NCBI GenBank assembly: GCA_964637135.1 | Contig: CAZWTX010000024.1 | Coordinates: 1-39,751, forward strand | Direction: 5' to 3' | DNA from: an uncultured Methanospirillum sp. | GTDB lineage: Archaea; Halobacteriota; Methanomicrobia; Methanomicrobiales; Methanospirillaceae | DNA length: 39,751 nt | Shown here: in pieces, positions 1 to 39,751 of the stretch | Numbering within the stretch: position 1 is the stretch's first letter | How the letters are laid out: each line of letters opens with the position of its first letter | The notes under the pieces: generated by a model | The model's input: the letters and a program-made list of their open reading frames with translations, nothing else | Databases searched by the model: none | What the model was told of the DNA's origin: nothing | Position numbers and translations under genes: made by a program

Positions 1-292
1 CGTGTGGGATAACAAGGTCGCATTACTCGGTATTTAACGATGATGATCTGTCCCTAGAAAACGAAGACCAGGTCAGACTTGGATTTCCCTGCCAGGTATG
101 CGGGTTGATCCAGAATTCTTCAATTATCATGATTCAGGACTTTTTTTGCAGAAAAAAGAGAATCAATTCAATTGCGCGGAATGGGTACCGGAGAAGATCC
201 CCAGTATAACACTAATTCTTTTTTTCCCATTCTTTCCCAAGATATTGGATGAGTCTGGATTCAGACAAGAGGACCTGCGGAAGTTGGTCTCA

Positions 293-609
293 ATGACTGA
301 AGATTTTTCATTTGCTGAAAACGAAGACGGATCAGATGAAATAATCCGAGTACGGCTTCCAAATGAACGAAACCGGGAAATGTTCGGGTATGCTGAATTA
401 ATGATGGGGGCTAACCACATCCACGTTAAATGCTTCGATGGGATAACGCGAATGGGGCGAATTAAAGGAAAAATAAAGGAAAAATCTGGATTCGGGAGGG
501 AGATATTCTTATTGTGATCCCCTGGGATTTTCAGGATGACAAGGCAGACATCATCTACCGGTATACGAAGCCCCAGGTTAACTGTTTGAAGAGGAACCAA
601 TATCTTTAA
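293..609 (+). pseudogene. eif1A: Translation initiation factor aIF-1A homologue, split by a 1-nt frameshift near 480-484
   Basis: ATG 293 reads [45 protein letters not shown]. The -1 frame continues [34 protein letters not shown] to TAA 607-609. Both halves carry aIF-1A OB-fold motifs. Could be a sequencing error. Confidence 0.85.
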
Positions 610-610
610 T

Positions 611-620
611 CTTTTTATAT
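611..620 (+). promoter_or_regulatory. Candidate TATA box for the cbi operon
   Basis: CTTTTTATAT about 80 nt upstream of the cbiM ATG. The T-run could also terminate the aIF-1A transcript. Confidence 0.35.
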
Positions 621-697
621 CCGCGTTACTGCTTCGGCATGGAGATATTGATCAACTTAATTAGAGGTAATGCAAAATTTGTTTGGAAGCTGATCAC

Positions 698-1393
698 ATG
701 CATGTCATGGAAGGTTTTTTACCGCCGGAATGGGCGGCAGTATGGTGGATTATCTCACTCCCATTCATCATTTACGGGTTTATCCAGCTGAAGAAGACCG
801 TCGAGGAGAACCGGGATGCTCTTCCCCTGCTTGGGATATGCGGAGCGCTTATCTTCATTCTCTCCGCCCTCAAGCTCCCCTCAGTTACGGGAAGCTGTTC
901 CCACCCGACCGGTACCGGACTCTCAGCCATCATGTTCGGTCCCTTCATAACTTCAGTTATCGGGTTCATCGTCCTCCTTTTCCAATCCCTATTCCTAGCC
1001 CACGGCGGCCTCTCCACCCTGGGGGCTAACACCTTCTCGATGGCTATCTGCGGACCTGTGCTTGGGTACTATGCTTACCGCCTGCTTCGGGATACAAAGG
1101 TAAACATGTACGTCACTGTCTTTGTCGCTGTAGCCCTTGCCGATCTTTTCACCTATGTAATAACCTCGCTTGAGCTAGCGCTTGCTTATCCGGCAGAGAC
1201 CGGAGGATTCCTCGGATCCTTCGTGATGTTCCTCGGGATATTTGCCGTTACCCAGATCCCCCTGGCAATTGTAGAAGGAGCCGTTCTCTCCCTGGTATTC
1301 AAGTACATCGTTGATATCAAACCGGATATCCTGGAGAAGATGAACATCTTCTCGGGAGTGAAGATTGCCGCGGCAAGGAGTGAGAACGTATGA
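698..1393 (+). CDS. cbiM: Cobalt ECF transporter substrate-capture protein CbiM
   Basis: Signature N-terminus MHVMEGFLPP (ATG 698), GSCSHPTGTGL and LAHGGLSTLGAN; multiple TM helices. Confidence 0.96.
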   Translation: MHVMEGFLPPEWAAVWWIISLPFIIYGFIQLKKTVEENRDALPLLGICGALIFILSALKLPSVTGSCSHPTGTGLSAIMFGPFITSVIGFIVLLFQSLFLAHGGLSTLGANTFSMAICGPVLGYYAYRLLRDTKVNMYVTVFVAVALADLFTYVITSLELALAYPAETGGFLGSFVMFLGIFAVTQIPLAIVEGAVLSLVFKYIVDIKPDILEKMNIFSGVKIAAARSENV

Positions 1394-1688
1394 AATNNNN
1401 NNNNNNCTCGTTGTACTGGTAATAATCCTCGCGTTTATCGGCATATTCCTCTGGACAGTCTCTGTTAACCCGGATGCAGAATTCGGGGGGTCAGACGGTG
1501 TCGGATCCGCAGTGGTATCAGAAATGACTGGCATCCCGGAGGATGATATTACTCCCCTGATTCCCCAGTGGGCGCCCCCGAGCGGAGAAATCGAAGCAGG
1601 TATATTTGCCCTGCAGTCTGCATTTGGAGGTATCATCCTCGGGCTCTGTTTTGGATACCTGCTTGGACAGAGAAGAAACAGTGTATAA
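1390..1688 (+). CDS. cbiN: Cobalt transport protein CbiN (spans an assembly gap)
   Basis: ATGA overlap with the cbiM stop; EFGGSDG and PPSGEIEAGIFALQSAFGG motifs. The frame shift across the Ns shows the gap length is a placeholder. Confidence 0.9.
1397..1406. other. Assembly gap (10 N)
   Basis: Run of n in the sequence. Confidence 1.
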
Positions 1689-2486
1689 ATGCCCGGTCAC
1701 GATCTCCTCGAGGAAGTTGCCCAGCATAATGCCCTCGTGCAGGTTAACCCGTACACGAAACTCCTGATGGGTCTTGGATCCATCATTCTTGTGCTTTTTT
1801 CACCCAATTATTTCATTCCGCTCGCCATAGCAGGTATTCTTTCCCTGGTTCTTCTAACTCTGGCACGGATTCACCCGCATTTTTACCTCCGGGTTTTAGC
1901 GATTCCACTCGGTTTTGCCGTTATGAGCGTTATGGTCATCGTGCTAACCGCAGGAGGAAACGAACCCCTCTGGAATTTTCCTCTTACTTCCTGGGTGGTT
2001 ATCTCGATTACGCCGGAGAGCCTCCACAAAGGGATCATGGCCTTCTGCCGTATCATCGGCGGAATGTGCGCCCTCTTCTTCATATCCCTGACGACTCCGA
2101 TGACCGATCTCTTCGGAGTGATGAAACGGCTTCGCATTCCTGACCTCTTCATTGACATAGCAATGCTCATCTACCGGTTTATCTTCATCTTCATGGACCG
2201 TTCCACGGAGATATACCAGGCTCAAATCATGCGGGGAAGTTATACGAAACCGAAAGAGAGCATCCGGTCTCTTGGAATGCTTATCGGGAGCCTGTTCATC
2301 ACTTCATGGGATGACGGGGAGCATCTTGTCAGGGCCATGGATGCCCGCTGTTACACAGGCAGGCATCCAAAACTAAGCACATATCACCCCGTCTCACCGG
2401 GAACGATAGTTCCCGTTCTCTGTTATCTTGCGTTATTTTCAACGCTTATCTTGGCATCTCCCGGATACCTTCCCGGAATATACTAA
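1689..2486 (+). CDS. cbiQ: Cobalt ECF transporter T component CbiQ
   Basis: Hydrophobic protein with LTTPMTDL, LIYRFIFIF, AQIMRG and AMDARCY motifs; operon context. Confidence 0.93.
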   Translation: MPGHDLLEEVAQHNALVQVNPYTKLLMGLGSIILVLFSPNYFIPLAIAGILSLVLLTLARIHPHFYLRVLAIPLGFAVMSVMVIVLTAGGNEPLWNFPLTSWVVISITPESLHKGIMAFCRIIGGMCALFFISLTTPMTDLFGVMKRLRIPDLFIDIAMLIYRFIFIFMDRSTEIYQAQIMRGSYTKPKESIRSLGMLIGSLFITSWDDGEHLVRAMDARCYTGRHPKLSTYHPVSPGTIVPVLCYLALFSTLILASPGYLPGIY

Positions 2487-2487
2487 C

Positions 2488-3696
2488 ATGTCATACACGG
2501 AATACCTCATCGAATTACAGGATGTCACCTATTCGTACCCATACTCGAAGCAGGCCATTTCAGACATTTATTTTTCTGCCCGAAACGGCGAGAAAATAGC
2601 AATCGTAGGGCCCAACGGGGCAGGAAAATCGACTCTTCTCCTGACGCTCAACGCAACGCTCATACCGGAATCCGGAACGATCCGGTATCAGGGAATACCC
2701 CTCTCTTATGATAAAAAGACGCTCCGGATGATCCGTCAGAAGGTGGGTTTTGTTTTTCAGAATCCCGACACCCAGATCATCGCCCCGACGGTATGGCAGG
2801 ACGTGGCCTTCGGTCCGGTCAACCTTGAGATTCCCGATGACCAGGTCGCTGAAATTGTGCGCGATGCTCTCCGGCACGTGGGCCTTGAAGGGTTTGACCG
2901 CCGGCCCCCCTACCATCTTTCTGGGGGTGAGAAGAAACGGGTCGCTATTGCCGGTATACTCGCGATGAATCCGGATATTCTGATCTTCGACGAACCGACC
3001 AGCATGCTGGATCCGGCAGGATCAGAGGATATCATGGATCTCCTCGACGAACTGAACAACCAGGGAAAGACGATCATTATCTCCACCCATGACGTGGAAC
3101 TTGCCTATCCCTGGGCAGACCGGATTATTCTGATGAATAAGGGAAAAATCATTGCTGAAGGGACGCCAGAAAAGGCTTTTTCTGACCGTGAACTCGTACG
3201 ACAGGCACGACTCAGATCGCCGGTTATCCTGGATCTCTACCGTGAGATGCAGGCAAGAGGCATGGCTGAATGCTCCCGCCTGCCCCGGACTGTTCTTGAC
3301 ATGATCCGCCTCATTGAACAGGATCACCACGGGGTAATGCGTCTCTCAACGAGCGGCTGCGGAACCATCCATCTCATTGACGTAGATCGTATCTCCTCCG
3401 ATGGGATCACCCGGCTCCTTGCCGGATCAGGGATCCGGACAATCGGGGCAATGGGAAGCAAGGCAAAGATCACCGCCCGCCACTGGGGAATCATGCCTGA
3501 TTTTACCTATGCGGTGATTGACAAATGCATCCTTGGTGCCATGAATGGAAAATCCTCTCTCATCCTTACAAGTGGCGGGATGGTCAACCGCGTTTTCGAT
3601 CGCGTTTCCGGGTTTAACCAGGAGAACAACCGGTCTATTCAAGTAGTTCACGGGCAGGAAATCACGGAAAGGGATACCCATTCCGATAACTTTTGA
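2488..3696 (+). CDS. cbiO: Cobalt ECF transporter ATPase CbiO with a C-terminal extension
   Basis: Walker A GPNGAGKST, VFQNPDTQI, LSGGEKKRVAIAG, FDEPT and STHD; ATG 2488 lies just after the cbiQ stop. Confidence 0.94.
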   Translation: MSYTEYLIELQDVTYSYPYSKQAISDIYFSARNGEKIAIVGPNGAGKSTLLLTLNATLIPESGTIRYQGIPLSYDKKTLRMIRQKVGFVFQNPDTQIIAPTVWQDVAFGPVNLEIPDDQVAEIVRDALRHVGLEGFDRRPPYHLSGGEKKRVAIAGILAMNPDILIFDEPTSMLDPAGSEDIMDLLDELNNQGKTIIISTHDVELAYPWADRIILMNKGKIIAEGTPEKAFSDRELVRQARLRSPVILDLYREMQARGMAECSRLPRTVLDMIRLIEQDHHGVMRLSTSGCGTIHLIDVDRISSDGITRLLAGSGIRTIGAMGSKAKITARHWGIMPDFTYAVIDKCILGAMNGKSSLILTSGGMVNRVFDRVSGFNQENNRSIQVVHGQEITERDTHSDNF

Positions 3697-3729
3697 ATCA
3701 GACAGACAAACCTGTATGGAACTGATGCC

Positions 3730-4275
3730 ATGACCAGACCGGAGACACCCCCTACCGGGGGACCGACGAAGGACGAGATTCTTGCGATATCCCTTCAAAA
3801 GCTCGGCCTTGAATCTGATGATATCTTTGCAGATATCGGATGCGGTACCGGAAAAGTAACCCTTCATGCAGCCCGGCGGGTCAGGCATGTTCATGCGGTG
3901 GACATGAGAGAATCTGCGTACCTCTGGACAAAATCTGAAATCGAAAAGAACCAGGCAGAAAATATCACATTGTACTATGGAGATGCAGTTGACATGCTGA
4001 CATCTCTCGATCATCTCGACACTGCTTTTATCGGAGGATCGCAACGACTGGAGGAGATCATCAGGGAGCTCTCCCGGCTCAGGGTCAGGTCTCTCGTGAT
4101 CAATGCCGTGATGCTTGAGACGCTGCATACCGCGATCGAATCATTACGCCGATATAATCTAATCCACGAAGTCATCCAGGTCCAGATCTCAAAAAGTGTC
4201 CCGATTGCCGGGGGTATCATGCTTAAACCACTTGATCCGATCTTCATCATTCATGGAGGAATAAACAAATGCTGA
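3730..4275 (+). CDS. cbiT: Cobalt-precorrin-6B C15-methyltransferase (decarboxylating)
   Basis: GGPTKDEI, SAM motif DIGCGTG, FIGGS, VINAVMLET. Confidence 0.92.
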   Translation: MTRPETPPTGGPTKDEILAISLQKLGLESDDIFADIGCGTGKVTLHAARRVRHVHAVDMRESAYLWTKSEIEKNQAENITLYYGDAVDMLTSLDHLDTAFIGGSQRLEEIIRELSRLRVRSLVINAVMLETLHTAIESLRRYNLIHEVIQVQISKSVPIAGGIMLKPLDPIFIIHGGINKC

Positions 4276-4877
4276 CTGGTCTCGGGCTTGGCCCGGGGGA
4301 TCCCGAACTGCTGACCCTGAAAGCGGTCAGGCTGCTTGGCGAGGCTGATATCGTATATGTCCCCGGGGGCATCGCGAAGAAACTTGTAGAACCTTACTGC
4401 ACGCCTGTGGAACTTCTTTTTCCGATGAGCCATGACGAGCACGAGATCCGCAGGCAGATAGAAGAGAATGCTATGATCATCGGAGAACATGCAGGAGATA
4501 AACACATCATATTCGGAATAATCGGCGATCCGAATATATTCTCCACGTTCACCCGCCTGGTCTCCATTCTTCGGGAACGGGATCGCACGATCCAGGTCAG
4601 GACTGTTCCGGGGATATCCTCCATCACCGCCCTCATGTCTGAAACCGGTATGCCGATAAGCGGCGGGTTTTGTGTCACCGATGGCAGTCCGATCCGTTCA
4701 CGGATCCAGATGAAGGTTAGGAAACCGAGGGATATCGCCGAAGAATTGAGAAAAGAAGGATATACTCGTTTCGCCCTTGTCGAGCGGATGTACATGGATG
4801 GTATGAATGTCTATACCGGGGAACTCCCTGAGGAGAGCAGTTATTTCTCCCTCCTCTACGCGGAGCATGACCCATGA
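4269..4877 (+). CDS. cbiL: Cobalt-precorrin-2 / cobalt-factor II C20-methyltransferase
   Basis: GLGPGDPELLTLKA, LFPM, GDPNIFSTF, PGISS, SYFS. Confidence 0.9.
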   Translation: MLTGLGLGPGDPELLTLKAVRLLGEADIVYVPGGIAKKLVEPYCTPVELLFPMSHDEHEIRRQIEENAMIIGEHAGDKHIIFGIIGDPNIFSTFTRLVSILRERDRTIQVRTVPGISSITALMSETGMPISGGFCVTDGSPIRSRIQMKVRKPRDIAEELRKEGYTRFALVERMYMDGMNVYTGELPEESSYFSLLYAEHDP

Positions 4878-5590
4878 ACCCGGTCTGGTTTGTCGGGGCA
4901 GGACCTGGAGATCCCGATCTTATCACAGTGAAGGGGCGTCGTCTCCTAGATGATGCCGACATCCTGATCTACGCGGGATCTCTCGTGAATCCGGATCTGG
5001 TTGCCAGTTCACCGGCACCGGAACGTTATGACAGCAACGGCATGAGCCTTGAGGAGATGGTTCCGATCATGATCACCGGTATCCGGGAGGGAAAGACCGT
5101 AGTGCGCCTCCATTCCGGCGATCCGGCACTCTATGGAGCGATTGTCGAGCAGATCGAACTTCTTGTGAAAGAAGGAATGGAGATAAAGGTGGTTCCAGGG
5201 GTTTCATCGCTCTTCGGTGCCGCTGCCGCACTACAGGTCCAGCTGACCCTTCGCGGGGTGTCAGAATCGGTGATCATAACCAGGCCGGCGGGAAAAACCC
5301 TGGAAAAAGACAGGATCGCCGAGTACTCACAGACAGGCGATACCATGGCCATCTTCCTTGGAACTGACAAACTGGAAGATATCACGTCACGCCTCTCCTG
5401 TCCGCCGAATCGCACGGCCATCGTCATCTACCATGCGACCTGGCCTGACCAGAAGATCGTGCAGGGAACGGTGTCAGATATTGCGCAGAAAGCCCGCGAT
5501 GCAGGGATAACGAAATCTGCTCTTCTTCTCATTGGAGAAGTATTTGCCTGTAATCCTGCCGGACATATTAGATCGTTCCTGTACTCATGA
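4874..5590 (+). CDS. cbiF: Cobalt-precorrin-4 C11-methyltransferase
   Basis: FVGAGPGDPDLITVKG, YAGSLV, RLHSGDPALYGAIVEQ, YHATWPDQ, SFLY. Confidence 0.95.
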   Translation: MNPVWFVGAGPGDPDLITVKGRRLLDDADILIYAGSLVNPDLVASSPAPERYDSNGMSLEEMVPIMITGIREGKTVVRLHSGDPALYGAIVEQIELLVKEGMEIKVVPGVSSLFGAAAALQVQLTLRGVSESVIITRPAGKTLEKDRIAEYSQTGDTMAIFLGTDKLEDITSRLSCPPNRTAIVIYHATWPDQKIVQGTVSDIAQKARDAGITKSALLLIGEVFACNPAGHIRSFLYS

Positions 5591-6459
5591 AAACCGCGGT
5601 GACAACTCTGCCATACTTCAGTAAGGCAGGAGAAGAGTTTGCAACTGCAATCGGAGGCGAATTCATTCCTTACCAGTCCGGACTCTTCAGTGATATCTTC
5701 CACCGGTATGACCGGATCATCGCCATCATGGCAATCGGAATCGTGGTACGCGGAATATCCGGCTGTATCACCGATAAATGGAAGGATCCTGCCGTGGTCG
5801 TTGTCAGTCCGGATCTCAGGTTTGCCATCCCGGTGCTTGGTGGTCATCACGGGGGAAATGCTCTTGCAGGGGAACTTGCCGAGAAGAAAGGGCTTATTCC
5901 TGTTATCACCACGGCAACGGAAGCCCTCGGAAAGGAGGCCGCAGAGGTAATAGCGGAACGGGAGGGGCTCCGGGTTATCAACACCGGTTCGACCAGACAA
6001 TCAAACACCGCGATCCTTACCGGTACGGCAGGAATATACCGCATTCCCGGTCCAGGAATTGTAATCGGCGGATCCGGGGTTTCATTCCTCGTCGCTGACC
6101 GGCCCTATGCCCTTGGCATCGGCTGCCGGCTCGGAACCCCGGCCGGCGATATCAGTACAGCAATCACGAGTGCCCTTGACGAGGCTGGCATCAGGATCAG
6201 CGAAATCGGGATCGTTGCAAGTTCCCGTATGAAATCACATGAAACCGGGTTGGTCGATGCGATAAGGGAACTTTCACTCCCGCTCATCTTCTTATCAGAC
6301 GATGAACTAAACGCCATCACCCCGCCTTCACCCTCAGCTGCCTCCCGGTTCGGCCTTTCAGGGGTTGCCGAACCGGCGGCCCTGGCAGCATCTGCGAAGA
6401 AAGAACTCATCAAAGGAAAACAAATCTATGGAAATATCACCATCGCCATCGCCCGGTAA
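5587..6459 (+). CDS. cbiG: Cobalt-precorrin-5A hydrolase
   Basis: MAIGIVVR, DKWKDPAVVVV, LGGHHGGN, PVITTATE, LGIGCR, GVAEPAAL. Confidence 0.94.
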   Translation: MKTAVTTLPYFSKAGEEFATAIGGEFIPYQSGLFSDIFHRYDRIIAIMAIGIVVRGISGCITDKWKDPAVVVVSPDLRFAIPVLGGHHGGNALAGELAEKKGLIPVITTATEALGKEAAEVIAEREGLRVINTGSTRQSNTAILTGTAGIYRIPGPGIVIGGSGVSFLVADRPYALGIGCRLGTPAGDISTAITSALDEAGIRISEIGIVASSRMKSHETGLVDAIRELSLPLIFLSDDELNAITPPSPSAASRFGLSGVAEPAALAASAKKELIKGKQIYGNITIAIAR

Positions 6460-7222
6460 AGAACCGGAGCTCTACATTCTCGGCATCGGCCCGGGTTCAC
6501 CGGAGATGCTGACCCGACGGGCAGGGGAAATCCTCGGAGCCGCTGATATTATCATTGGAAACGACTTCTACCTGGACCAGATCGCCAGTATAATCGCGGG
6601 AAAACGGGTGATCCGGAGCAGGATGGGAAAAGAGGTTGAACGGGCACAGGAAGCGGTCAGGCTGACTGGTGAGGGCACGGTTGTCATGGTCTCCGGGGGA
6701 GATCCCGGGATATATGGCATGGCAAGTATCGTCCTTGAAGTTGTCGTGCATTCGGGATCGCCGGTTAAGGTACAGGTGATCCCGGGGATAACCGCTGCGA
6801 GCATGGGTGCATCGCTCCTTGGATCACCCCTTTCATCAGATTTTGCGGTGGTCAGCCTCTCCGATCTCCTGACTCCCTGGGAGGTGATTGTTACCCGTCT
6901 CAATGCACTCTTCTCAATCGGGATCCCGGTTGTTCTCTACAATCCGAAAAGCCGCACAAGAACCTGCCAGTTTGACGAGGCACTCGCCATCGCAGAGCAA
7001 TATCTCCCCGGTACCACTCCGGTGGGTATCGTCAAGAACGCCGACCGCCCGGGTGAAGAAATCCTCATTACCACGCTTGGAAATGCCCCCGATCATGAAG
7101 ACTTCGTGGATATGCATTCTGTGGTTTTCATCGGGGGGAGTGAAACCAGAATATTTGAACGGAGCAACCATGAAAAATGTATTATCACCCCTCGGGGATA
7201 CCACCGGAAATATGTATACTGA
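6428..7222 (+). CDS. cbiH: Cobalt-precorrin-3 C17-methyltransferase
   Basis: GIGPG, MGKEVERA, VSGGDPGIYGMA, DFAVVSLSDLLTPWEVI, LYNPKS, ITPRGY. Start placed at ATG 6428. Confidence 0.93.
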   Translation: MEISPSPSPGKEPELYILGIGPGSPEMLTRRAGEILGAADIIIGNDFYLDQIASIIAGKRVIRSRMGKEVERAQEAVRLTGEGTVVMVSGGDPGIYGMASIVLEVVVHSGSPVKVQVIPGITAASMGASLLGSPLSSDFAVVSLSDLLTPWEVIVTRLNALFSIGIPVVLYNPKSRTRTCQFDEALAIAEQYLPGTTPVGIVKNADRPGEEILITTLGNAPDHEDFVDMHSVVFIGGSETRIFERSNHEKCIITPRGYHRKYVY

Positions 7223-7832
7223 TCTCGGAGCAGACACACCGGAGGGATTTGAGATATCATCCCGCTCCCGGCAGATGGCCCGTGAGGCAATCGGAGACCA
7301 GAGCCCCGAGGATCGCATACGCCAGCGATGCTCAATCGCGGTGGGCGACTTCGCGATGGCTGACCTGATGCGATTCTCAGGCGATCCCGTCCAGGCAGGT
7401 CTTGCCGCACTTGCTGCCAGGGCAACGGTATTTACCGATATCAGGATGGTACAGACCGGTATTCAGAAACGGGGCCATCAAAGCCAGGTCGCCTGTGTGC
7501 TCGACAAGGTCGATACCGCCGGGAGCGAGTCAGGAAAGACACGGACCTCTTCAGCATTTCTCGCCCTTGAGACCGAGATAGCAGATGCAATCCTGGTAAT
7601 CGGAAATGCCCCCTCCGCCCTGCTCGTGATCTGTGAAATGGTTCAGCGGGGCATCAGGCCGGCCCTGATCATCGGAACACCGGTCGGATTTGTGAACGCT
7701 TCGGAGTCAAAAGAACTCCTGAGGAGACTCGATATCCCGTCGATATCCAATGAAGGTACCAGGGGAGGTACCCCGGTCGCCGTTGCTGCGATAAACGAGA
7801 TCATCACCATGTATGCCGAACAACACTCCTGA
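7212..7832 (+). CDS. cbiC: Cobalt-precorrin-8 methylmutase
   Basis: TDIRMVQTGI, TRTS, VIGNAPSAL, IGTPVGFVNASESKE, GTRGGTPVAVAAIN. ATG 7212 overlaps the end of cbiH. Confidence 0.94.
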   Translation: MYTDLGADTPEGFEISSRSRQMAREAIGDQSPEDRIRQRCSIAVGDFAMADLMRFSGDPVQAGLAALAARATVFTDIRMVQTGIQKRGHQSQVACVLDKVDTAGSESGKTRTSSAFLALETEIADAILVIGNAPSALLVICEMVQRGIRPALIIGTPVGFVNASESKELLRRLDIPSISNEGTRGGTPVAVAAINEIITMYAEQHS

Positions 7833-8835
7833 CCAGATCTTCGATCCTATCACCGGGTACCGGTATCCCCGGGAATGGATCGATGCGATACAGGATCCAG
7901 CGGCACGTGATCTGGTTCAGAAGGGCCTTGCGGTCCTCACCGCTGACGGTTCCATTCTCCGGAGAGGATTTACCACCGGAAGCACAGCATCGGCAGTGGT
8001 AAAGGCCGTTATCCTTGCCAGGGAAGGGTCGGTGAACACCGTTGAGATCCCAACCCCATCAGGGATCCGGATCTCGGTCCCAGTGAATGTCGAAGACGGT
8101 GAGGTATCAGCATTGAAATTCAGCGGGGATTATCCCGGTGATGTCACTGCCGGTATCCGGATGGTTGCTCGGCTCATCTCCTCTGATATGGAAGAGATCA
8201 TTTTTGGGGAAGGAATTGGAAGATGGAGCCGTGATACCCCCCGTTTCAGGTCCGGGGATCCTGCAGTCAGCCCGACAGCTGCAACGCAGATCAGGGACGC
8301 ATTCAATGAAGGATTGCGGGAGACCGGCTTTTCAGGATCTATCCTCCTTACCATTCCTGAGGGAATGAAGATCGCAGAGAGAACACTGAACCATAAGATC
8401 GGGGTGGATGGCGGTATTTCCCTCCTCGGATCTACCGGGTTTGTCGAACCATGGGATGACCACCTGGAGGAGACTACTCTTGAACGGGCATTGAAGGCAA
8501 AAAAGGTGGTTCTCACAACCGGCAGATCCGGGCTTCGTTTCTCGCGGCTCCTCTTCCCCGACAGGGAGGTTATCCTTGCCGGATCGAAGATAAAATCAAT
8601 TCTTCCCCGTCTTTCGGGAGAAGTGATCATCTGCGGACTGCCTGCCCTGATCCTGAAGTATGCAAATCCTGATTTCCTCCGTGGAAGCGGATACCAGACC
8701 GTGGAAGAAATGATTGGAACTCCTGATTTTTTCAGACGCATGAAAGTTACGCTCGATTCCTATGCCCATAGCCATCCGACTGTCAGGATCGTTGTCCTTG
8801 ACCGGGAAGGCAGGGTGCTCGGAGAGACACCATGA
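7813..8835 (+). CDS. cbiD: Cobalt-precorrin-5B C1-methyltransferase
   Basis: LRRGFTTGSTASA, DVTAG, GEGIG, AERTLNHKIGVDGGISLLGSTGFVEP. Confidence 0.94.
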   Translation: MPNNTPDQIFDPITGYRYPREWIDAIQDPAARDLVQKGLAVLTADGSILRRGFTTGSTASAVVKAVILAREGSVNTVEIPTPSGIRISVPVNVEDGEVSALKFSGDYPGDVTAGIRMVARLISSDMEEIIFGEGIGRWSRDTPRFRSGDPAVSPTAATQIRDAFNEGLRETGFSGSILLTIPEGMKIAERTLNHKIGVDGGISLLGSTGFVEPWDDHLEETTLERALKAKKVVLTTGRSGLRFSRLLFPDREVILAGSKIKSILPRLSGEVIICGLPALILKYANPDFLRGSGYQTVEEMIGTPDFFRRMKVTLDSYAHSHPTVRIVVLDREGRVLGETP

Positions 8836-9437
8836 AGATCGTGGGAACCGGATGCGGCCCGGGGATGTTGACCACGGCAGCAATCAGGGTGATCGCCGGA
8901 GCGATCCTGGTCGTTGGATCCGAGCGTGCAATTGACCTTGCCAGGGAATATATCTCCAAGACGGCCGAAACGAGGATCATCACCGATTACCGTTCCCTGA
9001 GAGAACTTCCTGATCATGCCGTTCTCCTGTCGACCGGCGATCCTATGCTTTCCGGTCTCGGGTACCTTCCCGGGGAGGTGATACCGGGGATATCATCGGT
9101 CCAGTATGCAGCTGCACAGCTCCATATCCCCCTGACAGAGACCGTCATCATAACCGCTCACGGCAGAGATACCGAGCCTGCTATCTCCGAAGTGGTAGCC
9201 GTTCTCACGCTCGGGTGGACAGCATGTGTCATAACAGACCCTGATTTTTCAATAGAAACCCTGGCCCTTTCTTTACAAGACCTCCCGTTCACGAACAGGA
9301 TTATTCTCTGCGAGGATCTTGGATACCCGACAGAACAGATCCGGCATGGAACACCGGCCAATCCTCCTCAGTCAGATTCTGGGATGTATATTCTCTTCAT
9401 TAGAGCGGGCGAAAAAACAGAACAGACTCATACCTGA
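8832..9437 (+). CDS. cbiE: Cobalt-precorrin-7 C5-methyltransferase
   Basis: IVGTGCGPG, LSTGDPMLSGLG, IPGISSVQYAAA, TAHGR, EDLGYPTEQI. Confidence 0.92.
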   Translation: MKIVGTGCGPGMLTTAAIRVIAGAILVVGSERAIDLAREYISKTAETRIITDYRSLRELPDHAVLLSTGDPMLSGLGYLPGEVIPGISSVQYAAAQLHIPLTETVIITAHGRDTEPAISEVVAVLTLGWTACVITDPDFSIETLALSLQDLPFTNRIILCEDLGYPTEQIRHGTPANPPQSDSGMYILFIRAGEKTEQTHT

Positions 9438-9440
9438 TAG

Positions 9441-9487
9441 CCTCTGAAAGCCCGTGGGCAGTCAACCAGTGGTTGGGCTTTCAGAGG
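9441..9487. repeat. Perfect 13-bp inverted repeat; possible terminator or RNA 3' hairpin
   Basis: CCTCTGAAAGCCC (9441-9453) and GGGCTTTCAGAGG (9475-9487), starting 4 nt after the cbiE stop. Confidence 0.8.
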
Positions 9488-9650
9488 GTTCAGTTTGGGG
9501 TCTTCATCGAACATTGCCCTCCTACAACAACAACATACCATGATAACCACATTGATGGGGGGGTGTGAAATGAGGCATTTCACATGTATGCGTCAGGTGT
9601 TATGCTTGGATGGGGGGTGTTGTCATGCGTTGAACTGTTGCAGAGAGGTG
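9441..9650 (-). ncRNA. Candidate structured small RNA with two C-rich loops
   Basis: Upstream minus-strand TATA-like TTTAATATA; long imperfect stem with G-U pairs only on the minus strand; duplicated ACAC6-7AUC-type motif; internal 9-bp hairpin; terminal 13-bp hairpin. Confidence 0.5.
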
Positions 9651-9669
9651 ATCATAGATTATCGTTGAG

Positions 9670-9682
9670 ATATATTAAATTT
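9670..9682 (-). promoter_or_regulatory. Candidate TATA box for the minus-strand RNA
   Basis: Minus strand reads AAATTTAATATAT, about 22-25 nt upstream of the 5' stem arm (9648). Confidence 0.45.
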
Positions 9683-9784
9683 AGTCATTATATGCTGATA
9701 CATAAGTAAAAGGACAGGATTTTGAAGAATTGTCTTTAGGCAACCCAAAATAAATCCCAATATGCGCGTTATAGAAGATACCAA

Positions 9785-9798
9785 TAATAATTTTTAAA
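9785..9798 (+). promoter_or_regulatory. Candidate TATA box for the transposase-like gene
   Basis: TTTTTAAA (9791-9798) ends 25 nt before GTG 9824, consistent with a leaderless or short-leader archaeal transcript. Confidence 0.5.
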
Positions 9799-9823
9799 TC
9801 CATGGTAATGCCTATTATCTAAT

Positions 9824-11359
9824 GTGAAAACGACAACCCGGGTCAAAAAGATCAACGGGCATGAGTATCTCTACGAAATCACGTATTATTACGATAAAGA
9901 AGCCCGGAGGACTCGCCAGAAAAGCAAGTACCTCGGGAAATATGTTGATGGGAAACCGGTCCGGGTCAGGGAGAAGGCAAAAAGTCCTGAACGGGTCTAT
10001 TCATACGGAGAACTCATCCCATATATCAATGCAATAAACCATCTCGGTCTCCAGCAGATTCTCTCGAATCATCTCACCGAACACGAAGTAAAACTCTTCC
10101 TGGCACTTTCACTGGCAGGACTGACCTGCCCGAATGCAATCCACAACCTGGGTGCATGGTATGATGGAACTGCCCTCTGCAGGATCAATCCCGGACTGAA
10201 AGTAACCTCCCAGACGGTAGTCAAACTTCTGAAAAAACTTGGTGAGGGCTCGCTTCCTCTTGAGGTCTGCAGATCCTGCATCGGGGAACTGACGTCAGGG
10301 GAGATGCGTACTTATGATCTTACCCTGCCCATCATGAACCAGGTGGATGACCAGGAGAGAAATGAACCGCAATTCAATGATCAGGTTCTCCTGTACTATG
10401 ACAGGGCAAAGAACATACCTGTTGCCTATATGCCCCACCTGAAGAACATGACAGCATCGGATCTGATCAAGAGTTCGACAGCTGGTATGCACCTGTTCAA
10501 CGGGAGGCATGTCACCCTCATCACCGGCAGGCAGTTCAAATCATCCATGAACCTATACAGCCTCGTCTTCAGCGGGGTCCCGTTTATTCTCCCGGTTAAT
10601 GCCGAACACGAGATTATCAGGGATGAATTAAAGCGCCACCGGACAGAACTCATGCATCCGAAGAACCTGAAGATATTCAGGGGAGAGACCCTGTTCGTCG
10701 TTCCGATAACCCTGACTGTCGAATCTGCACAGGTACATGCATACATCATCTATAGCCCACGGAAAGAAGAGGAGATCAGGGAAGAATATGCAGAAGACCT
10801 GGATCTCATTATCGAAAGCCTCCAACATGTGCCGGTTTACCGGTGGATGAACCCGGGCGAGGCAGTTTCAGATATTGCCGGCAGATATGAGCCATTTATC
10901 CAGTGGAAAGTGCAGGAAAACCGGATGGAGGTTGATCTGAAGCGCAAGGCTCTTGGAAAACATCTCAGGGAAGCCGGGCTCTCCGTCATCATCTCCTCGG
11001 GAGGAGAATTTGCCTGGGATAACTGTCTTGAATGGCTTGAAGAGCGGAAAAACGATGAAAAACTGCTCATGGACATCGTCCAGCGGTTCCATGTCTTCCC
11101 GCTCTCTGTTGATAGTGAAGCCATCCGTCACGGAGCACTCTGTATCGCGTTTATCTCCCTCATGATGGAACGATGGGCCGGAAACCACATGGCAACAAGC
11201 GGACTCCTCAACGTCTCCACACCACAGAAGATTATGCTGGAACTGAGCAAGATCAGGCTGATCGGGCTTGGCAATGACCGGACCATCATTACCGGCCTGA
11301 CCTCCAAGCAACAGGAGATCCTGAGCACACTCAAATGGCAGGCAGAGCTTCCCGCATAA
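9824..11359 (+). CDS. IS1634-family (IS4-like DDE) transposase homologue, probably catalytically inactive
   Basis: N-terminus KKINGHEYLYEITYYYDKE..RTRQKSKYLGK, YSYGE, YDLT, C-terminal GALCIAFISL and ELSKI..LTSKQQEIL all follow IS1634 architecture. The second catalytic Asp motif (DRG) reads GRQ. Confidence 0.75.
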   Translation: MKTTTRVKKINGHEYLYEITYYYDKEARRTRQKSKYLGKYVDGKPVRVREKAKSPERVYSYGELIPYINAINHLGLQQILSNHLTEHEVKLFLALSLAGLTCPNAIHNLGAWYDGTALCRINPGLKVTSQTVVKLLKKLGEGSLPLEVCRSCIGELTSGEMRTYDLTLPIMNQVDDQERNEPQFNDQVLLYYDRAKNIPVAYMPHLKNMTASDLIKSSTAGMHLFNGRHVTLITGRQFKSSMNLYSLVFSGVPFILPVNAEHEIIRDELKRHRTELMHPKNLKIFRGETLFVVPITLTVESAQVHAYIIYSPRKEEEIREEYAEDLDLIIESLQHVPVYRWMNPGEAVSDIAGRYEPFIQWKVQENRMEVDLKRKALGKHLREAGLSVIISSGGEFAWDNCLEWLEERKNDEKLLMDIVQRFHVFPLSVDSEAIRHGALCIAFISLMMERWAGNHMATSGLLNVSTPQKIMLELSKIRLIGLGNDRTIITGLTSKQQEILSTLKWQAELPA

Positions 11360-11441
11360 GGCCGAGGTATGTTGCCTAATGGGCATGATGATGTAAAAAA
11401 ACCGGTAGTTGCAGCCTATATACTATTTGCCGGAATGTCGC

Positions 11442-12341
11442 TTATTTACCACTATTTTCGGCAATTCTCTTCGAATTGTCGTTAATACGAACCTGGTTTT
11501 TCTCCACTCGTTCAACCAGCCCTTCCCGGATCAGATCATCGAGAATGCGCATGATCCGGTCAGGATCCGATCCCAGGTAATGTGAAATTTCTCCGGCAGG
11601 CAATGAATCCGTTTCCAGCAGAATTTTGAGAATTTTGCCCCGGATTTCCCGGTCTGACCCCTGGAACGGGGCCTGCCGGGAGTAATGGGAACTTCTCCGG
11701 TTCGGGTTTGCTACCGTTGTCGCAAGCCAGGTACCATAATCCATCAGGGCATAATACCATTCACGGGGGTTCCTCCAATCGAGCGCTGCACTGACAAGGG
11801 GGAGAAGATCATCATCATGAACGGTCGTCCCGGCCGGGAAGAAATGGTGGATAAACACGCGACGGATGTTTGTCTCAATAAAGACCGATTCATGGTTGAA
11901 TGCAAACGCCGCAATGGAACCGGCAGTAGCGGGGCCGATACCGGGCAGCTTGACCAGTTCTACAGGATCACGGGGGAGGACTCCACTATACTGCTCAATG
12001 ACAATCATTGCAATCTGCTGGAGATACCGGGCCCGGCGGTTATACCCGAGGCCCTGCCATGCACGGAGGACATCCCCGAATGGTGCGGAGGCAAGCGGGC
12101 CAAAACCGGGAAAACGGGCAACGAATGCGGGAAATTTTTCCATGACCCGGGGAACCTGCGTCTGCTGGAGCATCAGTTCAGATACGACAACCCGGTACGG
12201 GGAGATATCATCACGCCATGGCATCGGCCTGCGATGCTGTGCATAAAACGAGCGGATCATCTCCCTGAACGCAATGATATCTTCAGGATTCCCTGGGGTA
12301 AAGGGAGCATCCTCCGGGAAAAGCGGTTGCTGTCCTGACAT
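11442..12341 (-). CDS. mutY: MutY-like HhH-GPD adenine glycosylase (no Fe-S cluster motif)
   Basis: RRPMPWR, VVSELMLQQTQVPRV, WQGLGYNRRA, LPGIGPATA, ETNIRRV, ALMDYG. Start placed at ATG 12341. Confidence 0.87.
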   Translation of the reverse strand: MSGQQPLFPEDAPFTPGNPEDIIAFREMIRSFYAQHRRPMPWRDDISPYRVVVSELMLQQTQVPRVMEKFPAFVARFPGFGPLASAPFGDVLRAWQGLGYNRRARYLQQIAMIVIEQYSGVLPRDPVELVKLPGIGPATAGSIAAFAFNHESVFIETNIRRVFIHHFFPAGTTVHDDDLLPLVSAALDWRNPREWYYALMDYGTWLATTVANPNRRSSHYSRQAPFQGSDREIRGKILKILLETDSLPAGEISHYLGSDPDRIMRILDDLIREGLVERVEKNQVRINDNSKRIAENSGK

Positions 12342-12396
12342 CCGGCGGTACCGCATGGGAGAAAAAAGAAGATAGTCATACCGCAGATGATCGTGT

Positions 12397-13329
12397 ATGG
12401 CAACCCGGGTGCCGGCGTATGCATCATTGGGGCAGGGAGAACTCCACAGACGCGCTGATCTACTGAGGAGTCTCTCTTCACCCTGCCGGATTTGTCCCCG
12501 GAAATGCATGATCATGCGGGACAGGGGTGAGCGGGGATTCTGCCAGGCAGGCATCCTCCCCTGGATATCCTCGTTCGGTCCCCACCATGGGGAAGAGCGG
12601 GTCATTTCGGGGATACATGGTTCAGGAACGGTGTTCTTTACTGGGTGTTCCCTTGGGTGTATCTTCTGTCAGAACGATGAGATCAGTCATAGATGCCGCG
12701 GACAGGAGATCACCGGAGATGAACTTGCAGAGACCTTTCTCCACTTACAGAACCAGGGCTGCCATAATATCAACCTCGTCACGCCGACCCACCAGGTTGC
12801 CGCTATCATGGATGCCCTCTGCATGGCCGCTGAGCGGGGACTTACTCTTCCGATCGTCTATAACACAGGAGGGTATGACAACCCGGAAGTTCTCCGGCTC
12901 CTGGACGGGGTTATCGACATCTACATGCCAGATGCCAAGTTCTTCAGGGCGGAAACGGCAACTACCCTCGCAGGGGTGCCGGATTATCCGGGTATCATGC
13001 AGGAGGCGATCCGGGAGATGCACCGGCAGACCGGTGAACTCGTGATCAGGAACGGGATAGCAGTACACGGTCTTCTCATACGCCATCTTCTCATACCTGG
13101 CTTCCTTGAGGATTCAGCAGAGATCTGCAGATTCATCGCCAGGGAACTATCCCCGGAGACCTGGGTCCATCTCATGGACCAGTACCACCCTGCCGGGAGG
13201 GTTCTGGCAGACCTGGATTCTTCATCACCGCTAAAACGACGGATAACGATGGGGGAATGGAAAGAAGCATGTAGATCTGCATACCGGGCAGGTCTTCACC
13301 GGGTTGAGGGCTGTTCCGGGACAATCTGA
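12397..13329 (+). CDS. PflX-like radical SAM protein
   Basis: CSLGCIFCQN (CxxxCxxC), N-terminal CRICPRKC..GFC, HHGEE, GCHNINLVTPTH, DIYMPDAK, IRHL, MDQYHP. Confidence 0.87.
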   Translation: MATRVPAYASLGQGELHRRADLLRSLSSPCRICPRKCMIMRDRGERGFCQAGILPWISSFGPHHGEERVISGIHGSGTVFFTGCSLGCIFCQNDEISHRCRGQEITGDELAETFLHLQNQGCHNINLVTPTHQVAAIMDALCMAAERGLTLPIVYNTGGYDNPEVLRLLDGVIDIYMPDAKFFRAETATTLAGVPDYPGIMQEAIREMHRQTGELVIRNGIAVHGLLIRHLLIPGFLEDSAEICRFIARELSPETWVHLMDQYHPAGRVLADLDSSSPLKRRITMGEWKEACRSAYRAGLHRVEGCSGTI

Positions 13330-14690
13330 TCGGCAAGTATCCAGATACGCCCGATATATGCATCAAGACGAAATTTCCGCCGGAGACCGGCGTCATTCAT
13401 ATACCGGATCATCCCATACACCGGCTGTTCCTTCCAGGGGCGGTCATGCTTTCCAAAACACCAGGCAACCCCGGTATATCCGTTCGGATCGCGACCGTCA
13501 CATTGATACCGGTCATTCAGACTGACGGCAATCCCGTATCCCTCTTCAGGTGTTCTGCTCCACTCAAGGATCTTCTTTCCCCAGTACATCCTGAGGTACC
13601 CGTGCAGGTTCCCGGTGAGTTTCAATTCAGTCTGCATGGCATTCCAGGCCGGATCATGTGTACCGGCTTGATCAAACTCCGCGATGGAGTAGACGTACTC
13701 CCGCTCATCCTCCCCATGTGCAAGGAGGGTTTTTTTACACCAGGCAGGTAGTCCTTCAAACCGATCATAGTGTGGATTATAGTGACAGTAATTGAAGGCA
13801 AGTTCCCTCCTGACGATCAGTTGTTCCAGAAATGCATGACCTCCGGGTGACCGGGCAGCAATCACTTCCCTCGCGAGCCATGATGGAGATATGTGCCCGA
13901 AATGAAGATAAGGGCTCAATCCTGATATCGCCCGTGCTGCAGGGTCATTACGTGCACTCTCATATCGCTCAAGCCCGTTTGCCATGAATTCACGAAACCG
14001 GGACTCTGCCTCGGCTGTTCCCCCGTGAATGGTACATGCAGGCACGGTTTGGTCAAGAGACAGCGGGGCCAGTGCCTCATCGGGAAGATCAAGAGGAACC
14101 GCTCCCGGTGCATATCCAAGAGAGGAAACCAGTACACCCGGGATTTCCACCGGGGCCAGGAATTCCAAAATCTGGCCGGATATTTTCCGGCGGAAGGTTG
14201 CTGCAGACCACTCCTCTTTCGGCGAGGCCGACCTGATCGGAACAACCAGGTTGGATTCCACGGTTGCAACCGGGCAGGAGATCCGTGAAAAGACCTCCCG
14301 CTGCCATTCCCGTGACACGGTAAGGTAGGCCATATCAGTCACGAGAAGGATGGCATCCCCGGCATATGACGGGATGATGTCAACCGGACTTCCATATTCC
14401 ACGATCATCCTGATTCCCATCTCCTCAAGGGAGCGCGAACATTCGGCGATCCCCTCAACCAGAAACCGGTACGCACGGATCGTCGGCGACGGCCAGGAGC
14501 CGGTCAGGGAGAAAACAACAATAAGGGGCTTTTTTGCCTGGTTTGCCGCTGAAATCGCGTACGCCAGGGCATGATTTTCCCGGGTCCTGACTGCCGCCTG
14601 CATCCAGTACAGAACGTATGAGCCTGTCCCAGCCGAGCCCTCACGGGCAGAACCATCCCCGGCCCCTGTTATCCGTGCCGGATGGATCAT
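13296..14690 (-). CDS. phr: Class II CPD DNA photolyase
   Basis: VLYWMQAAVR..NHAL, SGLSPYLHFGHIS, FLEQLIVRRELA, THDPAWNA, HGYLRMYWGKKILEWS, DGRDPNGY, HDRPW. Confidence 0.95.
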   Translation of the reverse strand: MIHPARITGAGDGSAREGSAGTGSYVLYWMQAAVRTRENHALAYAISAANQAKKPLIVVFSLTGSWPSPTIRAYRFLVEGIAECSRSLEEMGIRMIVEYGSPVDIIPSYAGDAILLVTDMAYLTVSREWQREVFSRISCPVATVESNLVVPIRSASPKEEWSAATFRRKISGQILEFLAPVEIPGVLVSSLGYAPGAVPLDLPDEALAPLSLDQTVPACTIHGGTAEAESRFREFMANGLERYESARNDPAARAISGLSPYLHFGHISPSWLAREVIAARSPGGHAFLEQLIVRRELAFNYCHYNPHYDRFEGLPAWCKKTLLAHGEDEREYVYSIAEFDQAGTHDPAWNAMQTELKLTGNLHGYLRMYWGKKILEWSRTPEEGYGIAVSLNDRYQCDGRDPNGYTGVAWCFGKHDRPWKEQPVYGMIRYMNDAGLRRKFRLDAYIGRIWILADQIVPEQPSTR

Positions 14691-16507
14691 CAGGTTCTCC
14701 GGAAGAGTTTTTCGAGATGCTCACGGGAGAAGGTCAGTACCGTCGGCCTCCCGTGCGGGCAGGTGAATGGTTCAGCAGTGATAGCCAGCTGGTGTATCAA
14801 CTCTTCTGCCTGGTCAGCTGTCAGGTGAGTTCCTGCCTTAACCGCACCCCGGCAGGAGACCATCTTCATGACCATCTCACCAAGCCGTTCGGGATCATTC
14901 CCTGTCAGGGAAGCAGCGAGGATCTCCCTGACTGCAGCAGGATCCTCGTTCCTCCCGAGCACCACGGGAACACCCCTCACACACCAGGTCTCCTTCCCGA
15001 ACGGTTCTATCATGAATCCTTCACCGGAAAGAACGGGGAGAACTTCAGGCATCCGGGCAGTTTCCGAAGGGGAGAGAGAGAGTACCACCGGTACGATCAG
15101 TTCCTGGGTTCTGACTCCGGTCTCATGATCCTGTTTCAGCTGGTCATACCGTATCCGTTCATGGGCGGCATGCTGATCAACCAGGAGCAGGTCACCCCCT
15201 TCATTCTCGAAGACGAGATACATGGCAGCAATCTGGCCGACATAGGACAGTCCGTCCAGCCCTTCGTGGATTGACGGTACGGCCTGGTCACCCGTGAGGC
15301 GGGTCTGCTGGAGCTGCCTCGTGGTTGCCCGGTATCCGGAAAGCGTCGCTTCGCAGACCTGTCGTGATGTCGATGTAGTGAGGGCATACCTGCCGGGAGC
15401 GGGGACCCTGTCACCGGCAGGGCCTGATCCATGGTTATCGGTATAATCAGTGATTGTCCGGGTATGCATTTCATCAGTGGCCGGGAAAACCGTTTCATGT
15501 GCCCTCAGAGTCTCTCTGACCGCCTCGGTCACCGTATTGAATACCAGGTTTTCATCAGAGAACCGGACCTCACGTTTTGTCGGGTGAATATTGGCATCAA
15601 TCTTTGCCGGGTCAAGGCTGATACCGATCACCACTACAGGATACAGGGAAGCCGGAAGGAGGGTTCCATATCCCCTCCTGATCGCATACCCGATCCTCGC
15701 CGAGGTGATAACCCTCCCGTTCACCGACAGGAGTATCCGCTGTGGATTCTGCCGGGTAAGGGCTGGCCCGGAGATATACCCCCTCACCGTCACCCCTGAG
15801 GATGAATGATCCACCGCGAGCATCGATCCGGTCTCATCTCCATACAGGATCCGGATAACCCCGGCGAGATCAGACGAACCATGGGTGGAGAGTTTCTCCT
15901 GCCCGTTGAGGAGATAGCGAAAGGTGATGCCCGGATGCGTGAGAGAGAATATTTCAACCATCCTGATAAGGTGGGAGAGTTCGGTCTGGAGGCTCTTGAG
16001 GAATTTCCGCCTCGCTGGCGTGGTATGAAAGATATCGGCAACAGTGATCGCGGTCCCTTCCGGAGCACCGGTCTCTCCTTCTTCAAGGATCATCCCCCCG
16101 CTGATGACGATCCGGTACGCCGCCGGCTGATCTTCCGGCCGGGTGACCATCGTGACCTGTGCTATCGCGGCAATACTGGAAAGCGCCTCTCCCCTGAACC
16201 CGAGCGTCAGGCAATCGTCGAGATCCCCGACAGTCCGGATCTTACTTGTCGCATGAGGAAGAAAGGCCGTCGGGACCTGGCCGGCAGGGATACCAGACCC
16301 GTTATCGGTCACCCGTATCAGGTCGATCTCTTTCTTTCCTGTGGCGACCTCGATGGAAATCCGGTCAGCCCCGGCATCGATGGCATTTTCCACGAGTTCC
16401 TTGAGGATCGATGCAGGTCGTTCCACAACCTCTCCTGCGGCGATCTGGTTGACGGTTTCCTCGGCAAGAACCCTGATGAAGGAGTGTTCATCAGGCATTT
16501 CGCTCAC
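14690..16507 (-). CDS. mutL: DNA mismatch repair endonuclease MutL
   Basis: NQIAAGEVVERPAS, TLGFRGEAL, DANIHPTKREV, endonuclease motifs DQHAAHER, SCRGAVK and CPHGRP. Start may be 16498. Confidence 0.97.
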   Translation of the reverse strand: MSEMPDEHSFIRVLAEETVNQIAAGEVVERPASILKELVENAIDAGADRISIEVATGKKEIDLIRVTDNGSGIPAGQVPTAFLPHATSKIRTVGDLDDCLTLGFRGEALSSIAAIAQVTMVTRPEDQPAAYRIVISGGMILEEGETGAPEGTAITVADIFHTTPARRKFLKSLQTELSHLIRMVEIFSLTHPGITFRYLLNGQEKLSTHGSSDLAGVIRILYGDETGSMLAVDHSSSGVTVRGYISGPALTRQNPQRILLSVNGRVITSARIGYAIRRGYGTLLPASLYPVVVIGISLDPAKIDANIHPTKREVRFSDENLVFNTVTEAVRETLRAHETVFPATDEMHTRTITDYTDNHGSGPAGDRVPAPGRYALTTSTSRQVCEATLSGYRATTRQLQQTRLTGDQAVPSIHEGLDGLSYVGQIAAMYLVFENEGGDLLLVDQHAAHERIRYDQLKQDHETGVRTQELIVPVVLSLSPSETARMPEVLPVLSGEGFMIEPFGKETWCVRGVPVVLGRNEDPAAVREILAASLTGNDPERLGEMVMKMVSCRGAVKAGTHLTADQAEELIHQLAITAEPFTCPHGRPTVLTFSREHLEKLFRRT

Positions 16508-19154
16508 CAGCCCTTTTTTTGAGATCGCTCAGGATCGTAAGGGCCTGAAGTGGTGTCATCGCGTCGGTGTCCAGTGACGCTATCTCGGTAAGAAGGGGAT
16601 CAGGATCAGAGGAACCCGTACTGTCAAGAAGAATCATCTGGGTGTACCGTTTCACCCCCCCGCCGGGAGTCTCCTCACCGGTCAGGATCCGCTTCATCAG
16701 GTCACCGGCCCGTTTCACGACAGCATCAGGTACACCTGCCAGCCGTGCCACATGGATTCCGTAACTCCGGTCGGTTGCGCCTGGTACCAGCCTGCGAAGG
16801 AACACGACATCCCTGTCTGATTCACTGACCGCGAAATGGCAGTTTTTCACCCGTTTCAGTTCATTTTCTATCCCGACAATCTCATGAAAATGGGTAGCAA
16901 AAAGGGTACGCGGCCCTTTCGTCCGTTTTCCATGCAACTCCTCCAGGCAGGCTTTTGCAATGCAGTACCCGTCAAGGGTGCTGGTTCCACGGCCAATTTC
17001 GTCAAGAATAACCAGGCTCTGTTCGGTCGCGTGGTTCAGGATCGTCGCAAGCTCGGTCATCTCGACCATGAACGTGCTCTGCCCTGAGGCGAGGTCATCA
17101 AATGCCCCGACCCGGGTAAAGATGCGATCCACCACCCCGATCTTAGCGTAGGTAGCCGGTACAAAGGAACCCATCTGTGCCATCACGATGATCAGTGCCA
17201 CACTGCGCATGTACGTTGACTTACCGGCCATGTTGGCACCGGTGATGATCAGGATCTGGTCGTGGTCTGCGGATAGTTCGGCGTCGTTCGGGACAAAACC
17301 TCCCTGAACCGATGTTTCCACGACCGGGTGACGTCCTTCCCTGATGAGAATTCCGGGGCTTTTTGTCAGGACCGGCCTGACATATCCGTGTTTAAGAGCC
17401 ACCTCTGCAAGTGCGGCGTAGAGATCGATCTCCCCGATCGCACGCGCCGTCTCCTGAAGAACCGGCACGGAGGATTGAAGAGAGGTGAGCAGTTCAGAAT
17501 ACAGCTCTTCCTCAAGCGTCTGGAGTCGTTCATCAGCAGTGGCGATCTGGGATTCAACCTCCCGAAGGACAGGGATCGTGAACCGTTCCGCATTCGCGGT
17601 TGTCTGACGCCGCTCATATTCAGAGGGAACAAGTCCCAGGTTGGCCCGGGTGACCTCAATGTAGTAGCCGAAGACGGCATTATACCGGATCTTGAGCGAT
17701 TTTATCCCGGTCTTCTCCTTCTCTTTCTGCTCGAGATCTGCAATCCACTGCCTGCCGTCCCGGGCAACAACCCTGAGTTGATCGAGTTCGGCATGGTACC
17801 CTTCCCTGATGACCCCCCCTTTCCTGATAAGTGCCGGAGGATCTTCCACGATCGCCAGCCGGATCCGGGCTTCCAACGCATCGAGATCACCAATCATTTC
17901 CCCTGCAGCGAAGAGTTCTGCAGGGAGCATACACCCTGAAAAAAGATTCTTCTTGAGAATGGTGGCGGCATCGATCGCATCGCAGAGAGTGATGAGATCG
18001 CGGGGACTGGCATTACGGTAACTGATTCTCCCGGCGATACGCTCAAGATCCGGGAACCGGTGGAGAGCCGAGAGTACCTTCATCCGTATCTCCGCGGACC
18101 CGGAAAAGAAGGAGACGACATCAAGCCGCCCGTCTATCGCCGCCGGATCCCTGAGCGGGGCGGAAATTCGATGCCTGATGAGCCTTCTTCCCATAGGTGT
18201 CCTGGTGAGATCGAGTGTCCTGACCAGGGTACCCTCTTCGGAGCGATCCCTGATGTTCTGAACGATCTCCAGGTTACGGAGGGTTACCGCATCAAGAGCC
18301 ATCAGTTCTGATGTCGGGGATGAAAACCCGCTGATGTGGGTGAGGGGATCAAACTGGGTTTTCTGGGCATAGGAGAGGGCTGCACCTGCGGCACCGATCG
18401 CAACCGGTGCAAGGCCATCAAGACCGGTATCATCCCGGTTACCGCCAAACTGGGAGATAAGTAGGTTTTTCGCCTGAACGGCGTCGAAGGTCGCCGGATC
18501 CCCAGGCGATATCAGGGGGACCAGGCGGGAGAGATAGCCGGGAATATCCCCGGCCGACCCGTCCGGGACGACGCATTCCGCAGGCCTGAACCTGGCAACC
18601 GCCGACCGGATCGCCTCCGGCCCGTCAGTTACCGGGACTGCCATGACCTGGAAGTCCCCCGTTGAGATCTCAAGGAATGCAAGCCCGGCTGACGTTCCAT
18701 CCGGATCCAGGCAGGCTGCCATGAGGTACCGGGCCCCTTCCGTCGGAAGAAGGGCGGCATCTATCACCGTTCCGGGCGTCACCACCCTGATAACCTCCCT
18801 CTTCACGATTCCTTTCGCTTTCTTCGGGTCCTCAACCTGTTCACAGATAGCCACCTTGTATCCCTTCGTGATCATCCGGGAGAGGTACCCGTCAAGGGCA
18901 TGGTATGGAATACCGGCAAGGGGGATATCCTGTCCGTCAGGCATCCTGCCGCGGGAGGTCAGGGTGATGTCAAGTTCGCGTGCGCAAATCTCGGCATCTC
19001 CACAGAATGTCTCGTAGAAGTCTCCCATCCGGAAGAAGATGACGCAGTCCGGGTACTGACGCTTTGCATCATAGAACTGTTTCATTGCCGGGGTCACCCG
19101 TCCGGATTTCTCCGGTGCCATGGTAATCTCTTCCTGGGGGGGATCCTGACTCAT
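16491..19154 (-). CDS. mutS: DNA mismatch repair protein MutS
   Basis: TPAMKQF, FRMGDFYE, ITGANMAGKST, STFMVEM, DEIGRGTST, SYGIHVA. Start ATG 19154 or 19121. Confidence 0.97.
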   Translation of the reverse strand: MSQDPPQEEITMAPEKSGRVTPAMKQFYDAKRQYPDCVIFFRMGDFYETFCGDAEICARELDITLTSRGRMPDGQDIPLAGIPYHALDGYLSRMITKGYKVAICEQVEDPKKAKGIVKREVIRVVTPGTVIDAALLPTEGARYLMAACLDPDGTSAGLAFLEISTGDFQVMAVPVTDGPEAIRSAVARFRPAECVVPDGSAGDIPGYLSRLVPLISPGDPATFDAVQAKNLLISQFGGNRDDTGLDGLAPVAIGAAGAALSYAQKTQFDPLTHISGFSSPTSELMALDAVTLRNLEIVQNIRDRSEEGTLVRTLDLTRTPMGRRLIRHRISAPLRDPAAIDGRLDVVSFFSGSAEIRMKVLSALHRFPDLERIAGRISYRNASPRDLITLCDAIDAATILKKNLFSGCMLPAELFAAGEMIGDLDALEARIRLAIVEDPPALIRKGGVIREGYHAELDQLRVVARDGRQWIADLEQKEKEKTGIKSLKIRYNAVFGYYIEVTRANLGLVPSEYERRQTTANAERFTIPVLREVESQIATADERLQTLEEELYSELLTSLQSSVPVLQETARAIGEIDLYAALAEVALKHGYVRPVLTKSPGILIREGRHPVVETSVQGGFVPNDAELSADHDQILIITGANMAGKSTYMRSVALIIVMAQMGSFVPATYAKIGVVDRIFTRVGAFDDLASGQSTFMVEMTELATILNHATEQSLVILDEIGRGTSTLDGYCIAKACLEELHGKRTKGPRTLFATHFHEIVGIENELKRVKNCHFAVSESDRDVVFLRRLVPGATDRSYGIHVARLAGVPDAVVKRAGDLMKRILTGEETPGGGVKRYTQMILLDSTGSSDPDPLLTEIASLDTDAMTPLQALTILSDLKKRAGERNA

Positions 19155-19261
19155 GATACCAAGGAGGTTGATCACGACTCCCAAAAAAAGGTCTGACCTG
19201 CCTGTTGCAACGCAGAACGACCGGCAGGATTTCACTTAAACCAAAGAATATCCGCGGATTT

Positions 19262-19275
19262 GTGAAAGATATAAA
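19262..19275 (+). promoter_or_regulatory. BRE/TATA promoter for the arg operon
   Basis: GTGAAA-GATATAAA ends about 25 nt upstream of the argC ATG. Confidence 0.5.
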
Positions 19276-19299
19276 CACCATCAGACCAGACATCTTTTT

Positions 19300-20286
19300 A
19301 TGAAAGCTGCCATCATCGGAGCATCCGGGTATGCAGGAGGCGAGCTGCTCCGGCTGCTCGCAGCCCATCCCCGTAGCGCTGCCGTTATCGCAACATCCCG
19401 GCAGTTCGCGGGAAAACCGGTGACCAGCCGGCATCCCCATCTGACCGGATTCTGCGATCTCACCTTCGAAAATCCTGAAATATCTTCCCTCGACGTGGAT
19501 ATCGCCTTCCTCGCGGTTCCCCATACCGCGGCAATGTCATATGCCCCTGAATTGATCGGGCGCGGTATCAGGGTTGTGGATCTCTCAGCAGATTACCGGC
19601 TCCCGAAACCAGTCTTCGAGGAGGTCTATGGGACTGACCACACGGCATGGATGGAGGTTCCGTACGGCCTGTGCGAACTCCACCGGGAAGCATGCAAAAA
19701 GGCTTCATTCATATCAAATCCGGGATGTTTCCCGACCGGAGCCACCCTGGCAGCTGCTCCGGTTGCACGGCGTGCCCGGACGATCATCTATGATTCAAAG
19801 ACCGGCGTCTCGGGAGCAGGCGACAATCCGTCAGACACTACCCATTATCCGAATGTCGGTGATAACCTGACCGCGTATAAATGGACCCGCCACCGTCACC
19901 TCGCAGAGATGCGGCAGGAGATGGCCTTTCTTGGTTCACCGGCACGATGCCATTTTACCCCGCATCTTCTGCCGGTCAACCGGGGGATTCTCACCACTGC
20001 CCACATCCTCCTTGACGAGCCCATGGACCAGGAGGAGGCAGAGGCATTATACCGGGAATATTACCGGAATGAGCCGTTCATCAGGTACCAGCGTCCCTCC
20101 CTGAACACCGTGAGGGGATCGAACTTCTGCGATGTCATGGTAGAAGTCTTCGAGGACCGGCTCGTTGCGGTCTCGGCGATAGACAACCTGGTAAAAGGGG
20201 CCAGCGGACAGGCAATCCAGAACATGAACCTGATGTACGGGTACCCTGAGACAGAGGGCCTGTACAGTCCCGGGATACTCCCGTAG
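19300..20286 (+). CDS. argC: N-acetyl-gamma-glutamyl-phosphate reductase
   Basis: [48 protein letters not shown]. Confidence 0.97.
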
Positions 20287-20295
20287 GAGAAATAA

Positions 20296-20775
20296 ATGAA
20301 GATTCAGGAAGCAATGAGCAGTGACCCGATCACCTGCCGTGTCTCGGATACCATCTCCAGCGTCGCCGGTATCATGAGAAAGAGCAGGGTTGGAGGGATT
20401 CCGGTGATGGATGGATCAAAAATTGCCGGAATGGTAACCGAGACAGATATCCTTCGTCTCCTCATGACCAAGGGACCCTCGGATGATCTCTGGCTTCCCT
20501 CTCCCCTTGAGTTCATCGAACTTCCGATTCGGGAACTGATCAGCTGGGAACACACTCGCGAAGCCCTGACAGACATCGGAAGCAGGCCAATCAGCGAGAT
20601 CATGTCTCAGCCGGTCATCACCATCGGCCCTGATGAAGACGTGGAGGATGCAGCAAGACTGATGCTTGATAAGAAGATCAACCGGCTCTGTGTAGTCAGA
20701 AACGGATCCCTCATCGGTATCGTGACCCGGCAGGACATCGTATGGGGTGTTGCCGGGGGAACGGCGGGTGAATAG
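20296..20775 (+). CDS. Tandem CBS-domain protein
   Basis: Two CBS repeats ([25 protein letters not shown]) with a [12 protein letters not shown] insert. Confidence 0.92.
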
Positions 20776-20776
20776 G

Positions 20777-21928
20777 ATGCAGTCAATATGTGCCGTTGAT
20801 GGTGTCAGTGCAGCAGGAATAAAGGAGAAGAAATACGGACTGGCGCTGATCCGGGCAGAAGGGACCGCTGCGGCAGCTTTCACGAAAAATCTGGCCCGTG
20901 CTGCACCAATCATCCTCATGGAAGAACAGATTAAGCGGGGATCCCTCTCAGCCATCATCACGAACAGTGGTTGTGCCAATGCGCTCACCGGACAGCGGGG
21001 AATAGCCGATGCCCGGGAAATGGCAACGATTGCCGGAGAATATCTCAACCTTGATCCTGAATCGGTTGGTGTTGCAAGCACCGGTGTTATCAGCCGGTAC
21101 CTCAACCTCCCGCTCATCAGGGATCAGTGCAACCGGATCGCACCACTCCTTGAAAGAAGCCCCGAGGCAGAGATCGCTGCGGCGAAAGCCATCATGACTA
21201 CCGATCTTATCGAGAAACATGCCCTTGTTGAACGGGAAGAGTTCGTAATCGGTGGGATATGCAAGGGATCCGGAATGATTGCCCCAAATATGGGCACAAT
21301 GCTCGGGTATGTCTATACCGATGCGGAGATCAGTGCATCCGATCTCAGGGTCGCCCTGAAGAGCGCCGTGAAACGGAGTTTCAACCGGGTTGTCGTAGAT
21401 GGTGACACGAGTACCAATGATGTCGTCTTCTGTACTGCCACCGGAACAGCAGGAAAGGTCAGTATGGCAGAGTTCTCGGCTGCACTGGAAGAGTGCTGCG
21501 TGAAACTCGGACGGCAGATCGCCAAGGACGGCGAAGGTGCCACCAAGCTGATCGAGGTACTTGTCAGGAATGCCCGGACCGAGGATGAGGCCGAGATGGT
21601 TGCACGGACCATCATCGGATCACCGCTCGTGAAAACGGCGGTGTATGGAGAGGATCCAAACTGGGGCCGGATCGTTGCGGCAGCCGGCAGATCGGGAGCG
21701 GTGATTGATCCCGAAGCGATCTCCTGCTGGATAGCAAACGCAGATATCAGGGCACTGGTGTGTGAACAGGGGATCATCACTGAAGATCTCACTAAGGCGA
21801 AGGCGGCACTCCAGGGAAACGAGGTCAGGATAGAACTCGATCTTGCCTGCGGAAAAGAGAAAGCGGTTGCATGGGGATGTGACCTGACAGAGAAGTATGT
21901 CGAGATCAACGGGAGGTACACCACATGA
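20777..21928 (+). CDS. argJ: Ornithine acetyltransferase / N-acetylglutamate synthase
   Basis: [57 protein letters not shown]. Confidence 0.97.
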
Positions 21929-22806
21929 AACGGGAAGATGTCCTCATGGAGGCGCTTCCCTACATACAGAAATTCCATGGAAAAACGATGGTGATCAAGC
22001 TCGGGGGTCACGCCATGGTCGACACCGGCATCATGGACACCGTGGTCAGAGATGTGGTGCTCCTCCAGCTCATCGGGATCCGCGTTGTCATGGTCCACGG
22101 GGGCGGTCCCGAGATCACCGAGAAGATGAAGGCTCTCGGAAAAGAACCGAAGTTCGTGGGCGGCCTCCGGATAACCGATGATGAGACACTTGAAGTTGCC
22201 CAGATGGTTCTCGTCGGAAAGATCAACTCGAAGATTGTCTCGCTGGTCTCCAAGGCAGGCGGAAGAGCAGTGGGAATCTCAGGAAATGACGCGAACCTCA
22301 TCATCGCCAGGAAGATGAACCGGCAGAAGGTTACCGTCGAGGATCATGTCGAGGAGGTGGATCTCGGTCATGTCGGTGAGATCGAAGAGATCAGGCCTGA
22401 TGTGCTGAACACGCTTCTTGACAACAACTTCATTCCGGTCATCTCTCCCCTTGCTATCGACCGGCATGGGAACGATCTCAACATCAACGCCGATACTGCA
22501 GCAGGGGAAATTGCAATCGCCCTGAAAGCCTGTAAACTACTGAGCATGACCGACGTGGACGGGATCATGGACACGGCACGAACACGGGTATACCGGCGGA
22601 TAACCTCAAAAGAGGCGGAAAAGTTGATCCGTGACGGGACGGTATCAGAGGGAATGATTCCCAAGGTTCAGGCAGTCCTGCGGGCACTGGAAGGCGGGGT
22701 CGAGTACTCCCATATCATCAACGGAAACCTTGCCCACAACCTTATCCTCGAACTTTTCACTGCTGAAGGAGTCGGTACCATGATCAGCGACCGGGAAAAC
22801 GTATGA
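21925..22806 (+). CDS. argB: Acetylglutamate kinase
   Basis: [37 protein letters not shown]. Confidence 0.97.
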
Positions 22807-23987
22807 CCGGCAAAAGACGAAAAACCCTGATAGGGATGGTCATCCTTCTCACCATCTTCTTCCTTGCCGGAACCACATCAGCCACAGTCTTTCTAAAAAA
22901 CGGATCAGAAATCGGGTCAGATGATCCCTTCCCGGTCATTTTTGCGGACCCTGCATTCCGGGATGCAAACCAATCGATACAGTTCTTTACAAACACCCAC
23001 TGTGGCGCCTGCCATGGGGCTGCAGAATTCCTTACTAATTACTCAGCTGCCCACCCTGAGATCAGGGTGGAGGTACATGACCTCTTTGACAACACGGAGA
23101 ACCGGCGCCTCTTCGAGGAGTATAAACTTGCCTTCAACCGGCCGTACGTATCAACCCCGGTGGTTTTCACGAGAAATGTCGGGCTTGAGGGTCAGTATGC
23201 CATCAGGGAGTATTTCGACCGGCTGGTAAAGGCGTCGCCCGGGTCAGGGGGAGAATCCCTCCTCGATCCACTCTTCGGTCTCCCGGAACAGCTCACGGGA
23301 GGAGAAGGGGCCGGGAGTTCAATCAGTATCCCTCTGATCATCGGTGCCGGGCTCCTCGATGGGATTAATCCATGTGCGTTTTCAGTCCTGGTTTTCCTGC
23401 TGATCTACCTGTTGTCCATCTCGAACAAGAGAAGAATGCTCCTTGCAGGACTGGTATATACCACTGCAGTATTCTTCTTTTACTACCTCTCCGGGGTCGG
23501 CCTTTTTACGATCATTCAGACTACCGGGGTAGTGACCGCGTTCTCTGTCTTTGCCGGTTGTGTGGCCCTTCTTGCCGGAATGATCATGATAAAGGATGCC
23601 CTGATACCGGGGGCCGGACCCACCCTTGGAATCCCTGAATCCAGAAAAGAGGTCATAAACCGGTATATCGAAAAGACGACAATCCCGGCGGCATTTATTC
23701 TCGGGTTGCTTGTTGGAATGTTCGAACTACCCTGTACCGGGGGAATCTACCTTGCCATCATATCGATGATATCACTCAGGGTAGAGATGACAGAGGGACT
23801 GCTGTACCTCGTGATATACAACCTGGCCTTCATCCTCCCGCTCCTGATCATCATTGCCCTTGTTTACTTCGGGATGGCCCCGGAGAAGGTGAATGAATGG
23901 CGTGTTGAACAGCGCAAAGCCCTCCGCCTGATTATCGGTCTCATATTGATCGGCTGCGCAGTCCTGATATTTCTCGAAATACTGTAA
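22803..23987 (+). CDS. Exported thioredoxin-like domain fused to a CcdA/DsbD-type membrane domain
   Basis: Signal peptide, CGAC and STP thioredoxin motifs; membrane domain with DGINPCAF and ELPCTGG Cys pair. Confidence 0.82.
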
Positions 23988-24001
23988 CGCAGCGGAGGGA
24001 A

Positions 24002-24271
24002 CTATCCTCTCCGCTGATCCTGAAGATGCTCGCTCATCCGGATCAGGATTGAAAAGATCTCCCTGACCGCAGCGGGGTCCAGCCCGAGATCCCGGGCAAG
24101 CCGGTCCGTCCGGTCAAGTACCTCGTTTCGCCGTGAAGGGTCCCTGACCGGAATCCCGGTCTTCTCCTTTTCTCCCGCTATCCGTGCTGCAACCTCCATC
24201 CTTTTATGGATAATACGGATGATCTCGGTATCAACCTCCTCGATCTCCTCCCGCAGTTCCTTCAGGGACAT
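24002..24271 (-). CDS. aroQ: Chorismate mutase (AroQ class)
   Basis: LKELREEIEEVDTEII..R..IAGEK..PVRDPSR. Confidence 0.88.
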   Translation of the reverse strand: MSLKELREEIEEVDTEIIRIIHKRMEVAARIAGEKEKTGIPVRDPSRRNEVLDRTDRLARDLGLDPAAVREIFSILIRMSEHLQDQRRG

Positions 24272-24491
24272 CTTCACATATATCAGCCCGGATGTGTAAT
24301 GAGCCTGGTTCCCATCGGATATCCCCCTGCACCTGCCCGACCAGCCGGAATGCCACCGGGACCGATATCTATTACATCATCAGGATACCTCTCCATAAAA
24401 ACCCCGAATATTCCTTCATCTGTTTATCACATCGATGATCGGACTGCCAGTCATCGGGAGGATTTAGAGCCTCCGGATCCAACTGATATGT

Positions 24492-25106
24492 ATGCAGATC
24501 TGGGATCAGATCCCTCACCGGGAGCGACGAGACCTCCTGGTAGCCTGGATAGCCCTTTCAGCGGCATTTACCCTGGCCATGATGTGGGGGCACCGGTTCG
24601 ATATTGTCAGTATCATAACATACTTCATCCTCTCCATGTTCACCGCAGGAATTGCCTTCCTGTTACACGAAATGGCTCATAAGTTCACTGCGATGCGGTA
24701 TGGATACTGGGCAGAGTTCCAGATGAACAGTTCCATGCTTGTGGTAGCCGTTGCAATGGCAGCACTCGCCGGTGTCGTCTTCGCCGCACCGGGAGCGACG
24801 ATGATATACGGAAACGCCATCTCCCGTGAGGAGAACGGAAAGATATCCCTCGCCGGCCCGGTGAGCAATCTCATTCTTCTGGTCCCCTTTGCCGCCCTGT
24901 ACGGTGCAGGGATCGCTTCGGGAACCGGTCTTGTTGCGATCCTCGGACTCGTCGGGATCAAGGTAAATGCCATGATCGCCGCATTCAACCTCCTCCCCAT
25001 CGGTCCCCTTGACGGGGCAAAGATCCTCAGCTGGAACCAGGGGATTTTCGCCGGGGTAGCCCTGGTTGCCTTCGGGGTTCTTTTCGGATCCCTCTATTAC
25101 CTGTAA
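24492..25106 (+). CDS. Site-2 (M50) membrane zinc metalloprotease
   Basis: HEMAH, ISLAGPVSN, FNLLPIGPLDGAK. Confidence 0.92.
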   Translation: MQIWDQIPHRERRDLLVAWIALSAAFTLAMMWGHRFDIVSIITYFILSMFTAGIAFLLHEMAHKFTAMRYGYWAEFQMNSSMLVVAVAMAALAGVVFAAPGATMIYGNAISREENGKISLAGPVSNLILLVPFAALYGAGIASGTGLVAILGLVGIKVNAMIAAFNLLPIGPLDGAKILSWNQGIFAGVALVAFGVLFGSLYYL

Positions 25107-25114
25107 TTTTTTTT
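25107..25114 (+). terminator. Oligo-T terminator
   Basis: T8 immediately after the TAA of the M50 gene. Confidence 0.6.
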
Positions 25115-25301
25115 ATCAGGGGAATACGGAATATCGGGAAACGGGGCGGAACCCAGGTACAGATCTCCTCAACGTGAAAACCCGGCATCTTATCTCCTCC
25201 CTGCAGAGGATATCCGGATTCTCGAATACCTCCTGAACGGGAGTGCCACCCCCGGTATTCCACACCATTATCATTCAGGAGGTCAACCAGTATCCGGTTT
25301 C

Positions 25302-26234
25302 ATGGTACTCGAAGAGGAGACTGTATTCCAGGATGTCGAACAGGCGCGTATGTTCGCCTCGCTTCTGAAAAAACTGGGAGTATCCGCGCACGTGAGAACA
25401 AAAAAGGTACTGAACTCAGAGGTGGTACTCACCGGAGAGAGTGCCGCCCTGATCTCATTATGCAGGGATATCTGTTCCCTGCTCACCGCGGATAACATGA
25501 CCGATCAGAAAGAACTCCTCGCCCTTGAGGAGGCTATTGAAAAACTGAACCTGCAGCAGCAGATTCTCGTTGATACCTTCCGGGAATATGATATCGGGGA
25601 TCCGGTTGGCTCATCAGTACTTGACCTCATCACCGGGACCGAATCCCTGATCGAAGGTGCTGACGATGAGTCCGCGAAAGAACTCCTGGATGATATCTAT
25701 CGCGTCCGCCTGCTCCATCTGAACGATCTCGTACAATACGAGGAGGATGCGATTATCCTCACGGGTAAAATTGATCCTGAAAAGGCATTACTCACCATTC
25801 ATGCCGGGGAGATCCCCCTGATCCCTGATGAGATGCTCACCTCGTATAAGATCAGAACATCACTCAGTGCTTCTGACTGGGAGAGTGCAACGGTATCCAT
25901 CGGCCCCGAGATCGTACTTCTCGAAGACCTCACCCCGATAACGGCATTTTTCACCGAGTACCCACAGGAAGAGGATGTCGATCTCCTCTCCCGGATACAG
26001 GTAAAACAGGTGATCGTATCAGAGATCCTCAGGTTGATCGAAGAAGAAGATCATATCACCACAGAAAAAATCTCCATCCATTTTGGGGAATGTGAGATAC
26101 CACCTCCTGATAACACCGGAGACCTCTTTGTCGTTACACACCTCTCCCCGGCATTCATCAGGGATACAATCGATGACCTCAGGCGATCCGGCCTGCTCAG
26201 GGGAAAGGATAACCGGCTCAGGCTCGCTGCCTGA
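25302..26234 (+). CDS. Hypothetical acidic protein with a possible C-terminal winged helix
   Basis: 310-aa ORF filling the space between neighbours; C-terminus FIRDTIDDLRRSGLLRGKDNRLRL. Confidence 0.75.
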   Translation: MVLEEETVFQDVEQARMFASLLKKLGVSAHVRTKKVLNSEVVLTGESAALISLCRDICSLLTADNMTDQKELLALEEAIEKLNLQQQILVDTFREYDIGDPVGSSVLDLITGTESLIEGADDESAKELLDDIYRVRLLHLNDLVQYEEDAIILTGKIDPEKALLTIHAGEIPLIPDEMLTSYKIRTSLSASDWESATVSIGPEIVLLEDLTPITAFFTEYPQEEDVDLLSRIQVKQVIVSEILRLIEEEDHITTEKISIHFGECEIPPPDNTGDLFVVTHLSPAFIRDTIDDLRRSGLLRGKDNRLRLAA

Positions 26235-26831
26235 TCAGACCATCCCGGTCTTTTCTTTTCCCTTCCATTCACCGGAGAGCAGCAACCCGGGGTTGAAGAG
26301 TGCGGTCAGCCTGAAGACGATGTCATCAGCCTTGTCATCATTGGTAATAGTCTGAATCAGATCCTCAAAATCGATCCATACGACATCATCAGTGCCGGCC
26401 ATATACTTCCTGCCGCTCTGACTGAGAAAGCCATCGAGAGATGTTTTGAAGAATCCAATCATGAAATTCGTCTGAATGTGGTTGTCTGACTGGTCAAGAA
26501 ACGTAATTGCATCCCCGGGAACTTCGATGATCCCATACACATCATCCACGACCATTCCGAACCGGGTTCCATCCTTCCCGTGAGGGAGAAAGACAATAAC
26601 CCGCTTTTTTTCAGAATCGCGGTCAAGCGGTATGATCCTCCTGATGTCTATCACCTTCACCACGTCAGAGCGAATCGTGATGACACCAGGAATGTAATCC
26701 GGGGCCCCCGGGAGGGGAATTTTAACCTGATCACTCACGACCTCACGGATGAATGAGACCTTTGATGCATAAATGCCGCTTCCAAGCGAGAAAAGCAGTA
26801 ACCCATGGATATGGTTCTCTTCAGGTGACAT
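26235..26831 (-). CDS. cheW: CheW-like coupling protein
   Basis: LLFSLGSGIYA, IREVV, LPGAPDYIPGVITIRSDVVKVID, FGMVVDDVYGI. Start placed at ATG 26831. Confidence 0.85.
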   Translation of the reverse strand: MSPEENHIHGLLLFSLGSGIYASKVSFIREVVSDQVKIPLPGAPDYIPGVITIRSDVVKVIDIRRIIPLDRDSEKKRVIVFLPHGKDGTRFGMVVDDVYGIIEVPGDAITFLDQSDNHIQTNFMIGFFKTSLDGFLSQSGRKYMAGTDDVVWIDFEDLIQTITNDDKADDIVFRLTALFNPGLLLSGEWKGKEKTGMV

Positions 26832-26993
26832 CGTCTTCACTCTCCCCATCCGATCTGCACCGAATATCCAGCCCCCCGGCTGATACCTATTGTATGCCAT
26901 CCATAAGGATAGGACTTATGGATCTCCCTCATCCTGACCGAAGATATGAAATGGTTCGGCATGAGAGATGAAAGAAGGAAGAACCACCGAATC

Positions 26994-27542
26994 ATGGAAG
27001 CGTTCCTCACCCTTGTCGAGATAGGTCTTGGCCGGGATCATTACCTCATCGACGGGGATATCATTGAAAAATTCATCCCGCCACTGGAGGCGAAGGTAGT
27101 CTATGATGCTCCTTCATACATCGAAGGGATATCTCCCTGGAAAGAGGAGATGATTCCGTCGATCAACGTCGCCCCGCTGCTTGGGATGGAACGGGCGGAT
27201 ACTGGAAAGAAACGAACGCTGATCATCAGGAAAGGCATGATAGCCGAGACTGCCATGGCAGTTTCTGTAGATGAGGTGTACATGGTACGACGGATCCCGC
27301 CAAAAGAGATCATGCCGGCTGATATTTCAGCATGCAAAGGGATCGAAAACTATGTGAAAGGGCTGATCAGGCAGGTTTTCCGCGAGGATGGGAAAGAAGA
27401 AGAACTCGTACTGCTCTATCTGAACCTTCATAAGATGCTCCAGGAACTGCTCAGGGGAAAGATCGCCCGACCTGCACCGGATTTTTACATATGGCGCTGG
27501 GATGACAACCAGAGCGGGAAGGAGAACGGATCCTTCTTGTGA
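26994..27542 (+). CDS. Divergent CheW-like protein
   Basis: DAPSYIEGI..EEMIPSINVAPLLG, AVSVDEVYMV, YVKGLI, LLYLNL. Confidence 0.75.
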   Translation: MEAFLTLVEIGLGRDHYLIDGDIIEKFIPPLEAKVVYDAPSYIEGISPWKEEMIPSINVAPLLGMERADTGKKRTLIIRKGMIAETAMAVSVDEVYMVRRIPPKEIMPADISACKGIENYVKGLIRQVFREDGKEEELVLLYLNLHKMLQELLRGKIARPAPDFYIWRWDDNQSGKENGSFL

Positions 27543-27590
27543 GATAGTGCTGCATCGTTCTTTTTTCCTCTGCCATACAACGTATCTGGT

Positions 27591-28844
27591 ATGACATGGA
27601 ATCCGGTCAGCCTTGATGACTGGCTTTGCAGGCAGAAAGGAGCCTTATCCGATGTCTCCGCAGCGACACAGGAGATTATCGGCACTGTTGCTTCGGGAGG
27701 AGACCAGGCATTATTCGACCTCTGCATGCGTTTTGACCATATCAGGCCGGATTCACTCAGGGTAACCGAAGAAGAAGTCGACGCGGCATATGACGGGATC
27801 GATCCCGAAGTAGTAGAAGCGCTCATCGAGGCATATGCGCGGATAAGCAGTTTTCATGAACTCCAGAAACGGGAAGAACTCTGGCTGACCGAAGCGGGAC
27901 CCGGGATCACGCTGGGTGTCAGGACAACCCCCCTCTCACGGATTGGGATCTACGTTCCCGGCGGCAGGGCCACCTATCCCTCGACGGTTCTCATGTGTGC
28001 CGTTCCGGCAGCGGTGGCCGGTGTTGCCGAGATGATCTGCTGCACCCCCCCTCCTGTCAGCCCGCTTACCCTGATAGCCCTGGATATTGCTGGTATCACG
28101 GAGATCTACCAGATAGGAGGGGCACAGGCAATTGCCGCAATGGCACTTGGTACCGAGACAATCCGGCCGGTTGAGAAGATCGTCGGGCCGGGAAATGCAT
28201 TTGTCACGACTGCAAAGATGCTGCTTCGCGACCGGGTTGAGATTGATTTCCCGGCAGGGCCGTCTGAGATCGCTATCATTGCCGATCACACCGCACGGCC
28301 TGACTTTATCGCGGCAGATATCCTCGCCCAGTCAGAGCATGATCCGAATGCTGCATCTCTGCTCATCACCACTGATGCCGCCATCGCGGATAATGTCGGG
28401 CAATGGATCATCCGTCTCATGGAGAACGCTCCGCGAAAGGAGATCATCGCACAATCACTGGAACGATCGGGGTATCTCATCGTTCCGGACCTCGTGGAAG
28501 CAGTGGAAGCATCAGACCGTATCGCGCCTGAACACCTCTCCATCCAGGTTGCCGATCCGCTCGGGCTTCTGACAAGGATCCATCATGCCGGATCCATCTT
28601 CGTCGGTCCGTATGCCCCGGTTGCCTGTGGGGATTATGCATCCGGGACAAACCACGTTCTTCCGACTGCCGGAAACGCCCGCCTCTACTCTGGTCTGAAT
28701 GTTGCCCATTTCACCAAGACCTCGACCGTTCAAATCGTAACCCGGGAGGGGCTGAACGAGATCGGCGATATTGTTGAGCGGATTGCTGATGCCGAAGGGC
28801 TGCATGCCCACGCAGAATCTGTCAGAATCCGGCGGGGGAACTGA
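27591..28844 (+). CDS. hisD: Histidinol dehydrogenase
   Basis: GIYVPGG, GGAQAIAAMA, GPGNAFV, IDFPAGPSE, QSEHD, APEHL, GDYASGTNHVLPT. Confidence 0.97.
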   Translation: MTWNPVSLDDWLCRQKGALSDVSAATQEIIGTVASGGDQALFDLCMRFDHIRPDSLRVTEEEVDAAYDGIDPEVVEALIEAYARISSFHELQKREELWLTEAGPGITLGVRTTPLSRIGIYVPGGRATYPSTVLMCAVPAAVAGVAEMICCTPPPVSPLTLIALDIAGITEIYQIGGAQAIAAMALGTETIRPVEKIVGPGNAFVTTAKMLLRDRVEIDFPAGPSEIAIIADHTARPDFIAADILAQSEHDPNAASLLITTDAAIADNVGQWIIRLMENAPRKEIIAQSLERSGYLIVPDLVEAVEASDRIAPEHLSIQVADPLGLLTRIHHAGSIFVGPYAPVACGDYASGTNHVLPTAGNARLYSGLNVAHFTKTSTVQIVTREGLNEIGDIVERIADAEGLHAHAESVRIRRGN

Positions 28845-28849
28845 TCCGG

Positions 28850-30121
28850 TCACCAGGATATCCTGACAACAGCCCGCTCTTCTTCGGTAAGCCCGGCCTG
28901 TTCTGGGGCAGGCCGGTACCCGTCCATGGGATCAAAATCAGGATATATATCAGCACGATCGAGGATATCAACGAATTCCCGGAGAAATACCCGGGGTATA
29001 ACATCGATTCTTCCGCCAAATGCCTCGCAGACCCGTGAGACCATTATCCTGATAAAGCGGTGAGATATCCGGTCCCGGTCAATCTCCCCATATGCCTGAA
29101 CATACACCTCAATAACCCGTAGGGCCACTTCTTCAAGCCGCTTTTCGTCAAAAGGACGCAACGGGATTTGTATCTGCCGTGGATTCGGAAACCGGTTATC
29201 TACCGGCTGGTTCCCGATCCGATCATACAGGGGCTGGACCATCCGCATCCCCCGCTGGCCATCATACAGCATCGGGGTTCCGGCACAGATCAGGAACCAG
29301 TGGGGAAGCTGGCCGGAATCGACAGCATCTATGAGCCTGACTAAATTCTGAAATCCTTTCTCCCTGAGATTACGCGGAAAAGTCTGGGTCACTTCAAGTT
29401 CGTCAATCGCTACTGCGACTCCTGAGTAGCCTGCCCCGCATACTATCACAGGCAGCAGGCGGAACAGGGAGAGAATTATGGATTCATCGATATCCCCTCT
29501 GATCCCAGCCTTCTGCCTGATATCGCGGCCGATGTTCGGATCCCCGGAAAGCCATCCGATGGCGGCCTGTGCAGTCCCGAAATCACCCTCTGCAGAAGCC
29601 CTGGCATAGGTCCGGATCACGGCAGCAACTCCCGGGCTCATCCGGCTTATCTCTTCAAGGGCTCGTTCGGTCTCGCGAAACCGGCCTTTCTCCCCGTATT
29701 CGGCAGATTCTCCGGAACGCTCCTCGAGGGTATACAACCAGGCATCAAGTACTGAACGGAAGGCGTTTTCTTCTCCTCCTGCTGTAAGTGAATGCACGAT
29801 GCTGCTGTAAATGGTTCGCAGTTTGTGGAGCGGGGTTGTCGGCGAAAGGGAGATTCGTGCCGTGACAAACCCCTCCCTGCGGGCAATTTCAAGTGCTCGG
29901 GCAATCAGAAAGGTCTTTCCGCTCCCGTATTCTCCCCGGATGAACCTGATGTCTGCACCGCTCTTTCTGACAAGCCGGAGTTGATCGGTGATCGTCTCCT
30001 CCTCGGCATCCAGTCCGACCGCGAACCGCCATAATCCCGATGCCGGCACGGTTCCCCTCCGCAGGGCATTGATGATGCCGATACTCTCCAGGGAAGCAGG
30101 ATCTGATCGTTCAGCCGGCAT
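28850..30121 (-). CDS. BrxD/DUF2791-family P-loop ATPase
   Basis: IINALRRGTVP..GL..FAVG, Walker A GEYGSGKT, AAIGWLSG, Walker B AIDELE, AGTP, PRVFLREFVDILD. Start placed at ATG 30121. Confidence 0.87.
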   Translation of the reverse strand: MPAERSDPASLESIGIINALRRGTVPASGLWRFAVGLDAEEETITDQLRLVRKSGADIRFIRGEYGSGKTFLIARALEIARREGFVTARISLSPTTPLHKLRTIYSSIVHSLTAGGEENAFRSVLDAWLYTLEERSGESAEYGEKGRFRETERALEEISRMSPGVAAVIRTYARASAEGDFGTAQAAIGWLSGDPNIGRDIRQKAGIRGDIDESIILSLFRLLPVIVCGAGYSGVAVAIDELEVTQTFPRNLREKGFQNLVRLIDAVDSGQLPHWFLICAGTPMLYDGQRGMRMVQPLYDRIGNQPVDNRFPNPRQIQIPLRPFDEKRLEEVALRVIEVYVQAYGEIDRDRISHRFIRIMVSRVCEAFGGRIDVIPRVFLREFVDILDRADIYPDFDPMDGYRPAPEQAGLTEEERAVVRISW

Positions 30122-31877
30122 ACCGGTACACCTCCCCTGACTCACCAAATCCATCCTTCTCGATGAGCCTGATCCCCTGATCAGAAAGTTTCCTGATGAT
30201 GCGGTTGATCAGGCCGGCAACACGGTTTGTTCCGGCAACCTTGCGCAGTTCAGTTTCAGAGCAGATCTGATGACGGGCAAGGTAGAGGAGAACTGATTCC
30301 TCGACGGGATCAAGTCCTGACGGGATCAGGTTCTCCATGGATCTCCGGGGAAGGCTCTCTCCCGGGGAGGTACTTCGTCGTACCGGGAGAGAAAAACAGG
30401 ATTTTTTACACAGCATCAGTTCATGAAAGAGCGCATCACCAACTTCACCCACATCGGCAGGAAGCACAGAGAGCGCTTCAATGCAGAGTAACTCACCAGC
30501 CTGTCCGGATCCGGTCTCCCTGGCATGAACCGAGAGCGAGAGAAGGATTCGTCCATAATACGTCCGCCCCCGGGTCGAGAGAAGATGAGACATGGACCGG
30601 AAGCGTTCTGCAAGCAGCTCAAGGATATCCGGATCTGGCTGATGATCCAGGATCATCCCGGTGATCATCTCGAGATCACGTATCTTTCTCACGGTTCGGA
30701 TCATGTACATCAGGATCTTCCGGTACTCATGGATATCCCCCTTTTTCCGGAGGTATCCTGCATACGCCGAACCCCCGAGGATAAGATCAGAACGGAACGC
30801 CCGGAAGTAGAGATCCCGTGCCATAGTATCATCTCCGTTATCAGCAGCGATATCTGCTGCGGAGACGAGGGATACCGTATCGGCTGCCATCACCAGCTGG
30901 TTCAGCAGCAGCCGCCAGCCTTCTCCCGGGGAGCGCATCTCCATGATACGCGAATAGAGAGAGGTGATACCGGCATGGATATCCCAGTCTGTCGGGGAGG
31001 ATTGTTCAAAGAGCACGCGCCTGCAGAGGGATTCTGCCCGTTCATGATCTCCTGCTTCAAAGCAGGCGACTGCACCGTTCCAGATATCCCGGGGATCAGC
31101 AGTGTCAGAAAGGTAGGAGTGATACACACCGGCTGCTTCCTGGTACCGCCCTGCCGACAGGAGAAAGAAGAGAAATTCACCTGCCACAGGGGGTTTTTTC
31201 AGCCGGACCGGATCGGCAAGCAGGAATCGTTCCGCTGCACCAGGATCGGTTCTAGAGAGAGACCGGATGTACCAGACCAGTATTTTGTCATCTGAAAACC
31301 CCGTATCCTGAACAATGGAGAGAACCTCTTCATCTCTTCCCAGTGCATTGAGTGCATGAAGATACTGTGGCAGGGATCCGGCCGGGATGGATTCCGGAGT
31401 AAATAGTCCGGCTGCTTCTGTATATCTGCCCGATCTGACCAGGAGATCGAGGAGCAGTGCCACATCCTGCGGATCCTGAAATCGTTCACAGAGGAGAGCA
31501 ATGACCGGGTAAGCACCCTCATCGTCACCTTCTGCCACCAGGTACGCTGCATACCGTCGGAGTGCCGCCAGTCCGTTTGGATCAAGACGAACCGCCTCGC
31601 AGAACTCTGCACGGGCAGATTCATCCCCTTTCTCCTCGAGTACACGTCCAAGATACAGGCATACCTCGGCAGAATCAGGAAGAATCCGCCTCAGGTCGCG
31701 GAGACAGACTTCTGCCTCGTCTATCCGGGAGACAGATATCAGGCAGAGCGCTTCAAGAACACGAAGGGAGGAATCCCTCACCGGGCCGGCTTTCTTTATT
31801 AGATCAAGACAAGCGTCATACGAACCCTGCTCAAACAACCGGAATGCCGGCTTGTGAAGTTCATCCCCATCTGTCAT
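30111..31877 (-). CDS. TPR-repeat protein with a C-terminal winged-helix-like domain
   Basis: TPR-like helices (LYLGRVLEEKG..EAVRLDP; GRYTEAA; GRYQEAA); C-terminus VLLYLARHQICSETELRKVAGTNRVAGLINRIIRKL..GEVYRY. Confidence 0.82.
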   Translation of the reverse strand: MTDGDELHKPAFRLFEQGSYDACLDLIKKAGPVRDSSLRVLEALCLISVSRIDEAEVCLRDLRRILPDSAEVCLYLGRVLEEKGDESARAEFCEAVRLDPNGLAALRRYAAYLVAEGDDEGAYPVIALLCERFQDPQDVALLLDLLVRSGRYTEAAGLFTPESIPAGSLPQYLHALNALGRDEEVLSIVQDTGFSDDKILVWYIRSLSRTDPGAAERFLLADPVRLKKPPVAGEFLFFLLSAGRYQEAAGVYHSYLSDTADPRDIWNGAVACFEAGDHERAESLCRRVLFEQSSPTDWDIHAGITSLYSRIMEMRSPGEGWRLLLNQLVMAADTVSLVSAADIAADNGDDTMARDLYFRAFRSDLILGGSAYAGYLRKKGDIHEYRKILMYMIRTVRKIRDLEMITGMILDHQPDPDILELLAERFRSMSHLLSTRGRTYYGRILLSLSVHARETGSGQAGELLCIEALSVLPADVGEVGDALFHELMLCKKSCFSLPVRRSTSPGESLPRRSMENLIPSGLDPVEESVLLYLARHQICSETELRKVAGTNRVAGLINRIIRKLSDQGIRLIEKDGFGESGEVYRYAG

Positions 31878-31888
31878 GACAATGGTAC

Positions 31889-32584
31889 CTATAGCAATCC
31901 AAACCTGAGTTTCAGAAGCGTCGTTAACATGGATGCCGTATCACCGGCCCTGAGTCGGGAGTCATCGGTATCATTCCAGATCACCGATCCTTCGCAAATC
32001 CGGTACCCGGCCTGTCTCAGGCGCCAGAGCAGTTCGACATCAAATTCAAACGCCCGGGTCCGCATCCGGGGGAGCACGGCTTCAATGGCATCTCTTCGAA
32101 AGACCTTCGCACCGCACTGGGTATCGGCATATGGCAGGCGGAAGAGGATCCTGACGATGAGGTTGAATCCCCTGCTCTGGATGCGGCGTAAAAAAGGCTG
32201 GGACTTCTCGATTGCCGAGGAAGCAAGGTACCGTGAACCGATAACCCCGTCCCATCCTTCTTCCATCTTCCGGATGAGGCCAAGGAGGGCAGAATATTCT
32301 GTTGAATTATCTGCATCGATGAAACAGACAACCGGGGAAGTTGCTGCCCTGAATCCGGTTAACACTCCTCCTCCCTTTCCCATGCGGGAACTGAACCTGA
32401 GACAGCGGATGGTCAAATCAGGATGTTCTGATGCAAACCGGTCGATGATATCAGCCGTCTGATCGGTTCCATCACAGACGAAGATGAATTCTGCCCCGGT
32501 ATCGGAGAGGGTATCAAGCAGTCGGCCGATCCGGCCGGCTTCATTGTAGGCCGGAATAACAATGCTACGGAGAAGTTGAACCAT
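31889..32584 (-). CDS. GT2 glycosyltransferase (dolichyl-phosphate glucosyl/mannosyltransferase-like)
   Basis: SIVIPAYNE, GKGGGV, IDAD, VIGSR, DTQCGAK, FDVELL. Confidence 0.9.
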   Translation of the reverse strand: MVQLLRSIVIPAYNEAGRIGRLLDTLSDTGAEFIFVCDGTDQTADIIDRFASEHPDLTIRCLRFSSRMGKGGGVLTGFRAATSPVVCFIDADNSTEYSALLGLIRKMEEGWDGVIGSRYLASSAIEKSQPFLRRIQSRGFNLIVRILFRLPYADTQCGAKVFRRDAIEAVLPRMRTRAFEFDVELLWRLRQAGYRICEGSVIWNDTDDSRLRAGDTASMLTTLLKLRFGLL

Positions 32585-32722
32585 GATACTATGAAAGCCT
32601 CATTTTGCCAGATCTATCAGAAGCCTCCGATACCTCTGCTTGTATATCGTTGGGATAATGCGAAAATAACGTCTTCGTTCATCACCAGGCAGGCTCATGC
32701 CGTTTCAGCCAGATAACCTGGT

Positions 32723-33133
32723 ATGTCATACCTTGATGAGATCTCCCGTCGCGGGAGAGATGCAAACCCGTTCTTCTCTCTCATGGGCATTGAACCGGTT
32801 TCCTGGAACGAGGGGAGGGCCCGGCTCAGCATGGCGGTGCGACCGGATATGCTGAACGGCGAAGGATGGCTCCAGGGGGGAATGTATACCGCACTGGCAG
32901 ATGAAGCCATGGCCCTTGCGATTTACACCCTCCTTGCGGAAGGTGAGCAGATTGCCACGATATCATGCACAACAACCTTCATACGCGGGGTCAGGGACGG
33001 AGTCATCGAGGCCGGGGCGTTCGTTATCAGGAAAGGGCGTCAGATAATCGTGGTTGAAGCGGTTGTTACCGCCCAAACCGGCGGAAATGAACTTGCCCGG
33101 TGCTCTGCCACCTTCATGATACGGTCATCCTGA
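32723..33133 (+). CDS. PaaI-family hotdog thioesterase
   Basis: LNGEGWLQGG..ALADEAM, IRKGRQI. Confidence 0.88.
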   Translation: MSYLDEISRRGRDANPFFSLMGIEPVSWNEGRARLSMAVRPDMLNGEGWLQGGMYTALADEAMALAIYTLLAEGEQIATISCTTTFIRGVRDGVIEAGAFVIRKGRQIIVVEAVVTAQTGGNELARCSATFMIRSS

Positions 33134-33187
33134 CGAATGCTAATGTGGTTTCAGACCCAACCTTCCTCCATTGGTTCAGGTGACGGC

Positions 33188-34774
33188 GTGAAGTATATTT
33201 TTATCACCGGCGGGGTGATGAGTGGCCTTGGAAAAGGGATCACTGCTGCCTCAATAGGACGGCTCCTCAAGAACAGGGGATACCAGGTAACTGCGGTCAA
33301 GATCGATCCCTATCTCAATATCGATGCCGGCACAATGAACCCGGCTCAGCATGGAGAAGTATTCGTACTCCAGGACGGAGGGGAAGTCGATCTCGATCTC
33401 GGTAATTACGAACGGTTTCTCGACATCGATCTCACATCTTCCCACAATATCACTACCGGGAAGGTATACCGGCGGGTTATTGACAAGGAACGACGAGGCG
33501 ATTACCTCGGGCAGACCGTCCAGATCATTCCCCATATCACTGATCAGATCAAGGAGTGCATCACCCTTGCTGCGTCTGAAAAGGTGTTTGACGGAAAGGA
33601 AGCAGATATCTGTATCGTTGAAGTCGGGGGAACCGTGGGTGACATCGAGAGCATGCCATTCCTCGACGCGGTCAGACAGATGCGCAGCGAGCTGCCCCAG
33701 AGAGATCGTGTCCTCGTCCACGTCACCCTGATGCCATCAGACTCGATGGGGGATCTGAAGACAAAACCAACCCAGCATTCGGTCAAAGCGCTCCGTGAGC
33801 TGGGTCTGATTGCCGATATCATCGTCGGGAGGAGTGACCGGACGATATCCACCCATACCAAGAAGAAACTCTCATCCCTCTGTGATCTTCCCCAGCATGC
33901 GGTCATCAGCATGGCAACCGTTCCCGATATCTACCAGGTTCCAATGGAACTGGAGAAGGAGGGGCTGTCAGAGGTACTCTGCCAGGCACTTCAGCTCCAC
34001 AGCACCGTCACAGAGAAGGAATGGTACCGGATTGTATCACGGGAATACACCCACCGCATCACCATCGGAATCGTGAGCAAGTACGGAAAAGAGGATGTCT
34101 ATCTCTCTATCAAGGAAGCTCTCAAGCATGCAGGTCGTGCTCTCTCCACCGAGGTGTCTATCAGATGGTTTGATGCCGAGCGGTACGATCCCGTCGATCT
34201 GAAGGAGTGCGACGGGATCCTCATTCCGGGAGGATTCGGGTTCAGGGGAATTGAAGGGAAGATCACGGCAATCAGGATAGCCAGGGAAGACAAAATTCCC
34301 CTCCTCGGTCTCTGTCTCGGATTCCAACTCTCGGTGGTGGAGTTCTGCAGGAACGTGCTCGGGTGGAATGATGCCTGCAGCAGTGAATGGGGCGATGAAA
34401 AGGCGGTAATCACCATTCTTCCGGAACAGGAAGGAGTGTCAAATCTCGGCGGAACCATGCGGCTTGGAGACTGGCCGGTCACGATTAAACCGGGAACCCG
34501 GGCGATGGAGCTGTATGGCAAGACAGAGATCATTGAACGTCACCGGCACCGGTACGAAGTGGAACCTGCATACATCGCGGAGATGGAACAAGCCGGTCTC
34601 ATCTTCTCTGGGGTGAACAGGAACCGGATGGAGATCATGGAACTTCCCGATCACCCGTTCTTCCTCTCCACCCAGTTCCACCCGGAGTTCAGATCCCGGC
34701 CGACCCGCCCGTCACCGCCATTCCTCGGATTCGTGGAGGCCTGTCGAAAACGGAGAGGCACAGGGGGTGCATGA
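33188..34774 (+). CDS. pyrG: CTP synthase
   Basis: [51 protein letters not shown] 33188 is preceded by the SD-like AGGTGA. Confidence 0.97.
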
Positions 34775-34776
34775 CC

Positions 34777-35694
34777 ATGGTGAAGGCAGACAAATTCATT
34801 CAGGACGCCATAAAAAAGATTAAAACGGAAGCAGCAGGAGAAAAGGTCGTTATCGCCCTTTCCGGCGGAGTTGACAGTTCAGTCTGTGCCGAACTTGCTT
34901 CGCGGGCCATTGGCGACCGCCTGGTTCCAATTTACGTGGATACCGGACTGATGCGGAAAGGAGAGACAACGCGTATACGCGAGATATTCTCTCATATCGG
35001 GGTGAGGGTGATCGATGCCTCGGACGAGTTCCTTGACGCCCTTGAAGGTGAGGCAGATCCCGAAAAGAAACGGAAGATCGTCGGCGAACGCTTCATCCGG
35101 GTCTTTGAACGGGAGGCAAAAGCGACGGGTGCGAAATACCTCCTCCAGGGAACGATCTACCCGGATTGTATCGAGAGTGAGGGCGGGATCAAGAGTCATC
35201 ATAACGTCGGTGGGATGCCTCTTGCGATGGAGTTCTCCAAAATTATTGAACCACTCAGGGAGCTTTACAAGGACGAGGTCAGGGAAGTGGCAGAAGCACT
35301 GGATCTCCCCAGGGAGATCGCTCACCGGATGCCGTTCCCAGGACCAGGCCTCTCGGTGAGGGTCGTCGGAAAGGTGACACGGGATGCAATCGGGGTGGTA
35401 CGGGAAGCAAATGCGATCATCGAAGATGTTCTCGTTGAGAAATACCGCCCATGGCAATGTCTCGGGGCGCTCGTTGGTCTTGGGACCGGGGTGAAAGGAG
35501 ACAACCGGCTTCATGGCTGGATCGTTGCCGTGCGAGCGGTCAACTCCCGTGACGGGATGACCGCAGATCCGATAGAGATCGCATACGAGGATCTTCGTGA
35601 GATCGAATCGCGCATCACCTCAACCATCCCGAGTGTGGCACGGGTGGTCTACGATTTCACCCCAAAGCCACCTGCGACCATAGAATACGAATAA
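34777..35694 (+). CDS. guaAB: GMP synthase subunit B (ATP pyrophosphatase)
   Basis: [41 protein letters not shown]; no glutaminase domain. Alternative start 34771. Confidence 0.95.
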
Positions 35695-35711
35695 TCACGG
35701 ATTCAGAAAAA

Positions 35712-36851
35712 ATGAGCCCGATAAATTACCGCGAACTTGACGCGGAATACATGATGCCTGCTTTTGGCCGGAATATGATGATTACCCGGGGGTCAGGGTG
35801 TACTGTCTGGGACGATACCGGTAAACACTATCTCGATCTCGTCGCCGGTATCGCAGTTTGTAATACCGGGCACTGTCATCCGGCTGTTGTGCAGGCTATA
35901 CAGAAGCAGGCAGCAGAATTGATCCATTGCTCGAACCTCTATTACGTACCTCACCAGGCAAACCTTGCCGAGGTACTCGTCAGGAAAACCGGATTGGTCA
36001 AGGCTTTCTTCTCAAACTCCGGGGCAGAGGCAAATGAGGCCGCCCTCAAACTTGCCCGGCTCCGGACCGGAAAAAAACAGTTCATCGCTTGTGAACACGG
36101 ATTCCATGGCCGGACAATGGGATCACTTGCCTGCACCCATAAACCGGCTATCCGCGAGCCGTTCCTTCCGCTCGAACCGCATACCCGATTTGTCCCGTAC
36201 GGGGATGCCGGGGCTGTCCGCTCTGCAATCACGGCAGAGACGGCAGGAGTAATCCTTGAACCGATACAGGGAGAAGCAGGGGTCATCATTCCACCGGAAG
36301 GGTACCTCCGCGAAGTCAGGGAGATCTGTGACGAAAAGGACGTCCTTCTCATTATGGATGAAATCCAGACCGGGATGGGTCGGACCGGGACCTGGCTCGC
36401 CTGCCAGCAGGAGAAGGTTGCACCCGATATCGTGACCCTCGCCAAGGGGATCGCAAGCGGATTTCCGATGGGTGCCATTGTCGCTCGGGAGGAACTTGAG
36501 TTCAGACGTTCCGAGCACGGGAGCACCTTTGCCGGCGGGCCGATCGCCTCTGCCGCAGCACTCGCGTCCATCGGGGTGATCGAGGCGGTTCTTCCAACGG
36601 TTACCGGGAAAGGAGAACAGTTTGCGACACGGCTGAAAGAGTTTGCACCCCGGGTCCGCGGACTGATGATCGGGATCTCTGTCGGAGATGCATGTGCCGA
36701 TGTCCAGAAGCGGTGCCAGGACTCGGGAGTCCTCGTAAACTGCGCCGCTGACGGGAACCTCCGTCTCGTGCCCCCGCTCGTGATAACGGATGAGGAGATC
36801 GACCAGGCATGCAGTGTTCTTGACGGGGCGATTCGTGCAGCTGGAGCGTGA
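35712..36851 (+). CDS. argD: Acetylornithine aminotransferase
   Basis: NSGAEANEAA, FHGRT, EPIQGE, DEIQTG, TLAKG, HGSTFAG. Confidence 0.93.
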   Translation: MSPINYRELDAEYMMPAFGRNMMITRGSGCTVWDDTGKHYLDLVAGIAVCNTGHCHPAVVQAIQKQAAELIHCSNLYYVPHQANLAEVLVRKTGLVKAFFSNSGAEANEAALKLARLRTGKKQFIACEHGFHGRTMGSLACTHKPAIREPFLPLEPHTRFVPYGDAGAVRSAITAETAGVILEPIQGEAGVIIPPEGYLREVREICDEKDVLLIMDEIQTGMGRTGTWLACQQEKVAPDIVTLAKGIASGFPMGAIVAREELEFRRSEHGSTFAGGPIASAAALASIGVIEAVLPTVTGKGEQFATRLKEFAPRVRGLMIGISVGDACADVQKRCQDSGVLVNCAADGNLRLVPPLVITDEEIDQACSVLDGAIRAAGA

Positions 36852-37899
36852 ACTTTACCGGAAAGAGGGGTATGTCTATGCGAGGAGCCCCGAAGAGATT
36901 GCACGGCAATTCGGGTATGAACGGGTAGCACGCCTTGCAAGCAACGAAAACCCATTTGGGCCATCCCAAAAGGCAATAGAAGCCGTATCTGCTGCTGCAG
37001 CAGGAATGAACCGGTACCCGGATACCACGAATACCCTGCTCTGTGAGGCGCTGGCCAGGTTCCACGGTAATGGGAACGGATACACATTCGTCGCCGGAGT
37101 AGGGATGGACGGGGTCATAGAGACCTGTATCAGAGCCCTCGTCGAACCGGGGGAGAAAGTGGCAGTTGCAGTCCCGACCTTCTCGTTCTACGGGATCGCA
37201 GCCCGGGCTCAGGGAGCAGAGGTTATTGCCATACCCCGCGGGCCGGATTTCCGGGTTGATCCTGATCAGTTCATCCGGATGGCAGGTGATGCCAAGATCT
37301 CATTCCTCTGCACCCCGAACAACCCGAGCGGAACGCTCACTCCCCCTGAGGATATCAGGTATATCCTCGGGAAGATTCGTGGCATGCTCTTCCTTGACAA
37401 TGCGTATGTCGACTTCTCTGAACTCGATTACCGGCCGCTCATGAAGGAGTTTGACAACCTGGTCATCGGGCGGACCATGTCAAAAGTCTTCGGGCTTGCC
37501 GGGTGCCGGGTCGGGTATGCATTCGTTCCTTCCTGGCTGAAACCGATATACGAACGTGCAGCGACACCCTTTGCCCTGAACACCCTTTCTGCGGCGGCAG
37601 CCGTCGGAGCCCTTGCCGATCATGAGTATGTTCAGCACATGATCTCCTATACCAGGGAATGGATAGCCCGGTTCCAGGAGGAATGCCCGATGCCAGTCCT
37701 TCCAGGCGGGGCTAACTTCGTGATGATAGATACCCATCCCATGACCGGGGATGCATGTGCCGACCTCCTGGCGGAAAAAGGGGTGATCGTCAGGTCATGC
37801 CGGAGTTTCCCCGGGCTTGAGGATCGGTACATCAGGGTCTGTGTCGGAGAACCCTGGGAAAACGAACGGTTTCTCACAGCGATGAAGTCACTATGCTGA
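36835..37899 (+). CDS. hisC: Histidinol-phosphate aminotransferase
   Basis: LASNENP, NRYPD, PNNPSG, DNAY, RTMSKVFGLAGCRVGY, ANF. Start uncertain (GTG 36835). Confidence 0.92.
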   Translation: MQLERELYRKEGYVYARSPEEIARQFGYERVARLASNENPFGPSQKAIEAVSAAAAGMNRYPDTTNTLLCEALARFHGNGNGYTFVAGVGMDGVIETCIRALVEPGEKVAVAVPTFSFYGIAARAQGAEVIAIPRGPDFRVDPDQFIRMAGDAKISFLCTPNNPSGTLTPPEDIRYILGKIRGMLFLDNAYVDFSELDYRPLMKEFDNLVIGRTMSKVFGLAGCRVGYAFVPSWLKPIYERAATPFALNTLSAAAAVGALADHEYVQHMISYTREWIARFQEECPMPVLPGGANFVMIDTHPMTGDACADLLAEKGVIVRSCRSFPGLEDRYIRVCVGEPWENERFLTAMKSLC

Positions 37900-38405
37900 C
37901 CGCGATAACCGGAACGCCCGGGACCGGAAAGAGCTCGGTGGCAGAAGAACTGGAACGGCGTGGAAAGCACGTCATTCGTGCAACCGAGACGATTACTCCG
38001 TATGTCATCGGCGAAGATACCACACGCGATACCCTTGTTATTGACACCGGCCGGTGGGCAGATGAGTTTCCTGCAACAGACGGGATCGTTGAAGGTCAGA
38101 TCAGCCACCTCCTCAGGGCAGACCAGGTTGTGGTGCTCAGGTGCCGGCCTGATGTCATCAGGGAGCGACTTTGTGCACGGGGATACCATGAAGAGAAGAT
38201 CCGTGAGAACGTGGAGGCAGAACTCGTGGACGTGATCCTCGTAGAGGCCCTTGAAGAACACGATCCTACCCGGATTTATGAGATCGATACCACCGGGATG
38301 AGCCTGAACATCATTGCCGACCGGATCGAGCATATCATAGCCGGTGAGGAAAAACCGGTATACGGAACTGTTGACTGGCTCAGCGTCTGTCAGGATCTCT
38401 TATGA
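37893..38405 (+). CDS. AK6/Fap7-family adenylate kinase
   Basis: ITGTPGTGKS, SH motif, VLRC.P, RGY..KIRENVEAE. Confidence 0.9.
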   Translation: MLTAITGTPGTGKSSVAEELERRGKHVIRATETITPYVIGEDTTRDTLVIDTGRWADEFPATDGIVEGQISHLLRADQVVVLRCRPDVIRERLCARGYHEEKIRENVEAELVDVILVEALEEHDPTRIYEIDTTGMSLNIIADRIEHIIAGEEKPVYGTVDWLSVCQDLL

Positions 38406-38998
38406 CACTTGACTCCTATCGAAGCCAGATAAAACCGGTAATAGACCCGGTGGTCAGTATCTGCATCAGGATCGGCCTCACCCCGGATATCTGTACGCTT
38501 CTTGCTCTAGCAGCTGCCGCAGGCTCAGGGTATGCGTTCTATGCTGGTCATGTACTCGCAGGAACCATCGGAATATTCCTTAATGCCTTCTTCGATGCCA
38601 TCGACGGAGCCATAGCCAGGGCAAAGGGAGTCGAGGGGGTCAGGGGTGATTTCCTGGATCATGTTCTCGACCGGTATGCTGACATTTTCATCATATGCGG
38701 CATCTTTGGTGGTACTCTCTGTCCATGGCAGATCGGGGTGCTCGGGCTGACCGGAGTGCTGATGTCCTCCTATCTCGGCACACAGGCTCAGGCGGTCGGA
38801 GTCGGCAGATTTTACGGGGGAGTTCTTGGCAGGGCCGACCGGCTTGTACTCCTGATGGCGGCAGGGATCGGCTCGCTGTTCCTGCCAGGCCAGGTATGGG
38901 GACTATCCATCTTTGCATGGCTGCTGCTCGTCTTTGGTATTCTCGGGCATATAACCGCCGTACAGCGGTTCATACATGTCTGGCGTCAGCTCCCGTGA
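38402..38998 (+). CDS. CDP-alcohol phosphatidyltransferase (archaetidylinositol phosphate synthase-like)
   Basis: DAIDGAIAR..G..LDHVLDRYAD signature; GRADR. Confidence 0.92.
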   Translation: MTLDSYRSQIKPVIDPVVSICIRIGLTPDICTLLALAAAAGSGYAFYAGHVLAGTIGIFLNAFFDAIDGAIARAKGVEGVRGDFLDHVLDRYADIFIICGIFGGTLCPWQIGVLGLTGVLMSSYLGTQAQAVGVGRFYGGVLGRADRLVLLMAAGIGSLFLPGQVWGLSIFAWLLLVFGILGHITAVQRFIHVWRQLP

Positions 38999-39128
38999 TC
39001 CGGGAGTATCCTTCCTCTTCTTCCCGGAAATCACCCATTCCTGTGGGATAAAAAACTGAACCTCACGCTTAACAAGCCGGATACTTCCGGTATCATCGTC
39101 ATTATGCCCCGGATACCCGGGGGAGAAT

Positions 39129-39749
39129 TCACAGCCTGGAGAGGGTAAGGACGACGGGGTCCTGGAGGTAAATCCAGTATCCCTGCCTGAGATCAAGCAT
39201 CAGTTCATCAATGGCTCCCTGTTCGTATGGCCCGGTGTACTGTTGCCTGACAGCATCATACCCGACAAGATACCGCCACGAACCACCAAGCGGTGAGAGC
39301 ACCTGGGGAGCGGGTACCGGGGAGATCCCGGGTATCCCCATGAGGTTCCAGCCCCGGGCAAGCATCAGGGTCGTATTCCCTTCGGGAACACCAGTGGCAT
39401 ACGTAAGTGGGATATCAACCGGATCGTCAGACCATATCCAGATCGCTCCATATGGAGTGACCAGATCACCGGCGTTAAGTCGTACCCAGGATCCAGTCTC
39501 CCCGCTCCAGGTATACAGGGAGTGGCCGGCAGTCATCACGCCGCTGAAGATTGATGCCGTATCATGTTCTGGTGCAAGGGTCAGCGGGACAGAGACAAGG
39601 TTCCATCCGGATCTGAGAGAGAGGTTCGCATAATAGGAGGGGATGGCAACAATGAAATCCGGTTTCTTCACATCTTCACATCCCGCAGCATCGCAGGCAT
39701 GAAGAGAAGGACTGTATATCCCGGGACTCTCGTAGGTATGGAAAGGATT
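39129..39749 (-). CDS. Partial (5'-truncated) PKD-domain cell-surface protein
   Basis: Frame stays open to the window end. NPFHTYESPGIYS is a PKD motif; two L..GWNL...W/GYW repeats follow. Confidence 0.8.
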   Translation of the reverse strand, partial: NPFHTYESPGIYSPSLHACDAAGCEDVKKPDFIVAIPSYYANLSLRSGWNLVSVPLTLAPEHDTASIFSGVMTAGHSLYTWSGETGSWVRLNAGDLVTPYGAIWIWSDDPVDIPLTYATGVPEGNTTLMLARGWNLMGIPGISPVPAPQVLSPLGGSWRYLVGYDAVRQQYTGPYEQGAIDELMLDLRQGYWIYLQDPVVLTLSRL

Positions 39750-39751
39750 CA

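Follow-up and report, generated by a model that had tools for sequence, protein, structure and literature searches.

The locus studied here raises the question of why a gene that resembles a transposase has kept an open reading frame (ORF) while parts of its catalytic center were lost. The window, the whole stretch of DNA analyzed, covers 39,751 nucleotides from an uncultured Methanospirillum sp. In what follows, g1 denotes Methanospirillum, g8 the sister genus, g2 a third genus, and G000 the source genome, a draft of 116 contigs in which some insertion sequence (IS) copies may be unassembled. Gene X, at 9824–11359 on the plus strand, starts with GTG. It encodes 511 amino acids without an internal stop, as an initial annotation of this DNA had described. 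The annotation was right about the locus but placed its start at 9785, which takes in the promoter, whereas the ORF begins at 9824. The TATA-like box that it assigned to the gene is present on the plus strand (TTTTTAAAT, 9791–9799) and stops 25 nt short of the GTG, and an A/T-rich box aligns at this position in orthologous loci. The mRNA is probably near-leaderless. Expression of X is weakly supported by RNA-library contigs at a depth of 2–3 in two runs, both found with X itself as the query, and coverage of surrounding genes in RNA runs is too sparse for expression ranking.

X retains the layout of an IS1634 transposase, as first read, but is a divergent match to the family. It aligns with NCBIfam NF033559 (IS1634 transposase) over profile positions 3–481 of 483 (E = 4.6e-20), yet its score of 72.1 bits falls below the curated cut-off of 100 bits. 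True ISs score 248–306 bits against this profile, versus 55–88 bits for three tested X-lineage proteins of the Methanospirillum clade. All six true ISs tested match PF01609 (DDE_Tnp_1); the three tested X-lineage proteins of this clade have no Pfam match, and X itself matches no Pfam family at E ≤ 1, PF01609 included. An N-terminal beta domain (residues 1–60) is followed by a helical domain (62–153), an RNase H-like core with a beta insertion (∼156–430), and C-terminal helices. Conservation across X, ISs, and a paralogue described below is highest in the first 45 residues.

The AlphaFold2 model of X (pLDDT 88.1, pTM 0.81) shows a Tn5/IS4-like transposase fold. Tn5 transposase (3ecp_A) matches model positions 65–494 with Z of 15.1 and rmsd of 5.5 over 320 residues, and the Tn5 inhibitor (1b7e) matches positions 138–511 with Z of 13.6; unrelated RNase H folds reach Z of ∼7. 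A Foldseek search with the model finds 1muh_A (E = 1.3e-5). For the model of the N-terminal 160 residues, the best matches in a search of PDB structures were a designed protein (Z of 5.1) and DnaD-NTD (∼4.7), and no assignment was made. The alignment profile of X finds nothing among PDB sequences at E ≤ 10.

The catalytic center is only partly preserved. Homologues were aligned in one set of 87 of 91 proteins (four fragments were left out) and in a second set of 34 sequences from genome loci. In both, the degenerate motifs quoted in the initial annotation, YDLT (residues 164–167), KNMTA (207–211), GRQ (235–237), and LEERKNDEKLLMDIV (405–419), are present in X and align with catalytic columns of true IS1634 transposases. 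The first Asp (D1, within YDITS in true ISs) is D165, the EYG.NRD loop of true ISs is deleted, and the second Asp (D2, within DRGF in true ISs) is G235, which bears out the original reading of all three. The signature Y-(2)-R-(3)-E-(6)-K reads L, E, E412, and V in X; Y, R, and K are thus lost, as was claimed, but the triad Glu, on which that claim was not explicit, is retained. In the model, D165 is on strand 160–168, G235 is just past strand 229–234, at the place expected for the second Asp, and E412 is on helix 398–424. X therefore has two members of the triad, D165 and E412, and no complete D-D-E.

Loss of the second Asp is general in Methanospirillum. D-D-E is intact in 13 of 14 true IS rows of the 34-sequence alignment, whereas in 12 Methanospirillum rows D1 is found in five, D2 in none (G in 11 and L in one), the Glu in all, and Y, R, and K in none. 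Among the 34 closest proteins (53–100% identity, X itself counted), 94% have G in the D2 column. Orthologues in g8 retain D, D, E, Y, and R, and in these proteins catalysis may still matter.

The termini of a mobile element are largely absent from the X locus. No target-site duplication (TSD) is seen, in agreement with the initial annotation, and no inverted repeat of at least 11 nt brackets X. A perfect 9-nt inverted pair, overlooked in that annotation, does flank the gene, with TTAGGCAAC at 9736–9744 on the plus strand and GTTGCCTAA at 11371–11379 on the minus strand, 12 nt past the stop codon. True ISs carry TAGGCA at −71 to −95, the same place as the upstream member of the pair, and this spacing suggests that it is a relic of the inner left terminal repeat and its downstream partner a relic of the right-end motif. 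A further minus-strand TAGGCA, within ATGCCTAT at 9808–9815, falls downstream of the TATA box and ahead of the start codon, apparently an operator-like position. In all 23 loci with the upstream block, TAGGCA is 71–73 nt ahead of a GCCTAT motif, and a minus-strand TAGGCA is 13–14 nt ahead of the X start (23 of 23); in true ISs, TGCCTA is at −14 to −18. Downstream, X orthologues have one or two TAGGCA in the first 90 nt past the stop; their number and orientation vary by species.

Positions of TAGGCA at X loci mirror those of ISs, among which 11 of 25 true loci do not have the plus-strand motif at the expected upstream place. An active element from Methanothrix (L058–L064) has seven identical copies, terminal inverted repeats (TIRs) of ∼26 nt containing TTTAGGCA, and 5-bp TSDs. 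Outer TIR and TSD have been lost at X, and the inner TAGGCA is retained with invariant upstream spacing. Elsewhere in G000, TTAGGCA occurs 45 times versus ∼320 expected, and 20 of the 45 sites fall in stretches devoid of long ORFs, which make up 7.5% of the genome; just three of 141 control words match this share of sites. Conservation is what makes TAGGCA a candidate for a role at X. An RNA stem formed by TAGGCA (−88) and TGCCTA (−15), which would occlude the X start, has six complementary bases in common and was judged less likely than protein binding.

X is a single-copy gene at a fixed chromosomal position. The initial annotation had named copy number and synteny as checks: G000 has one DNA copy of X, high-identity X is present once per genome in all five g1 and all three g8 genomes (eight besides G000), and its position in the order cbiD-cbiE-X-mutY is constant across these two genera, with the mutY flank mostly present. 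The cbiD/cbiE-X arrangement was also present in a DNA run from another study, and a search of 157 genomes from five other families did not find the lineage (E ≤ 1e-90). In each of two metagenome-assembled genomes (MAGs), X is present as a diverged pair split over different contigs (L042/L048 and L043/L047); L043 and L047 have a common upstream block, which points to, but does not prove, strain mixtures. Tree support is 95/93 for the X clade and 100/100 for the Methanospirillum clade. Pairwise identities of X correlate with those of CbiE (r = 0.96 over 91 non-independent pairs), and mean identities are 53.7% and 53.2%, respectively. Clade support, synteny, and divergence in step with CbiE show, at the level of sequence comparison, that X is inherited vertically. 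A second catalytically dead and syntenic paralogue lineage exists that is more degenerate than X. Four of five other g1 genomes carry an IS-type copy with 29–31% identity; none was found in drafts G000 and G029, which yielded X and the dead paralogue as sole matches.

Coding sequences of X show strong purifying selection on every domain. Estimates of dN/dS (omega) are 0.018–0.069 across 13 pairs, and 0.021–0.090 for the core, with pairs restricted to dS between 0.05 and 1.5; many initial pairs were saturated and replaced by closer ones. All 21 ORFs compared are open (17 from Methanospirillum and four from the sister lineage). Constraint on the dead core equals that on the N-terminus, suggesting that the function of X exceeds that of a simple DNA-binding domain. 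The initial annotation had proposed domestication, with dN/dS and a structural model as further checks. The former argues against neutral decay, and the latter has a Tn5-like fold with D165, G235, and E412 at the triad places and the triad incomplete. The proposal is supported, as every refutation test that was named and run favored domestication.

Upstream of X is a conserved noncoding RNA (ncRNA) gene of ∼200–220 nt, at 9430–9650 on the minus strand, divergent from X and outside the relic IS. Its TATA-like box (CTAAATTTAATATAT, minus strand, 9670–9684) is ∼22 nt upstream of a conserved 5′ CCUCUCUGCAAC, and its 3′ hairpin (minus strand, 9441–9487) has 13 perfect pairs in the window and a conserved loop, CUGGUUGACUGCCC. 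Nine of 10 hairpin pairs show compensating changes on both sides among 22 sequences, and the RNA also carries two C-rich loops. A plus-strand reading of the block was rejected because the minus strand has the TATA box, a hairpin that in most species carries a U-tract, and a closing helix in which G.U and A-U alternate. The RNA is abundant, with a contig depth of 169.5 versus 2–3 for nearby mRNA. An Rfam search over 8800–12000 at E ≤ 1 returned chance-level rows only, leaving the RNA unclassified; RNase P RNA and SRP RNA are both located elsewhere in G000, so it is neither. The block is present in g1 (five of five), g2 (two of two), and g8 (three of three) and absent from all 16 other genera examined. 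A functional link between the RNA and X is possible.

We consider it probable that X, which descends from an IS1634-family transposase and is without the second catalytic Asp, is an immobile single-copy gene maintained by selection and likely acts as a non-cutting, sequence-specific DNA binder at relic TAGGCA end motifs. In the proposed scenario, g1 and g8 had not yet separated when an IS landed in the interval from the ncRNA promoter to mutY; its termini were then lost. The transposase would have retained end binding and probably synapsis. Catalysis would have been lost later, after immobilization, because g8 still has D-D-E. By binding the −88 and −15 sites that flank its own TATA box, X would repress itself; self-repression is common among transposases. 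X may also bind further TAGGCA sites, in the region by the divergent ncRNA promoter and at some of the 45 intergenic-enriched TTAGGCA sites. As a tentative and less likely extension, the insertion may have become a fixed regulatory cassette in Methanospirillaceae, in which the dead transposase, perhaps with its dead syntenic paralogue, clamps the fixed-spaced relic end motifs and thereby controls the abundant divergent small RNA.

Other roles for X are conceivable. X could act in trans as a suppressor of related active IS1634 elements, occupying their TAGGCA ends or poisoning synaptic complexes without cutting, as the Tn5 inhibitor does. The near invariance of the N-terminal region between X and active transposases, the presence of TAGGCA in both TIRs of active ISs, the match of the model to the Tn5 inhibitor, and the IS-type copies in four of five other g1 genomes are all consistent with suppression. 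But G000 and G029, in which copies may be unassembled, yielded no such target, yet omega of X is below 0.07. Furthermore, overall identity between X and active transposases is just ∼30%, making mixed dimers doubtful, and X has the N-terminus that the Tn5 inhibitor is without. We regard suppression as unlikely. Less likely still is a functional module of X and the divergent RNA, in which X regulates the RNA promoter or binds the RNA as a ribonucleoprotein. The initial annotation had raised an RNA-protein module, and the structured RNA that it predicted is real and divergently transcribed. RNA block, relic end motif, and X start keep invariant spacing in all 23 loci (97–98, 71–73, and 13–14 nt) amid scrambled spacer sequences, and the block and the X lineage occur in the same three genera. 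However, this co-occurrence is confounded by phylogeny, and because the RNA is outside the relic IS, its adjacency to X may merely reflect the insertion site. The module is not borne out because the g2 RNA gene and X are on different contigs; neither X nor cbiE is beside that RNA gene, and TAGGCA was not found in its locus (L118). A second RNA copy in genome G014 is likewise unlinked to X.

It is very improbable, and already contradicted, that X remains mobile or works as a site-specific element, or that it is a neutral relic open by chance. Persistence of D165 and E412, D-D-E in the g8 orthologues, and the 9-nt inverted pair around X could be taken to favor such a reading. Against these stand a single copy without TIR tips or TSD, loss of D2 in all 12 Methanospirillum rows, divergence that follows CbiE, and low omega with all ORFs open, a combination that neutral decay would not produce.

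The reading of X as an immobile, host-maintained DNA binder has wider implications. One family provides a graded series of active multicopy ISs, an immobile orthologue with D-D-E (g8), an orthologue without D2 (Methanospirillum), and a more degenerate paralogue, which makes the order of domestication, ends lost first and catalysis later, testable. A candidate DNA motif and an abundant ncRNA offer experimental handles in cultivable methanogens. The labels “transposase” and “hypothetical protein” at this locus mask a host gene and are a warning for annotation.

X can be compared with several known systems. IS1634 transposases, such as that of the seven-copy Methanothrix element, align with X from end to end at 29–34% identity. 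Domain order is shared, the first 45 residues are nearly the same, and both kinds of locus carry TAGGCA close to the stop as well as roughly 88 and 15 nt ahead of the start. X departs from them in scoring below both curated cut-offs, in the loss of D2, Y, R, K, and the EYG.NRD loop, in having neither TIR tips nor a TSD, and in being a vertically inherited single copy at a fixed chromosomal place. X resembles Tn5 transposase and its inhibitor (3ecp, 1muh, and 1b7e) in its RNase H-like core with a beta insertion and its C-terminal helices, but sequence identity is 5–9%, the second Asp is absent from X, and residues 1–60 of X form an additional all-beta domain at the N-terminus. The Tn5 inhibitor is without the end-binding N-terminus; X keeps its N-terminal domains, which show the highest conservation in the protein. 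Among eukaryotes, the DDE-derived CENP-B and FHY3/FAR1 kept the transposase fold and DNA-binding domain, lost catalytic residues, and bind relic-like motifs. They differ from X in superfamily (pogo and Mutator), domain of life, and having known functions.

To our knowledge, few transposase domestications have been documented in prokaryotes, namely RAYTs, TnpB-derived TldR, and the ancestors of Cas1, Cas9, and Cas12. Our search of literature outside subscription journals found no domesticated DDE insertion-sequence transposase in Archaea and none for IS1634. If true, the regulatory cassette would be the first described DDE-transposase-derived transcription factor in Archaea, and the sister genus would preserve a halfway form that is already immobile yet has D-D-E intact. 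RAYTs are domesticated bacterial tyrosine transposases that occur in approximately one copy per genome, are housekeeping-like, and are transmitted vertically (PMC5581495). X likewise occurs at about one copy per genome, with vertical inheritance, synteny, and purifying selection on an intact ORF. RAYTs are IS200-related HUH/tyrosine enzymes that retain their catalytic center (PMC5581495), whereas X is DDE-type and archaeal and has partly lost its center. TldRs are RNA-guided, RuvC-based transcription factors derived from TnpB and nuclease-dead (bioRxiv 10.1101/2023.11.30.569447). They parallel X in the path from a transposon-encoded nuclease to a catalytically dead, host-kept DNA-targeting protein, with targeting by X being predicted. 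Next to X lies an abundant divergent ncRNA, which is unlinked in g2; unlike TldR, X descends from a DDE transposase and would recognize DNA by protein contacts.

The gene at 9824–11359 (+) encodes X, a 511-aa protein with a GTG start, and its frame is open throughout, as the initial annotation had read it; a TATA-like TTTTTAAAT at 9791–9799 (+) ends 25 nt before the start, and every peptide string cited in that annotation is found in the translation. No Pfam family matched X at E ≤ 1. The NCBIfam profile of IS1634 transposases, NF033559, matches X end to end (profile positions 3–481 of 483; E = 4.6e-20), with a score of 72.1 bits that falls below the cut-off of 100 bits. Scores are 55–88 bits in the three Methanospirillum-clade orthologues tested and 248–306 bits in six true insertion sequences (ISs; IS1634-family relatives with 29–34% identity to X). 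A homologue search returned 91 proteins that sort into three tiers of identity. The 33 proteins of the first (53–62%) are on long contigs, lack a Pfam domain, and belong to Methanospirillum wherever named; the 11 of the second (35–38%) also lack a Pfam domain, and two of these score 92–138 bits on NF033559. The third tier (29–34%) has PF01609, very short contigs, and numerous member sequences, as expected of insertion sequences. Scanning 1.84 billion cluster representatives recovered 304 proteins at a threshold of E ≤ 0.001 and 30 at the stricter threshold of E ≤ 1e-30. Public records name this protein only "hypothetical protein" or "transposase".

The degenerate catalytic core that had been read from the sequence holds up when X is aligned with its IS1634 relatives. 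We used one alignment of 87 of the 91 homologues (four fragments were left out) and another of 34 sequences translated from genome loci. True ISs have the motifs YDITS, EYG.NRD, DRGF, and Y.R...E......K, and 13 of 14 retain D-D-E. Of 12 Methanospirillum rows, five retain the first Asp, among them that of the window (D165), and all retain the triad Glu (E412 in X). The second Asp is retained in none (Gly in 11, G235 in X, and Leu in one), nor are the signature Y, R, and K, and the EYG.NRD loop is deleted. The three orthologues from the sister genus retain D, D, E, Y, and R and have lost K alone, and in Ca. Methanofilum the triad is D, N, and R. An AlphaFold2 model of X, based on an alignment of 78 sequences, has high confidence (pLDDT 88.1, pTM 0.81) and places D165 on strand 160–168, G235 immediately past strand 229–234, and E412 on helix 398–424, which in the model are the canonical RNase H-fold positions. 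Foldseek ranks entries for Tn5 transposase highest (1muh_A, E = 1.3e-5). With VIA-align, model residues 65–494 superpose on Tn5 transposase (Z 15.1, rmsd 5.5, 320 residues), with Z of 13.6 to the Tn5 inhibitor, 12.1 to piggyBac, and ∼7 to unrelated RNase H folds. Residues 1–60 form an additional all-beta domain in the model, for which a structure search gave no clear match (best Z 5.1).

Copy number and synteny were surveyed in 61 genomes of the family. The genome of the window has one DNA copy of X, and its protein-level matches are X itself and a 25%-identity paralogue. One match is found in each of five Methanospirillum genomes (55–61% identity; one cut by a contig end) and each of three genomes of the sister genus (37–38%), and in every one cbiD-cbiE precede the gene and mutY is next where the flank suffices. 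A DNA run of another study spans the cbiD-cbiE-RNA-X and X-mutY joins. At E ≤ 1e-90, no match was obtained in 157 genomes from five other families of the same order. In a careful maximum likelihood tree, the X lineage is a single clade (support 95/93) with its Methanospirillum part at 100/100. Pairwise identities of X and CbiE are correlated (r = 0.96; 91 non-independent pairs from 14 loci) and have similar means (53.7% and 53.2%). No inverted repeat of at least 11 nt brackets the gene, and, in agreement with the initial annotation, no target-site duplication was found around it. In each of two MAGs, two diverged X orthologues are on separate contigs (L042/L048 and L043/L047), and L043 and L047 have the same noncoding RNA (ncRNA) block upstream; these pairs look like strain mixtures rather than duplications.

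Selection has maintained the protein. All 21 full X ORFs are open; many ortholog pairs are saturated at synonymous sites, and the 13 pairs with dS of 0.05–1.5 were used, across which omega is 0.018–0.069. Every domain is constrained, with omega of 0–0.066 in the N-terminal beta domain and 0.021–0.090 in the dead core. Domestication, the main inference of the initial annotation, is supported by single copy, synteny, low omega, and lack of terminal inverted repeats (TIRs) and target-site duplications, and its underlying observation is confirmed by the open frame, IS1634 homology below cut-off, and loss of motifs.

A true IS1634-family relative, present as seven identical copies (L058–L064) in a Methanothrix genome, can usefully serve as an active reference element for the family. 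This element has ∼26-nt imperfect TIRs with TTTAGGCA as their inner part, 5-bp target-site duplications, and a third, inverted TGCCTAAA ∼15 nt upstream of the ATG; at the right end, the motif overlaps the stop codon. In 14 of 25 IS loci, TAGGCA (+) is located at −71 to −95, and TGCCTA is at −14 to −18 in 14 of 25. X loci have exactly this layout: in the window, TTAGGCAAC is upstream (9736–9744), ATGCCTAT is between the TATA-like box and the start (9808–9815), and GTTGCCTAA is past the stop (11371–11379). Spacings of 71–73 nt and 13–14 nt are invariant in 23 of 23 X loci, the spacers themselves having diverged, and there is no conservation across the presumed 20-nt TIR tip. Retention of the binding part of the ends, with loss of the cleaved tip and catalytic Asp, is the pattern we would expect from a protein that binds and does not cut. 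IS copies that almost match archaeal ones (L065, L069, L070, and L078, compared with L012 and L073) occur in MAGs with the labels Geobacteraceae, Paceibacterota, Omnitrophota, and WOR-3, reflecting either cross-domain transfer or binning contamination.

TTAGGCA is scarce in the genome of the window (45 seen versus ∼320 expected), and 20 of the 45 sites fall in the 7.5% that lacks an ORF of at least 120 aa. For control words of the same composition, the median share outside such ORFs is 12.5%, and three of 141 reach 44%. Clusters occur in noncoding DNA at C4:40736–57604, with three copies spaced ∼250 nt at C4:40736–41235, and at C30:361–9344, where sites at 1726 and 5198 are in two near-identical contexts, GAGGGGG.GTTTAGGCAA. 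These clusters are possibly further binding sites or relic elements.

The paralogue (C4:57637–59142, equivalent to L002:1501–3006; single copy) is a second IS1634-derived, catalytically degenerate lineage. It scores 42 bits on NF033559, has no match in a Pfam search, and has a triad of T/S, H/N, and E in the alignment of genome loci. The lineage forms its own clade (100/100) and is flanked by constant neighbors, including a 675-aa HdrA-like gene (86–93% identity), in M. lacunae, a genome of the sister genus, and others, so that its synteny extends over several genera. TGCCTAA is kept ∼33 nt upstream of its start. In one genome (G039), the paralogue carries six stop codons.

The structured RNA candidate noted beside X is borne out as a minus-strand gene. 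Conservation of the ∼240-nt block between cbiE and X is far above that of the coding flanks, and the gene for this conserved, abundant ncRNA (∼200–220 nt), which falls in no established class, is at 9430–9650 (−), with a TATA-like promoter box at 9670–9684 (−) and a conserved 5′ CCUCUCUGCAAC near 9648 (−). The RNA has a closing helix, CCUC.CUGCA/UGUAGGAGG, and two loops of ACACCCCCCAUC; its 3′ hairpin at 9441–9487 (−) shows covariation and is followed by a U-tract in most species. Across 22 sequences, 93.8% of cells are paired in a three-helix model versus 39–57% when slid, both sides changed in 10 of 25 pairs (nine within the 3′ hairpin), and none of 500 shuffles reached the observed values. 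A metatranscriptome contig (depth 169.5) matches 9455–9584 without mismatch and adjoins an Illumina adapter at 9455; X transcripts were seen only in contigs of depth 2–3 from two other RNA runs. The ncRNA has no match in Rfam and is single copy in the genome of the window. By BLAST, the block is in 5 of 5 Methanospirillum genomes, 2 of 2 of a third genus, and 3 of 3 of the sister genus, and in none of 16 other genera; in the third genus, the block and X are on different contigs, with unrelated neighbors beside the block. Spacing from the block to the motif of the X locus is fixed at 97–98 nt. The ncRNA itself is located beyond the relic IS, and with this fixed spacing it may be functionally linked to X.

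A second, diverged ncRNA copy, unlinked to X and with its own TATA-like box, hairpin, and T6 terminator, is present in another Methanospirillum genome (L123:1545–1763; G014 C16). A 592-nt contig of RNA run X20 (depth 316) has a 72-nt match to another species' version of the ncRNA (window 9558–9602), followed past 9602 by 255 nt of unrelated sequence absent from all loci examined; it may be an assembly chimera or represent another form of the transcript.

We suggest that X, as a domesticated IS1634 transposase, would bind relic TAGGCA sites non-catalytically and through them regulate its own gene, and possibly others more widely. No prior description of a domesticated IS1634 transposase was found in the literature searched. 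Its nearest parallels in prokaryotes are RAYTs (PMC5581495) and TldR (10.1101/2023.11.30.569447).

Follow-up and report, generated by a model that had tools for sequence, protein, structure and literature searches.

The window, a 39,751-nucleotide stretch of DNA from an uncultured Methanospirillum sp., carries two overlapping genes, one for a TPR protein and one for an ATPase of the BrxD type (Table 1). They lie among housekeeping genes: hisD converges on the pair from one side, and on the other a GT2 gene in the same orientation lies 11 nt upstream, accompanied by PaaI-like and pyrG genes. Scanning the 37 ORFs of the window revealed no gene for a helicase, PglX, PglZ, BrxC or TerB, and none for a PglW kinase. 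Both the pair and its surroundings are thus as a first-pass annotation had described them.

Table 1. Features of the TPR-BrxD locus and its immediate neighbors, in window coordinates
Feature	Coordinates	Strand	Basis or remark
TPR-solenoid protein with C-terminal winged helix, 588 aa	30111..31877	(-)	ORF, domain matches, AlphaFold2 model; putative adaptor in PglZ's place
BrxD-type (DUF2791/PF10923) AAA+ ATPase, 423 aa	28850..30121	(-)	Walker A/B intact; single copy in genome
N-terminal alpha-solenoid, residues 1-498 of TPR protein	30384..31877	(-)	Model and Foldseek; fast-evolving
C-terminal three-stranded winged helix, residues about 515-588 of TPR protein	30114..30335	(-)	Homology to PglZ C-terminal domain; predicted complex
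Gene overlap of 11 nt and GGAGGTG ribosome-binding site	30111..30135	(-)	Read from sequence
GT2 glycosyltransferase, positional neighbor outside the module	31889..32584	(-)	Retained where the pair is deleted
hisD, converging neighbor outside the module	27591..28844	(+)	Retained where the pair is deleted

The ATPase start is placed at the ATG at 30121, with GGAGGTG 7 nt before it and the TPR stop codon overlapped by 11 nt. An alternative in-frame ATG at 30154 would give a 434-aa ATPase, and orthologues favor the shorter start. The TPR and ATPase genes are probably translationally coupled. At 55%, the GC content of the pair equals that of its flanks. A promoter scan found 3 sites against 2.9 expected, using a bacterial model on an archaeal host.

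The ATPase matches PF10923 with an E value of 2e-108. Its score of 379.3 bits against NF033438 (cut-off 350) identifies it as a BrxD, and among PADLOC models it scores 381 bits with BrxD versus 121.6 bits with SngB, while a true SngB scores 543 (SngB) versus 167 (BrxD) bits. It also falls inside the BrxD clade with a support of 100, with SngB outside that clade; this tree, like our helicase and genome trees, is a quick search for which supports are SH-aLRT only. Profile scores and phylogeny therefore bear out the DUF2791/BrxD identity proposed earlier. The Walker A (GEYGSGKT, 63-70) and Walker B (AVAIDE, 236-241) motifs are preserved, and G63, G66, G68, K69, T70, D240 and E241 do not vary across 48 orthologues. 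The best BrxD match outside methanogens, P0137 (474 bits), comes from a PglY-PglZ-NERD/BrxD-helicase lineage, and grouping with this NERD-BrxD lineage in the tree receives an SH-aLRT of only 51. Sequence searches returned no solved structure related to BrxD. We rejected a Shango identity for the pair, since the ATPase type differs and TerB domains are missing; TerB_N profiles found no match in the genome that contains the window (G000), in a search whose control genomes were also silent.

The TPR protein has Pfam TPR matches with E values of about 1e-9. In its AlphaFold2 model (mean pLDDT 84.4), a solenoid spans residues 4-494 and a disordered linker residues 496-515. Beyond these, helices 524-535, 541-548 and 553-566 and strands 574-576 and 583-587 form a winged helix, supporting the C-terminal wHTH of the first-pass annotation, with a pLDDT of only about 50 for residues 571-588. 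Foldseek with the whole model recovered generic TPR proteins only, the best including the OGT TPR domain 1w3b (E 9e-10). Mean column conservation of residues 1-495 is 0.49.

Searching 15,169 ORFs with a profile of the winged helix yielded nine non-self matches at E≤0.01, all of them metagenome ORFs that immediately precede a NERD-BrxD gene (E 1.4e-7 to 1.8e-16). All five of these ORFs that we tested are PglZ, and the genes upstream of the PglZ ORFs were PglY/BrxC in the three cases examined. In hhalign, the winged helix aligned with the PglZ C-terminus of this lineage over 71 columns (probability 96.3, 39% identity). Judged by sequence, the winged helix of the TPR protein is a homologue of the domain that ends PglZ in one BREX-2-like (PglY-PglZ-BrxD-helicase) lineage. 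As the alignment is confined to the last 71 columns and the PglZ body is not shared, the earlier suggestion that the TPRs were swapped in fits. Type-2 PglZ proteins have been described as ending in a three-stranded wHTH (PMC12839542, section 18).

In SAP-domain DUF2791 proteins, a relative of this domain sits immediately ahead of the ATPase in one fused chain (probability 94-95 over 72 columns; 41.6 versus a column-shuffle maximum of 18.5), and 34 of 38 loci encoding such fusions have an adjacent helicase. The C-terminal domain of BREX-6 PglZ (NF033443 family) also resembles the winged helix, with hhalign values of 87-89% and E 2-4e-6 over 31-32 columns that cover two helices only. As an HMM against sequence, this domain gave no significant match (E 0.09-10), ranking the window's TPR protein eighth among 12,474 ORFs of G000 (E 6.7). 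Probabilities were below 1 for the classic type-2 PglZ C-terminus (actinobacterial/proteobacterial) and for SngA TerB_C, each represented by a shallow profile (6 and 4 sequences, respectively). TerB_C is the nearest named Atlas cluster, at 0.84 a sub-threshold lead only. Of the likeness to upstream-partner C-termini noted at first, the part concerning PglZ stands, and the part concerning TerB_C was not detected with the shallow profile. The N-terminal region of P0175, similar by eye, scored only 15.6% and was discarded as a relative.

We modeled the winged helix together with BrxD. The predicted complex reached an ipSAE of 0.76, compared with 0.00 for the best of three controls; of 157 solved complexes 116 reach this mark, and of 215 mismatched pairs 2 do. 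Runs share at least 82% of contacts, with partner pLDDT of at least 81. The predicted docking surface on the TPR protein comprises residues 550-566 and 577-582, with R552, G555 and N558 of the winged helix facing BrxD residues 114-133. The BrxD side of this interface is barely more conserved than the remainder of the protein (0.73 versus 0.70). The model is in line with the docking on the ATPase that had been postulated, and predicts that the recognition helix of the winged helix makes the contact with BrxD, in which case the domain would serve protein docking more than DNA reading.

An unlinked BrxHI/Lhr helicase, one of the checks proposed at the outset, was found on another contig of G000. 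This 693-aa protein is of the BrxHI/SngC type: its best PADLOC model is BrxHI (417 bits, versus 299 bits for SngC), its best solved relatives are the Lhr structures 5v9x and 7lhl, and it is distinct from the 908-aa Lhr of the same genome. That Lhr and other SF2 helicases were dismissed as partners, with lower BrxHI scores and, for Lhr, presence also in genomes lacking the pair. In helicase trees, the methanogen proteins lie outside the clade of BREX-linked helicases (support 95.8) and are not separated from SngC, with long branches for those of Methanospirillum. The trees do not identify the donor of BrxD and the helicase. None of 56 pair loci contains a helicase gene, the nearest being 16 kb away (G057). 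The helicase gene follows a thioredoxin gene in 16 of 18 loci. The bacterial BrxD loci we inspected have an adjoining helicase gene; among plasmid loci, profiles showed this for 8 of 9.

We surveyed 218 Methanomicrobiales genomes at least 90% complete, scoring only 5-6 candidates per genome in the helicase and TPR searches. Adjacent TPR and BrxD genes were present in 146 genomes, the same 146 by either search (BrxD exceeded the cut-off in 145 and reached 303 bits in G062), and all 146 also contained the helicase (143 whole, 3 in pieces). Seventy genomes had none of the three genes, and two drafts (90-91% complete) had the helicase without the pair. The trio is nearly fixed in three families (109/115, 26/26 and 10/10 genomes), and pair and helicase are both missing from three whole families. 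The linkage of the two genes is conserved at all 56 pair loci examined, and most of these loci lie between pyrG/GT2 and hisD. As the locus is fixed among housekeeping genes, the defence-island setting envisaged earlier is not supported.

In four genomes (G004, G009, G013 and G019), both unlinked loci are cleanly deleted, such that GT2 adjoins hisD and thioredoxin adjoins subtilase. In a quick tree, these joint deletions fall in two separate Methanospirillum branches. A quick RNA-polymerase tree places the trio in the ancestor of the order, with further losses in families f4 and f2/f5. Since the 218 genomes are related rather than independent, the real evidence amounts to about four to five joint losses. 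Pair and helicase loci are under purifying selection, with dN/dS over six genome pairs of 0.03-0.14 for BrxD, 0.13-0.22 for the helicase and 0.13-0.23 for the TPR protein. Identity to five congeners is 33-43% for the TPR protein and 38-51% for the helicase, compared with 81-84% for pyrG. PglZ is patchy, occurring in 23 of the 218 genomes and in 8 of the 146 with the trio, and four relatives have complete Shango loci in addition, at separate sites (L046-L049). No nuclease or methyltransferase travels with the trio. We considered two downstream genes as a fourth member and rejected both: an OB+HD nuclease-like gene, present at 15 of 57 loci (families f3/f6) and without a match in G000, and a 177-aa gene without a Pfam match, present at 16 of 57. 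Among 22 pattern matches on viral contigs, none was a relative.

Together, these results lead us to favor, by a slight leaning, a model in which the TPR protein, BrxD and the BrxHI-type helicase are one BREX-derived machine, likely for upkeep of the host's own DNA, because the three are inherited and lost together and the winged helix is shared with PglZ and predicted to dock on the ATPase. The trio would descend from the PglZ-BrxD-BrxHI arm of a BREX-2-like system, the TPR solenoid having taken the place of the PglZ catalytic body. The solenoid may recognize a protein cue, for example a replication or transcription complex that has stalled; with the winged helix docked on it as predicted, ATP-driven BrxD would load or switch on the Lhr-like helicase, which could then remodel forks, R-loops or bound proteins. 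To our knowledge, neither BrxD and BrxHI nor the C-terminal winged helix of PglZ has had its role characterized. In PMC12839542 (section 24), the BrxD role is given as uncharacterized and helicase loading is proposed only as a possibility.

If the pair were a self-sufficient sensor-ATPase module, as the minimal two-gene architecture put forward at first implied, the helicase would merely share its phylogenetic pattern. The two genes of the pair always adjoin each other, with the helicase far off, and two genomes have the helicase without the pair; yet both are 90-91% complete drafts, every one of the 146 pair genomes has the helicase, the two unlinked loci were co-deleted on at least two occasions in a single genus, three whole families lack both, and inspected bacterial BrxD loci, including 8 of 9 on plasmids, adjoin a helicase. 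This reading is largely refuted, and we give it hardly any credence. We regard as similarly improbable that the trio assists a complete BREX encoded elsewhere in the same genome, or that it consists of decaying remnants. The PglZ genes in eight trio genomes and the long branches of the Methanospirillum helicases could be taken that way, but 138 of the 146 trio genomes have no PglZ match, and catalytic motifs are invariant and dN/dS low. In G000, which is 97.7% complete, there is no PglZ or BrxC match and the best BREX-2 PglX score is 74.9 bits against a cut-off of 400; no complete BREX was found there. For most genomes, this alternative is refuted.

A more serious contender, which we nonetheless consider rather unlikely, is that the same trio is a core, chromosomally fixed antiviral system akin to Shango. 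The TPR protein would sense a viral protein, the winged helix would dock on and activate BrxD, and the helicase would stop viral DNA from replicating or bring in a nuclease of the host. A scaffold with a C-terminal domain, a DUF2791 ATPase and an Lhr-like helicase mirrors the Shango layout, and fast divergence of the TPR protein and helicase, repeated loss of the trio and the OB+HD nuclease-like gene at some loci all fit defence. Against it, 145 of 151 other genomes in three families carry the trio in single copy, vertically inherited and fixed amid housekeeping genes, while true defence genes are patchy in the same genomes (PglZ) or form separate extra loci (Shango). Moreover, the helicase is unlinked at all loci examined, dN/dS does not exceed 0.23 and the OB+HD gene is missing a counterpart in G000. 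The upkeep model has difficulties of its own: the TPR protein and helicase diverge much faster than core genes, and absence from 70 of 218 genomes makes the module dispensable. Of the two options left by the first-pass annotation, domestication is better supported than a stand-alone defence module.

A wider version of the upkeep model is conceivable, with our own judgment tipping just against it. The order's ancestor would have captured a bacterial PglZ-BrxD-BrxHI arm, swapped the PglZ nuclease body for a TPR adaptor, kept the docking winged helix and made the result a core, split, three-gene helicase loader for its own chromosome. The winged helix would then be a general plug by which exchangeable sensors (PglZ, TPR, SAP arrays and perhaps TerB) are joined to the DUF2791 ATPases of BREX-2, BREX-6 and related systems. 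In either version of the model, the trio would offer a clear example of an immune sub-module that has become near-core in a major order of methanogens. With the BREX arm pared to three proteins and a specific, mutable interface predicted between two of them, the loader idea is directly testable in vitro, and natural clean-deletion strains within Methanospirillum are available for comparison. These genomes are annotated with "BREX system ATP-binding protein BrxD," although most lack PglZ.

Among known systems, the trio most resembles the distal PglZ-BrxD-BrxHI arm of type 2 BREX/Pgl: BrxD exceeds the NCBIfam cut-off, and brxD is immediately preceded by a gene whose product ends in this winged helix. 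The helicase has BrxHI as its best PADLOC model, but the trees place it no closer to BREX-linked helicases than to SngC. The closest BREX-2-like lineage is that of the PglY-PglZ-NERD/BrxD-helicase metagenome loci (L350-L357, L360 and L361). Unlike type 2 BREX, the trio has a TPR solenoid instead of the PglZ phosphatase/nuclease domain, lacks PglX and PglY/BrxC in G000, has its helicase unlinked from brxD, and is archaeal, fixed and vertical; no archaeal type-2 BREX was found in PMC12839542. Our literature searches brought up no title or abstract opening that describes this module, and the supplement of PMC12839542 may list such loci. Type 6 BREX (cyanobacteria, myxobacteria, planctomycetes) shares the PglZ-brxD-helicase order and a PglZ C-terminal domain resembling the winged helix, but its PglZ, BrxC and remaining genes are absent beside brxD here and the resemblance spans two helices only. 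Shango, comprising SngA (a TerB-domain protein), SngB and SngC, is described as working with only scaffold, ATPase and helicase and as protecting 10-100-fold against phage. That all characterized relatives (BREX-2/Pgl, Shango) are antiviral counts against the upkeep model. Shango shares with the trio a three-part layout without a dedicated nuclease, the ATPase superfamily and the Lhr-like helicase group, whereas the trio has a BrxD-type rather than SngB ATPase and a TPR protein without a PADLOC or TerB match, and is not an operon. The SAP-domain wHTH-DUF2791 fusions (P0171, P0177, P0181, P0182, P0187, P0191, P0196, P0207; L310-L349), for which we found no named family, likewise place a related winged helix before the ATPase with a helicase next door, but as a fusion, with SAP instead of TPR and in a separate ATPase clade. 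Finally, the helicase resembles the archaeal Lhr DNA-repair helicases (aLhr1/aLhr2 and the Lhr-like group of PMC8301817) in that Lhr structures are its best solved relatives. According to PMC8301817, Methanomicrobiales lack aLhr2 and a few archaea carry bacterial Lhr-like proteins. In contrast to archaeal Lhr, the 693-aa helicase is separate from the 908-aa Lhr and travels with BrxD.

Both open reading frames of the pair lie where the first-pass annotation had placed them, as listed in the table. The ATPase start in its 423-aa form, read from the sequence 7 nt after a GGAGGTG site, overlaps the stop of the TPR gene by 11 nt. The assignment to DUF2791/BrxD also stood, as the protein matches PF10923 (E 2e-108), exceeds the NCBIfam BrxD cut-off (379 vs. 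350) and scores far higher in PADLOC as BrxD (381) than as the Shango ATPase SngB (122). Its partner gave weak TPR matches and no match to the defence library; the predicted structure is a long alpha-solenoid, then a disordered linker, then a three-stranded winged helix. TPR homologues carry the source name Methanospirillum and ATPase homologues Methanospirillum, Methanoregula or Methanomicrobiales; we call the order Methanomicrobiales after these names and label its families f1-f6 only. Many JGI entries for BrxD orthologues carry "adenosylhomocysteinase", an apparent mis-annotation.

Coordinates of the pair, the separate helicase and other features (window positions unless a genome contig or locus is named)
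Feature	Position	Strand	Remark
TPR protein, 588 aa	30111-31877	minus	ORF
ATPase	3' end at 28850; 423-aa start at 30121	minus	ORF
BrxHI/SngC-type helicase, 693 aa	G000:C31:28525-30606	(-)	best BrxHI score among six scanned
Two stand-alone CheW genes	26235-27542		divergently transcribed, beside hisD; conserved in Methanospirillum
MutS, MutL, photolyase, HhH-GPD glycosylase	11442-19235	minus	DNA-repair cluster ~10 kb from pair; glycosylase bears C-terminal winged helix
ORF, 511 aa	9824-11359		no Pfam match
ORF, 310 aa	25302-26234		no Pfam match; kept in 10 Methanospirillum loci
177-aa protein downstream of brxD in f1	L238:9404-9937		no Pfam match; 15 similar ORFs
OB+HD nuclease-like protein downstream of brxD in f3/f6	L045:10441-11403		14 similar ORFs

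The genome of the window (G000) holds one DUF2791 gene. Searches of this genome found no PglZ, no BrxC and no PglX above the cut-off, nor a complete BREX locus elsewhere. An unlinked BrxHI-like helicase, which the first-pass annotation had suggested looking for, is present. Among six of the ten DEAD-domain matches scanned as candidates, it is a 693-aa protein (BrxHI 417 bits vs. SngC 299), encoded directly behind thioredoxin and distinct from the genome's 908-aa Lhr. Thirteen orthologues all share its Walker A lysine and its DExH and motif VI residues.

The trio of pair and helicase is co-inherited, retains intact motifs and is under purifying selection. Among 218 Methanomicrobiales genomes, each at least 90% complete, 146 have a BrxD orthologue (145 over the cut-off, plus G062 at 303 bits), and the same 146 have the TPR orthologue. 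Weaker BrxD matches in G027, G069, G115, G124 and G162 were put aside as other types. The helicase is whole in 145 genomes, 143 of them with the pair; it is in pieces in the other three pair genomes and occurs without the pair in two drafts only (G162 and G185, 90-91% complete). None of the trio was found in 70 genomes. Three families have the pair in 109/115, 26/26 and 10/10 of their genomes; the remaining families lack it altogether (0/8, 0/36 and 0/22). PglZ occurs in 23 of the 218 genomes, including 8 of the 146 with the pair. Of 401 genomes drawn from the phylum, just two outside the order gave a match at E<=1e-55; both fell short of the cut-off, had another gene upstream and had a helicase alongside. 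In archaea outside the order, loci L137 and L138 (G235 and G245, family f12) hold a DUF2791 ATPase together with a neighbouring helicase and an unknown gene of 258 aa; by eye, L138 is next to genes resembling a type I restriction system.

Linkage of the pair is conserved: the TPR gene is directly upstream of the ATPase in 56/56 loci, and all 56 lack a helicase. The usual flanks are housekeeping genes (pyrG/GT2 and hisD), and a defence-island setting finds no support. The helicase follows thioredoxin in 16/18 loci. Where a genome is a single contig, the distance between helicase and pair ranges from tens of kb to more than 1 Mb. Four Methanospirillum genomes on two separate branches (G004 alone; G009, G013 and G019, support 96-100) lack the trio. 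All four have GT2 immediately next to hisD and thioredoxin immediately next to subtilase, with no trio remnants at E<=1e-4. In a quick RNA-polymerase tree, f3 (trio present) is basal, f4 (absent) is sister to f6 (present; support 96), and f2/f5 (absent) group with f1 (present; support 89). This topology implies that the trio was present in the order's ancestor, with about four to five joint losses. Across six genome pairs, dN/dS spanned 0.03-0.14 in BrxD; the helicase (dN/dS 0.13-0.22) and the TPR protein (dN/dS 0.13-0.23) diverge fast in sequence.

Complete Shango loci in four relatives are separate, extra loci: these methanogens have Shango-type sets of TerB-domain protein, ATPase and helicase at L046-L049 (G031, G001, G020, G008). 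SbcCD-like and AddAB-like genes surround L046, and SngA in L048 carries a TPR at its N-terminus. Two further loci, L139 (G027:C1) and L140 (G009:C5, in a trio-less Methanospirillum), have two or three divergent DUF2791-like ATPases in a run, then a helicase.

According to PMC12839542, type-2 PglZ ends in a three-stranded winged helix, and BrxD is an ORC/Cdc6-class ATPase without DNA-binding domains whose gene makes up a tight dyad with brxHI; that study found no type-2 BREX in archaea. When we searched 15,169 ORFs, the complete G000 set among them, with a methanogen winged-helix profile, the sole non-self matches at E<=0.01 were nine metagenome ORFs (E 1.4e-7 to 1.8e-16), each directly upstream of a NERD-fused brxD. 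A helicase follows in all six loci long enough to show one. All five ORFs tested were PglZ, with BREX-2 as nearest model (188-205 bits, around the cut-off of 200), and PglY/BrxC precedes PglZ in 3/3. The full-length TPR profile aligned to such PglZ over its last 71 columns only (probability 96.3, 39% identity). By profile comparison, the winged helix is homologous to PglZ-C. The proposed likeness to the ends of BrxD's and SngB's upstream partners holds for the PglZ of this lineage; TerB_C and classic type-2 PglZ-C profiles, both shallow, gave no match. BREX-6 PglZ ends matched more weakly (87-89%, about 32 columns), and Atlas leads, all under the 0.9 line, were TerB_C clusters (0.84, 0.82) and PglZ_C (0.75). 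Against 1.84 billion representatives, the best non-methanogen match of the BrxD profile was P0137 (474 bits), from the NERD-BrxD lineage. BREX-2-like loci L350-L357, L360 and L361 have the order PglY-PglZ-NERD/BrxD-helicase, their BrxD carrying an N-terminal NERD nuclease domain.

In the SAP-domain DUF2791 proteins, which took the top eight places among 165 proteins (P0171, P0177, P0181, P0182, P0187, P0191, P0196, P0207; probability 94-95 over 72 columns; score 41.6 vs. a shuffle maximum of 18.5), a related winged helix is part of the same chain and immediately precedes the ATPase. This family, for which we found no name, has a ~960-aa protein (SAP domains, winged helix, ATPase) in a two-gene layout at metagenome loci L310-L349, followed by an Lhr-like helicase in 34/38; it is a candidate minimal BREX/Shango-related defence system. 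Locus L147 (Deinococcus plasmid NZ_CP034187) lacks PglZ and carries two copies of a set made up of an unknown gene, a brxD-like gene, a helicase and HNH. It also encodes an LRV-repeat protein with the same C-terminal sequence as the gene directly before brxD, a resemblance that suggests sensor swapping.

All trees were quick searches on selected rows. Methanogen BrxD groups as a single clade (100) nested in the BrxD clade (100), which spans types 2 and 6 and excludes SngB; its sister grouping with the NERD-BrxD lineage has a support of only 51. The helicases form one clade (99), apart from Lhr; BREX-linked helicases have a clade of their own (95.8) that does not include them, and the trees do not resolve their position relative to BREX-linked helicases and SngC. 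With these two placements, the trees do not establish the donor.

The winged helix is predicted to bind BrxD, as the first-pass annotation had surmised. Modeling BrxD 11-423 with residues 510-588 scored 0.76 (runs 0.60, 0.79, 0.76), vs. 0.00 for the best of three controls; 116/157 solved complexes and 2/215 mismatched pairs reach the score mark, a rough guide since our own alignments were used. At least 82% of contacts recur between runs, and partner pLDDT is 81 or higher. On the winged helix, the predicted interface comprises residues 550-566 and 577-582, with R552, N558, G581 and E582 invariant; on BrxD it comprises residues 114-133 and 176-185, with A120, D126, E133 and Q185 invariant. Conservation at the interface is 0.70 vs. 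0.60 elsewhere in the winged helix, but only 0.73 vs. 0.70 in BrxD. Sequence search found no solved-structure relative of BrxD. Since the recognition helix is buried in the model, the domain would serve in docking, not DNA reading.

In the mechanism we envisage, the TPR solenoid would give the cue in place of the PglZ body, and BrxD would load or activate the helicase, as proposed in PMC12839542. We lean slightly toward a role for the trio in host DNA upkeep, because it is single-copy, vertical, split and fixed among housekeeping genes, contains no nuclease or methyltransferase, and behaves unlike the defence genes of the same genomes. The repair helicase aLhr2 is missing from this order, according to PMC8301817, which is a lead, not evidence, for upkeep. 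A core antiviral system is a less probable reading. It would fit the fast evolution and dispensability of the TPR protein and helicase and, by analogy, the protection reported for Shango, with the same three-part layout, in bioRxiv 10.1101/2022.11.11.516204. No description of the module was found in literature listings, which mostly exclude subscription papers. Compared with known systems, the trio would act like BREX-2's distal arm and shares its build with Shango, yet it failed membership in both.
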